Part shown: positions 1 through 64,000 of the stretch, in pieces | Layout of the letters: each line of letters begins with the position of its first letter | Numbering within the stretch: the first letter of the stretch is position 1 | Assembly (NCBI GenBank): GCA_030740155.1 | Contig: JASLXV010000025.1 | Location: 63,930-127,929, forward strand | Direction of reading: 5' to 3' | Length of the DNA stretch: 64,000 nucleotides | From: Dehalococcoidia bacterium | GTDB lineage: Bacteria; Chloroflexota; Dehalococcoidia; Lucifugimonadales; UBA3495 | Notes under the pieces: generated by a model | Told to the model about the DNA's origin: nothing | What the model saw: only the letters and a program-made list of their open reading frames with translations | Databases searched by the model: none | Made by a program: the position numbers and the translations under genes

Positions 1-1
1 T

Positions 2-670
2 CCTCACCCCGATGACGCTGAGTTCTGGTGCGCTGGGACCGTCGCTTGGTGGGTCAGCCAGGGAGCGTCGGTTTGCTACGTTTTGTGCACCGACGGCGAC
101 AAAGGCAGCAGCAATCCCCACGCTACTTCCCAGGAACTGGCGCCGGCCCGGGAGCGGGAGCAAAGGGAAGCCGCCCGAATATTGGGAGTGGAGGAAGTGG
201 TGACGCTGCACCGCCCCGATGGAGAACTCGAAGACACCAGAGATTTTCGCCGGGAGATCGTTCGCCAGATTCGGCGGGTCCGGCCCGAGCTGGTGCTGTG
301 CCCGGAGCCGTACCGCAGGAACCTGGCCTGGCACCGGGACCACCGGATAGCCGGCCAGGTCACGCTGGACGCGGTCTTTCCCTGGGCCCGGGATCACCTG
401 CATTTTCAGGAGCTTTGGGAGGAAGAGGGGCTGGAGCCTCATAAGACGGGCACGATCCTATTTTGGGGCGCCGAGCAACCCGATACCCACATTAACATAA
501 GCGATACGATTGACCTGAAGATTCAGGCGGTGCTGGCCCATCAGAGCCAGATGACGAATCGCACCGAACCCGAACTTCGGGAGTTCGTCAAGAATTGGGC
601 CAAGACCGCCGGGGCGGACCAGGAGTACACCTACGCGGAAGCCTTCCGCAAGCTCACCTTTCGGGCCTAG
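2..670 (+). CDS. PIG-L/LmbE family de-N-acetylase (5' truncated by window edge)
   Basis: Frame open from base 2: PHPDDAE motif, CTDGDKGS, R.REQ.EAA.ILG, HRDH metal-binding motif, HQSQ, C-terminal AEAF. Confidence 0.9.
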   Translation, partial: PHPDDAEFWCAGTVAWWVSQGASVCYVLCTDGDKGSSNPHATSQELAPAREREQREAARILGVEEVVTLHRPDGELEDTRDFRREIVRQIRRVRPELVLCPEPYRRNLAWHRDHRIAGQVTLDAVFPWARDHLHFQELWEEEGLEPHKTGTILFWGAEQPDTHINISDTIDLKIQAVLAHQSQMTNRTEPELREFVKNWAKTAGADQEYTYAEAFRKLTFRA

Positions 671-705
671 TTCTAATGACTTGTAAATGGTTTGATACCC
701 AGTCC

Positions 706-770
706 GTCATCCCGGCGAAGGCCGGGGTCCACCTGACGCTTCTCTGGATTCCGGCCTTCGCCGGAAAGAC
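706..770. repeat. REP-like palindromic repeat (GTCATCCCGGCGAAGGCCGG...CCGGCCTTCGCCGGAAAGAC)
   Basis: Two inverted copies of a ~25-nt palindromic unit; near-identical copies at 13011 and 47055. Confidence 0.8.
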
Positions 771-1045
771 GGGTGTGGTGGGAGAATATCGCTCGCTTTC
801 GCCGATGTAGAGCTATTTACGGACAGGACACTGGATTCTCCTCCGCCGCTTCATTGCGGGTAGTAGCAGCCTGGGTCTGACCGGCGGCAAGCATTCGAAT
901 CGGCTGCTAAGCCGGAAGCCGGTTTCCGCGACCCTTCTGAAACCCCCGGTGATAGCCTCGTGCACTCTCGGGGGCCGGGCTTGGCCAGCGAAGCATCTGC
1001 TACAATTGAATCTTAGAGCCTGCATCCACTGTGTTTGGAAGGTAT

Positions 1046-2743
1046 ATGCACCCAGCCCCACCTATCAAGTTTCACCGACCGATGGCGTTACTGGTCCTCG
1101 TCCCTCTGCTCTTTGTTCTGGCTTGCGGAACCTCCGGCGAAGCCGTCGAGCCCGAAGACGAGCTTGGGCAAGTGTGGGAAGCCTGGCGGCAGATCAACGG
1201 GGCCGAGGCGAGCCCAGACAGCGCGGCAAAACCGGATCCGGACGCGGTGGTGGGCAGCACCCTCCGGAGCTTGCTGGACGAGGCCGGCGTGCTTTCCTAT
1301 CCCTTTCTCACCGATGTGGGACGCCTGCGGGGCCAGGTGCCGCCCGAAGTTCCGGATGAGTTGGCCGATGTGTGGCGGGCGTTGGTCCTGCACCAGGATC
1401 GGTGGCCGGAGGTTGAACGGTCCGAATTGGTCCAAACCACCATCTTGGCAATGAACGAGGCTGCTGGGACCGGGGATGAAACCGGGCTGGTGTGGGAGGC
1501 CTGGCGGCGAATCGACGAGTCTTATGCGGGGACGGAGGACCTGGACCCCGACGGGGCGGTCAGCGGCGCGATCCGAGGCCTGCTGGAGCTGAGCGACGCC
1601 GGGCCCTATCCCTTTCTGGCCGACGTGGGCCGGATGTGGGACCGGGTTCCCTCGGGCGTTCCCGACGAACTGGCCGACCTCTGGCGCGGATTGGCCTTGT
1701 ACCAGGAGCGTTGGCCGGAGGTCGAGCGGTCCGATTCGGTCGAAGCCGCCATCTCTGGTATGGTGGCCGGCCTGGGAGACCCGGCGGCCGCCTTCTTCGA
1801 CGCCGATTCCTACGCGGAGGCCCGGAATGCCCTGGACGAAAGTCTGAAGGGTAGCTACCCCGGCATCGGCGCCAGGGTGGTGGACCAGGACGGCCAGATT
1901 CTGATGTTCCCGTTTCCGGATACCCCGGCGGAGAGTGCCGGGCTCGAAGCGGGCGACGTGCTGCTGGAGATTGAAGGGGAACCGGTAGGCGGGAAGACCG
2001 TGCAAGAAGTGGTGGATCAAGTGGCCGGACCCCAGGGGACCAAGGTCAGGCTGCTGGTCGAGCGATCGGGGGAGCCGGAACCCCTCGAACTTAACGTGTT
2101 CCGGGGAACCATAGATTTGCCTTCAGTCTCCACCCAGTTGGCGCCCGGTGGAATTGGGTACGTCTACATCTCCCGGTTCCTGGACAACACTGGCGAACAG
2201 GTATTTGAGGCCCTTGAAAATCTCATGCAGTACGACATGCTGGCCTTGATCCTGGACCTACGGACCAATTCAGGCGGATCGGCGGAAGCGGCAGCAGATG
2301 TCGCCGGACAGTTCGTGGCGCCGGGCAGCGTATTCTTGAACTTGGAGGACCGGCGCGGTGACCGGCGGGAACAGCGCATCCCAGAGGACATGGACCGCCT
2401 GGAGCTGGAGCAACTGTCGATGGTGGTGCTGGTGGATGAGGCTACTATCGGAGAGGCCGAGGCCCTGGCCGCGGTGCTGCAAGAGACCGGTCGCGCCGTG
2501 CTCATGGGCGCTGGCACCTTCGGCAGCATAGGAACCTACAGCTTCGTCGAACTCAGCGATGGCTCGGCGGTCTACCTTCCCACCGCCCGGTGGTATACCC
2601 CTGCGGGCAACCTTCTTGGGACCGAGGGTGTCCAGCCGGACGTGACAGTTCTCTATGACCCGGAAGCCGGGGGAGTTAGCGGTGAGAGCCAGTTCAACCG
2701 GGCCTACGGCTTCCTCAACGACCAGCTACCGCCCTTTCGTTAG
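1046..2743 (+). CDS. S41 (CtpA-like) peptidase-family lipoprotein with PDZ domain; catalytic residues apparently lost
   Basis: Lipobox VLAC; GIGA, PA..AGL..GD PDZ signature; LILDLRTNSGG; WYTP.G..L...GV.PD. Start uncertain (1046 or 1082). Confidence 0.85.
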   Translation: MHPAPPIKFHRPMALLVLVPLLFVLACGTSGEAVEPEDELGQVWEAWRQINGAEASPDSAAKPDPDAVVGSTLRSLLDEAGVLSYPFLTDVGRLRGQVPPEVPDELADVWRALVLHQDRWPEVERSELVQTTILAMNEAAGTGDETGLVWEAWRRIDESYAGTEDLDPDGAVSGAIRGLLELSDAGPYPFLADVGRMWDRVPSGVPDELADLWRGLALYQERWPEVERSDSVEAAISGMVAGLGDPAAAFFDADSYAEARNALDESLKGSYPGIGARVVDQDGQILMFPFPDTPAESAGLEAGDVLLEIEGEPVGGKTVQEVVDQVAGPQGTKVRLLVERSGEPEPLELNVFRGTIDLPSVSTQLAPGGIGYVYISRFLDNTGEQVFEALENLMQYDMLALILDLRTNSGGSAEAAADVAGQFVAPGSVFLNLEDRRGDRREQRIPEDMDRLELEQLSMVVLVDEATIGEAEALAAVLQETGRAVLMGAGTFGSIGTYSFVELSDGSAVYLPTARWYTPAGNLLGTEGVQPDVTVLYDPEAGGVSGESQFNRAYGFLNDQLPPFR

Positions 2744-2970
2744 CCCAGCCTCCTGGCAACTCAGGCAAGCGTAGGCATCCCGGTTCGTCGGCAGGATGTC
2801 GCCGGCCACGTTCCGTTTCCGCCGGCACACGGAGCAGACGACGGTTTCGAGGGACTCCGTTTTCCTCGACGCCGTCTCTGCTCCGCAGATCCCCTGGTAA
2901 TCGGGGTTGGCCTGCTTCAGCCGCTGGTAGCGCTCCAGGTCCTTCCGGCGGCTCGCCGTTGTTTCCCCAT
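2726..2970 (-). pseudogene. Frameshifted small Zn-ribbon ORF (CSVC...CLSC) immediately downstream of rplL
   Basis: ATG at 2970 gives MGKQRRA; the neighbouring frame reads RRKDLERYQRLKQANPDYQG...CSVCRRKRNV...AYACLSCQEAG to TAG at 2726-2728. Confidence 0.45.
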
Positions 2971-2993
2971 GGGCTGGAGTGCGGCCCGGGTGG

Positions 2994-3377
2994 CTAGCTT
3001 ACCTCGACGACGGCGCCGGCCTCTTCTAATTTGCCCTTGATGGATTCGGCTTCGTCCTTAACCACGGCCTCTTTGACCTTGGTGGGGGCGGCCTCCACCA
3101 GTTCCTTGGCTTCGCGCAGCCCGAGTGAGGTGACTTCGCGAACGGCCTTGATGACGTTGATCTTGTTGGGCCCTATCTCCTTGATGGTCACGTCGAACTC
3201 GGTCTGCTCTTCCTCTTCGGGAGCGGCGTCTCCGCCGGCAGCAGCGCCGGGGGCAGCCGCCGCGGCCACCGGGGCCACCGCGATCGGGCCAAACACATCC
3301 TCCAGAGCCTTGTTCAAATCGGCAAGCTCCAGAACGGTCATGCTTTTGATAGCTTCTACAATTTCCTCTTTACTCAC
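2994..3377 (-). CDS. rplL: 50S ribosomal protein L7/L12
   Basis: [49 protein letters not shown] start with AGGAGG SD. Confidence 0.98.
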
Positions 3378-3566
3378 GGACCCTCCTTTTTTTCGGCCGG
3401 GCATTCCCGGTGTTGAGTGCATAGTTTACGAGGTTTCAAGAAACCTGCGCTTACCCCGGAAAGGTTCTTGGAGACACACCACGCTGCGGCGGAGGGAGCG
3501 GCCTCAAGAAAACCTTGCGGGAACGCGGGTTCATATTCGAATCAAGATATCTTGTGGGCGGAACCT

Positions 3567-4106
3567 CTAGCCATCGGATTCGGTGGATTCAAGGTGCCGG
3601 ATTCTGGCTTGTAGCATCGCGCTGAAGTTCACGATGGGGCTGTTGAGCACGACCATCAGGCGCTGGATCGGCGATTGCAACTGAGCCATCATGGCGGCCA
3701 CAAGCTGAGGCTTGCCAGGCAAGGCGGCCAGGCGGGCTACCTCTGCCGGCGCCATCGCCGGGCCGTCACCCATGACTGCTCCGCGGATCGCCAGCACCGT
3801 TCGGGTGGTGCGAATGTAGTCGGCGAGGATCTTGGCAACCACCAGGGGATCGTCGTAGCCGAAGGCAACGGCAGTTGGTCCTTGGACGATCTCTTTTACC
3901 TGGGGGCGGCTCGCCGCCTCGGCGGCCAGGTCCATCAGAGTGTTCTTCACCACGGTGAACTCCACTCCGGAGGCTCGCATGCGCCGCCGCAACTCGGTCA
4001 TCTCGTTGACCGAAATGCCGGTGTAATCGGCGGTCACCGCTATGGTGCACCGCTCAAGCTTTTCAGCAAGGGCGCTCACTCGGTCGATTTTTTGCTCGGT
4101 CGGCAA
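3567..4106 (-). CDS. rplJ: 50S ribosomal protein L10
   Basis: DYTGISV..MTELRR, VVKNTL, GPTAVAF, LAALP; position between rplA and rplL. Confidence 0.97.
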   Translation of the reverse strand: MPTEQKIDRVSALAEKLERCTIAVTADYTGISVNEMTELRRRMRASGVEFTVVKNTLMDLAAEAASRPQVKEIVQGPTAVAFGYDDPLVVAKILADYIRTTRTVLAIRGAVMGDGPAMAPAEVARLAALPGKPQLVAAMMAQLQSPIQRLMVVLNSPIVNFSAMLQARIRHLESTESDG

Positions 4107-4132
4107 ACTGGTCCCCCCTTTATCTGCAATTC

Positions 4133-4256
4133 ACAAAAAAACCGCGCCCAAGTCGAGGCGCGGAGAGCAAAGATAGCCCTTTTCAGGCTTTGCTGCGCCT
4201 CGGCGGGCGTTTGACTGTCTTTAGCCCCGCCGGTGGCGGGGACCCGCGGTCTACGG
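4133..4256 (-). promoter_or_regulatory. Ribosomal protein L10 leader (autoregulatory RNA) with terminator-like end
   Basis: Minus strand CCGTAGACCGCGGGT...TAAA...CCCGCCGAGG followed by CCGCGCCTC/GGGGCGCGG hairpin and TTTTTT, upstream of rplJ. Confidence 0.75.
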
Positions 4257-4292
4257 CTTCGGTGTGGTTGTTGGTTTGTTTTCGACTCTTGG

Positions 4293-5009
4293 CTACTCCG
4301 TGGGCTTCAGGGCCTGGAGGCCGCTCAGGTCCAGGGCAACACCCGGCCCCATCGATGAGGTGAGAAAGGCCGATCGCAGGAACGAGCCCTTGACCGCCGA
4401 GGGCTTGGCCCGAAGTATCGAGTCCATCAGCGTCGCCAGGTTTTCCAACAGGCGGCCGGCTTCGAAGCTTGCCTTGCCGATGGGGCTGTGGATAATCGCC
4501 GTTCGGTCGGTCCGGTACTCCAGGCGGCCGGCCTTGGCTTCTTTGATGACCCTGGGCAGGTCCTGGGGTTGGACCATGGTACCGGACCGGGGGTTCGGCA
4601 TCAATCCGCTACGTCCCAAGATGCGCCCCAGCTTGCCGATCTTGGGCATGACCTGGGGTACTGCCAGACCAACGTCGAACTCCATCCAGCCGCCCTCGAT
4701 CTTCTCGATCAGGTCGTCCTCGCCAACGAAGTCGGCTCCGGCTTGCCGGGCGATTTCCATGGAGTCGCTGCCGGTGAATACCAGCACCCGCACCGGTTTC
4801 CCCAGCCCGTGGGGCAACACCGTCACGCCCCGCACCATTTGGTCGGCGTGGCGAGGGTCGGCGTTGGTTCGCAGATGGATCTCAACGGTCTCATCGAACT
4901 TGGCGGTGGCCAGTTTCTTCACGAGTTCGATGGCCTCCTGGGGCTGATGGAGGCCATCCTCCGGCACCAGTTCGGCTACCGCGCCATATCTTCGGCTGTG
5001 CTTTACCAT
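4293..5009 (-). CDS. rplA: 50S ribosomal protein L1
   Basis: AKFDETVE, ADQMVRG..VLPHGLGK, GLMPNPRSGT, SSMGPGV; start reassigned to MVKHSRRY. Confidence 0.98.
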   Translation of the reverse strand: MVKHSRRYGAVAELVPEDGLHQPQEAIELVKKLATAKFDETVEIHLRTNADPRHADQMVRGVTVLPHGLGKPVRVLVFTGSDSMEIARQAGADFVGEDDLIEKIEGGWMEFDVGLAVPQVMPKIGKLGRILGRSGLMPNPRSGTMVQPQDLPRVIKEAKAGRLEYRTDRTAIIHSPIGKASFEAGRLLENLATLMDSILRAKPSAVKGSFLRSAFLTSSMGPGVALDLSGLQALKPTE

Positions 5010-5037
5010 ACTTGATCCTTGTGGGCCACGACGGCAG

Positions 5038-5466
5038 CTAGTCCCCTTCGACCTTGATTCCCATGCTGCGGGCAGTGCCTTCAATAATGGACATTGCAGC
5101 CTCCACGGAGGAGGCGTTCAAATCCGTGGCTTTTGCTTCGGCTATTTCTTTGAGGGCCTTCCGGCTGATTGTGCCCACAGGTCCCTGCCTGGCTTCGGTG
5201 GCACCTTTCTCGACAGACGCCGCCTTGCGCAACAGGTCGGAAGCGGGCGGGGTGCGAGTTACGAAGCTGAATGAACGGTCCTCGAATACGGTGAGGTGCA
5301 CCGGAACGATCGTACCGCTCTTGTCCGCGGTGCGAGAATTATACTCTTTGACGAAGCCCATGATGTTGACGCCATGCTGGCCCAACGCGGGACCCACCGG
5401 AGGTGCGGGTGTCGCCTTTCCCGCCTCCAACTGCAGCTTGATTATCGCTCGTACCTTTTTGGCCAC
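5038..5466 (-). CDS. rplK: 50S ribosomal protein L11
   Basis: [32 protein letters not shown]. Confidence 0.99.
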
Positions 5467-5475
5467 CGTTCGCTC

Positions 5476-6054
5476 CTAAATGCGTTCGACCTGCAGGAAA
5501 TCCAGCTCCACCGGGGTTTCCCTTCCGAAGAAGGAGACCAGGACCCGTACTTTGCCCTTGCCCTCATCGACATCGCTGATGGAGCCGATGAAATCAACAA
5601 ACGGTCCTTCGGTGATGCGCACTGTTTCGCCCCTTTCCAGGCCGATCTTGATGCGCGTTGTTCCGGATTCCACCTGCTTGAGAATGCCTTCTATCTGCTT
5701 GTCTTCCAGGGGCACCGGTTTGGGCCGTTTGTCGGATTCGTCTTCGGTCGAGACGAACCCGGTCACCCCCGGGGTATTGCGGACCGCGTACCAGCTTTCG
5801 TCATCCATGGACATCTGGACCAGGATGTAGCCAGGGAACAGCTTTCGCCGCTCCGAGCGCCTTTTGCCGTCCTTGAACACCACCTCTTCTTCGGTGGGCA
5901 CCAGCACCTCGAGGATGCGGTCCTGCATGTCGAGGCTCTGAATTCTCAACTTGAGGTTCTTCTCGACCAGGTCTTCCTGCCCGGAATAGGTGTGCACGAT
6001 GTACCACCTGGGGGCAGAACTCTCGGTTGTTTGAGGATCGTTGGTCGTGGTCAT
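5476..6054 (-). CDS. nusG: Transcription termination/antitermination factor NusG
   Basis: WYIVHTYSGQE, FPGYILV, VRNTPGVTGFV, KOW GPF..F.G, FGRETPVELDF. Confidence 0.98.
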   Translation of the reverse strand: MTTTNDPQTTESSAPRWYIVHTYSGQEDLVEKNLKLRIQSLDMQDRILEVLVPTEEEVVFKDGKRRSERRKLFPGYILVQMSMDDESWYAVRNTPGVTGFVSTEDESDKRPKPVPLEDKQIEGILKQVESGTTRIKIGLERGETVRITEGPFVDFIGSISDVDEGKGKVRVLVSFFGRETPVELDFLQVERI

Positions 6055-6109
6055 GATGGCGAATCCGCAGCCGCGTTGTTGGCAACCCACGCTGGCATTT
6101 TCGGGATGG

Positions 6110-6352
6110 TTAGCCTATAAGCACGAATCTGTCGAAGGTCTCTTTCAATATCCGGTCAAGCCCCCCCAGGAAGAAGCCCATGACGAACGATAAGGCGATG
6201 ACCACCATGGTGAGCCGCGCCGTTTCCTCGCGGCTGGGCCAGACTGACTTCCGCAGTTCGGATGCGGTTTCCCGGAGGAAGGCCACCGGGCTCACGCGTC
6301 CGGCGGCGCCCGAAGAGGCGATCCTGGGGCTACGAGTCGAACTCCTGGCCAT
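6110..6352 (-). CDS. secE: Preprotein translocase subunit SecE
   Basis: FLRE..SELRKSVWPSREE followed by one TM helix; between rpmG and nusG. Confidence 0.95.
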   Translation of the reverse strand: MARSSTRSPRIASSGAAGRVSPVAFLRETASELRKSVWPSREETARLTMVVIALSFVMGFFLGGLDRILKETFDRFVLIG

Positions 6353-6358
6353 GAGGGA

Positions 6359-6529
6359 CTACCTCACTTCCCGATGAGAGGTATGGTTGCGGCAGCGGGA
6401 GCAGTATTTTCGCAGCTCCAGCCGCTGGGGATCGTTGCGCCGGTTCTTGACGGAGGTGTAGTTACGCTCCCGGCAATCGCCGCATTGCAACGTGATTATC
6501 AGTCGGACATCTGCTGTCTTTCTGGCCAT
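6359..6529 (-). CDS. rpmG: 50S ribosomal protein L33 (Zn-ribbon, C+ type); missing from the ORF track
   Basis: Translated by hand: [56 protein letters not shown]. Confidence 0.97.
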
Positions 6530-6532
6530 TTC

Positions 6533-7717
6533 TTAGTCCAACAGTTTGGTGAATACGCCGGCGCCCACCGTTCGGCCGCCTTCTCGAATGGCGAAGCGTA
6601 GGCCTTCCTCAATGGCGATTGGTGAGATCAGCTTGATGGTCATTTGAATGTTGTCGCCGGGCATGACCATTTCCACCCCTTCCGGCAGAATGACCTCCCC
6701 GGTGATGTCGCTGGTCCGGATGTAGAACTGGGGTTTGTAGCCGGGGAAGAAGGGCGTATGACGTCCGCCTTCCTCGCGGCTGAGCACGTACACCTCGGCG
6801 TGGGCTTCCTTGTGAGGCCGCATCGAGCCGGGCGCTACGAGCACCTGGCCCCGCTCCACCTCATCCCGGTCCACGCCGCGAAGCAGTATCCCCACGGCAT
6901 CGCCGGCTTCGGTGTAGTCGAGCGTCTTGTGGAACATCTCCAAGCCGGTGGCCACGGTTTCACGTACGTCGCCGAACCGGATGATCTCCACCGGAGAGCC
7001 CTGCTTGAGCTGTCCGCGCTCTACCCGGCCCGTGACCACGGTTCCGCGGCCCTTGATGCCGAACACGTCCTCAATGGGCATCAGGAACGGCCGGTCGGTG
7101 ACCCGAGTGGGGATCGGAATATAGTCGTCCATGGTCTGCACCAGTTTCAGGATACCCTCTTCGGCTTCTGAGTCACCTTCGACTGCCTTGAGGGCGCTGA
7201 CCCGGACGATGGGCGTGTCGTCGCCGGGGAATTCGTAGCGGTCGAGAAGTTCTCGAACTTCCATCTCCACCAGCTCCAGCAGTTCTTCATCGTCCATCAT
7301 GTCGCATTTATTCAGGGCGACCAAGATGCGGGGGACTTCCACCTGGCGAGCCAGTAGGATGTGCTCCCGGGTCTGAGGCATCGGGCCGTCGGGAGCGCTG
7401 ACCACCAGAACAGCGCCGTCCATCTGAGCCGCGCCGGTGATCATGTTTTTGATGTAGTCAGCGTGCCCCGGGCAGTCCACGTGGGCATAGTGCCGGGTTT
7501 CTGTCTGGTACTCCACGTGGGCGATGGCGATAGTCACACCACGGGCTTTCTCTTCGGGCGCATTGTCGATGCTGTCCAAAGAGCGGGCGCTTGCCAACCC
7601 TTTCTTTGCGAGCACTTGAGTGATGGCAGATGTCAGAGTGGTCTTACCATGGTCCACGTGACCGATGGTACCCACATTTACGTGCGGTTTGGACCGGTCA
7701 TATAGCTGCTTGGCCAT
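6533..7717 (-). CDS. tuf: Elongation factor Tu
   Basis: [34 protein letters not shown]. Confidence 0.99.
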
Positions 7718-7745
7718 TTGGGCCTCCTCCCTGTGTTGGTGAAGC

Positions 7746-7820
7746 TGGAGCCCAGAGGCGGGATTGAACCGCCGACCCCGTTCTTACCAAGAACGTGCTC
7801 TACCGCTGAGCTATCTGGGC
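7746..7820 (-). tRNA. tRNA-Thr(GGT)
   Basis: GCCCAGATAGCTCAGCGGTAGAGCAC GTTCTT-GGT-AAGAAC GGGGTCGGCGGTTCAATCCCGCCTCTGGGCTCCA cloverleaf with encoded CCA. Confidence 0.97.
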
Positions 7821-7877
7821 GGGTTGCGAAAGCAACCGGCATTCAACTCGGTACGTGCTATTAAAGATTACCACAAT

Positions 7878-7965
7878 TGGTGGAGGGGGTAGGATTCGAA
7901 CCTACGAAGCCCTTCCGGACGCCAGATTTACAGTCTGGTGGCTTTAACCACTCACCCACCCCTCC
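7878..7965 (-). tRNA. tRNA-Tyr(GTA)
   Basis: GGAGGGG...CCAGACT-GTA-AATCTGG, long variable arm, GGTTCGAATCC, ends ACCA. Confidence 0.97.
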
Positions 7966-8044
7966 AGGGTTTGGGCAGTCCTCCCTTCCGTTGACCGCGC
8001 CACCGGGCACGGTACTCCAGAGTAGGGAAGCGAGTCTCCAAGAG

Positions 8045-8116
8045 AGCCCCAGAGGGGAATCGAACCCCTAACCTGTCGATTACAAATCGACTGCGCTACC
8101 TTTGCGCCACAGGGGC
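8045..8116 (-). tRNA. tRNA-Thr(TGT), CCA not encoded
   Basis: GCCCCTGTGGCGCAAAGGTAGCGCA GTCGATT-TGT-AATCGAC AGGTTAGGGGTTCGATTCCCCTCTGGGGCT. Confidence 0.93.
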
Positions 8117-8200
8117 ATCAAGGGCGCTGGGTGGTAGACACACTACAAATGGCCCCGTATGCTTGGGGCCATTTCATCGGGACCACCTTGCTGAGTCCAC

Positions 8201-8229
8201 ATTATATGAAATGGACTGGGGAAAGTCAA
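8201..8229 (-). promoter_or_regulatory. Sigma70-type promoter of the tRNA-tuf operon
   Basis: TTGACT-17 nt-TATAAT on the minus strand. Confidence 0.8.
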
Positions 8230-8314
8230 TTGGTTTGAAGGTGGCCCACGCCCGAAAACCGTAGGCCGATTTCCTCACAATGTGACCGACAATGTGACCG
8301 GTAAAATGGGCAGC

Positions 8315-8343
8315 TTGACGCCGCCCGTAGCTTATTCTACACT
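8315..8343 (+). promoter_or_regulatory. Sigma70-type promoter of apt
   Basis: TTGACG-17 nt-TACACT. Confidence 0.65.
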
Positions 8344-8405
8344 CGTCGCTAGGCCGTGCGCGGTCAGGAACAACCCGGTGTCAGTCCCCTTGGGGAGTTA
8401 GTCAA

Positions 8406-8918
8406 ATGGAGTTGAAGGCCTTTATCCGAGACGTGCCCGATTTTCCGGAAGCAGGGATCCTGTTCCGGGACATCACTCCGCTGCTGCTCGATGCCGGCGC
8501 GTTCAAGTACGCCATCGACCAGTTGGTGGAGCGCTTCAAGGCCGAGCAGTTGGACGTGATCGTCGGAATCGAGTCCCGGGGATTCCTGTTCGGTGCGCCG
8601 TTGGCCTACCAGTTGGGCAAGCCGTTCGTGCCGGTGCGGAAGCCTGGGAAGTTGCCGGCCGCCACCCATACGGCAGAGTACACCCTGGAATACGGCAGCG
8701 ACGCCATGCAGATCCACGTCGACGGCATCGGCTCCGGCCAGCGCGTGTTGGTGCTGGACGACCTGCTCGCCACCGGAGGCACCCTGGACGCGACGGTCCG
8801 GTTGGTGGAAATGTCGGGCGGTGTGATCGGCGCGATCGGCGTCATCATCGAGCTGACCCAATTGGACGGGCGGGGGCGTCTGGCCGGCTACGACGTGTTC
8901 TCGCTGTTACAGTACTGA
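8406..8918 (+). CDS. apt: Adenine phosphoribosyltransferase
   Basis: IRDVPDFPEAGILFRDITPLL, GIESRGF, RKPGKLP, YTLEYG, PRPP motif VLDDLLATGGT. Confidence 0.98.
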   Translation: MELKAFIRDVPDFPEAGILFRDITPLLLDAGAFKYAIDQLVERFKAEQLDVIVGIESRGFLFGAPLAYQLGKPFVPVRKPGKLPAATHTAEYTLEYGSDAMQIHVDGIGSGQRVLVLDDLLATGGTLDATVRLVEMSGGVIGAIGVIIELTQLDGRGRLAGYDVFSLLQY

Positions 8919-9037
8919 GCGGGATCAGGGCGTCCCGGGATCCTTGCTCGGTTCTCGTTTCTTCTTCTTTTTCGATCCGGCTGGGCCGTCCCCATTTGAG
9001 GGATTCTCAGTACTCAGACTGATCCAAGGAGGGAGCC

Positions 9038-9907
9038 GTGGCGGACAAGATTACCGTAGGCAATGTTGAAATCATGGCGGTCATGGACATGGTGCCACCG
9101 GCCCGGCCGCCGGAGGCGATGTTCCCCGAGGTTCCCCGTGAAGCTTGGGGACCGTACGAGGACACCCTGGAAAACGGCCAGTTCCAGCTCTATTACTGCT
9201 GTTTCGTGCTTCGTTCGAAGGGGACCACGATAATGGTCGACACCGGCATGGGGCCGGGCCCCCACGTGGAACGGGGTAACCTGACGGGCAACCTGGACCA
9301 GGAAATCCGGCCCCTCTTGCTTGCTCCGGACCAGTTAGGCAATAACAACGTCTCCGCCTTTGATGAAGTGAACATCGTGGCCCACTCCCATTTGCACGCC
9401 GACCACGTGGGCTGGAACATCAGGTACGGCGGAGGAGCGCCCACCCCCTACTTCCCCAAGGCCAGGTACCTGGTGCCCAGGCTGGACTGGGAGCATTTCA
9501 CGAAACCAGAGGTCCTGAAGACCGCTCCCTATGTGGAGAACCAAGTGGTGCCGCTCCAGGGACTCGGCAAGATGGACATCATCGACGGGGAGCACAGTAT
9601 CACCGACGAGATCACCACGCTCCATACCCCCGGCCACACTCCCGGCCACCTGGTGATTCTGATCAACTCCCAGGGCGAAAAAGCCATGGTAATGGGCGAC
9701 GTTCTCCACTCCAAGGCCCAAGTGCATGAGCCGGGTTGGACTGCCGGGGTGGACATCGACAAAGAGGCAAGCAGACGGAGCCGCAACGCCATTCTGGACC
9801 TGGCCGAGCGGGAAGGGTATGTGGTCGCCGCCGGACACTTCCACCCCATCGACCACATCGGGAAGGTGGTCCGGCTGGAGGGGCGCCGTTACTGGCAGGC
9901 CCTGTAA
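9038..9907 (+). CDS. MBL-fold metallo-hydrolase (lactonase-like)
   Basis: VDTGMG, SHLHADHVGWN, TPGHTPGH, GDVLH, C-terminal GHF. Confidence 0.9.
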   Translation: MADKITVGNVEIMAVMDMVPPARPPEAMFPEVPREAWGPYEDTLENGQFQLYYCCFVLRSKGTTIMVDTGMGPGPHVERGNLTGNLDQEIRPLLLAPDQLGNNNVSAFDEVNIVAHSHLHADHVGWNIRYGGGAPTPYFPKARYLVPRLDWEHFTKPEVLKTAPYVENQVVPLQGLGKMDIIDGEHSITDEITTLHTPGHTPGHLVILINSQGEKAMVMGDVLHSKAQVHEPGWTAGVDIDKEASRRSRNAILDLAEREGYVVAAGHFHPIDHIGKVVRLEGRRYWQAL

Positions 9908-10037
9908 GCTAGCTAATTGACGAAGATGCCCGTCCCGCCGGGCGGAGGCGGGTATCTCGTAACGGCGTACGCCCCAAAGGCGATGCCGGAACAGGCCCGC
10001 CGGTTAGAGCGGGACAATTGACCTAGGAGCGGCAACG

Positions 10038-10934
10038 ATGAAGGTAGGATTTATCGGCACTGGCAACATGGGCAACCCAATGGCGGTCAACCTCATTAAG
10101 GGCGGCCACGATGTGACCGTACACGAGCTGCGCCGGGAGGCAGCCACCAACCTTCTGGAGATGGGCGCCCAATGGGCCGGTAGCCCGAAGGAAGCCACCG
10201 CCGGAAGCGAGATTGTGTTCACCTCGCTCCCAGGCCCGCGGGACGTGGATGCCGTGGTTCTTGGCGAGGACGGTATCATGGAAGGGGCCGTTAAAGGCTC
10301 CATTCACATCGACCTCTCTACCAACTCGCCCACGGCCATTCGCCGCCTCCACCAGGTATGCGGCGAGAAAGGCGTCATCGTCATGGACGCACCGGTCAGC
10401 GGCGGTGTCTTCGGTGCGGCGGCGGGCACCCTGGCGGTAATGGTCGGCGGCGACCGGGCCGTGTTCGACCGGGTCAAGCCCACCCTCGACTCCATAGGCA
10501 CCCATGTGGTCTACTGCGGTCCCATTGGCAACGGAGCGGTGTGCAAGCTCTGCAACAATCTGCTGAGCATGGGGATCGGTATGATGCTGACTGAGGCGCT
10601 GACCCTTGGCGTGAAGGCCGGCGTCGACCTGGCTGTGCTGGCCGACGTCATCACCAACAGTTCCGGCGGCTGCAAGCGCCTCACCGAGAAGTCTCCCCGT
10701 TACCTGTTTAAGGGTAATTTCGAGCCGGGATTTGCCACGGCCCTGGCGGCAAAGGACGTTCGGCTAGCCACCGAGTTGGGCCGGGAATACGGCATCCCCC
10801 TGGAACTCTCCAACCTGGTGGACCAGCGGCACGTGGAAGCCCTGCTCCGGGGCTGGGGACCGGAGGACTCGGACGCCGTTTCGAAAATACAAGAAGAAAA
10901 GGCCGGGGTCCAGTTGAGGCTGCCCGGCGCCTAG
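10038..10934 (+). CDS. NAD(P)-dependent beta-hydroxyacid dehydrogenase (3-hydroxyisobutyrate/tartronate semialdehyde reductase family)
   Basis: GFIGTGNMGNPMA, DAPVSGG, KLCNN catalytic Lys, KDVRLA. Confidence 0.92.
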   Translation: MKVGFIGTGNMGNPMAVNLIKGGHDVTVHELRREAATNLLEMGAQWAGSPKEATAGSEIVFTSLPGPRDVDAVVLGEDGIMEGAVKGSIHIDLSTNSPTAIRRLHQVCGEKGVIVMDAPVSGGVFGAAAGTLAVMVGGDRAVFDRVKPTLDSIGTHVVYCGPIGNGAVCKLCNNLLSMGIGMMLTEALTLGVKAGVDLAVLADVITNSSGGCKRLTEKSPRYLFKGNFEPGFATALAAKDVRLATELGREYGIPLELSNLVDQRHVEALLRGWGPEDSDAVSKIQEEKAGVQLRLPGA

Positions 10935-10965
10935 ACGGATTGCCCAGACGGATTGGAGGATATCG

Positions 10966-12006
10966 ATGACTACAAGCTCCGAAAGATCCAAGCTGGTGGA
11001 AGCCAGTGACACTATCGAAGCCATCGAGGAGTGCTATCGCCTGGGTTGGAGCGACGGCCTGCCGGTGGTCCCGCCGGTCGACTACAAGGTCCGGGAGATG
11101 CTGGAGCACGTGGGGATGACCGGTGAGGAGGAGCTGCTGTCGCTGGAGATGCGGCGGCGGGTGCTGACCTCGGAGAACGCCGCGGCCAACGCGGTGATGG
11201 CCGGGTGCCTCCCGGAGTACTTCCCCGTTCTGGTTGCCACGCTGCGGGCCCTTGAAGAGGACAAGAACGAAGTCCACATGGCTTCGGCCTCCACCAGCTC
11301 TCCCGCCATACTGATGGTCGTCAACGGCCCCATCCGGCACCGGATCGGCGTTAACTCCAGGGACGGGCTTTTCGGCCCCGGCTTTCGGGCCAATGCCTGC
11401 TTGGGCCGGGCCATCCGGCTCTGCTTCATGAACGGTTTCGACGCCCGTCCCGGCACCCTGGACCGGGGCACGCTGGGCAATCCCTCCAAATACACTCTCT
11501 GCATCGCCGACAACGAGGAGGACTCCCCCTGGGAACCCCTCCACGTCAGCCGGGGGTTCAAAGCCGAGGACAGCTGCATTACCGTGGCCGTGGCCTACAA
11601 CCCCACCACCGTCAACAACCGGTACGGCCATACCGGGGAATCCATCCTGTCCTCCTTGGCCGACACCATGAAGTCCGCCTTTCTGGGCCAGAAATTTCCC
11701 GGCCAGTGGGCGATAGTCGTCGGCCCAGAACACGCCCTGACCCTTAAAGAGGGAGGGTGGAGCCGCCGGAACATCCAGGATTATCTGATCGAGCACGCCA
11801 TCCGCTCCCGCGCCGAACTGGTTCGCCTGGGGGTGGCTCAAGGGCCGGAAAAGCCCGGCGACGAAAAGCTGATTCTGCACTGCGCCAAAGACCCGGACGA
11901 TATCCTGCTGCTCATGGGTGGCGGTACCGGAGGGCGCAACAGCGCCATCATCGATATGAGCCATTTCAAGATGCGCACCCGCAAGATAGACGTGCCCGGC
12001 GCCTAG
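10966..12006 (+). CDS. Conserved protein of the DGLPVVPP / NAVMAGC family (usually associated with UGSC-type (seleno)proteins)
   Basis: GWSDGLPVVPP, AANAVMAGC.PEYFP, VVNGP, G.RANA..GRA.RL, GNP.KY, E..SPW.PLH. Confidence 0.7.
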   Translation: MTTSSERSKLVEASDTIEAIEECYRLGWSDGLPVVPPVDYKVREMLEHVGMTGEEELLSLEMRRRVLTSENAAANAVMAGCLPEYFPVLVATLRALEEDKNEVHMASASTSSPAILMVVNGPIRHRIGVNSRDGLFGPGFRANACLGRAIRLCFMNGFDARPGTLDRGTLGNPSKYTLCIADNEEDSPWEPLHVSRGFKAEDSCITVAVAYNPTTVNNRYGHTGESILSSLADTMKSAFLGQKFPGQWAIVVGPEHALTLKEGGWSRRNIQDYLIEHAIRSRAELVRLGVAQGPEKPGDEKLILHCAKDPDDILLLMGGGTGGRNSAIIDMSHFKMRTRKIDVPGA

Positions 12007-12026
12007 CCAGTATGGGGGAACCTTTT

Positions 12027-12067
12027 CACCCCCTCTCTTATCTCCCCTTTCGCAAGAGGGAGAGGAC
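12027..12067. repeat. Short intergenic palindrome (CACCCCCTCTC...TCTCCCCTTTCGCAAGAGGGAGAGG)
   Basis: Imperfect inverted repeat of REP-like character; a related C-rich/G-rich unit at ~39414. Confidence 0.45.
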
Positions 12068-12103
12068 CAGTCGCCCTTGTAGTCGGTTTGACCGGAGGAC
12101 GAG

Positions 12104-12949
12104 ATGCCCAAGTTTTCCGCCAATGGAGTGAATCTGTCCTACGAGGTCACCGGCGAGGGGTTTCCCCTGGTGTGGAGCCACGAGTTCTCGGGCGGCCCCG
12201 AGAGCTGGGACCCCCAGGTCAAGTTCTTTTCCCGGCGCTACCAGGTGATTACCTACTCGGCTCGGGGGTACCCGCCCTCGGACGTGCCGGAGGACCCGGA
12301 GGCTTACTCCCAGGACATAATGGTGGAGGACCTGCGCCTGCTGCTGGAGCACTTGGGCATCCGGCAGGCCTTCATCGGCGGACTGTCCATGGGCGGCGCC
12401 GTCGCATTGAACTTCTGCATCGCTCACCCCCAGATGGCCAAGGGGGTTATCGTCGCCGCCGCCGGCAGCGGTTCCGATCCCGGCAATCGGGAGAAGTGGC
12501 TGGCGGATGGCCAAGCCATGACCGACCGGCTGTTGTCAGAGGGAATGGCAGCCGTGGCCAAAGATTACGCCCGCACCCCGGTCAGGGTGCAACTCCTTCG
12601 CAAGGACCCCAAGGGTTGGCAGGAGTTCTACGAGGGTTTGGCGGCCCACTCCGCCCTGGGCTCGGCGCTGACCTACCGGGGGTTCATGCTGAAGCGGCCC
12701 ACGACGTTCTCCCTGGTGGAGAAGCTGCGCGGGCTTATGGTGCCGGCCCTGATCTTGGTCGGCGACGAGGATGAGCCCTGTGTCGATCCGGCGGTCTTCA
12801 TGAAGCGGAATATACCGAGGGCCGGGCTGGCCGTGTTCCCCCAGAGCGGCCACGCCATCAACCTCGAGGAGCCGGACCTATTCAACCGGACGGTGCTGGA
12901 CTTCCTCATCGCGGTGGAGGCGGACCGCTGGGCCGAGAGGGCGGGCTAG
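12104..12949 (+). CDS. Alpha/beta-fold hydrolase
   Basis: GLSMGG nucleophile elbow, GDED acid, SGHAINLEEP His. Confidence 0.92.
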   Translation: MPKFSANGVNLSYEVTGEGFPLVWSHEFSGGPESWDPQVKFFSRRYQVITYSARGYPPSDVPEDPEAYSQDIMVEDLRLLLEHLGIRQAFIGGLSMGGAVALNFCIAHPQMAKGVIVAAAGSGSDPGNREKWLADGQAMTDRLLSEGMAAVAKDYARTPVRVQLLRKDPKGWQEFYEGLAAHSALGSALTYRGFMLKRPTTFSLVEKLRGLMVPALILVGDEDEPCVDPAVFMKRNIPRAGLAVFPQSGHAINLEEPDLFNRTVLDFLIAVEADRWAERAG

Positions 12950-13010
12950 GTTACTGCCCCGCGACTAGCTTTACGCCGGCGGAAAGGTGCGACTTTGCCT
13001 CTCCACACAC

Positions 13011-13075
13011 GTCTTTCCGGCGAAAGCCGGAATCCAGAGAAGCAGCGGCTGGATCCCGGCCTTCGCCGGGATGAC
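13011..13075. repeat. REP-like palindromic repeat between convergent genes
   Basis: GTCTTTCCGGCGAAAGCCGGAATCCAG...CTGGATCCCGGCCTTCGCCGGGATGAC; same family as 706-770. Confidence 0.85.
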
Positions 13076-13109
13076 GGACCGGAAAACCAGCCGGTTGCGA
13101 GACTCCGGA

Positions 13110-14132
13110 CTAGCTCTTCAGCTCTTTGACGATCTTCTTCAGCGCCTGCTCGTCGGACGGGGTGGGCGTGTCCATGTTGAACACGTATTCGTCCAGCAGG
13201 CCCCCGAAGCGCTCCTTTATCCGCCCGGCCACTTCGTCGTATGGGCCCAAAATGGATAGCGTGTCCAGCATTTCATCGCTTATCAGGTCCCCCATCTTGT
13301 CCCACTCGCCCTTCACGGACAGGGCATGCAAGGCCGGGCTGACCTCCTGGAAGCCGTGGACTTCCAGCACCGGGGTATAGGTCCTGGTGGAGGCGTAGAA
13401 GGCGATCTGCTGTTTGGCCGCCGCTTTTTTGGCGGCTACGGCTTCCCGGTTGGGTCCGGTGACCACGAAACTGGAGCCGTTAAGCACGATGTCAGACGGA
13501 CTGCGGCCCGCTTTTTCCGCCCCCATTGTCACGTTGGGTTTGACGACATCGGTCACGTATTTGGCTGAGGAAATGGGATGAAGAGCCAACCCGTCGCACA
13601 GCCGGCCGACGGTCCGGCAGTTGAACGGGTTGATCGCGCTGATGTACACCAGGGGCTTGGGAGTGGAGTTGGCGCCGGGACTGAAGAAAGGGGTCATCAG
13701 CGAGAAGTTGTAGAAGCGTCCCTTGAAGTCCAGTTTCTTATCCTCTTGCCAGGTGTCCCAGATGGCGTGCAACGCCCGGACGTACTCCCGCAGGCGAGGA
13801 CCGGGCGAGTCCCAGGGGACCGAAAAGCGGCGTTCCATGTGACCCTTCACCTGGGTACCCATGCCCAGGCGGAAGCGCCCTCCGGAGAATTCCTGAAGGT
13901 CCCAGGCGGCGTAGGCGACCGACATGGGAGAACGAGGGAACACGATGGCCACCCTGGTCTCTAGTGTCAGTCGGGTCGTGGCGCTGGCGGCCAGCAGGAG
14001 AGGGTAGAAGGGGTCGTGGCCCGTCTCCTCGGAGCACACGCCGTCGTAGCCCATCGACTCGGCCCAACGGGCCTGCTCCGGAACGTCTTTCAGCTTGGCG
14101 GTTTTGAGGTTGTAGATTACGCGCATACCCAC
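13110..14132 (-). CDS. Luciferase-like (LLM) probable F420-dependent oxidoreductase (TIGR03617-like)
   Basis: AE.MGYDG..SEETGHDPF, FPRSPM..AY.AWDLQ..S.GRF.LG.GTQVKGH..RRFS, AFYAST.TY; start GTG 14132 or ATG 14126. Confidence 0.88.
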   Translation of the reverse strand: MGMRVIYNLKTAKLKDVPEQARWAESMGYDGVCSEETGHDPFYPLLLAASATTRLTLETRVAIVFPRSPMSVAYAAWDLQEFSGGRFRLGMGTQVKGHMERRFSVPWDSPGPRLREYVRALHAIWDTWQEDKKLDFKGRFYNFSLMTPFFSPGANSTPKPLVYISAINPFNCRTVGRLCDGLALHPISSAKYVTDVVKPNVTMGAEKAGRSPSDIVLNGSSFVVTGPNREAVAAKKAAAKQQIAFYASTRTYTPVLEVHGFQEVSPALHALSVKGEWDKMGDLISDEMLDTLSILGPYDEVAGRIKERFGGLLDEYVFNMDTPTPSDEQALKKIVKELKS

Positions 14133-14191
14133 TGTCGAAACTCCTTGCCTATCCGTATGCCTATTCACAGTAACGTGGCGGCCCGGCCCCG

Positions 14192-14941
14192 CTAGCCCGC
14201 GGTGAATCCTCCATCGACTGCCAGCTCGGCGCCGGTGATGTAGGACGCCTCGTCGGAAGCCAGGAACAGGACAGCGTAGGCTACTTCCTCCCGGCGGCCC
14301 ACTCGGCCCAGGGGCGTCTGACCCATCCGGGTCTTCAGTTCGGTTTCGTCTCTATCGGCCCCTTCCGCCATCGGCGGTAATCGTCCGGGGTGAACCGAGT
14401 TCACCCGTATACTGTCCTTTCCGTACCGCACCGCGGAAGCCTTGGTGAGGAGCCGGACCGCGCCTTTGGAGGCGTTGTAGGCCGGGTGCCCGGTGGCTGT
14501 GCCAACCAGACCCGCTATCGACGAAATGTTGACAATGGAGCCGCCGCCCGCCTCACGCATCTTGGGGACGGCGTACTTGGTGCCCAAGAAGACACTCCTT
14601 GAATTGACCTCCATGATGCGATCCCATCCCTCCAGACTGGTAATGTCGGGATGAGAGCGGCCGCTGATACCGGCATTGTTCACCAGCACGTCCAGCTTGC
14701 CAAATCTGGAAACCGTCCGGTCTACCGCCTGCCCCCAGTCGTCTTCCTGGGTCACGTCCAGCTTGACGAACATGACCTCGCCGCCGGCCTCGGCGATCTC
14801 CGCCTCAACTCGCCGGCCTTCTTCCTCTCTCAGGTCGGCAATGACGACTTTCGCGCCTTCTTTGGCGAACATTTTGGCTTCTACTTCGCCCATTCCTCGA
14901 GCGCCTCCGGTTATCAGGGCAACCTTGCCTTTCAGCCTCAT
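14192..14941 (-). CDS. Short-chain dehydrogenase/reductase (copy 1)
   Basis: TGGARGMG, NNAGI, SS, YNASK, VNSVHPG, ITGAEL.VDGG; start reassigned to MRLKGK. Confidence 0.95.
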   Translation of the reverse strand: MRLKGKVALITGGARGMGEVEAKMFAKEGAKVVIADLREEEGRRVEAEIAEAGGEVMFVKLDVTQEDDWGQAVDRTVSRFGKLDVLVNNAGISGRSHPDITSLEGWDRIMEVNSRSVFLGTKYAVPKMREAGGGSIVNISSIAGLVGTATGHPAYNASKGAVRLLTKASAVRYGKDSIRVNSVHPGRLPPMAEGADRDETELKTRMGQTPLGRVGRREEVAYAVLFLASDEASYITGAELAVDGGFTAG

Positions 14942-15124
14942 TGTCCCTCCTGTTTCAAAAACCGGCATTAAGTTTGGTGTCCAGACCTCTGGAGCGGACG
15001 GAGCCACATTCCCGTGAGGCCCTGGACATCCCCGGCGGATCAGGCGGCCACCATCGGCCAGAAGGGAGATGATGGGTATCTGCCCGCACCCGCCTCGGGC
15101 ACTTCGTTTCTTGGTAGATTGCCG

Positions 15125-15877
15125 TTACCTGGCGGTGAATCCGCCGTCCACCAACAGCTCCGTGCCGGTGATGTATGAGGCCTCGTCCGAGGCCATGAAC
15201 AGCACCGCATTGGCGACTTCGATGGGCTGGCCTTCCCGTCCCATGGGTATCGCCGCGATTCTGGCGTCTTGGCTTCCGCCGTCGCCCCTGGCGCCCGAGG
15301 TAAGCATGGCGGGCATGCTTCCCGGATGGACCGAGTTGACCCGGATGCCCTCCTTGGCATGTTGTACCGCCGCCGCCTTGGTCACCAGCCGGACCGCGCC
15401 CTTCGAGGCGTTGTATCCGGGGTGAATGTAGGTCTGGCCGACGAACCCGGACATGGAGGAGATGTTCACGATGGCGCCGCCGCCGGCCTTCTTCATCTCC
15501 GGGATGGCGTGTTTCATGCCCAGGAAGACCCCCTTGGCGTTGATGTCCATCAGCAGGTCCCAGGCTTCGGTGCTGGCGAGGTCGTCGAAGTTGCTGCCGC
15601 TGATGCCGGCGTTGTTAACCAGGATGTTCAGCTTGCCGAACTTAGTCACCACCTGGTCGACCACCCGCTCCCACTGATCCTCATTGGTCACGTCCAACAT
15701 GACGAACATCGCCTGGCCGCCGGCCTCGGCGATCTCCGCCTCCACCTTTCGGCCGTCCTCTTCCCGGATGTCGGCAATGGCGACCTTGGCCCCTTCACGG
15801 GCGAACAACCGTGCTTCTTCGGCACCCATGCCGTGGGCCCCACCGGTGATTATCGCCACCTTTCCTTCCAGTCGCAT
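15125..15877 (-). CDS. Short-chain dehydrogenase/reductase (copy 2)
   Basis: TGGAHGMG, NNAGI, YNASK, ITGTELLVDGG. Confidence 0.95.
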   Translation of the reverse strand: MRLEGKVAIITGGAHGMGAEEARLFAREGAKVAIADIREEDGRKVEAEIAEAGGQAMFVMLDVTNEDQWERVVDQVVTKFGKLNILVNNAGISGSNFDDLASTEAWDLLMDINAKGVFLGMKHAIPEMKKAGGGAIVNISSMSGFVGQTYIHPGYNASKGAVRLVTKAAAVQHAKEGIRVNSVHPGSMPAMLTSGARGDGGSQDARIAAIPMGREGQPIEVANAVLFMASDEASYITGTELLVDGGFTAR

Positions 15878-15910
15878 CCTTTCGCACCTCGATTCATTCT
15901 ATTGGTCGAA

Positions 15911-16660
15911 TTACTGGGCGGTATATCCACCGTCGACCGCGAGTTCGGCGCCGGTTATGTATGAGGCTTCGTCGGAGGCGAGGAACAGGACCGCGTAGGC
16001 CACTTCCTCCTGGCGTCCCAGCCGGCCCAATGGCGTCTGGGCGAGCTGCGCCTGGCGCCGGGTTTCCTCCATGGGGATGCCTTTCCCCATGGGCGGCATG
16101 TATCCGGGATGAACGGAGTTGGCCCGGATGCCGTCCTTCCCGTAGCGCATTGCCGTAGCCTTGGTGAAGAGCCGCACCGCGCCCTTGGAGGCATTGTACG
16201 CCGGGTGGCCGGTTGCAGAGCCGACCATGCCCAGCATTGAGGATATATTGACGATGGAGCCCCTTCCTGCTTCCAGCAACTTGGGGATGGCGTGAGTGGT
16301 GCCCAGATAGACGCCCTTGGAATTGACCTCCATGATGCGGTCCCATCCTTCCAGACTGGAAATGTCGGGATAGGATCGGCTGCTGATTCCGGCGTTATTC
16401 ACCAGTACGTCTAGCTTGCCAAACCTGGACACCGTCCGGTCTATCGCCTCCTTCCAGTCGTCTCCTTTGGTGACGCCCAACCGGACGAACATGGCCTCTC
16501 CGCCCGCCCCGGTGATCTCTGCCTCCACGCGCCACCCTTCTTCCTCCAACAGGTCCGCTATGACGACCTTGGCGCCTTCTTGGGCGAAGAGCTTGGCCTC
16601 AACCGCGCCCATCCCCCGGGCGGCTCCGGTTACGAGGGCAACCTTGCCTTCCAGCCGCAT
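15911..16660 (-). CDS. Short-chain dehydrogenase/reductase (copy 3)
   Basis: TGAARGMG, NNAGI, YNASK; very similar to copy 1. Confidence 0.95.
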   Translation of the reverse strand: MRLEGKVALVTGAARGMGAVEAKLFAQEGAKVVIADLLEEEGWRVEAEITGAGGEAMFVRLGVTKGDDWKEAIDRTVSRFGKLDVLVNNAGISSRSYPDISSLEGWDRIMEVNSKGVYLGTTHAIPKLLEAGRGSIVNISSMLGMVGSATGHPAYNASKGAVRLFTKATAMRYGKDGIRANSVHPGYMPPMGKGIPMEETRRQAQLAQTPLGRLGRQEEVAYAVLFLASDEASYITGAELAVDGGYTAQ

Positions 16661-16699
16661 AGTTCCACCTCTTTTGAAAACAGGTCTCCGGGGAGGCCG

Positions 16700-17920
16700 T
16701 CAGTTTATGACCCCGGCTTCTTGCCACCGGGCAACATCCTCGGGAGGCGCTCCCAGCAGTTCTACGAATACGTGATGGTTATGCTGGCCGATCAACGGTC
16801 CGGCCGAGCGAATCGTGGGAGGTGTTTCGCTGAGCTTCCAGGGCGCGGCCTGGACTGTCTGGGCACCGAGGACCGGGTGCTCGATCTCCTGCCAGACCCC
16901 GCGGTACCTCAAATGGGGGTCCTCCGCCAGGTCCTGGCTGCTCATTGAGGGAGCGGCGGCCACCCCGGCGTCCTGGAGTATCCGGACGGCCTCCTCCGGG
17001 GTGTGCTTTGCCGTCCATCCCTCCAAGAACTCGTCCAGGGCATCCTGGTTTCTGCAGCGAAGAAGCCGGTCGGCGAAGCGGGGGTCCGATGCCCAGTCCT
17101 CGCGCCCGACCGCGCGGCAAAGGGCCCGCCACTCGGTATCGTTCTCCACGGCTATAGTCACCCAGGTGTCGTCGCCTTGGCACCGGTAGCAGCCGTGGGG
17201 GGCCATGCCGGGCTCGCGGTTGCCCCGCCGATGCTGGACCCGGCCGTTCATCGCGTACTCCATCAGAGCCTCGCCTCCGAACATGGCCAGGGCCTCACTG
17301 GCCGAGAGGTCGATGAAGCCTCCCTCTCCGGTGCGCCGGCGATGGAACAGGCCCGTTAGGACGGCGAAGGCCGACGTGGCCCCAACCCGGGCGTCGATGC
17401 TGTCCCGCAGTTCCGAGGGCGGGGCGTCCGGATACCCGGTCAGGTGCCCGAGGCCGCTGAGGGAGTTGAAGACGTTGGCGTAGCCGGGGTAAGAACTCTC
17501 CGGCCCGTGGCGGCCCGCGCTCGATCCGGAGATCATGACGATGGTGGGGTTCGCCTGGCGGAGGCGATCGTACCCCAGCCCCATTCTATCCATGACTCCG
17601 GGGCGCATGTTTTCCACCACGGCGTCGCTTACCGACACCAGGCGGAGGGCCAGCTCCAGGGCGGCGGGTTCCTTGAGGTTTAGCTGAACGCAGAGCTTGT
17701 TCAGGTTGAGGCTGTTGTACACGGGGGATTGTTCCGGGTCATCGTAGGCGTAGGGCGGACGGCGCATGCCTTCCAGCCGTACACGGCTCTCGACCTTGAT
17801 CACCTCCGCACCCAACATTCCTAGAAACAGGGGGGAGATGGGACCGGCTAAGAGGCTGGAAAAATCGAGTATCCGGACGCCCGCGAGGGCCGGCCTGGCC
17901 CCATTCACACCGTCGCCCAC
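16700..17920 (-). CDS. Family III CoA-transferase (CaiB/BaiF)
   Basis: LAGVRILDFS..LAGP, GAEVIKVE, ENMRPG, PHG.YRC, P.IGQHN. Confidence 0.93.
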   Translation of the reverse strand: MGDGVNGARPALAGVRILDFSSLLAGPISPLFLGMLGAEVIKVESRVRLEGMRRPPYAYDDPEQSPVYNSLNLNKLCVQLNLKEPAALELALRLVSVSDAVVENMRPGVMDRMGLGYDRLRQANPTIVMISGSSAGRHGPESSYPGYANVFNSLSGLGHLTGYPDAPPSELRDSIDARVGATSAFAVLTGLFHRRRTGEGGFIDLSASEALAMFGGEALMEYAMNGRVQHRRGNREPGMAPHGCYRCQGDDTWVTIAVENDTEWRALCRAVGREDWASDPRFADRLLRCRNQDALDEFLEGWTAKHTPEEAVRILQDAGVAAAPSMSSQDLAEDPHLRYRGVWQEIEHPVLGAQTVQAAPWKLSETPPTIRSAGPLIGQHNHHVFVELLGAPPEDVARWQEAGVIN

Positions 17921-19134
17921 TATATCACGCCTCCCCGGCGCAGGCCCGTGAGTTCCTCTGGGCTCAACTCCAACTCTCCACAGAGTATCTCCTCGTTGTG
18001 CTGGCCCAACAGGGGCGCCGGGCGGTCCGCCGGCCGGGGGCAGGATGAGAACTGGTACGGCTGGGAAGGGTACCGGAGTGTGCCCGCCTTCGGGTGCTCC
18101 ACGTCGGTGAAGAACCCCCTGGCCTCAAGCTGCGGCGATTCGAACAGGTCCTCCGACGTGGCGAACGGTGACGCGGGGCAGCTATTGGAGGCCAGCCGGT
18201 GGTATATCTCGTCCTTGGTCAAGGCGGCGGTCCACTCACGGATAACCTGGTTGGCCTCATCGCCGTGCTCGATGCGGTCCCCCCTGGTGAGGAACCTCTC
18301 CTGCTCGGCCAACTCCGGCCGGCCCATCACCTCGACCAGCGCCCGCCACTGGTGGTCCTCCCTGGGATACACGTTGACATAACCGTCCTTACAGGCGTAG
18401 ATGCCACCGTATTCGTAGTTGCGCGACCGGTTATTCAGCTGTCCGACACCATGGTACAGGCCCAGGGTGAGGCGGTTCACGGCCATCGTGGCCTCTTGTT
18501 TGGAGACGTCCACGTGCTGCCCGTGGCCCCAGATCTCCCTGGCGAAGAGAGCGGCCACCGTCGCGGAGGCAGCCGCCAGCCCCGCGTCGTACTCCCCGAC
18601 GTGGGCCCCGGCGGTGATGGGGGCCCGGTCCGGAAACATGGAGTAGCCGATGCCCCCTGGCATCGTGTAGCCCTCGCCGGCGACGTGGAACGTGTTGATG
18701 TGGTGCGCCTTCCATTGAGACCTGGGACCGTCCTGGCCGTAGGGAGTGATGGAGACGTAGACCAGCCCAGGGTTGACCTGCCGGAGGGTTGGGTAATCCA
18801 GGCCAAACGGTTCCGCCGTGCCGGGGCAGGAGTCCTCAACCAGAACGTCGGCTGTGGCCACCAGCCGGTAGAAAAGCTCTCGCCCCGCCGGCCGGGCCGG
18901 GTCCAGGGTGATGCTCCGCTTGTTGGTGCCAAGGAACAGGAAGAGGCCGCTCTGGTCCCGGTCCGGAACGTCCCCGGGAAAGGGGCCAAAGCCACGCGCG
19001 GGATCACCGGCGCCCGGTGGCTCGATCTTCACCACCCTGGCGCCCAGGTCTCCCAAAAGCTTGGCGCAGTAGGGTCCGGCGATGAAGCCGGCGCGTTCCA
19101 AGACGGTAATTCCCGAGAAGGGAGCGGACACCAT
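17920..19134 (-). CDS. Family III CoA-transferase (CaiB/BaiF)
   Basis: IAGPYCAKLLGDLGA.V.KIEPP..GD, TNKRSITLD, SITPYGQDGP, APLLGQHNEEI. Confidence 0.93.
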   Translation of the reverse strand: MVSAPFSGITVLERAGFIAGPYCAKLLGDLGARVVKIEPPGAGDPARGFGPFPGDVPDRDQSGLFLFLGTNKRSITLDPARPAGRELFYRLVATADVLVEDSCPGTAEPFGLDYPTLRQVNPGLVYVSITPYGQDGPRSQWKAHHINTFHVAGEGYTMPGGIGYSMFPDRAPITAGAHVGEYDAGLAAASATVAALFAREIWGHGQHVDVSKQEATMAVNRLTLGLYHGVGQLNNRSRNYEYGGIYACKDGYVNVYPREDHQWRALVEVMGRPELAEQERFLTRGDRIEHGDEANQVIREWTAALTKDEIYHRLASNSCPASPFATSEDLFESPQLEARGFFTDVEHPKAGTLRYPSQPYQFSSCPRPADRPAPLLGQHNEEILCGELELSPEELTGLRRGGVI

Positions 19135-19147
19135 GAAACTCCTTGAC

Positions 19148-19249
19148 CAGCGGTCAGCCGCCAGCTATCAGCTTAAACGGACTAGCTATCAACCATTGGG
19201 GTTGCTTGGGTGCCGACGGCTGATCGCTGATCGCTGATAGCTGATAGCT
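19148..19249. repeat. Inverted arrays of a 7-nt unit (CAGCTAT / GCTGATA)
   Basis: CAGCGGT CAGCCGC CAGCTAT CAGC ... GCTGATC GCTGATC GCTGATA GCTGATA; short copies at ~20547 and ~62640. Confidence 0.7.
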
Positions 19250-30021: not shown

Positions 30022-33000
30022 ATGAACCCATTTAAAGAGCTGGCCCGGCAAGGGCTGTATTCGCCCGAGCAAGAGCATGATAGTTGCGGCGTAGGTGTAG
30101 TCGCTAACATCAGGGGCGAGAAGTCACACCAGATAATCGGTGAGTCACTGCAAGTGCTGGTCAACCTCGGCCACCGGGGAGCCGCCGGCTGCGACCCGGA
30201 GACCGGCGACGGGGCCGGCATCCTCATCCAAATGCCCCACCGGTTTTTCCGGGCGGAAGGTTCCCGGTTGGGCATCGACCTACCCGCTGATGGGGACTAC
30301 GGGGTCGGCATGGTGTTTTTACCCCCCCAACCCGAGAGTCAAGAGAAATGCCGGGGACTGGTGGAGCGGGTCATCGAGCAAGAAGGGTTGGAGTTCTTGG
30401 GTTGGCGAGAAGTGCCCGTGGACCCCAGCAAACTGGGCCGGGATTCCCGCCGCGTTTGCCCCAGTATCTGGCAGGTGTTCATCGGCCCTGGCTCCCGGAT
30501 CGACGGCCGAGACCAACTGGAGCGAAAGCTCTACGTGGTCCGCAAGGTGATAGAACACGGCGCGGAAGATTGGGGCCTCACCGACGAAGAGGCCGACTAT
30601 TTCTATATTTGCAGCCTGTCTTGCAACACCATCGTCTACAAAGGCCTGCTGTTGGCCCACCAGATCTTGGGGTTCTACCGGGACCTGGCCGACGAGACGT
30701 TGGTGAGCGCCTTCGGGCTGGTCCACTCCCGGTTCAGCACCAATACCCTGGGACACTGGAAGCTGGCTCACCCCTACCGGTATTTGGCCCACAACGGTGA
30801 GATCAACACCCTGCGAGGTAACCTCAACTGGATGCATGCCCGCGAGGCCCAGTTTCAGTCGACGCTGTTTGGCGAGGATATGCGCAAGATCCCGCCCATC
30901 ATGACAGCGGGGGCCAGCGATACTGCCAGCATCGACAACGCCCTGGAACTGTTGCTCATGACCGGACGGGACCTGGACCACGCCATGCTCATGCTGATCC
31001 CTGAGGCGTGGGAGCAGCACACAACCATGATCCAGGAGAAGAAGGACTTCTTCGAGTACCATTCCTGCCTGATGGAGCCGTGGGACGGCCCGGCGATGAT
31101 CGTTTCCAGCAACGGGCGCAGCATCTGCGCCCTGCTCGACCGGAACGGCTTCCGCCCCTTCCGCTACACCATTACCAAAGACGACAAGCTGGTGATGTCC
31201 TCGGAAACGGGCGTGCTGAACATCCCTCCGTCGCAGATTAAAGAGAAAGGCAGGCTTCAACCCGGCCGGATGTTCCTGGTCAACCTTGAAGAAGGGCGGA
31301 TTATCGGTGACGAGGAGTTGAAGCACAAACTGGCCAGTCGGCAGCCCTACGGCCAGTGGTTGAACGACTACAAGGTGGCCCTGGATGACCTGCCTGAACC
31401 GGCCGGCCTCGCCGCCGCGTCTTCCCCAGGGGCCGGAGCTAACAGTGACGGCCGTTCCGATTTGCGGCAGCAGAAGCAGGCCTTCGGTTATACCATGGAA
31501 GAGCTTCGCATGCTGACCGCGCCCATGGCCCGCCACGGCGCCGAAGCGGTCGGCTCCATGGGGAACGACACCCCCCTGGCGGTGTTGTCCGACCAGAACC
31601 AACTGCTGTTCAACTACTTCAAGCAGTTCTTCGCCCAGGTGACCAATCCGCCGTTGGACGCTATTCGGGAGGAGTTGGTGACCTCCCTTCAGTCTTTCAT
31701 CGGCTGTGACCAGAACCTCTTCGAAGAGACGGCAAAGCACTGTCACCAGTTGCAGTTGATGTCACCGATTATCTCCGACCGGGACCTACAGAAGATCCGG
31801 AAGGTCAATGTTGGGGAAGTCCGGTCCATAACCTTGTCCAGCCTGTTTGACGCCCTGCACGGGCCGAACTCTCTGAAGTCGGCCTTGGACCGGCTGCGCG
31901 CCGAAGCATCCCGGGCCATCCGGGATGGCTACAGCATCATCATCCTTTCCGACCGGGGTGTGGACCGGCAACATGCTCCCATTCCCAGCCTGCTGGCCAC
32001 GGCGGCGGTGCACCATCACCTGATCCGCGAGGGCACCCGCACCAAGGTGGGGCTGGTGGTGGAGTCCGGCGAGCCTCGGGAGGTGCACCACTTTTCCCTG
32101 CTCATCGGGTACGGGGCCGGGGCCGTAAACCCGTACCTGGCCCTGGCGACAGTCCGCGAGATGGCCGCGGCTGAGGAGTTGAACGGCACCAAGCCGGATT
32201 ACGCCGAGAAGAACTACATCAAAGCCAACCAGAAGGGCGTCCTGAAGGTCATGTCCAAGATGGGCATATCCACGGTCCGGAGCTACCGGGGGGCCCAGAT
32301 CTTCGAGGCCATCGGGCTGAACCAGGAGTTGGTCGACGAGTATTTTAGCTGGACCCCATCTCGAATCCAGGGCATCGGCTTGGACGCCGTCGAGGAAGAG
32401 GTCCTCCAGCGGCACCGATCCGCCTTCGAATCTCAGCACCCGTCCAGCCAGCGGGAGTTGATGACGGGTGGTTTCTACCAGTGGCGCCGGCACGGGGAGT
32501 TTCACCAATGGAACCCGGAGGTCATCGCCAAACTGCAGGACGCGACACGGTCCAACAATTGGGAGACCTACAAAGAATTTGCCAGTTTGGTCAATGACCA
32601 GAGCCAGAAGATGGCCACCCTGCGCGGGCTGTTGGAGTTGAAGAAGACCCAGGCTGCGGTTCCCTTGGAGGAAGTCGAGCCGGCGTCGGAGATCGTCAAA
32701 CGGTTCGCAACCGGGGCGGTGTCCCTTGGCTCCATCAGCCGGGAATCCCACGAGACTATAGCCATAGCCATGAACCGGATGGGAGCGCGGAGCAACACCG
32801 GCGAGGGTGGAGAGGATTTCCACCGCTACACCCCCGACGCCAACGGCGACTCTCGCAGCAGCGCGATGAAACAGGTGGCTTCGGGGCGGTTCGGCGTCAC
32901 CGCAAACTACCTGGTCAACGCCACGGATCTGCAGATAAAAATGGCCCAGGGCTCCAAACCCGGCGAAGGCGGCCAGTTGTCCGGGAACAAAATAGACGAG

Positions 33001-34608
33001 TACATCGGCTGGGTCCGCCGGACAACCCCGGGCGTGGAGCTGATCTCCCCGCCGCCTCACCACGACATATACTCCATCGAGGATCTGGCTCAGCTGATCC
33101 ACGATTTGAAGAACATCAATCCTGAGGCCAGGATACACGTGAAGTTGGTCGCCGAGGTGGGCGTGGGCACCGTGGCCGCCGGGGTAGCCAAGGGTCACGC
33201 CGACGTGGTCCTCATCAGCGGCCACGACGGCGGCACCGGCAATTCGCCTGAGTCGTCCATCAAACACGCCGGGCTCCCGTGGGAGCTGGGCATTGCCGAG
33301 ACCCAACAGGTCCTGGTTGCCAACGGGTTGCGGGGCCGGATCGTGGTGCAGGCCGACGGCCAACTCAAGACAGGCCGGGACACGGTTATCGCCGCGCTGC
33401 TGGGGGCTGAGGAGTTCGGATACGCTACTGCACCCCTGATCGTCAACGGCTGTATCATGCTGCGCAAGTGCCACCTGGGGACCTGCATGGTGGGTATCGC
33501 GACTCAGGACCCGGAGCTGCGCAAGCGGTTTACCGGCCAGCCGGAGTACCTGGTCAGCTACTTCAACTTCGTGGCCGAAGAGATGCGAGAAATCATGGCC
33601 GAGCTGGGCTTCCGCACGGTCAACGAGATGGTGGGCCGGGCGGACCTGTTGGACGCCCGAGAGGCCGTCTACCACTGGAAGGCCAAGGGAGTAGACCTGG
33701 CCCGGCTACTCTACCGGCAGCAGCCCAGAAGCCCCGACGAGGCGGCACACTGCTGTGAGGAGCAGGACCATGGCTTGGACCGGGCGCTGGACCACCAGTT
33801 GATCGAGTTGGCCGAGCCGGCTTTGAATAATAAGGAACGGGTGAAGATAGAGCTGCCCATCTGCAATGCCAACCGGACCGTCGGCGCCATGCTCAGTGGC
33901 AAGGTTGCCAAACGGTACGGCGAGGAGGGCCTTCCGCCCGAGACGATCAGAATCAATTTCACCGGCTCGGCGGGTCAGAGCTTCTGTGCCTTCCTGGCCA
34001 AGGGGATCGACGTTCACCTGGAAGGGGACACCAACGACTACTTGGGCAAAGGGATGACCGGAGGCCGCATCGTGGTCTGCGCACCCAGCGATGCCAGCTT
34101 TGTCCCTGAAGAGAACATTTTGATAGGCAACGTGGTGCTGTACGGCGCCACCGGCGGCCAGGTATATATTCGAGGCCTCGCCGGCGAGCGATTCTGTGTC
34201 CGCAACAGCGGCGTGCACGCTATCGTCGAGGGAGTTGGGGACCACGCTTGCGAATATATGACCGGCGGAGTGGTGGTGGTGTTGGGGCGAACGGGCCGCA
34301 ACTTTGCCGCCGGGATGAGCGGGGGCATCGCCTTCGTCAACGATGAGGACGGCGACTTTGAGATTCGCTTCAACCCGGGCCTGGCGGACCTCGAACCGGT
34401 CACCGACCCCGAGGACGTGGCGACGCTCAAGCGCATGATTGAAGAGCATTTGAAGCTCACCGGCAGCGGGCCGGCCCGCCGAATCCTGGCTAACTGGGAC
34501 GAGGCTCTGCCCCGGTTCAAGAAGGTCATGCCTAGGGATTACCGGCGGGTACTGGATGAGGCGCGGGCGAAGGGCAAGACGGAACTGCAGGCGACTCACC
34601 ATGGGTAA
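30022..34608 (+). CDS. gltB: Glutamate synthase large subunit
   Basis: EHDSCGVG Ntn-amidotransferase, HSRFSTNT, EPWDGPA, KMAQGSKPGEGGQL, C..C..C Fe-S, GXGXG domain. Confidence 0.99.
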   Translation: MNPFKELARQGLYSPEQEHDSCGVGVVANIRGEKSHQIIGESLQVLVNLGHRGAAGCDPETGDGAGILIQMPHRFFRAEGSRLGIDLPADGDYGVGMVFLPPQPESQEKCRGLVERVIEQEGLEFLGWREVPVDPSKLGRDSRRVCPSIWQVFIGPGSRIDGRDQLERKLYVVRKVIEHGAEDWGLTDEEADYFYICSLSCNTIVYKGLLLAHQILGFYRDLADETLVSAFGLVHSRFSTNTLGHWKLAHPYRYLAHNGEINTLRGNLNWMHAREAQFQSTLFGEDMRKIPPIMTAGASDTASIDNALELLLMTGRDLDHAMLMLIPEAWEQHTTMIQEKKDFFEYHSCLMEPWDGPAMIVSSNGRSICALLDRNGFRPFRYTITKDDKLVMSSETGVLNIPPSQIKEKGRLQPGRMFLVNLEEGRIIGDEELKHKLASRQPYGQWLNDYKVALDDLPEPAGLAAASSPGAGANSDGRSDLRQQKQAFGYTMEELRMLTAPMARHGAEAVGSMGNDTPLAVLSDQNQLLFNYFKQFFAQVTNPPLDAIREELVTSLQSFIGCDQNLFEETAKHCHQLQLMSPIISDRDLQKIRKVNVGEVRSITLSSLFDALHGPNSLKSALDRLRAEASRAIRDGYSIIILSDRGVDRQHAPIPSLLATAAVHHHLIREGTRTKVGLVVESGEPREVHHFSLLIGYGAGAVNPYLALATVREMAAAEELNGTKPDYAEKNYIKANQKGVLKVMSKMGISTVRSYRGAQIFEAIGLNQELVDEYFSWTPSRIQGIGLDAVEEEVLQRHRSAFESQHPSSQRELMTGGFYQWRRHGEFHQWNPEVIAKLQDATRSNNWETYKEFASLVNDQSQKMATLRGLLELKKTQAAVPLEEVEPASEIVKRFATGAVSLGSISRESHETIAIAMNRMGARSNTGEGGEDFHRYTPDANGDSRSSAMKQVASGRFGVTANYLVNATDLQIKMAQGSKPGEGGQLSGNKIDEYIGWVRRTTPGVELISPPPHHDIYSIEDLAQLIHDLKNINPEARIHVKLVAEVGVGTVAAGVAKGHADVVLISGHDGGTGNSPESSIKHAGLPWELGIAETQQVLVANGLRGRIVVQADGQLKTGRDTVIAALLGAEEFGYATAPLIVNGCIMLRKCHLGTCMVGIATQDPELRKRFTGQPEYLVSYFNFVAEEMREIMAELGFRTVNEMVGRADLLDAREAVYHWKAKGVDLARLLYRQQPRSPDEAAHCCEEQDHGLDRALDHQLIELAEPALNNKERVKIELPICNANRTVGAMLSGKVAKRYGEEGLPPETIRINFTGSAGQSFCAFLAKGIDVHLEGDTNDYLGKGMTGGRIVVCAPSDASFVPEENILIGNVVLYGATGGQVYIRGLAGERFCVRNSGVHAIVEGVGDHACEYMTGGVVVVLGRTGRNFAAGMSGGIAFVNDEDGDFEIRFNPGLADLEPVTDPEDVATLKRMIEEHLKLTGSGPARRILANWDEALPRFKKVMPRDYRRVLDEARAKGKTELQATHHG

Positions 34609-36046
34609 GCCCACTGGATTCATGGACGCCGGGCGCCAGACACCGGAGAGGCGGCCCGTGCTCGAAAGAACCGAAGACTACCAGGAGCTTTACGTGCCCT
34701 GGCTCGATGTCCAGGCGCAGGAGCAGGGCTCCCGGTGCATGGACTGTGCCGTTCCCTTCTGCCATATGGGATGCCCCCTCGGGAACGTAATCCCGGAGTT
34801 CAACCACCAGGTGTACCTGGGCAATTGGGAACAAGCCCTGGAAGTACTCCTGGCCACCAACAACTTCCCCGAATTCACGGGCCGCGTGTGCCCCGCTCCG
34901 TGTGAGGCTTCATGCGTCTTGAGCATCAATGGCGACCCGGTGACCATCGAGTATATCGAGAAGCAGATCGCCGAACGGGGTTTCGCCGAGGGCTGGATCA
35001 AGCCTGAGCCTCCCGAGGCGCGCACCGGCAAGAGAGTCGCGGTGGTGGGCTCGGGTCCGGCGGGACTGGCGGCGGCCCAACAGCTCAACCGCGCCGGCCA
35101 CTCAGTCACCGTCTTCGAACGGGCCGATCGGATCGGCGGCATATTGGCCCTGGGAATACCTGACTTCAAGCTCGACAAGCAGGTGGTGCGCCGCCGGATC
35201 GACCTGTTGGCCGCGGAAGGGGTCACCTTTAAGACCGGAGTCGACGTGGGAGTGAGCTACCCGGTGGAAATGTTGCTGGCGGACTTCGACGCCGTCTGTC
35301 TTACTTGTGGCTCGACCCAGGCGCGGGACTTGCCCGTTCCTGGCCGGGAGCTGGGCGGCATTCACCTGGCCATGGAGTACCTGACGCAGCAGAACCGGAT
35401 ATTGGATGGCGAAGAACTCGATCCGTCGGAGCGTATCACCGCCGAGGGCAAACGAGTGGTGATCTTGGGTGGCGGCGATACCGGAGCCGACTGCCTGGGC
35501 ACGGCACTCCGGCAGGGCGCCAATGTCGTTTTCCAGTATGAACTCTTGCCTGAACCGCCCGTGGAGAGGCAGCCCCATAACCCCTGGCCGCAGTGGCCCG
35601 CCGTCTTACGCTTGTCCCCGGCTCACGAAGAGGGCGGCGTCCGAGGCTATAACGTTCTAACCAAGGCATTTATGGGCAGCAACGGCACGGTGGAGCGGCT
35701 GCACGCCGTCCGGGTCCAGTGGGACCAACCGAGCAATAATGGCCGGCCCGGCATGAGGGAAGTTGCGGACAGCGACTTCATCGTGGAAACCGACCTGGTG
35801 CTGCTGGCGATGGGATTCCTCCACCCGCAGCATGACGGGATGCTGGCCCAAATTGGGGTGAAACTGGACGGCCGGGGTAACGTGAAGACCGACGGGAACA
35901 AGATGACCAGCGTCCCCGGCGTATTTGCCGGTGGCGATGCGGCGCGGGGACAATCGCTGGTGGTCTGGGCTATTGCCGAGGGCCGGGAAGCAGCCCGGGG
36001 CGTGGACTCCTACCTGATGGGCAAGAGCAACCTTCCCCGGTCTTAG
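34601..36046 (+). CDS. gltD: Glutamate synthase small subunit
   Basis: MGKPTGF, RCMDCAVPFCH.GCPLGN, GSGPAGL, GGGDTG.DC, RGQSLVVWAI.EGR. Confidence 0.98.
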   Translation: MGKPTGFMDAGRQTPERRPVLERTEDYQELYVPWLDVQAQEQGSRCMDCAVPFCHMGCPLGNVIPEFNHQVYLGNWEQALEVLLATNNFPEFTGRVCPAPCEASCVLSINGDPVTIEYIEKQIAERGFAEGWIKPEPPEARTGKRVAVVGSGPAGLAAAQQLNRAGHSVTVFERADRIGGILALGIPDFKLDKQVVRRRIDLLAAEGVTFKTGVDVGVSYPVEMLLADFDAVCLTCGSTQARDLPVPGRELGGIHLAMEYLTQQNRILDGEELDPSERITAEGKRVVILGGGDTGADCLGTALRQGANVVFQYELLPEPPVERQPHNPWPQWPAVLRLSPAHEEGGVRGYNVLTKAFMGSNGTVERLHAVRVQWDQPSNNGRPGMREVADSDFIVETDLVLLAMGFLHPQHDGMLAQIGVKLDGRGNVKTDGNKMTSVPGVFAGGDAARGQSLVVWAIAEGREAARGVDSYLMGKSNLPRS

Positions 36047-36054
36047 GCGGCGGG

Positions 36055-36633
36055 CTAGCCTCGGCCGAGTTCAACAATACCAGCCGTGCCGGGCGCGCCG
36101 GGCTTGTCGTCGTCCGGGCCGGTGGGACCGCCCCGCCGGGCCTTGGCGTTCCACTCTTCGATCCGTACCTCCACCATCGCGGTAATGCCGAGGTCGGCCG
36201 GCGGCGGCGGTTCATAGTCGCGGCCGATGGCGCGGCCGGGAAAGTAACGGCGCACCATCCGGTCCAACAGCTCAAACTTTTCAGACTGATCCGTGATGGC
36301 TGTGGCCTTGCCGAACAGAACGACACTCCGGTAGTTCATCGAGTGGTTCATAGCCTTTCGTGAGTAGACCAGGCTGTCCACAAGGGTCACCGTTACGCAT
36401 ACGGGTACCCCGTTGGCGAGATGTTCGAGGGCTCGACTCTTGACCGCGCCGTGGAGATACATGCGGTCCGGCTTCGCGAGATCGTAGTGGTAAGAGAGGG
36501 GTATCACTACCGGCTGGCCGTCCTGCACGAGCCCCAGATGCGCCACCAGACCCTCCGACAGGATATCGGCGGCCTCGCCGGGTACGGCCCGTTCCGGATG
36601 AGTCCGGATGCGCGTTCGTTCGGTTACTTTCAT
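36055..36633 (-). CDS. Pyridoxamine 5'-phosphate oxidase-like flavin-binding protein (NimA family)
   Basis: P.VIP, YLHG..KSR, HSMNYRSVVLFG, AK.R.GGP. Confidence 0.88.
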   Translation of the reverse strand: MKVTERTRIRTHPERAVPGEAADILSEGLVAHLGLVQDGQPVVIPLSYHYDLAKPDRMYLHGAVKSRALEHLANGVPVCVTVTLVDSLVYSRKAMNHSMNYRSVVLFGKATAITDQSEKFELLDRMVRRYFPGRAIGRDYEPPPPADLGITAMVEVRIEEWNAKARRGGPTGPDDDKPGAPGTAGIVELGRG

Positions 36634-36700
36634 CTTCTGAGCTACCCCCTGGGTTGCAATGAGTTGCTATTGAGCCCGTTTACCGTGCCTCGGGCCGCCG

Positions 36701-37744
36701 TTACTGCTGCGGCATTGTCAGGGACCGGGCTGCCTCGGCCACCTGGTCCGGGTCGACCAGGACCCTGGCTAAGACCAGCGAGCCTTCCCGGTCCAACGCC
36801 AACTCCCCGAAGGATAGATCCACTCCCTCCTCGATCCGTTCCAGAGCCGTTTCCAGCGCCGCCGTCGCCATGGACTCGTCTTCGAAGCTGGCCAGGCCGT
36901 AGAAAACCACGGTCTGGTCCGCTTGCAGGCCGGCGCTTACCGCCGCGCCGGCGCAACCGGGCAGGTCGATTATCGCACCCAGTTCTCCCAGGTCGCCGCA
37001 ATTGCGGATCACGGTGGCGGCGAAGCCCGAGGGTAGCTGATCGACGAGGCCCCGGATCTCCGGGTCGTCCAGCAGGCTGGGTTGGAGTCCGTCGAATACG
37101 TCCAGCGCGCCTTTGACCAGTTCCACCGCCGGGGCCCCACCCAGGGGTGACCCCGAGGCAAATACCACCGTGGAATCATCGGCCTCGCCGACGGCCAGCG
37201 TCAACCCGAACACGTCCATACTCCAGACCCGATGCTCCCGGTATGCCTCGGGTTCCGGGCTGCCGACGGATATTCCAAAGCCGCTGGCCACGTCCAGGAG
37301 GGCTGAAACGTCGAAGGACCCATCCAGCACGGTGAAAGCTCCTTGTCCACCTTCGCCCGTGGCCAGCACCAGCCGGCTGACTAGCCCGGTGGCCGCACTC
37401 GGCAGCGTCCCGGCCAGCCCCAGGGATTCCAAGCTGAGGGCATCCTTGAGCGCCTGGCTACTCTCCAGGGCCTGGGCATCCATGAAAATCGCTGAGTTGT
37501 ACCCGCTGGGCACCACGGAAAGCAGGTGAGACAGTTTGGCCAGCCGGTCGGGGTCGGGCGCGGGCAGAGAGATGTCGCCAAGTACCACCACGGTGGCTGG
37601 GACCGGCGTCGGCGTCGGCACCGGGGTCGCGGTCGGTGTAGGCGTGGCCGTTGGGACCGGCGTGGCTTCGGCGCAACCAACCAGGGCCACCGTGAGCAGC
37701 AGGGCAAACAGCAGTCCGGTTGCACGGCGGGGGAACCGGCTCAT
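36701..37744 (-). CDS. Lipoprotein with PT-rich linker, paralogous to the 28082 N-terminal domain
   Basis: Lipobox LVGC, (PT)n linker; ATGA overlap with the pyk stop. Confidence 0.75.
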   Translation of the reverse strand: MSRFPRRATGLLFALLLTVALVGCAEATPVPTATPTPTATPVPTPTPVPATVVVLGDISLPAPDPDRLAKLSHLLSVVPSGYNSAIFMDAQALESSQALKDALSLESLGLAGTLPSAATGLVSRLVLATGEGGQGAFTVLDGSFDVSALLDVASGFGISVGSPEPEAYREHRVWSMDVFGLTLAVGEADDSTVVFASGSPLGGAPAVELVKGALDVFDGLQPSLLDDPEIRGLVDQLPSGFAATVIRNCGDLGELGAIIDLPGCAGAAVSAGLQADQTVVFYGLASFEDESMATAALETALERIEEGVDLSFGELALDREGSLVLARVLVDPDQVAEAARSLTMPQQ

Positions 37745-39183
37745 GATCTCTCCTCCAGGGATCGGATGCTCGATGTGTGCTCGAGGTACTCCCGAATGTC
37801 CAGGACCTGGATGGTGTTGGTCGTGCCTGAAACACCCGGCAGGAACCCATGAACTATGGTTACCACGTCCGTCTCGTTGACCAGTCCGCTTTTCAGGGAG
37901 GCTTCGACCAGCGAGGCGACCAGGTTGGCCACATCCCGCACCGGGGGAATCAGACCCACGGGAAACAGTCCCCAACCCAGGGATGCCCTTCTCAGGGTCG
38001 TCGCGTCATGGGAAAAAACGAGTATGTCGCCTTCGGGCCGGAATCGGGAAACCTGAAAGGCAGCCCGACCGGTACTGGTGACCACAATGGGCTTGGCTTG
38101 GAGGTCCTGAACCAAGTGCGCGGCGGCGGCGGCGATAGCCTGGGTGCGGCCGCTGGATTGGAGGTCCTTGTGATAAGGGTAGACTCTCTCGGCTTCCCTG
38201 ATGGTGGCGTCGGCAACTTTGATGGTCTCCACCGGGTGCTTTCCGACGGCGGTCTCGTCGGAAAGTAGAATCGCATCGCAGCCGTCCAGAACGGCGTTGG
38301 CGATATCGGATATTTCAGCCCGGGTTGGGTTGGGTGAAGCCACCATGGAGCTGAGTATCTGGGTTGCGATAACCGAAACCTTGCCGGCATCGTTGGCCTT
38401 CGAGACCACCTGTTTTTGAACCACCGGCACCCGTTCCATGGGGATTTCCACGCCCAAGTCGCCCCGTGCCACCATCACTCCGTCAACCGCTTCCAAGATG
38501 GCATCCAGGTTGTCGATGCCTTCTCCTCGCTCCATCTTGGCCATGACCGAGGCCGTGCTGCCGATGCTGGCCAGGTAGGTCTTGGCGTACCGGATGTCCT
38601 CAAGGGTCCGGACGAAGGAGATCGCCACCCAGTCGACTTCCTGCTCCACCCCGAACCGGAGGGCGGCCTTGTCTTCATCGGTCAGCACCGGCTCGTGGAT
38701 GGTCACGCCTGGCAGATTGACCCCTTTGAACGATGACACCGTGCCGCCGTCGGACACCCGGGTCTTTACTTCTAGGCCGTCGGTCTCAATTACCTCTAAC
38801 CGGACGGTCCCGTCGGCGATGAAGACCTGGTGGCCGGGGCGCAGGTCGCGCAGCACGCCGGGACGGGGGAAGGGCAGAATGCCGGTCCGGCCCAAACCGG
38901 CCTCCGCGGCCAGCGTCACTTCATCCCCGTTATTGAGGTGAACTGGTGCCTCCAACCGGCCCAGGCGCATTTTTATGCCGCCGAGGTCTTGGAGGATGGC
39001 CACCGGACGCCCTTGCTCCAGCGCCAACCTCCGCAGCGTGCGTATAACCTCCCCGTGTTCCTCGAAGGTCCCGTGGGAGAAATTCAGGCGGGCACAATCC
39101 AGGCCTGCTGAAATCATTTGGGCCAGGGTCTCCGGGTCACGGGAGGCCGGGCCGATGGTCGCGATGATCTTTGTTTTTCTCAT
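37741..39183 (-). CDS. pyk: Pyruvate kinase
   Basis: RKTKIIATIGPAS, ARLNFSHG, KGVNLPG, MVARGDLGVEIP, PTRAE.SD.ANAVLDG.D. Confidence 0.98.
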   Translation of the reverse strand: MRKTKIIATIGPASRDPETLAQMISAGLDCARLNFSHGTFEEHGEVIRTLRRLALEQGRPVAILQDLGGIKMRLGRLEAPVHLNNGDEVTLAAEAGLGRTGILPFPRPGVLRDLRPGHQVFIADGTVRLEVIETDGLEVKTRVSDGGTVSSFKGVNLPGVTIHEPVLTDEDKAALRFGVEQEVDWVAISFVRTLEDIRYAKTYLASIGSTASVMAKMERGEGIDNLDAILEAVDGVMVARGDLGVEIPMERVPVVQKQVVSKANDAGKVSVIATQILSSMVASPNPTRAEISDIANAVLDGCDAILLSDETAVGKHPVETIKVADATIREAERVYPYHKDLQSSGRTQAIAAAAAHLVQDLQAKPIVVTSTGRAAFQVSRFRPEGDILVFSHDATTLRRASLGWGLFPVGLIPPVRDVANLVASLVEASLKSGLVNETDVVTIVHGFLPGVSGTTNTIQVLDIREYLEHTSSIRSLEERS

Positions 39184-39703
39184 GAAAGCTCGTGCGGCTT
39201 CAACCCAGAGGGCCTAGGGAATCTTGCGATCCCCGCCGCCAGTTGAAGCGAGTTCCGGGGGCCGGCGGCTTGGCTGGAACGGAGTCTGTCGCCGCTTGAG
39301 CTATGATACCAGACGCGCCGCGCGATTTGGACGGGTAAATTCCCCGAAAACTCCCCCAATTATGGCCGGAGCGCAGCTAATTGGAACTTGAATTGGTAGA
39401 CTTTGCGGCGGGGAAATCCCCCTTTGTCCCCCTTTACCAAAGTGGGAAACAAACGGAGGTTCTCGGCGGTGCCGGTTACCCAATCAACCTGGTTTTCGCG
39501 GACGTCATTCCAAGCCATACGCCCTCGCGTCGAACGACATTTTGTGGGAACCGAGTTGATTGGGCAGGAGGATTGAGCTGAGCTTTCGGTGCAACGATTG
39601 GGATTGGGGCAACACAACTCCCGGCGTCCGTTCTCGCGGTGAATCACAGGTCTGCCCCGGCGGCCGGCGGGGCGCTCGCGGACGGGCTGCGCAGTGCGCC
39701 GGT

Positions 39704-40120
39704 TCAGGCGGGACGAAAAGCCAGAGAGGGGTTTTCCGGGTCCAGCTCTTCCAAGTCCAGGACCAGGTCCAGGCCGGTCTCTATGTCTTGAGGGTTCCGG
39801 CCGTCCACGCCCAGGATGCGGGCGCTCACCCGAGGGCCTTCCTCCAGGGTCACCACGCCGGTGCAATAGGGGTTGTCGCGGCCATAGCCTTTCTGGCCCA
39901 TGTATACCGGGACGATGGAGATGCAGGTAAAGGTGCTGAGCCGGCCCTTGCCGCTAAACTCGTGCCACTCCATGTCCTTGCTGCGGCAGGCGGCGCACAT
40001 CGGCCGGGGAAACGCCGACAGGGCGCCGCAGGAACGGCAGCGCACGCCCTTCAGCCGCTTTTCCCGGCTCAAGTTGGCGAAATACGAGGCTGCAGTAAAT
40101 CCGGTGGTGTTGTCCGCCAT
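39704..40120 (-). CDS. DUF35 Zn-ribbon/OB-fold protein (thiolase partner)
   Basis: C..CG...FPR..C..C, G.L.TFT, PY...VV.LEEG.R. Confidence 0.9.
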   Translation of the reverse strand: MADNTTGFTAASYFANLSREKRLKGVRCRSCGALSAFPRPMCAACRSKDMEWHEFSGKGRLSTFTCISIVPVYMGQKGYGRDNPYCTGVVTLEEGPRVSARILGVDGRNPQDIETGLDLVLDLEELDPENPSLAFRPA

Positions 40121-40128
40121 GTCGCTTC

Positions 40129-41406
40129 CTAGCCGCGCCGCAGGATGTTGACCACGCAGGTGCCGCCGGTCCCGCCGACGTTGTGGGTCAGGCCTACCTC
40201 TGGGCCGGGGCCGGGCAGCTGCCGAAGGCCGGCCTCGCCGCGCAGCTGGTGGAAAATCTCGATTACTTGGGCGACCCCGGAAGCCCCTACCGGGTGCCCC
40301 TTGGCCTTGAGGCCGCCGGAGGTGTTGATGGGCCGGTCGCCGTCCAGCGCGGTCCGGCCCTCGTCCAGCGCCCGGGGCCCTTCGCCGGGGGCGAAGAAGC
40401 CCAGGTCTTCGGATGCGATGATCTCGGCGATGGTGAAGCAGTCGTGGACTTCGGCGACCTGGATGTCCTTGGGGGTCACTCCGGCCATTTCGTAGGCCTG
40501 AGCCGCCGCCGCCTTGGCCGAGGCCAGGGAGGTCAACTCCTCGGCGTCGTGCAGGGGCCGGCCGGTGGCCTGGCCCATGCCGGCTATCTGCACCGGCTTG
40601 TCGGTGAAGTTGCCGGCCAACTCCGAGGCCACCAGCAGCACGCAGGCGGCGCCGTCGGTTATGGGCGCACAGTCGTAGAGCCGCAGCGGCCAGGCGATCC
40701 AGGGGTTGGCCTGAGGGTCGTGCAAGAAGTCCATCTCGTTCTGCCAGGCGGGCACGGGCTGGCCCCGCTCTTGGGCCCGGGCCTTCCGCCGTTCCATCAG
40801 GTCGCGAACGGTCATGTTGAACTGGGCCTTCGGGTTCAAAGCGCCGTTTTGGTGGTTCTTGATGCCCACCTTGAGCAGGTGGTCCAGGCTGGTCTCGTAC
40901 CGGTCCATGTGGGCCTTGGCCAGGGCGCCGAAGATACCGGGGAAGGTCAGCCCGGCGGGGACTTCGTAGAGGGCGTCGGCGGCGGCGAAGAGCACATCGG
41001 TCACCCCGTCAGTGGGCAGATTGGTCATTTTCTCCATGCCGCCCACCAGCACGATGTCGTACATCCCCGAGGCGATGGCCATGATGCCCTCGCGCAGGGC
41101 GCTCCCGCTGCTGGCGCAGGCGTTCTCGACGCGGGTTACCGGGATGGGCGTCAACCCCAGCCAATCGGCGATGATGGGAGCGGTGTGGCCCTGGCGCTCG
41201 AAAAGGTCCGAGGAGAAATTGCCCACGTAGGCGGTCTCGATGTCTTCGATGTCGAAGCCCCGGTCCATGTGGTCGATCAGGTCATGGAAGGCGTCCACGA
41301 ACAGGTCGCGGCTGGTCTTGTCCTTGAAGGCTCCGAAGGGGGACATGCCCGCGCCGACGATCGAAACAGGCCTGCCCAGGCGGCGTTTCTTGATGACCGT
41401 TGCCAT
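40129..41406 (-). CDS. Thiolase (SCP2/archaeal acetyl-CoA acetyltransferase type)
   Basis: RVENACASS, GGMEKMT, NPKAQF, C.PITDGAA, EVHDCFTIAE, GHPVGASG, HNVGG. Confidence 0.93.
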   Translation of the reverse strand: MATVIKKRRLGRPVSIVGAGMSPFGAFKDKTSRDLFVDAFHDLIDHMDRGFDIEDIETAYVGNFSSDLFERQGHTAPIIADWLGLTPIPVTRVENACASSGSALREGIMAIASGMYDIVLVGGMEKMTNLPTDGVTDVLFAAADALYEVPAGLTFPGIFGALAKAHMDRYETSLDHLLKVGIKNHQNGALNPKAQFNMTVRDLMERRKARAQERGQPVPAWQNEMDFLHDPQANPWIAWPLRLYDCAPITDGAACVLLVASELAGNFTDKPVQIAGMGQATGRPLHDAEELTSLASAKAAAAQAYEMAGVTPKDIQVAEVHDCFTIAEIIASEDLGFFAPGEGPRALDEGRTALDGDRPINTSGGLKAKGHPVGASGVAQVIEIFHQLRGEAGLRQLPGPGPEVGLTHNVGGTGGTCVVNILRRG

Positions 41407-41610
41407 ACCCCTTTCCCTCCCCGGATGGTTGGAGCGCGATCTGGATCCAGTGTCTCTTGCAATTATGCTGGCGGCCGCGCTGGCCCGTCAACCGGCCTGG
41501 CCAGGGTACCTGCTGTTCTCGCCCGCCGCCCCGAAAAAGGCGTGAAGGCCGAAGCCCCGCGCGACTAACCAATTCTCGCCTCGGAGTCGCAGCGGCGCTC
41601 GGCGCGGCCA

Positions 41611-42027
41611 TTAGAGCAGCGACGCAACCGCCTTGATCTCCACCAGGAACTCTTCCCGGACCAGTCCGGCGACGACCAGCAAGGTGTTGGTGGGGTAGTC
41701 GGCGTTGGGAAATATTTGGGGGAAGAGTTCGGTGCGAGCCTGAATAAAGGATTGTACCGAATCTCTCCCGACCAGGTAGGTGGTGAACTCCACCACGTCG
41801 CTGAAGGAGGCGCCCGCGCCCTCCAACACCTGTCCAATGTTCTGGAAGACCTGACGGGTCTGGGCGGCTACGTCTCCCGCACCAGCCAGCTTTCCGGCGT
41901 CATCCACCGGCACCTGGCCGGCGATGAACAACAAAGAGCCCGCTTTGGCCCGCGCGGCCATGGAGTAGGCGCCGATGGGCTGAGGCGCCCCGGAGGGGTT
42001 GAAGGTCGTTCGCTGATCTGGTGTCAT
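41611..42027 (-). CDS. RidA/YjgF family protein
   Basis: P.GAYS.A, LFIAGQVPVD, QT...F.NI...L..AG, LVEIKAVA; start reassigned to MTPDQ. Confidence 0.9.
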   Translation of the reverse strand: MTPDQRTTFNPSGAPQPIGAYSMAARAKAGSLLFIAGQVPVDDAGKLAGAGDVAAQTRQVFQNIGQVLEGAGASFSDVVEFTTYLVGRDSVQSFIQARTELFPQIFPNADYPTNTLLVVAGLVREEFLVEIKAVASLL

Positions 42028-42234
42028 TGTCTGAGCCTCCGGGAAGAGTCCGGGTGGGTGAGGGGGCATAGCCGGGCTTATTATAGAGTGGATTTCGCGA
42101 CGGGGGCCAGCTTGCAGCCACGGGCCGACCGCGGCTACGGCCATGGGGAGCGAGATGTCCTTGTTCCAGCGGTGCTGCAGCCCGCGGTGACCCGGCGAGT
42201 GTGCTATTCGGTGCCCCATGGTATACTCGGCACC

Positions 42235-42675
42235 ATGACAGGCGAGGCGGCCAGGCCCCAGATAGGTGTGGGCGTCATATTCGTGAGGGACGGGCGGGTC
42301 TTCCTGGCCAGAAGGCTGGGCGCCCACGGCGAAGATACCTGGGCATCGGCGGGGGGCCACCTGGAGATGGGCGAGTCGCTGGAACAGTGCGCTCGCCGGG
42401 AATCCATGGAAGAGTTGGGTGTGACCGTGGGAGATCTGCGGTTCCTCTGCGTGAGCAATATAATCGCCTACGGCAAGCATTACGTGGACATTGAGTTTCT
42501 GGGAGATATCGACGGCCAGGAGCCCGGATTGGCCGAGCCGGATAGGTTTACCGACGGCGGCTGGTTCCCGCTGGACAGCCTGCCCCGGCCCTTATTCCAC
42601 GCGGTGGAGTACGCGCTGGATAGTCTGCGCACGGGCCACAACTACTATCCAGGCGGCGCGGGTCCATTCGCGTGA
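42235..42675 (+). CDS. NUDIX hydrolase (NUDT15/MutT-like)
   Basis: P.IGVGV, Nudix box GGHLEMGESLEQCARRESMEELG, HYV, EPD, WF.LD.LP.PLF. Confidence 0.9.
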   Translation: MTGEAARPQIGVGVIFVRDGRVFLARRLGAHGEDTWASAGGHLEMGESLEQCARRESMEELGVTVGDLRFLCVSNIIAYGKHYVDIEFLGDIDGQEPGLAEPDRFTDGGWFPLDSLPRPLFHAVEYALDSLRTGHNYYPGGAGPFA

Positions 42676-42774
42676 CCGCTGGGCGGCCTGGCTCATTTGG
42701 GGAGCCGGCCCAGCCCCCTTTTCCTCTGCAAACCCTGAGGCATGCTTCCCTAGGGACCATTGAGGAGGTTCGAT

Positions 42775-43446
42775 ATGGCGGCCAAGAAAGGGCGAGGCCT
42801 GCTGATGGTCTACGCCGACGTGCGAGCTGAGGACGAAGATGAGTTCAACCGTTGGTACAACGAGGAGCACATCCCGGAGCGGCTTGCCATCCCCGGAGTG
42901 CTCGACGCCGCTCGCTACGTTGCCGTCCAGGGCGGGCCGAAATACCTGGCCTACTATGAGCTTGACGAAGCCGAGGCGTATTTCTCAGACGCCTGGCAGT
43001 ACCGGCTGAACAACCCAACCGAGTGGACGAAACGCATGTCACCTTCCGTGGTCGGAATCAATGCAGTGCGCAACGTGTACCGGCTGATCTACCCGGACGA
43101 CGTATCCGAAGAGACGGCCCAGGCCGGCATGGCCCCGGCGCTGGTGGTGGGCCGGATGTCCGTGACGGACGAGGTGGAGGCCCTGTTCAACCAGGAGTAC
43201 AACACCGAACGCATACCCCTCTGCTCCCGGGTGCCGGGCTACATTCGGGGCCGGCGCTTTGAGGCGGTGATGGGCGAGCCCAAGTACATCACGTTGCATG
43301 AGGTGGGAAGCGCCGAAGTGCGCGAGAGCCAGGCTTGGCACGTGTGGCGGAACGCGGCGCCGCCCCAATGGTCGGAAACCGTCCGCCCCCAGATGACCCA
43401 CGCTCCGGGCTCGCCGGGGGTTTACACCCGAATATTCCCGGCCTAA
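42775..43446 (+). CDS. DUF4286/EthD-like protein with two tandem dimeric alpha-beta barrel repeats
   Basis: FN.WYNEEH.PERL..PG...A.RY...GGPKYLA.YE and second copy FN.EYN.E..P....PG....RF....PKY...HE. Confidence 0.7.
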   Translation: MAAKKGRGLLMVYADVRAEDEDEFNRWYNEEHIPERLAIPGVLDAARYVAVQGGPKYLAYYELDEAEAYFSDAWQYRLNNPTEWTKRMSPSVVGINAVRNVYRLIYPDDVSEETAQAGMAPALVVGRMSVTDEVEALFNQEYNTERIPLCSRVPGYIRGRRFEAVMGEPKYITLHEVGSAEVRESQAWHVWRNAAPPQWSETVRPQMTHAPGSPGVYTRIFPA

Positions 43447-43859
43447 CCCGGGGCCTCCTCGCTCCGCGGCCAGCCTCGGACCCTAAAGAGATTCAAACCT
43501 CCTTCGGACCTCCGCGGGTGTGGATGAGGATCTCGTCGGGAGCCGCCGGACAAAGCTGGCTCCAACAACCGAAACCCGGCTTACGACTCAGGCCGGTAGC
43601 GTTTTCAGCTTGCCTGAACGCAGACCGGGCCCCACGCCTGACGGCCGGCCAGGCGTACCGATGCGGGGCGAGACTAACGATTTTCGTCTGACCGGGCTTA
43701 GTAGACATAAAATTGACGTATATTGGTGAGGGAATTACGGGTAACTCAGCTACGAATCTGGTATAATAAACCGGCGCTGTTGGAGGCGAAGCTCAAGCTT
43801 CGCCTTGCAACCTTCGGCTGATCCAATTCCTGCCCTTAGCGCAAATCCGCCCGGGATAG

Positions 43860-45800
<1,941 letters not shown>

Positions 45801-45824
45801 GGAATAATCTTCAGGAGGAACGAT

Positions 45825-46091
45825 TTGCCCGCGAAGAAAGCCGGCCGCCGATCATTGAAACGCTATCGCCGTAATGGCAGCGTTAGGACCGCTACCAGGA
45901 CCGCTATCAGCAAGGCTTTGCGCGCAGTGGAGTCGGGCGATGTGGCGGTAGCGGAGCCCGTCGTCAAGGACGCGATCAGCACCCTGGACCGGACAGTGCG
46001 CAAGAGGGTGCTGCACAAGAACAACGTCGCTCGCCGCAAGTCCCGGATCGCGGCTAAACTGAACCGCATTCGGGGAACCGAGTCCGCCTAA
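45825..46091 (+). CDS. rpsT: 30S ribosomal protein S20
   Basis: N.S..T..RT.I.K, LD....K.VLHKNNVARRKSR; TTG start with AGGAGG SD. Confidence 0.93.
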   Translation: MPAKKAGRRSLKRYRRNGSVRTATRTAISKALRAVESGDVAVAEPVVKDAISTLDRTVRKRVLHKNNVARRKSRIAAKLNRIRGTESA

Positions 46092-46195
46092 CCAACGGTA
46101 GTTTAACCGGCCTCGAAGTCGACCGGGCTTGGATGGCCGGTAGCGGTGCGGCTACCGATTCAGTGGGGTAAGCCGCCGTTTAGCGACACCGTGTC

Positions 46196-46223
46196 GAGGC
46201 TGCTTTCAGGGCGGCCTCGTTTG
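46196..46223 (+). terminator. Probable terminator hairpin after rpsT
   Basis: CGAGGCTGC-TTTCAGG-GCGGCCTCG-TTT. Confidence 0.45.
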
Positions 46224-46271
46224 GCGTCGGGGACCTTGCTCCAGGCGCGCCGTCGAGGTGACAGAGTGTCA

Positions 46272-46320
46272 TTGACAGGTAGGAACCCCTTTGCTAGCCT
46301 GGGAACAGAACAAAGGTTTT
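46272..46320 (+). promoter_or_regulatory. lexA promoter with overlapping Gram-positive-type LexA (SOS) box
   Basis: TTGACA-17 nt-TAGCCT with extended TG; AGAAC-AAAG-GTTTT at 46307-46320 resembles GAAC-N4-GTTC. Confidence 0.7.
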
Positions 46321-46333
46321 AGGGAGGCAGGGC

Positions 46334-46987
46334 ATGGCGGGCAAAGGCAAACTTTCTCCGAGGCGGCGCCAAATTCTGGAGTTTATCCAGGGATTCATTA
46401 GTGAAAACGGAATCCCTCCTACCATCCGGGACATTCAGAGGGCCTGCGACATCAGTTCCACCTCGGTGGTGGACTACAACCTCCACCGGTTGCGGGAGGG
46501 CGGCTACCTGAACCGGCGGCCGGACGTGGCCCGGGGAATCGAGTTGCTGGACGAGGCCGGGCAGCCGGTGTCGACGGCCCCCAGAGTCCAGATTATCGGC
46601 GCAATCGCCGCCGGTATGCCGCTGCCGGTGTTTTCAACCGAGGAGGTGGCCTCCAGCGCGGAGTTCGACGCCATCGAGATTTCCCCGGACCTCCAGCGCC
46701 GCCACGGCAGGCTTTACGGCCTGATGGTCCACGGCACCTCCATGATTGACGCCCTGATCGACGACGGCGACGTAGTTATCGTCAAACCCGTGCCTCAGGC
46801 GGCCAACGGTGAGATGGTGGTGGCTTGGCTCAAGGATCGGGAAGAGGCCACGCTGAAAAAGATCTATCTGGAAGGGGACCAGGTGCGCCTCCAGCCGGCC
46901 AACAGCCAGATGGAGCCTATTTACAGCCCCGCGAGCAATGTGGAAGTCCATGGCAAGGTGGTAGCGGTAATCCGGAAGTTTGGCTAG
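46334..46987 (+). CDS. lexA: LexA repressor
   Basis: PPTIRDI...C.ISSTSVVDYNL, IAAG cleavage site, GTSMIDA.I.DGD, EATLKK, LQPAN. Confidence 0.97.
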   Translation: MAGKGKLSPRRRQILEFIQGFISENGIPPTIRDIQRACDISSTSVVDYNLHRLREGGYLNRRPDVARGIELLDEAGQPVSTAPRVQIIGAIAAGMPLPVFSTEEVASSAEFDAIEISPDLQRRHGRLYGLMVHGTSMIDALIDDGDVVIVKPVPQAANGEMVVAWLKDREEATLKKIYLEGDQVRLQPANSQMEPIYSPASNVEVHGKVVAVIRKFG

Positions 46988-47054
46988 TTCACCGTCTTGT
47001 TAATAGCCTCACACCGGCGAAATCAGCCGGCTTACCCCACCTCTCCCCACAACC

Positions 47055-47113
47055 GCCTTTCCGGCGAAGGCCGGAATCCACGAGAACGTTAGCTTGATCC
47101 CGGCTTCCGCCGG
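47055..47113. repeat. REP-like palindromic repeat (third copy)
   Basis: CTTTCCGGCGAAGGCCGGAATCCA...TGATCCCGGCTTCCGCCGG. Confidence 0.75.
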
Positions 47114-47138
47114 TTTAGGGAAACCCGCTCCTAGTTGT

Positions 47139-47621
47139 CTACAGCGGGCCTTCCACACACGAAGCACCCCGCGTATCCGAAACGGCTGGCCACCGGCGAA
47201 TTGGGCTTCTCAGGTCCCGAAGCTGTGGCGATTGCCCGGACCTCAGGGCTCGGCGCCGGCCGTTGGCCAGACTGCCAAAGGTAGCAACACAGAAAGGCAC
47301 GCAGTAGGTCAGCGGGACCTTCCAATACAGGGCGCTCCCCCACCCCCCGGCGAAGATGACATCTCCCTGATTGAGCAGGGTCAGAATGGTCCCCACCACC
47401 GCTGCCACCTTGAGGGAACGCCGGAGCATGGGCCGGTGCCGGAGGGCGCACAAAATGCATCTGGCGGCCTCGCCAGCCCGGTACCCAATCTCCTGCCGGG
47501 CTACGGTGGGACCGGCCTTGAGCATGAAAGCCCAGCCACGGGCCAAGTGCCGCCCGCACCGGTAGCAGGCCGATAGGTCGACGGCGTCGAGGCCGGGTTC
47601 TCTGTCGATAGCGCGGTCCAT
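47139..47621 (-). CDS. NrtS-family small membrane protein with N-terminal CxxC...CxxC domain
   Basis: SL.VA.VVGTIL..LNQGD...K..LTY.VPFCVAT.G core preceded by CYRC and CILC. Confidence 0.75.
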   Translation of the reverse strand: MDRAIDREPGLDAVDLSACYRCGRHLARGWAFMLKAGPTVARQEIGYRAGEAARCILCALRHRPMLRRSLKVAAVVGTILTLLNQGDVIFAGGWGSALYWKVPLTYCVPFCVATFGSLANGRRRALRSGQSPQLRDLRSPIRRWPAVSDTRGASCVEGPL

Positions 47622-47758
47622 TGGTTGGTACGTGTCCTCTCAGAGCGGATCTTGGAACGGTTGCCGCAACTTGAGGTCCGAAAGGCGGCGGCGGTGAGCC
47701 GGCTTTCTTCGCCAGGGGTGACAGGGCGCCCTTCCGGCCGTGCCTGAAGATTCTCGGT

Positions 47759-47787
47759 ATTGTAGTTCGTAGCTAGCTCAGTGTCAA
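47759..47787 (-). promoter_or_regulatory. Sigma70-type promoter upstream of the nrtS-like gene
   Basis: TTGACA-17 nt-TACAAT on the minus strand. Confidence 0.7.
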
Positions 47788-48108
47788 TTCAACCCTCCCC
47801 TGAAGCGGATGACTGATCGCCTCAGCTAGGGTGAGCCGGTTGCCTGGCTCTCCGTTTGGCTGCCCATTGCTGGGGCATCTTCCCTGCAGGTTCACTGGGC
47901 CCTTGGCTGGCGTGGAGCGGACCTCAATAGGGGATCTTCAGGGGATCGAGGGTTGCGTTTGAAGGGAATACGGCTGGCCCGCTTGGATCAGGACCGGATT
48001 CAGGGCAACAGATCTCTGGAAGCGGGCTGAACGTTGGAGCGACTGATAAGAGAGGGTTCTTTACTGGCCAAGACACCGGAGCAGTAGCATCGGCTGATTC
48101 CCGGACAG

Positions 48109-48140
48109 TAAAAGGGCCGGCATCTGAAAGAGCCGGCCCT
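48109..48140 (-). terminator. Intrinsic terminator after the membrane-protein pair
   Basis: AGGGCCGGC-loop-GCCGGCCCT-TTT on the minus strand. Confidence 0.7.
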
Positions 48141-48165
48141 CTGCGCCATCGGAATGCTTCTAGCT

Positions 48166-48900
48166 CTAGGACAGGAGGTCCCACAGCCGCCTGGATTGCC
48201 AGCGGAGCACCTCTACGATGGTGGCCAGCGCCAGGCCGATGCTGGACAGCAGCATGGCCACGCCGACGAACTTGAGCGGCGCCAGCCAGGCCCCTACCGT
48301 GTTGATCGTCTGCAGATCGCTCAGCAGAGCGCTTCCGGCGACTGCCAGGTTGAGTTGGGTGGCGATGGAGTGGTTCCAGTAGTCGTAGGCGGTGAACGCC
48401 GTGACCACGCTGATGATCAGCGAAACCATCAGGACCATCATGCCCATCATCATGACTATCGGGAACACCCTCGCGGTCATAGGAGGCTTTATGATCCTAA
48501 CCGGAACTCCCAAAACCTGTTGGACCCGTCCTCCCCCGGTCCGCAGGGCGCCGAGAATGGTGGCCAGGAGGAAGGTAACGCCGCCCAGGATCATGCCCAT
48601 GCCCAAGAACTTGAAGGCGGGCAGCCAGATTCTTGTGGCCTAGGAGAACGCCCGGTCCTTCGCCAGGTCTGAGCCGGTTACCGCCGCCTCCCGGACCTCT
48701 TTTGAGGCGTCAAAGTAATCAGAGGTGATGGACGTGTTGACCAACCCGTAGGCAAATGCGGCCACTACGATCATGAATCCCATGGCGATGAAGGGGATCC
48801 ACATCTTGTTCGCCATGGCCTGCATCCCGGTAACTCCGACCGGTAGCTGGTTAGAGGTGAACTGAATTTCTTGACTCGGGCCTTGAGCTATACTTGCCAT
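48166..48900 (-). pseudogene. Two-module membrane protein of unknown family, interrupted by one in-frame TAG (48640-48642)
   Basis: ORFs 48640-48900 and 48166-48606 are in frame; FS*ATRIWL aligns with NLQATRAWL of the upstream paralog; AAAGGAG SD. Confidence 0.75.
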
Positions 48901-48951
48901 TTTCTACTCCTTTGTTTCCCGTGACGATCTCGGGGGATCGATCTGGCGCCC

Positions 48952-49335
48952 CTAACCGCGAACGCGGCGCTCTTTGAGCACGGGCAAAACCGCGGCCATG
49001 GTGTTGCCACGCAGCCGTACGTATTTCAATATGTTGGCGAAGGCGAACCCAAATCCCAGAAGAAAAGTCGCCAGTCCTAACACTTCCAAAGGCATCAGCC
49101 ACGCCCTGGTCGCCTGCAGGTTCTGCAGGTCGGAAAGGGCTGCGGACCCGGCCAGGGCGGCATCCCGGGTTGCCTTTGAGAAGGTATAGTAATCGTTGGC
49201 CCAAACGGACACGACGACCCACGCAATTGTTGCCGCCATGATGGCCATCGCGCCCAGAACCCAGAGCCCCGCGGCTATCTTGAGACGGGGCGTTGCTCCC
49301 CGGGCCTGAGCCATTAACGCTTCGTTACTCACCAC
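48952..49335 (-). CDS. One-module membrane protein paralogous to 48166-48900
   Basis: Two TM helices around DYY..SK..R.AA.AGS..L.DLQ; AAGGAGG SD; GTG start. Confidence 0.75.
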   Translation of the reverse strand: MVSNEALMAQARGATPRLKIAAGLWVLGAMAIMAATIAWVVVSVWANDYYTFSKATRDAALAGSAALSDLQNLQATRAWLMPLEVLGLATFLLGFGFAFANILKYVRLRGNTMAAVLPVLKERRVRG

Positions 49336-49608
49336 CTTGCTCCTCCTTTCGAGGCGAAGGCCACCTCAACAGTTGTGCACCCACCGGTTGATTCACGCTG
49401 CATCTCACCCGCCATTGCTTCTTCCTTCACCTCGTAATACTTGGATGCTGCGACCAACACGGCGATTCATCCAGCTTGTGCGGGGCTTCAGGAGAACCTA
49501 TACTGAGTTGTCGTGAACCGGGGGCGGAGGTGGATGCAACGATCTCTCACGGCAGGCCCGCTTCATTGGAGGCTCGGCTCGCCGCTGAGAGAGTCATGGA
49601 GAGGGCGG

Positions 49609-50304
49609 ATGTACGATTTTCATACTCACACCTTTCTCAGCGACGGCGTGCTGTCTCCCACAGAGCTGATCCGCCGTGCTCTGGTGCGGGGGTATCGGGC
49701 GATAGCCGTCACCGACCACGTGGGGGTGGGGAATCTGGAGTTGGTGGTCAAGACGCTGGTCAAGGACTGTGCCGAGGCGACCAAGCGGTGGGATATCCTG
49801 GCTTTACCCGGCGTGGAGATCACCCACGTCCCCAAAGAGGATATCGACCTGGTGGCCCGGGCCGCCAAAGACTTGGGGGCCCGGTTGGTGACCGTGCACG
49901 GGGAGACGATCGTGGAGCCGGTAGAGCCGGGAACCAATGACGCCGCGGTGCGGTCGGCATCGGTAGATATCTTGGCCCATCCGGGCCTGATCAGCTACGA
50001 CGATGCTCGTCTAGCGGCGGAAAGAGGCGTGTACCTGGAGATGTCGGCTCGCAAAGGCCATAGCCTCACCAACGGCCATGTGGCCAAGGTGGCTAAGCAG
50101 GCCGGGGCCGCCATGGTGCTTGACTCAGACGCCCATGAGCCGGACGATCTGTTGACCCCGGAACTCACACGCAGCATAGCGATGGGCGCGGGCCTCACCG
50201 ACGAAGAAGCCCACGCCCTATTGCAACTGAATCCGCGAAACCTGTTGGCGAAACTCGGGTTCGGACCTGCCCCGGCGTCTGAGACGGGGGCAATCTCGCC
50301 CTAA
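49609..50304 (+). CDS. PHP-family phosphoesterase (histidinol-phosphatase-like, archaeal-type)
   Basis: DFHTHTFLSDG, TDH, GVEITHVP, VHGETIVEPV, ILAHPG, DSDAH. Confidence 0.9.
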   Translation: MYDFHTHTFLSDGVLSPTELIRRALVRGYRAIAVTDHVGVGNLELVVKTLVKDCAEATKRWDILALPGVEITHVPKEDIDLVARAAKDLGARLVTVHGETIVEPVEPGTNDAAVRSASVDILAHPGLISYDDARLAAERGVYLEMSARKGHSLTNGHVAKVAKQAGAAMVLDSDAHEPDDLLTPELTRSIAMGAGLTDEEAHALLQLNPRNLLAKLGFGPAPASETGAISP

Positions 50305-50335
50305 AAGATATATTACATGCCTGATGGCAGGCCGG

Positions 50336-50476
50336 TTATGCCTTGCCTATTCGAAAGACCTTGGTGCCACACGTGGGGCAGACGCCCTGGGTTGCGGGCC
50401 GTCCATTCTTCAGAGTTACCTGCTTTGGATTGGAAATTTCCCGTTTGCTTCGACACTTGAAGCAGTATGCCTCCAT
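50336..50476 (-). CDS. DUF5679-like small basic Zn-ribbon protein (46 aa)
   Basis: MEAYCFKCRSKREISNPKQVTLKNGRPATQGVCPTCGTKVFRIGKA; GGGGGGT SD. Confidence 0.85.
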   Translation of the reverse strand: MEAYCFKCRSKREISNPKQVTLKNGRPATQGVCPTCGTKVFRIGKA

Positions 50477-50688
50477 GTTCTTGACCCCCCATCCTTGATT
50501 GGGTTTGTCCGGCGTAATCAATGGTGTTCCGTGTTTTGCTGGAAGCTGGGCTCCGCGTTCCCATTTAAGCGAGGTGCGGACGTCGGTGGTAGCTTCCCTG
50601 GCTGTGCCCTTGCTTTCCCGCGCCTCCTTACAACCGGATCCCTCGTTGGTGTAAAGCAGTCGGTACACACGTTAACATAATCGATACC

Positions 50689-50716
50689 AATATACCGATT
50701 GGACGGATTTTGTCAA
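50689..50716 (-). promoter_or_regulatory. Probable promoter giving the DUF5679 gene a ~200-nt 5' UTR
   Basis: TTGACA-16 nt-TATATT on the minus strand. Confidence 0.55.
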
Positions 50717-50901
50717 GGCGAATAGGTGGGCAATTGCTGTTTTGCCCGAAAATTGGCCAGAAAAAGCCCCAATACCCTCTGCCCGGGCGGGTCCGAATGA
50801 CCGCTTGAGCCAGTCCGGGGTTCGAACCCGGAGCCGGGTAGGCTGGCATTGGCCTGCCGGCAACGCACCGGCGAAAGGCTGATCGGCCGGCTGGGTAGCC
50901 C

Positions 50902-51873
50902 TCACGCCTGGGGCGCCACGGGTGCGTAAGGGGAGGGAGAGTCCACCTGGAACACCTTCACCGGCCGCCAGGCGTTCGCCGCCCGGTCAAAGCGGACCAG
51001 GGCCAAAAATTGGCCGTCGGAGTTATAGGCTCGGAACGGTTCCAGGTACCCGGCATCCACCCCCGTGCCCCCCAAACTGACCGATTGGCCGTGGCGTAGA
51101 TACTGCTCGGCTTGGCGGCCGACGGTAACACTCTTCAGGTCCCGCAAGACCCAATCTATGGGGTGTAAGTAGTGCAGCCAGCCGCCTGGCTGGGCGGCGG
51201 CTTCCTCCAGGTCTTCCAGGGTCACCGACTCGTCGGCATGGAACCCGCCGCTGGAAAGACGGACCAGGTCCGCCACGTGTCCCCCGCAGCCGAGGGTTGC
51301 GCCCAAATCGTGGGCCAGGGAGCGTATGTAGGCCCCCCGGCCGCTTTCAACGTCCAAAACCAGACTTGGGGGAGAAAAATCCACGACCCGGATGCTGAAT
51401 ATCTCCACGGGCCGGGTCTCCCGCTCCACCTCGATGCCGGCGCGGGCCAGCTTGTACAACCGCTGCCCCTGGATCTTGATGGCGCTGTACATGGGCGGGG
51501 TCTGCTGAATGAGGCCTATGAAGGACTGCAACGCCATCTCGACCATCTCCGAGGTCAGCCCTGTCACGTCCCCGGTCGAGGTGGTCTGGCCCTCGGCGTC
51601 GTAGGTGGTGGTGGCTACTCCAAGGGTGATCTCCACCAAATACCGCTTTCGGCCCGCCACCACGTGGTCCATCAAGCGAGTTGCCTGGCCGAAGCAGACC
51701 GGCAGGATCCCTCGGGCCAGAGGGTCCATGGTGCCGCCGTGCCCAACCTTGTGGCGTTGGCCGGCGATGCGTTTTACCCGGCGCAGGGCGTCCATGGAGG
51801 TGATTCCCGGCGGTTTGTAGAGGTTGACAAACCCGTCAATGGACGGCTGGTCGTTGTGCTTGGGTTTGGCCAT
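50902..51873 (-). CDS. truB: tRNA pseudouridine(55) synthase TruB
   Basis: KPPGITS, KVGHGGTMDPLA.G, Q.PPMYSAIK..G..LY.LAR.G, G.YIRSLA.DLG. Confidence 0.97.
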   Translation of the reverse strand: MAKPKHNDQPSIDGFVNLYKPPGITSMDALRRVKRIAGQRHKVGHGGTMDPLARGILPVCFGQATRLMDHVVAGRKRYLVEITLGVATTTYDAEGQTTSTGDVTGLTSEMVEMALQSFIGLIQQTPPMYSAIKIQGQRLYKLARAGIEVERETRPVEIFSIRVVDFSPPSLVLDVESGRGAYIRSLAHDLGATLGCGGHVADLVRLSSGGFHADESVTLEDLEEAAAQPGGWLHYLHPIDWVLRDLKSVTVGRQAEQYLRHGQSVSLGGTGVDAGYLEPFRAYNSDGQFLALVRFDRAANAWRPVKVFQVDSPSPYAPVAPQA

Positions 51874-51876
51874 ACG

Positions 51877-52296
51877 TCAGTTGCTGCGGGAGGAGGAGGC
51901 TAGGGGGCCGCCGCTCCTGTCATCCACTTCTATTATCGACTCCAGATCGGGCTCGTTCTCCCGAATAGTGTTCATGATCTCCAGCAGGTGGCCGGTCTCT
52001 TCGAGAGATTCATCGAGAGAGAATGTCAAGAAGGGAGTGTGGCGCAGCGTGAGACGCGGCCGCAACTCTCGCCGCAAGAAGGAAGCGGCGGACCGGATCC
52101 CTTTGAGGGCGGTTAGTTTGGTTTCCGGATCCCCCATGACACTCAGGAATACCTCGGCGGACCGAAGGTCGTTGGATGTCCTGACCCGGGTGATGCTGAT
52201 CACCACCCGTAGGCGCGGGTCTTTTATCTGACGGGCCAACAATAGGCTGATTTCCTGGCGCAACAGTTCATTGACACGTTCGATACGCCTGGGCAT
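51877..52296 (-). CDS. rbfA: Ribosome-binding factor A
   Basis: RIERVNELL..EIS, KDPRL, S.DL..A.V, LR.TP.L.F..D.S. Confidence 0.96.
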   Translation of the reverse strand: MPRRIERVNELLRQEISLLLARQIKDPRLRVVISITRVRTSNDLRSAEVFLSVMGDPETKLTALKGIRSAASFLRRELRPRLTLRHTPFLTFSLDESLEETGHLLEIMNTIRENEPDLESIIEVDDRSGGPLASSSRSN

Positions 52297-52359
52297 ATAT
52301 GGTGTCCCCCGATTCGGGTGGTGAAGAGGTTGGGCGGGGACCGGCGCCCGATCGTTAAA

Positions 52360-54192
52360 CTAACGGCGGCCCGCTTCCAGGCGGTGGGCTTCCACGATAT
52401 CACCCTCCTGGAAGTCGTTGAAGCCTTGAAGGGTGATCCCGCAATCGCTGCCGGCAGTCATCTCGGTGACTTCGTCGCGGAAATGGCGCAGGCTAGCGAT
52501 GGTGGTTTCGTGAACGACTTGGCCGTCCCGCATGATCCGCACGTTGGCGCCCCGGTTTACACGGCCCTCGGTGACCCGGCACCCGGCGATCTGCGCGCCC
52601 CGGCGGGATGAGAATAGCTCCCGGATCTCGGCGCGCCCCACGACAACATCGGTTTGGACAGGATCGAGCATACCGTGCAACCCACGGTCCACGTCATCGA
52701 TCAACTGGTAGATGATGTCGTAGCGGCGAATTTCCACGCCCATCCGCTCGGCCAACCGTTCCGCGCTGGACTCGGTTCCCACCGTGAAACCGAAGATCAC
52801 GGCCTTAGACGCGCTGGCCAGCATGACGTCGGACTCGGTAACCGAGCCGCAGCCGGTGTGCAAAATGCGGACCATGGCCTCCTCGGCGCCCATGCCTTCC
52901 AGTGCCTGACGCACGGCCTCCACACTGCCTTGTACATCGGCCTTGAGGACCAGTTTCAGCTCTTTGACATCACCAGAGTCGATCTGTTTGACTATCTCGT
53001 CCAGGGTCAAGGCCCGGGTTTGGCCCTGCCGGATGGATTGAATCTTTTCCCGTTCCCCAACAGTGGCCCTGGCCGCCCGCTCGTTGGCTACAACCGAGAA
53101 TAGGTCTCCAGCCTCCGGGACGGCGCCAAAACCCAGAATTTCGCCCGGTTCCGCCGGCATGACGCTTTTCACGGGCTTGCCCTGGTAGTTGTTAATAGCC
53201 TTGATCCGCCCCCAAACGTTTCCGGCGACGATCTGGTCGCCGACTTTGAGGGTGCCATCCTGCACCAACACGGTGGCGGTTGGGCCACGCTTTCGGTCTA
53301 GCCTGGCCTCAATGACCACTCCGGTGGCGGGCCGGTCCTGGTTGGCCTTTAGTTCCGCGAGTTCGGCTACCACCAGGAGGTTCTCCAACAGGTCGTCGAT
53401 ACCGTCCCCAGTACGGGCGGAAACCTGCACGGAGATCACGTCACCCCCCCAGTCCTCGACCAACAGCTCCTGCTCGCTGAGCTGGCGCTTGACCCGCTCC
53501 GGATCGGCTCCCGGCAGGTCCATTTTGTTGATGGCGACGACGATGGAGACGCCGGCCGCCTTGGCGTGGTTGATGGCTTCCACCGACTGGGGCATCAGCC
53601 CGTCATCGGCCGCCACCACCAGGACGGCGATATCGGTAATCTTGGCGCCGCGGGCCCGGATCGCGGTGAAGGCCTCGTGGCCCGGAGTGTCCAGGAAAGT
53701 GATCAACTGGCCCTGGCACTCTACTTGGTAGGCGCCGATGTGTTGGGTGATGCCGCCCACCTCTCGCTCGGCCACCCGAGTCCGTCGAATGGTATCCAGC
53801 AGGCTCGTTTTCCCGTGGTCCACGTGTCCCAGAATGGTAACCACCGGTGGCCGGGGGCTCAGGCTGGCCTGGTCCTCAGGTTCTTCGGGTCCGGGGCCTG
53901 CCGCGGCCTCCGGCTCACTGGTTTCGGCAAGGGTGGTGTGGATGCCCAAGGCGGCGGTCACCAATGTGGCCACCTGATAGTCGATGACCTGGTTCATCGA
54001 TGCCATTATGCCGTTGCGCATCAATTGCTTGATGATGTCGATGGGGTTTTGGGAGGAGAGTTCCGCCAATCGTTGGACGGTCAGGGTCTGGGGCAATACC
54101 AAGACCCTAGCCCTGGCCCGCCGCCCTTCGGCTGGTCTCCGGCGGGCCCCGCCTCGCTCGTCGATTGATGTAGGTCGTCCCTCAGGTGTCAT
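52360..54192 (-). CDS. infB: Translation initiation factor IF-2 (short N-terminus)
   Basis: [50 protein letters not shown]. Confidence 0.98.
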
Positions 54193-54489
54193 TTATGATT
54201 CCTTAGATTCTGTCGCAACTATCGCCTCTTGGTGGAAGGCCAACAGTTGGGACCGGTCTTGGGCGGACAGGGTAATCTTGAGACTTCGCTCAAGTCCGCC
54301 TTTGTGAACCCCTTTCTGCCAGCAGCCGGGAGACCAGCACAGGTATGCACCTCTTCCGGCGCCCTTGCCGGTCCGGTCCGCCACCACGGCCCCATCGGGG
54401 GTCCGCAATATCCGCACCAAATTTCTTTTGGGGAGCTTCTGTCCGCAGGCAACGCAACTGCGCTCCGGTATGTGCCGCTCCTTGGCCAA
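54193..54489 (-). CDS. ylxR: YlxR/RnpM family RNA-binding protein
   Basis: HIPERSCVAC, K..LVRI, GRGAYLC....C; between nusA and infB. Confidence 0.93.
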   Translation of the reverse strand: MAKERHIPERSCVACGQKLPKRNLVRILRTPDGAVVADRTGKGAGRGAYLCWSPGCWQKGVHKGGLERSLKITLSAQDRSQLLAFHQEAIVATESKES

Positions 54490-54520
54490 CGCCCCTCTCT
54501 CCAGATTGGGCTCCCGGCCG

Positions 54521-56143
54521 TCAGCGCCCGCCGCGCTGGCCTCGGCCCCCCGCTCCTGACCGTTGCCGGCCCTTGCGGTCCCGGCGGCCGCCGCCGCGCT
54601 CGTCTACCAGGTCCTCGGCGAACCTGATCTTTCCGGCGTCGGGAGTGAGCACCGGCAGCGAAGGCAGCGCCTCCAGATCCTCGGCCGGTCCATCGTAATC
54701 CTCATCCAGCAGGCCCACGTCTTCAAGGGTGAAGGACTCCAGTTCTTCGACGCTGAAGCCGGCGCCCGGCTCTTCAGGAGCTTCGGCCTCGGTTTCGCGC
54801 GTCACTTCCTCTTCCTCTTCCTCTTGGATCAAAGCCTCGAGGATCTTCTCCTCGTCAAGCTCTGCGTCGGCGGCGCTAGGCGCCTCATCCGACACCGACA
54901 TAGCCTCGAGGGCTTCCTCTGCCGCCACCTTCGTGGCCTCGGTCACCTCGACAACGTCCGCGGCGGCGTCTCCGGCCACTACTTCCAGGTCAGCTTCGGC
55001 GACCGCGCCGGCAGTGGCGTCTTCGGAGGCGGCCTCGGCTTCCGGGACCACCTTGCCCGCGGCCTCTTCCTGGGCCCGTCGCAGACGCTCTTCTCGCAGC
55101 GTCTCCCACTCGGTGAGGCCCTTGATATCCAGCCGCCAGCCGGTGAGCCGGGCGGCCAGTCTGGTGTTCTGGCCTTCTCTGCCGATGGCAAGGGATAGCT
55201 GCCGGTCGGGGACCACCACGGTGGCCGTTAGATCGTCCAGAGAGAGTTCCACGTGGGTCGGCGCCGAAGGACTGAGGGCCTTGGTGATAAACACCGTGGG
55301 GTCTTTGTCCCAGGATACAACGTCGATCTTCTCCCCCTGGAGTTCGTTGACGATGCTCTGTATCCGGTTGCCCCGTATGCCGATGCACGAGCCTACCGGG
55401 TCGATCCCTGGCTGGGTGGCGGTAACAGCCACCTTGCTGCGGAAGCCGGCCTCCCGGGCAATGGCCTTGATCTCCACGACCCCGTTGTACACTTCGGGCA
55501 CTTCGATCTCGAACAGCCGCTTCAGCATATTCCGATGGCTTCGGGATACGATGATCTCCGGCCCTTTGGGTCCGTTGCGCACGCTCACCACGTAGACCTT
55601 CGTGCGCTGGCCCTTCCGGTACCGTTCGGTGGGCACCTGTTCTTCATAGGGCAAAATGGCCTGGGCACGACCCAGGTCCAGGGTGATCGCGCGGCCGGAA
55701 TCGGTCTGCTCGATAACACCGGAGATGATATCACTCTCGTGCTGGAAGAACTCCTGGTAGAGGAGTTCCCGTTCCGCCTCACGAAGCCGCTGTAAGACGA
55801 CTTGCTTGGCGGTTTGGGCGGCAATCCGGCTGGCATTGTGGGGCATCGGCTCTGCCTCAGCCACCTCGTCGCCCAACTCGGCGGTCTGCTTGGTGCCTTG
55901 GGCATCGGCAAGACTGATCTCCCGTGACGAGTCCTCAACGGTCTCGACCACGGTTTTCAATGCATAAACGGCGACCTCCCCAGTGTTGGGGTTCAGCTTG
56001 ACCGTTATATTTTGCTCCAGCTCCGGATTGTCTTTTTTGAACGCTGAAGCGTAGGCCAACTCAATAGCCAGAAGCACCTGCTCTCTGGGCAGGTGGCGCT
56101 CCGCGGCCAGTTGCGTCAGCGCGATTAGAAAGTCGCTTTTCAC
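54521..56143 (-). CDS. nusA: Transcription factor NusA with long acidic C-terminal extension
   Basis: RIAAQTAKQV, LFEIEVPE, AREAG.RSKVAV, GEKIDV, QLSLAIGREGQN.RLAARLTG. Confidence 0.98.
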   Translation of the reverse strand: MKSDFLIALTQLAAERHLPREQVLLAIELAYASAFKKDNPELEQNITVKLNPNTGEVAVYALKTVVETVEDSSREISLADAQGTKQTAELGDEVAEAEPMPHNASRIAAQTAKQVVLQRLREAERELLYQEFFQHESDIISGVIEQTDSGRAITLDLGRAQAILPYEEQVPTERYRKGQRTKVYVVSVRNGPKGPEIIVSRSHRNMLKRLFEIEVPEVYNGVVEIKAIAREAGFRSKVAVTATQPGIDPVGSCIGIRGNRIQSIVNELQGEKIDVVSWDKDPTVFITKALSPSAPTHVELSLDDLTATVVVPDRQLSLAIGREGQNTRLAARLTGWRLDIKGLTEWETLREERLRRAQEEAAGKVVPEAEAASEDATAGAVAEADLEVVAGDAAADVVEVTEATKVAAEEALEAMSVSDEAPSAADAELDEEKILEALIQEEEEEEVTRETEAEAPEEPGAGFSVEELESFTLEDVGLLDEDYDGPAEDLEALPSLPVLTPDAGKIRFAEDLVDERGGGRRDRKGRQRSGAGGRGQRGGR

Positions 56144-56189
56144 CGCAAAGCCCCCTTTGCGAAGTTGCCCGGAACCCGCCTTGGCTCCA

Positions 56190-56219
56190 TCAGCAAGAAA
56201 GCGGGATCACCCCGCTTTC
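56190..56219 (-). promoter_or_regulatory. rimP/nusA-leader-like hairpin upstream of nusA
   Basis: GAAAGCGGG-GTGAT-CCCGCTTTC-TTG; TATACT -10 box at 56243-56248. Confidence 0.55.
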
Positions 56220-56435
56220 CGAAGGAAGCACTATGTGGTCTGAGTATAGCACCGCCCGGTGGCGGTGACAAGGGCCGAGCGACTAGCTCCACGCTCCCCT
56301 CCGAGTCCAATCGCGGACCCGGAGGAGCCGTGTGAGGTGATTGACCGAGCCCCCTGCGCCGAACCTGGCAGCCCGGCGGCGGCGCTGGTTCTCGCTGGTT
56401 CTAATGATGGCAAATCGCGCCGTGCCGCGCGCTCA

Positions 56436-57386
56436 CTACCACCAGATCGTGCCCTTGGACTCCTTCGCCAACTGCTCGTAATCTTTGGTCCACAGTGCGG
56501 TGCTTAGGTATTTCCAGCCGCCGTCAGCCAGCAAGCACACGATGGTGCCCCGGTCCATGCGCTCGGCTTGCCGCAGCGCTCCGTACACCACCGACCCCGA
56601 GGAGATGCCGGCGAAGATTCCTTCCTGCGACAGCAACTCTTTCGTGGTCCTGAAGGCGTCAAGGCTGCTCACCAGCATCCTCGAGTCGAGCAGACTGAGG
56701 TCCAAGATCGGCGGGATGAAGCCCTCATCCAAATTCCTCAGCCCGGAAATGAAGTCGTCGGGCTCGGGCGCCACCGCCACAATCTTGATCCGTGGATCGT
56801 GTTCCTTCAGCCGGCGGGCAACCCCCATGAGGGTGCCTCCGGTCCCCAACCCGGCCACGAACATGTCGACTTCCGGGACGGCGTCCACTATCTCTTGGCC
56901 CGTGGTTTCATAATGGGCCCCCGGGTTACCCTGGTTGCCGTACTGGTACAGCATCAGGTATTGGCTCGGGTTTTTCTCGACCAGGTCCTTGGCCACCTCG
57001 ATCGCGCCGTTGGTGCCCCGCGAGCCGTTGGAGAAGATGATTTCCGCCCCATAGGCATGCAGCAGCTGGGTTCGCTCGGCACTCACGTTTTCCGGCATGA
57101 CCACGGCTACCTTGTAGCCTTTGAGGCGGGCGATCATCGCCAAGGAGATGCCCGTATTGCCGCTGGTGGGTTCCAGGATGGTGCGGTTGGGGGATATTTC
57201 CCCGTCCAACTCCGCTTGCTCTATCATCTTCAAGGCGATGCGGTCCTTGACGCTGCCGGTGGGGTTTTGTCCCTCCAGCTTGACGAAGATCCGCACCTCT
57301 TGCCTGGGGCTCATGCTCTGGAGTTCCACCACGGGGGTGTTGCCGATGGTCGCGAGGATCCCCTTATAGGTCAGCTTGGTAACCAT
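56436..57386 (-). CDS. cysM: PLP-dependent cysteine synthase (CysM-like)
   Basis: IGNTP, KLEGQNPTGSVKDR, EPTSGNTGI, QYGN..N..AHY..TG.EI, GLGTGGTLMG, ADGGWKYLST (as in mycobacterial CysM). Confidence 0.9.
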   Translation of the reverse strand: MVTKLTYKGILATIGNTPVVELQSMSPRQEVRIFVKLEGQNPTGSVKDRIALKMIEQAELDGEISPNRTILEPTSGNTGISLAMIARLKGYKVAVVMPENVSAERTQLLHAYGAEIIFSNGSRGTNGAIEVAKDLVEKNPSQYLMLYQYGNQGNPGAHYETTGQEIVDAVPEVDMFVAGLGTGGTLMGVARRLKEHDPRIKIVAVAPEPDDFISGLRNLDEGFIPPILDLSLLDSRMLVSSLDAFRTTKELLSQEGIFAGISSGSVVYGALRQAERMDRGTIVCLLADGGWKYLSTALWTKDYEQLAKESKGTIWW

Positions 57387-57579
57387 GGTTATATCTATTC
57401 CTTGCAACGCCCGGGCAACGCCTGGCCGCTGGTGACCGAAGTTGGCCGTCATTGGGTTATGCCGGCCGAAGCCCCATAACCTAACCAACCGGGCCAACTG
57501 GATACCCAGCTAAAGTCCGGCGACCCGTGCGCTAATTTCCTTGTCTTTCCGGAATCAAGCTGCCGCAGTGCGGCAATGC

Positions 57580-58422
57580 TCAGTCGGAGGCTACTGAGGC
57601 TGTCTCCGGGGCTCCCAGCCCGCAGAAAATCTCGTAGTCGATCAACTCCGTGACGGTGGGATTGTCGCCGCACAGCGGGCAAGCCTTGTTCCTCTTCAGC
57701 CTCACTTCGCGGAAGCTCATGCTCAGGGCGTCGATGAGGATCAGGCGGGAGCTGAGAGACTCGCCGATGCCCAGCAGCAGCTTGAGGGCTTCAGTCGCCT
57801 GGATGCTGCCCACCAGACCGGTGAGGGCCCCCAGGACGCCGGCCTCGGCGCAGTTGGGGACCATGCCCGGTGGTGGAGGGGAAGGAAAGAGACAGCGATA
57901 GCACCCTTCCCCGGGCATGAAGACGGTGGTCTGGCCATCGAAGATCAAGATACTGCCGTCCACCAGGGGTTTCCCCGCCAGGTAGCAGGCGTCGTTGACC
58001 AGGTAGCGGGTGGCGAAATTGTCCGCCCCGTTGACCACCAAGTCGTACTGGCTTATGATCTCCATGGCGTTTTCCGATTCGAGTCTGGTTTCGTGCATCA
58101 CCACGTTGACGCCGGGGTTGTAGGAATTGATGTTGTCCCGGGCCGATTCCAGCTTGGACCGTCCCACGTCCGCGGTGTGGTGCAGGATCTGCCGTTGCAA
58201 GTTGGAGAGGTCAACCACGTCGAAGTCCACGATGCCGATGGTCCCTACCCCCGCCAAGGCCAAGTAGATGGCCGAGGGCGAGCCCAGGCCGCCGGCGCCG
58301 ACGATTAGGGCCTTGGCCCCGAGCAGCTTCCGCTGGCCCCCGCTGCCGACATCGCCCATGATAATGTGGCGGCTGTAGCGTTTTACTTCATCTGGTGTCA
58401 AAACCACCGGCTTTTCGGCCAT
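57580..58422 (-). CDS. moeB: MoeB/ThiF/MoeZ-type adenylyltransferase (no rhodanese domain)
   Basis: RYSRH, GAGGLGSP, D.SNLQRQILH, DNF.TRYL.NDAC, CYRC, C.EAGVLG, CPLCG; AAGGAGG SD. Confidence 0.9.
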   Translation of the reverse strand: MAEKPVVLTPDEVKRYSRHIIMGDVGSGGQRKLLGAKALIVGAGGLGSPSAIYLALAGVGTIGIVDFDVVDLSNLQRQILHHTADVGRSKLESARDNINSYNPGVNVVMHETRLESENAMEIISQYDLVVNGADNFATRYLVNDACYLAGKPLVDGSILIFDGQTTVFMPGEGCYRCLFPSPPPPGMVPNCAEAGVLGALTGLVGSIQATEALKLLLGIGESLSSRLILIDALSMSFREVRLKRNKACPLCGDNPTVTELIDYEIFCGLGAPETASVASD

Positions 58423-58521
58423 GGTAGGCTTTCCTCCTTGCAATTCCGTTCCGCTTGGTTTGTTTTCTAGGTTCGTTGTCGTTGATGGCGCTGCCTTCGG
58501 GAAGGCGAGCGCGGCCCCGTC

Positions 58522-58576
58522 ACACAAAAAACCTGCGCTTCCCCTGGTGGGCAACCCATTCCGGGCGGGCGCAGGC
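58522..58576 (-). terminator. Attenuator (intrinsic terminator) in the moeB-cysM leader
   Basis: CCTGCGC...GCGCAGG followed by TTTTTTGTGT on the minus strand, ~100 nt before the moeB start. Confidence 0.75.
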
Positions 58577-58605
58577 TTCAAAAGCAACGGCGCGATGCCC
58601 TCCCC

Positions 58606-58665
58606 CTAAGAAGGGGGACAGGTACAAGTGCAGTCGTAGTTGAGGGTGAGTCCGGTGTGTTTCAT
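58606..58665 (-). CDS. Putative cysteine-rich leader peptide MKHTGLTLNYDCTCTCPPS
   Basis: ATG AAA CAC ACC GGA CTC ACC CTC AAC TAC GAC TGC ACT TGT ACC TGT CCC CCT TCT TAG, between a promoter and a terminator upstream of cysteine-synthesis genes. Confidence 0.7.
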   Translation of the reverse strand: MKHTGLTLNYDCTCTCPPS

Positions 58666-58676
58666 CGATTTTCCTG

Positions 58677-58705
58677 AGTCTATCCCCGGTGATTTGGCTT
58701 GTCAA
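58677..58705 (-). promoter_or_regulatory. Promoter of the leader-moeB-cysM transcript
   Basis: TTGACA-17 nt-TAGACT on the minus strand. Confidence 0.75.
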
Positions 58706-58808
58706 GATAGCCGGTTCCAGGCCCGCTACCCCCAGAAGTTCCGAAGTTCCTCGGCTCCCACAAGAACGTTAGATGCCCTTGGGCCGGTTTGGATTCCGCA
58801 GGCCAGCG

Positions 58809-59237
58809 TTACGCTGGCTGCTTGGCCAGCCGCTGGTGGCGTTGCGCCAAATCGGCTAGGCTGATGTTGCGAAGCACGTCGCGGACGGCATCTTCCACCG
58901 ACTTCCAGACCTCTTGCTGGGCGCAAGTCTCGGAAAAAATGCAGTCGTTCGGGTGGATCAAGCAGTCCAATGGAGAAATACTGCCGTCCAGGGTGCTCAT
59001 CACCATGTGCAGATCGATCTCGGATGGGTCCATGGCCAGACGGTGCCCGCCCTGGGGTCCCCGCCGGCTGATCACCAACCCAAATTTGTGAAGAGAGGTC
59101 ATCAGTTGGTCCAGGTAGGCCTCTGGGATACCCTGCTTGCCGGCGATGTCCGCTGTTTGGATCTGGCCCTTGCCGTAGTGCAAGGCTAGTTCCACCATCG
59201 CCCGCACCCCGTAATCCACTTTCATCGGAATTCTCAT
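58809..59237 (-). CDS. Rrf2-family regulator (IscR/CymR-like, three Cys)
   Basis: K.DYGVRAMVELA, IA..Q.IP..YL.QL...L...GLV.S.RGP.GG..LA, LDC.....DC.....C. Confidence 0.93.
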   Translation of the reverse strand: MRIPMKVDYGVRAMVELALHYGKGQIQTADIAGKQGIPEAYLDQLMTSLHKFGLVISRRGPQGGHRLAMDPSEIDLHMVMSTLDGSISPLDCLIHPNDCIFSETCAQQEVWKSVEDAVRDVLRNISLADLAQRHQRLAKQPA

Positions 59238-59269
59238 CGCACCCACCTTCGAACCGCTCCAAGACGCTA

Positions 59270-59321
59270 ATTATAGCATCGGCGGGGGGGTATTTCCAAC
59301 ATTGTCTATATACTTAGTCAA
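59270..59321 (-). promoter_or_regulatory. rrf2 promoter (TGnTATAAT) and IscR-like inverted-repeat operator
   Basis: Extended -10 at 59270-59278; TTGTCTA-N6-TAGTCAA at 59302-59321. Confidence 0.55.
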
Positions 59322-59457
59322 CAAACTCGGCCCAGGTCCGGTCATCCTGGTGACACCGGACAGGCCTCCTGGAACCTGTGTCCCTGGGTGAAATCCAACA
59401 TGTGTCTACCTGTTTCCGCGAGGTGGATTTGCCTCAAACCGTCACCGGTACGAAAGT

Positions 59458-59491
59458 GTCATGCTGAGCCGGGCGCAGCGGCGAGGCATCT
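59458..59491. repeat. Degenerate REP-like unit GTCATGCTGAGC...GCGAGGCATCT
   Basis: Resembles GTCATGCTGAGCGCAGCGAAGCATCT-type intergenic repeats; partial GCGAAGCATCTG also at ~988. Confidence 0.4.
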
Positions 59492-59555
59492 GGGGTGCTG
59501 ATCAGGCAAGACTACCCGAGACGGCGCGGTGTTCGGGCGGTGTTTCGGCAGAAAG

Positions 59556-59966
59556 CTACGGCTGTTCCTGCACCACCAAGCAGGTGCCGAGGCCTTGAGC
59601 GATCACCTTGTCCTGCTGGTCGGTCACCTTCATGTCGGCCACGATAACGCGGCGGCCGGCGCTGAGCACCCGGGAAGTCGCGGTCAACACCCCGTCCTTA
59701 GCCGCCGAGATGAAGTTGACCTTCAACTCTACGGTCACGGTGCTCTGTCCGGGGCGCAGCACCGAATCCGCCGCCCGGTAAAAGGCGTAGTCGGCCAGGG
59801 CTACGATCAATCCGCCCTGGACCACCCCGGCATCTTGCATGAAGGTGTCGTGGATTGTCATGGTGGCGCTGCCCACTCCGTCGGCGCGGAGGCCGGGGCG
59901 CATGTCCAGCATCTTGGCAAAGGGTGCTTCGTACTCTGACTCGGATTCAGGTCTTTCGGTACCCAA
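59556..59966 (-). CDS. PaaI-family thioesterase
   Basis: PF...L.M, GVVQGGL...LAD, TVELKVNF, GRR....D.V.D...K.IA; TTG start with AGGAG SD. Confidence 0.88.
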   Translation of the reverse strand: MGTERPESESEYEAPFAKMLDMRPGLRADGVGSATMTIHDTFMQDAGVVQGGLIVALADYAFYRAADSVLRPGQSTVTVELKVNFISAAKDGVLTATSRVLSAGRRVIVADMKVTDQQDKVIAQGLGTCLVVQEQP

Positions 59967-60218
59967 TAGCAGCGACTCCTGTAAGTTGCCTGTATTTCGC
60001 CTGTAGTTTGATGGATTCGCCGCCACGCATCGATCGTGGGTTTCGCGGCCGGCGTTTCGTCCACCCAGTATACCCTCGGTGGGGACGTCCTGCCACGGAG
60101 ACCGCGGAACCGGGCGCACGGCCCCGCAGTCGAGCAATGGCGCTGCGTGGACTGTTTTGTCTATAATGGGAAAACATCCGGGCCGGCCCGGAAAACAGCG
60201 GTGCCTGCGGACGAGGGA

Positions 60219-60569
60219 ATGATTAAAGGAGTCCTGGTAGCATTGGGAATCATGTTGTTGCTGGCGCTGATTCCCATCGTGGGCGTGGTCGGCATCCCCT
60301 TCGGGGCGTTCATCGGGGCGTACTACGGCATATCCTCGGCCGGGAATCTGCGCCGCTCTTACCGGTTCAAGTCTGTGTTGTTCGGCAGCTTGCTCGGGTT
60401 GCTGGTGTTCCTGATCCTGGTGGCGGTAGTGGCGAGTCTGACGGTGACCTTGGATATAAGCCAGCGGTTCCTGTGGCTGTTGTGGCTGTCGGTGGTCGCG
60501 TTCGCCCTGTACACGGCCAGCATGGGCGCATTGGGGGCAATGTACTCCCAGATCAAGAAGTCCGGGTAA
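60219..60569 (+). CDS. Small multi-TM membrane protein
   Basis: LIPIVG...PF..FIGAYYG and YT..MG.LGA hydrophobic segments; TATAAT promoter and GAGGG SD upstream. Confidence 0.7.
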   Translation: MIKGVLVALGIMLLLALIPIVGVVGIPFGAFIGAYYGISSAGNLRRSYRFKSVLFGSLLGLLVFLILVAVVASLTVTLDISQRFLWLLWLSVVAFALYTASMGALGAMYSQIKKSG

Positions 60570-60700
60570 CCGGTGTTGCGGCCGGGTAACCCAAGTGGTA
60601 TACGCAAGCAGTGGAGCGGGTGAGCCCTTGCCGCCCCCTCGAGGAGTCATTTCGGAGATCGTGATGCAGGCCCAGACCAGCCAAGCGGAGCAGCACGGCA

Positions 60701-61672
60701 TTGTCTAGCAAGAAGCTGTTGCTGTTGATTTTCCTGACCGTCCTGGTGTTTGTGGGACTGGCCGGCTACGGCGATTTCAAGGAGATCGGTCGGCAGTTGG
60801 CCCACTTTCCTCTTACCTACATGATTGCCGCTTTGGGCCTGGCACTCGTGAACTACGGGTTGCGGTTCTTGCGCTGGGCCTACTATCTGCGGGTGCTTGG
60901 GATCCGGCCCCCGCTGGGAGTGAACGGTCTGGTGTTTCTGTCCGGGTTGGCCATGTCGATCACACCGGGCAAGGCTGGAGAGCTGATCAAGAGCTACCTT
61001 CTTCGCGACAGGGCCGGAGTTCCTGTGTCCGCCTCGGCCCCCGTGGTTGTCATGGAACGGATCAGCGACGTGATCTCAGTGACACTGCTGGCGCTGCTTG
61101 GCCTTGCCCTGCTGCCGGCGCCATTGGTTGCGGTGCTGGCGGCGGTCCTGTTTCTGTCCGGGGCGGCCCTGGCTTTGATCGCCACCAGGAAGGGTGACCG
61201 CCTGTTCGGATTGCCGCTGCTTCGCCGTTGGAGCAAGGCCCTTCGTGCGTCCTTTCAAGGGCTGCAACAACTGGCGTCTCCCAAGGTGATGCTGGTGGCC
61301 GTCATTTTAGGGTTGGCCGCCTGGTTCAGCGAGGGTATGGCGCTATGGGTGGTTCTGCGAGGTCTGGATGCTGACGTCGCACTGTCGCGGGCGCTGCCGA
61401 TCTATGCCGCCGCCACCCTGGTGGGGGCCCTCAGCGCGTTGCCCGGAGGGCTGGTGGGCACCGAGGGCAGCATGGTCGCCCTGTTGCAGCAGAGTGGGGT
61501 CGCCAGGGGCCCCGCCTCGGCGGCAACCCTGCTGGTCCGGCTGGCAACCCTCTGGTTCGCCGTGGCGGTGGGCCTCGTCGCCCTGGCCTGTGTGAACCGG
61601 TTCGGGCCGCCTCGGCTGGCCGCATCCCCGGCCGGAGAGCAGGACCGCCCAGTCCTGCCGGCGGGTCCTTAG
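60701..61672 (+). CDS. UPF0104 / lysylphosphatidylglycerol-synthase TM-domain (flippase-like) protein
   Basis: LRFLRW.YYL, MSITPGKAGE..K, VMERISD, PGGL.GTE, R.ATLWF. Confidence 0.88.
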   Translation: MSSKKLLLLIFLTVLVFVGLAGYGDFKEIGRQLAHFPLTYMIAALGLALVNYGLRFLRWAYYLRVLGIRPPLGVNGLVFLSGLAMSITPGKAGELIKSYLLRDRAGVPVSASAPVVVMERISDVISVTLLALLGLALLPAPLVAVLAAVLFLSGAALALIATRKGDRLFGLPLLRRWSKALRASFQGLQQLASPKVMLVAVILGLAAWFSEGMALWVVLRGLDADVALSRALPIYAAATLVGALSALPGGLVGTEGSMVALLQQSGVARGPASAATLLVRLATLWFAVAVGLVALACVNRFGPPRLAASPAGEQDRPVLPAGP

Positions 61673-61684
61673 GCTGAGAGGTTT

Positions 61685-62629
61685 ATGGAAGCCCGCGACA
61701 AATTCATCGAGCCGGCCGAGCAGAGTGGTGTGGCATCGCAGCCAACAGCCTTGTTGAAGGCCTTGCGGCCCAAACAGTGGATCCGGAACGGCCTGGTATT
61801 CTTTCCCCTCGTGTTCTCGGTCCAGGTGGCCTGGTCCCTGGACAACCTCGAGCCGGTACCGGGGCTCATCGTCCGGTTACTGGTGCTGCTCGCGGCCTTC
61901 TGCGCCCTGTCGAGTGCCGTTTACCTCTTCAACGACCTGGCGGACCGGGAGGCCGACCGGCAACACCCGGTCAAGCGGTTCCGGCCGATCGCGTCGGGGA
62001 AGGTAGGGGTCCCGCTGGCATTGGCCGCGCTGGTAACCCTGGCTGCGGCCGGACTGGCCGCGATGTTCCTCGTGGAGTGGGTGCTTGGGGTCATCGGCCT
62101 GATCTACCTGGCCATCAACATGGCCTACTCCGTGGGCGTCAAGCAGGTCGTTTTACTGGATGTATTGGCGGTGGCCAGCGGCTACGTCATTCGCGTTGTG
62201 GCCGGAGCCGTCGCCATCGGAGTCACCCCATCGCCTTGGCTATACGTCACCACCGCCGCCGGGGCCCTGTTCATCGTGCTGGGCCGCCGCTACGCCGAGG
62301 TACGGCTGGCCGGGGATTCGGCGGCCGGGCAGCGGCCGGTACTGAGCAAGTACGCCGGGGCTTTCATCGGACAGTGCATCGCCATCTCGGCGACGGCGGC
62401 CTGGCTGAGCTATGCTCTGTACACGGTAGAAGCCGAGAATCTGCCCGAAAACAACACCATGCTGCTCACCCTTCCGCTGGTGACCTTCGGCCTCTTCCGC
62501 TACCTGTACCTGCTGAACACCAGCCGGGAGGCGGAGACCCCTGAGCAGCTTATCGTCAAAGACATCCCCCTGGTCTTGTCCATCCTCTGCTGGATGGGGG
62601 TGTCGGCCCTGGTGCTGCTGTTAAACTAG
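61685..62629 (+). CDS. UbiA-family decaprenyl-phosphate phosphoribosyltransferase-like protein
   Basis: LRPKQW.RN.LVF, SSAVY.FND..D.E.DR.HP.K..RPIASG, YS...K....LDV, RR..E, G.FRY. Confidence 0.9.
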   Translation: MEARDKFIEPAEQSGVASQPTALLKALRPKQWIRNGLVFFPLVFSVQVAWSLDNLEPVPGLIVRLLVLLAAFCALSSAVYLFNDLADREADRQHPVKRFRPIASGKVGVPLALAALVTLAAAGLAAMFLVEWVLGVIGLIYLAINMAYSVGVKQVVLLDVLAVASGYVIRVVAGAVAIGVTPSPWLYVTTAAGALFIVLGRRYAEVRLAGDSAAGQRPVLSKYAGAFIGQCIAISATAAWLSYALYTVEAENLPENNTMLLTLPLVTFGLFRYLYLLNTSREAETPEQLIVKDIPLVLSILCWMGVSALVLLLN

Positions 62630-62675
62630 TTAGTATGACTATCAGCTGTCAGCCGTTAGCGGCGGAGTAGCTTCA

Positions 62676-63845
62676 ATGCAAGTGTCCAACATTCCCGGCG
62701 ATGCCGCGGCTTTGGCGGGTGCGGCCCAACCGGCGGAATCACCGGCTACCCAAAGCCCTCAAACGCCTTCGCGCCCGGTGGTTGCGGTGGTGGCCACCCG
62801 GCCGGAGACCGTTTTGGATGACATCCAGAGAGCCATGGTGCTGGCCGGGGTCAGCCAGCACCTGGACCCGGATGTCACCACCCTGCTGAAGATCAACATC
62901 TCCTGGCAGCATTGGTACCCGGCCTGCTCCACTTCCCCCTGGCAGCTGGAAGGGGTGATCCGGGGGCTGCGAAATCTGGGCCATCGTGAGTTGATCGGTG
63001 CCCACAACGGGACCGTGGTGGTGGACTCCTTCGAGGGAGAGGCCAAGAACAAGCATAAGGTGGTGCAGGACCGGTGCGGCTTGCCGGTGCTGCACCTGGA
63101 TAGCCCTCCCAACCGCTGGGTAGATTACCAGCCCAAGGCCGAGATGCTGGTGCTCCACGACATATTCCCTGAGGGTATTCAGATCCCGGAGTCGTTCGCC
63201 GGGGCCAATATCGTCCACCTGCCCACGATGAAGACCCACGTCTTCACCACCATGACCGGCTCGATGAAAAATGCCTTCGGCGGCCTGTTGCACCGGAAGC
63301 GCCACTGGACCCACTCGGTGATCCACGAAACGCTGGTGGACCTGTTGGCCATTCAGAAAGAGATACATCCGGGCATCTTCGCGGTCATGGACGGCACCTT
63401 CGCCGGCGACGGCCCGGGCCCTCGGGCCATGCGGTGGCACATCAAGGACCGCATCCTGGCCGGTGCCGACCAGGTGGCCATCGACGCCGTCGCCGCCAGG
63501 ATGATGGGCTTCGACCCCATGGGCATAAAGTTCATCCGGCTGGCCCACGAGCGGAGACTGGGCTGCGGCGACACCTCTCAGATAGAAATCGTGGGCGAAG
63601 ATATCGGCCGGGTGAATTGGGGTTTCTCCGGGGTGGAGAACACCTTCGCCAGCTGCGGCCAGAAGCTGATCTACTGGGGGCCGTTGAAGCCCCTGGAGAA
63701 GCTGCTGCTGCGCAGCCCCCTGGCCGGGTGGGCCTTCCTGGCCTCCAACCTTTACCACAACGGCTACTGGCTGAAGACCAAAGGCCGCAGCCGCATCAAG
63801 GCTGCCCTGGAAACCGAGTGGGGACAGCTGTTTCAATCGTATTAA
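62676..63845 (+). CDS. DUF362 domain protein (putative Fe-S)
   Basis: LK.NISW, ST.PWQLEGVI, HLPTMKTHVFT..TG.MKNAFGGLL, MDGT.AGDGPGPR, DQVAIDAV.A.MMGFDP. Confidence 0.85.
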   Translation: MQVSNIPGDAAALAGAAQPAESPATQSPQTPSRPVVAVVATRPETVLDDIQRAMVLAGVSQHLDPDVTTLLKINISWQHWYPACSTSPWQLEGVIRGLRNLGHRELIGAHNGTVVVDSFEGEAKNKHKVVQDRCGLPVLHLDSPPNRWVDYQPKAEMLVLHDIFPEGIQIPESFAGANIVHLPTMKTHVFTTMTGSMKNAFGGLLHRKRHWTHSVIHETLVDLLAIQKEIHPGIFAVMDGTFAGDGPGPRAMRWHIKDRILAGADQVAIDAVAARMMGFDPMGIKFIRLAHERRLGCGDTSQIEIVGEDIGRVNWGFSGVENTFASCGQKLIYWGPLKPLEKLLLRSPLAGWAFLASNLYHNGYWLKTKGRSRIKAALETEWGQLFQSY

Positions 63846-63866
63846 GGATGGGGACATAACATTGCC

Positions 63867-64000
63867 ATGGATGTAGCAATCATAGGCCTGCCGCAGAGCG
63901 GCAAGACCACCGCCTTCAACGCCCTGACCCGTGGGCACACCGACACCAGTGGCGCCGGAGCGGAGATGCACGTAGGGGTGGTGAAGGTCGCCGACCCCCG
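63867..64000 (+). CDS. ychF: YchF ATPase (3' truncated by window edge)
   Basis: IIGLPQSGKTT.FNALT.G ... VGVVKV.DPR. Confidence 0.85.
   Translation, partial: MDVAIIGLPQSGKTTAFNALTRGHTDTSGAGAEMHVGVVKVADP

Follow-up and report, generated by a model that had tools for sequence, protein, structure and literature searches.

A candidate cysteine-reading transcription attenuator before moeB in Dehalococcoidia and a homologous single-Cys subtype

The interval between the rrf2 and moeB genes in a 64,000-nt stretch of Dehalococcoidia DNA (the whole stretch analysed, hereafter the window) raises the question of whether a short ORF with clustered Cys codons decides if the genes behind it are transcribed. 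The first-pass annotation of this DNA had proposed that it does, through an attenuator with the 1:2/2:3/3:4 helix layout of the trp, his and leu leaders. On comparative sequence evidence, the element is very probably a classical attenuator of the trp type, in which the ribosome translating the leader controls transcription according to the level of charged tRNA-Cys. Its parts and neighbours are:

58809-59246, minus strand: Rrf2-family regulator gene (TIGR00738, over cut-off)
58705-58677, minus strand: sigma70-type promoter, TTGACA-17-TAGACT (sequence and promoter scan)
58665-58606, minus strand: leader ORF of 19 codons, ATG at 58665, Cys codons at -8, -6 and -4 from the TAG stop (58608-58606)
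58626-58612, minus strand: segment 1, the last two Cys codons and the next two codons; pairs with segment 2 (duplex -16.6 kcal/mol)
58607-58596, minus strand: segment 2, G-rich, starting within the stop codon; partner of segment 1 or 3
58576-58567, minus strand: segment 3, bottom of the terminator left arm; partner of segment 2 (antiterminator) or 4
58538-58526, minus strand: segment 4 (terminator right arm, 8-bp stem) and T6 tract
57580-58422, minus strand: moeB/ThiF-family E1-like adenylyltransferase gene (NF004281, over cut-off), predicted first regulated gene
56436-57362, minus strand: cysteine synthase gene, cysK/M subfamily (TIGR01136, over cut-off), predicted second regulated gene

The promoter, the 19-codon ORF with three clustered Cys codons and a terminator about 100 nt before moeB had all been claimed beforehand, and each was recovered. 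The promoter scan found four promoter-like sites in 57500-59500, the leader promoter included, where 0.6 were expected. Both the -35 hexamer and the CCTGCGCCC of segment 3 are unchanged in 11 of 11 aligned leaders. The ATG stands 11 nt past the -10 hexamer, and the 5′ UTR is presumably only about 5 nt long, making translation near-leaderless. The terminator arms (58576-58569 and 58538-58531) are followed by the T6 tract at 58531-58526, the terminator ends 104 nt before the moeB ATG (58422), and its stem covaries among relatives. Folded free of ribosomes, the leader takes up helices 1:2 and 3:4 (-57.6 kcal/mol, z -2.12; 4 of 200 shuffles were equally good). A simple terminator scan did not see the hairpin because its loop exceeds the 8 nt that the scan allows. 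When the whole genome was scanned for a promoter, a C-x-C ORF, a stop and a T-run, the moeB leader was the single site; given this, and the layout kept across the family, we do not regard the leader as a product of chance. Contigs from four RNA runs of one study (X1-X4, depth 2-9) span the terminator (58448-59254, 58475-58668 and 58437-58596); they carry no ends, strand or level and may be of DNA origin.

Both genes downstream score over NCBIfam cut-offs as a MoeB/ThiF-family enzyme and a cysteine synthase, in agreement with the earlier claim of cysteine-synthesis genes. As in M. tuberculosis, their products presumably act through a sulfur-carrier route; motif scanning located ThiS-like genes and a JAB-motif gene at other places in the genome. 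The Rrf2 gene, which mostly adjoins the leader in close relatives, has its own promoter-like site (59299-59270, promoter scan), and the CymR and IscR models score it under their cut-offs. The Rrf2 protein (58809-59246) contains three Cys residues.

A DNA search of 36 family genomes located the leader region in ten, all of which keep the promoter, the start and TAG of the short ORF, the G-rich segment and the terminator; one of the ten has a single Cys codon. L012, also returned by this search, proved unrelated. To avoid selecting on the RNA feature itself, 80 moeB loci were chosen by MoeB protein; the closest carry the titles Dehalococcoidia or Chloroflexota. An intact Cys leader with its terminator is present in 17 of the 20 closest loci, the exceptions being L024, frameshifted in the Cys tract, and L028 and L034, which have no leader. 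The frameshift in L024 (3237-3330) is a 2-nt loss that removes the normal stop and reflects either decay or an assembly error. Among the 60 more distant loci, a clear leader and terminator were seen only at L050 and L056, with L043 and L062 doubtful. By eye, the more distant loci L040, L044 and L054 have a terminator-like hairpin right after rrf2 and no Cys leader.

An RNA covariance model (R2), built from 26 sequences with the terminator pairs, matches 147 of 151 family genomes in 26 of 27 genera, mostly twice per genome; the four genomes without a match make up one genus of small genomes. Across the order, matches occur in 26 of 151 genomes, and 20 of the 21 best matches in the order's other families coincide with a Cys leader. 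Across the class, 6 of 150 other genomes match, of which 2 matches are real and 4 (L186-L189) false. Weak matches without a leader, judged false, were L173 (before glutamine synthetase), L181, L182 and L186-L189.

For the comparisons that follow we assembled 76 leaders, each of which was required to have a Cys codon and a terminator. Loci L057-L095 and the false matches were left out, four leaders with unclassified downstream genes were set aside, and two alternative-frame duplicates were dropped (78 to 76). In all 76 the start lies 6-16 nt past the -10 hexamer and the stop is TAG, with lengths of 12-27 aa; as in all our counts of relatives, kin are included and the leaders are not independent. 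The final Cys stands at -4 in 60 of the 76, the codon at -6 is TGT in 44 and TGC in 17, and leaders before sulfite reductase average 3.3 Cys codons (n = 27) against 2.6 before moeB (n = 49), all of these being Cys counts that the selection criteria bias. Residues flanking the Cys codons differ between families; the Cys codons stay. In L150 and L171 the usual stop is lost and the ORF runs into segment 2. Taken over the relatives, the ORF and its Cys codons, whose conservation the first-pass annotation had named as the check on its proposal, are kept, and so are the TAG, the spacing and the helices, the helices with compensatory changes.

The pairings themselves were examined in three ways. In the terminator stem of 26 sequences, 94.2% of cells are paired and four of the eight pairs have changed on both sides; none of 500 shuffles reached its covariation score, and slid controls gave 27-49%. 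Permutation of segments among 69 leaders (seven without the segment-3 motif were dropped) gave cognate duplexes better than all 5000 permutations for 1:2, 2:3 and 3:4 alike, while in the 1:4 control 3246 of 5000 permutations were as good as the cognate pairing. Thus all three helices of the proposed layout covary, including the 1:2 pairing claimed just past the stop. In the window, 2:3 (-14.0 kcal/mol) is weaker than 1:2 (-16.6) and 3:4 (-16.3). The antiterminator needs one correction: segment 2 can indeed pair with segment 3, but in a slightly different register from that first drawn, the conserved partner being GCCTGCGCCC (-14.0) and not GCCCGCCC (-12.6).

The third examination placed a ribosome on the leader. 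A ribosome covers some 12 nt downstream of a codon, according to the available part of a published account (PMC4833913). Our mask ran for 13 nt from the A site, and the transcript ended before segment 4; 68 leaders were used (one stop-loss leader dropped). In this model, 2:3 formed with at least 5 bp in 68 of 68 leaders when the A site was at -6 to -4, compared with 42 of 68 at -8, 12 of 68 at -2, none at the stop and 13 of 68 in free RNA; the absence at the stop arises because the mask there covers segment 2. For the window leader, 2:3 pairing rose from 1.8 to 7.8 bp under the mask.

These positions fit the following scheme. Transcription would start about 5 nt before the AUG, and the ribosome would load nearly leaderless. 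With Cys-tRNA plentiful, it would reach the UAG and cover segment 2, 3:4 would form, and polymerase would stop near 58526. With Cys-tRNA scarce, it would wait at the Cys codons at -6 and -4, covering segment 1 and leaving segment 2 free; 2:3 would form once segment 3 has emerged and while segment 4 is still unmade, allowing transcription of moeB-cysM. Untranslated RNA, with 1:2 and 3:4, would be off. Of the attenuation reading as first proposed, the sensing part is supported by conservation, by recurrence before sulfur genes and by a T-box exchange described below, while stalling and read-through are steps that we infer.

Equilibrium folding at full length gives another picture: with the ribosome at the last Cys codon, the terminator wins in 54 of 76 leaders, the window leader included. 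As the trpL control behaves alike, this test tells nothing either way, and the switch, as modelled, would have to be kinetic and co-transcriptional. A cruder capture measure gave 0.68-0.76 for the window at every ribosome position, that is, no switch, with a full switch in only 31 of 76 leaders; it was a noisy measure, shuffled controls scoring as high as 0.43.

The element recurs before other sulfur genes. A second copy (L127, G000:C99, about 28577-28755, plus strand) precedes a sulfite reductase-like gene in the same genome; it was missed by a DNA search of this genome and found by the RNA model. It has five Cys codons, and its TAG is changed to TTG, so that the 27-codon ORF continues through segment 2. 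Second-rank R2 matches lie before sulfite reductase in 19 of 22 cases (this copy, L006 and 17 of 20 further family matches), and other homologues precede TauE, TusA/DsrE and PAPS reductase (cysH) genes. One sulfur operon, L178 (G222:C105), has two Cys leaders, one before the reductase and one before tauE. Selection by sulfite reductase protein across the class gave matches in 92 of 201 genomes; of the 91 genomes other than the window's own, 49 reductase loci were read upstream, yielding 12 Cys leaders (two with U-tracts that look weak by eye), one T-box and 36 with neither. In family f81, which belongs to another order, each of the eight sulfite reductase loci has an intact Cys leader and terminator, with different residues flanking the Cys codons. 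In family f95, L193 (about 1108-1236) has a 42-codon poly-Cys leader before sulfite reductase, with different hairpins and a weak U-tract. The same device thus appears to control sulfite reductase elsewhere in this genome, as part of a small Cys regulon.

The single T-box is informative about the signal. At L210:3420-3671 (minus strand) in genome G327, a T-box (118.7 bits) lies directly before sulfite reductase, in the place that the leader occupies in relatives, and by our own reading has UGC at the specifier position set by the Rfam consensus. Replacement of the leader by a T-box with a Cys codon points, independently of the leader, to tRNA-Cys charging as the probable signal. The Cys T-box riboswitch (RF00230) resembles the leader in its inferred signal and output and differs in binding uncharged tRNA directly, with no need of an ORF. 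Three T-box matches occur in the window's own genome (G000: C85:84468-84730, C85:61425-61685 and C74:52224-52553), two of them over the Rfam cut-off.

Leaders met by separate routes (L035, L056, L157-L162, L169, L179) share the peptide R-x-x-D-D-L-F-H-L-C. Searched for with a degenerate pattern, it turned up 41 times in the order, in 31 of the 301 genomes covered, where the reversed control yielded 2; the window's genome, whose leader belongs to the multi-Cys type, had no match. Of 42 metagenome matches, 33 lie in a short ATG-started ORF. As the pattern forces the core residues, conservation was judged at positions outside the core. There, Arg is present in 28 of 31, written with six different codons, and Phe or Tyr in 26 of 31; His was found in 28 of 31 where the pattern allowed four residues. 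The loci span 28-61% GC. Fifty of 51 distinct leaders of this subtype (L243-L314, with examples such as L158, L169 and L179) have a terminator-like hairpin, and 40 of 51 have a single Cys, at -4 to -6. In the model, a ribosome on the Cys codon lets 2:3 form in 34 of 50 leaders, versus 3 of 50 in free RNA, and helices 1:2 and 2:3 covary. A genome may hold up to four copies (G220).

The genes behind these leaders encode sulfite reductase, MoeB, PAPS reductase, 1-Cys peroxiredoxin, DUF454 proteins and proteins without a Pfam match. Leaders L295 and L307 precede 1-Cys peroxiredoxin genes, L260 and L283 DUF454 genes, and L259, L261 and L290 genes for lipoprotein-like proteins without a Pfam match. 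These peroxiredoxin, DUF454 and lipoprotein-like targets may be unrecognised sulfur-starvation genes. Selection at the peptide level beside a lone Cys codon, with R-[FY]-x-D-D-L-F-H-L-C kept through synonymous change, suggests that the nascent chain may strengthen the pause there. We consider it quite possible, if slightly short of an even call, that a single attenuator scaffold in Dehalococcoidia serves two kinds of sensor: several Cys codons in one, and in the other a single Cys with a so far undescribed arrest-type peptide, wired to the terminator, that would amplify a hungry-codon pause or read the cysteine or thiol state in the ribosome. The subtype poses the question of whether a nascent peptide can make one codon an amino-acid sensor.

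Could the window leader, too, act through its nascent peptide, as an arrest peptide or as a Cys-thiol or metal sensor like CutF/CruR, with the same hairpins transmitting the stall? Ends of the form C-x-C-P-P-T are common in the family, and the homologous subtype couples a conserved, mostly single-Cys peptide to targets that include 1-Cys peroxiredoxin, DUF454 and proteins without a Pfam match. We nevertheless find this improbable for the window. In its type the N-terminal part is unconserved; the Thr and Pro residues fall within segment 1 and are accounted for by its pairing, the -1 codon being always xCA/AAA-like, and they are replaced in other families; and a Cys T-box substitutes for the leader. 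Upstream ORFs of the CutF/CruR type encode an exported nascent protein with a metal motif and precede metal-homeostasis genes; here the ORF has 19 aa and sulfur genes follow. CutF itself, in the description available, is secreted and works on a hairpin at the ribosome-binding site, whereas the leaders of this family have 12-27 aa.

A conserved RNA with alternative folds could also be a metabolite riboswitch or a protein-bound antiterminator in which the ORF is incidental. In 56000-60000, however, Rfam gave no match at E<=5 and no T-box. Conserved bases are confined to the pairing segments, leaving spacer and loop free, and the ORF retains its start, its reading frame, its Cys codons and its stop although the 5′ coding bases have fully diverged. 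We regard such a mechanism as very unlikely. Equally unlikely is a constitutive terminator without any sensing, there to shield moeB from rrf2 read-through or to damp it: plain hairpins between rrf2 and moeB do exist at some distant loci (L040, L044, L054; by eye), and the terminator stays on in equilibrium folding, yet the leader has its own promoter, occurs without an adjacent rrf2 and before sulfite reductase, has a covarying 2:3 helix and keeps its Cys codons. Translational attenuation that hides the moeB ribosome-binding site, which the near-leaderless start and clustered Cys codons would recall from the mycobacterial Ms5788A, is the least likely of all, since the conserved hairpin and U-tract end 104 nt before moeB and both the distance and the sequence from there to the moeB start vary widely among relatives, unconserved.

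We therefore return to trp-type attenuation by tRNA-Cys charging and its place among described cysteine systems. For Rhodobacterales, Brewer et al. 2021 (PMC8632094) predicted the motif uORFC-8-2 before cysS, a uORF that keeps its Cys codons, together with an intrinsic terminator, and proposed that it senses the charging of tRNA-Cys; a terminator-attenuator class for cysteine is thus not unprecedented. Compared by description, uORFC-8-2 differs from the leader in its alphaproteobacterial host, its control of a tRNA synthetase and its tandem Cys codons, and the available part of that paper describes no antiterminator (PMC8632094). Actinobacterial cys/cbs leader peptides, with Cys codons near the stop and cys operons behind them, differ in reportedly having no conserved terminator hairpins (Seliverstov et al. 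2005, PMC1262725, as far as its accessible text goes). The mycobacterial Ms5788A leaderless poly-Cys sORFs are an experimentally tested Cys-codon sensor at several cysteine loci and, in the parts of the report available, hide a Shine-Dalgarno sequence and act on translation, not on termination (Canestrari et al., bioRxiv 10.1101/834739). In our case segment 1 pairs right past the stop with segment 2, and the terminator lies 104 nt before moeB. The same 2020 mycobacterial paper, in the text available, calls uORF attenuation for cysteine undescribed (bioRxiv 10.1101/834739), and the accessible portion of PMC13236596 treats the mycobacterial case only among Cys leaders.

In the literature searched, which covers subscription journals thinly, we found no report of the element in Chloroflexota or of the R-[FY]-x-D-D-L-F-H-L-C peptide; an older survey may hold a prior prediction of the element. 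Lopatovskaya et al. 2010 is said to be a large attenuation survey. The Cys terminator-attenuator class itself has already been predicted; what appears new in the literature searched is the homologous single-Cys, conserved-peptide subtype. The leader family offers a complete, covarying and easily synthesised candidate for a terminator-type switch over a sulfur-assimilation regulon, in a host group known mainly from assembled genomes.

Among characterised systems, the leader is most readily set beside E. coli trpL, with which it shares a short ORF, cognate codons near its end, helices 1:2, 2:3 and 3:4 and an intrinsic terminator; the last Trp codon of trpL stands at -4 from the stop, the offset of the last Cys codon here. 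The his, leu, thr and phe leaders are further classical leader-peptide transcription attenuators. Several traits of this class were found in our element: a conserved ORF, cognate codons, a predicted terminator, mutually exclusive helices and, from modelling only, a matching ribosome geometry. To our knowledge, cysteine was long absent among the amino acids sensed by terminator-type attenuators. Unlike trpL-type attenuators, the Dehalococcoidia leader would sense Cys and begin nearly leaderless, has no conserved Shine-Dalgarno sequence, alternates its Cys codons (C-x-C-x-C) in place of a run, and would serve several operons per genome. If this reading is true, classical attenuation works from an almost leaderless start.
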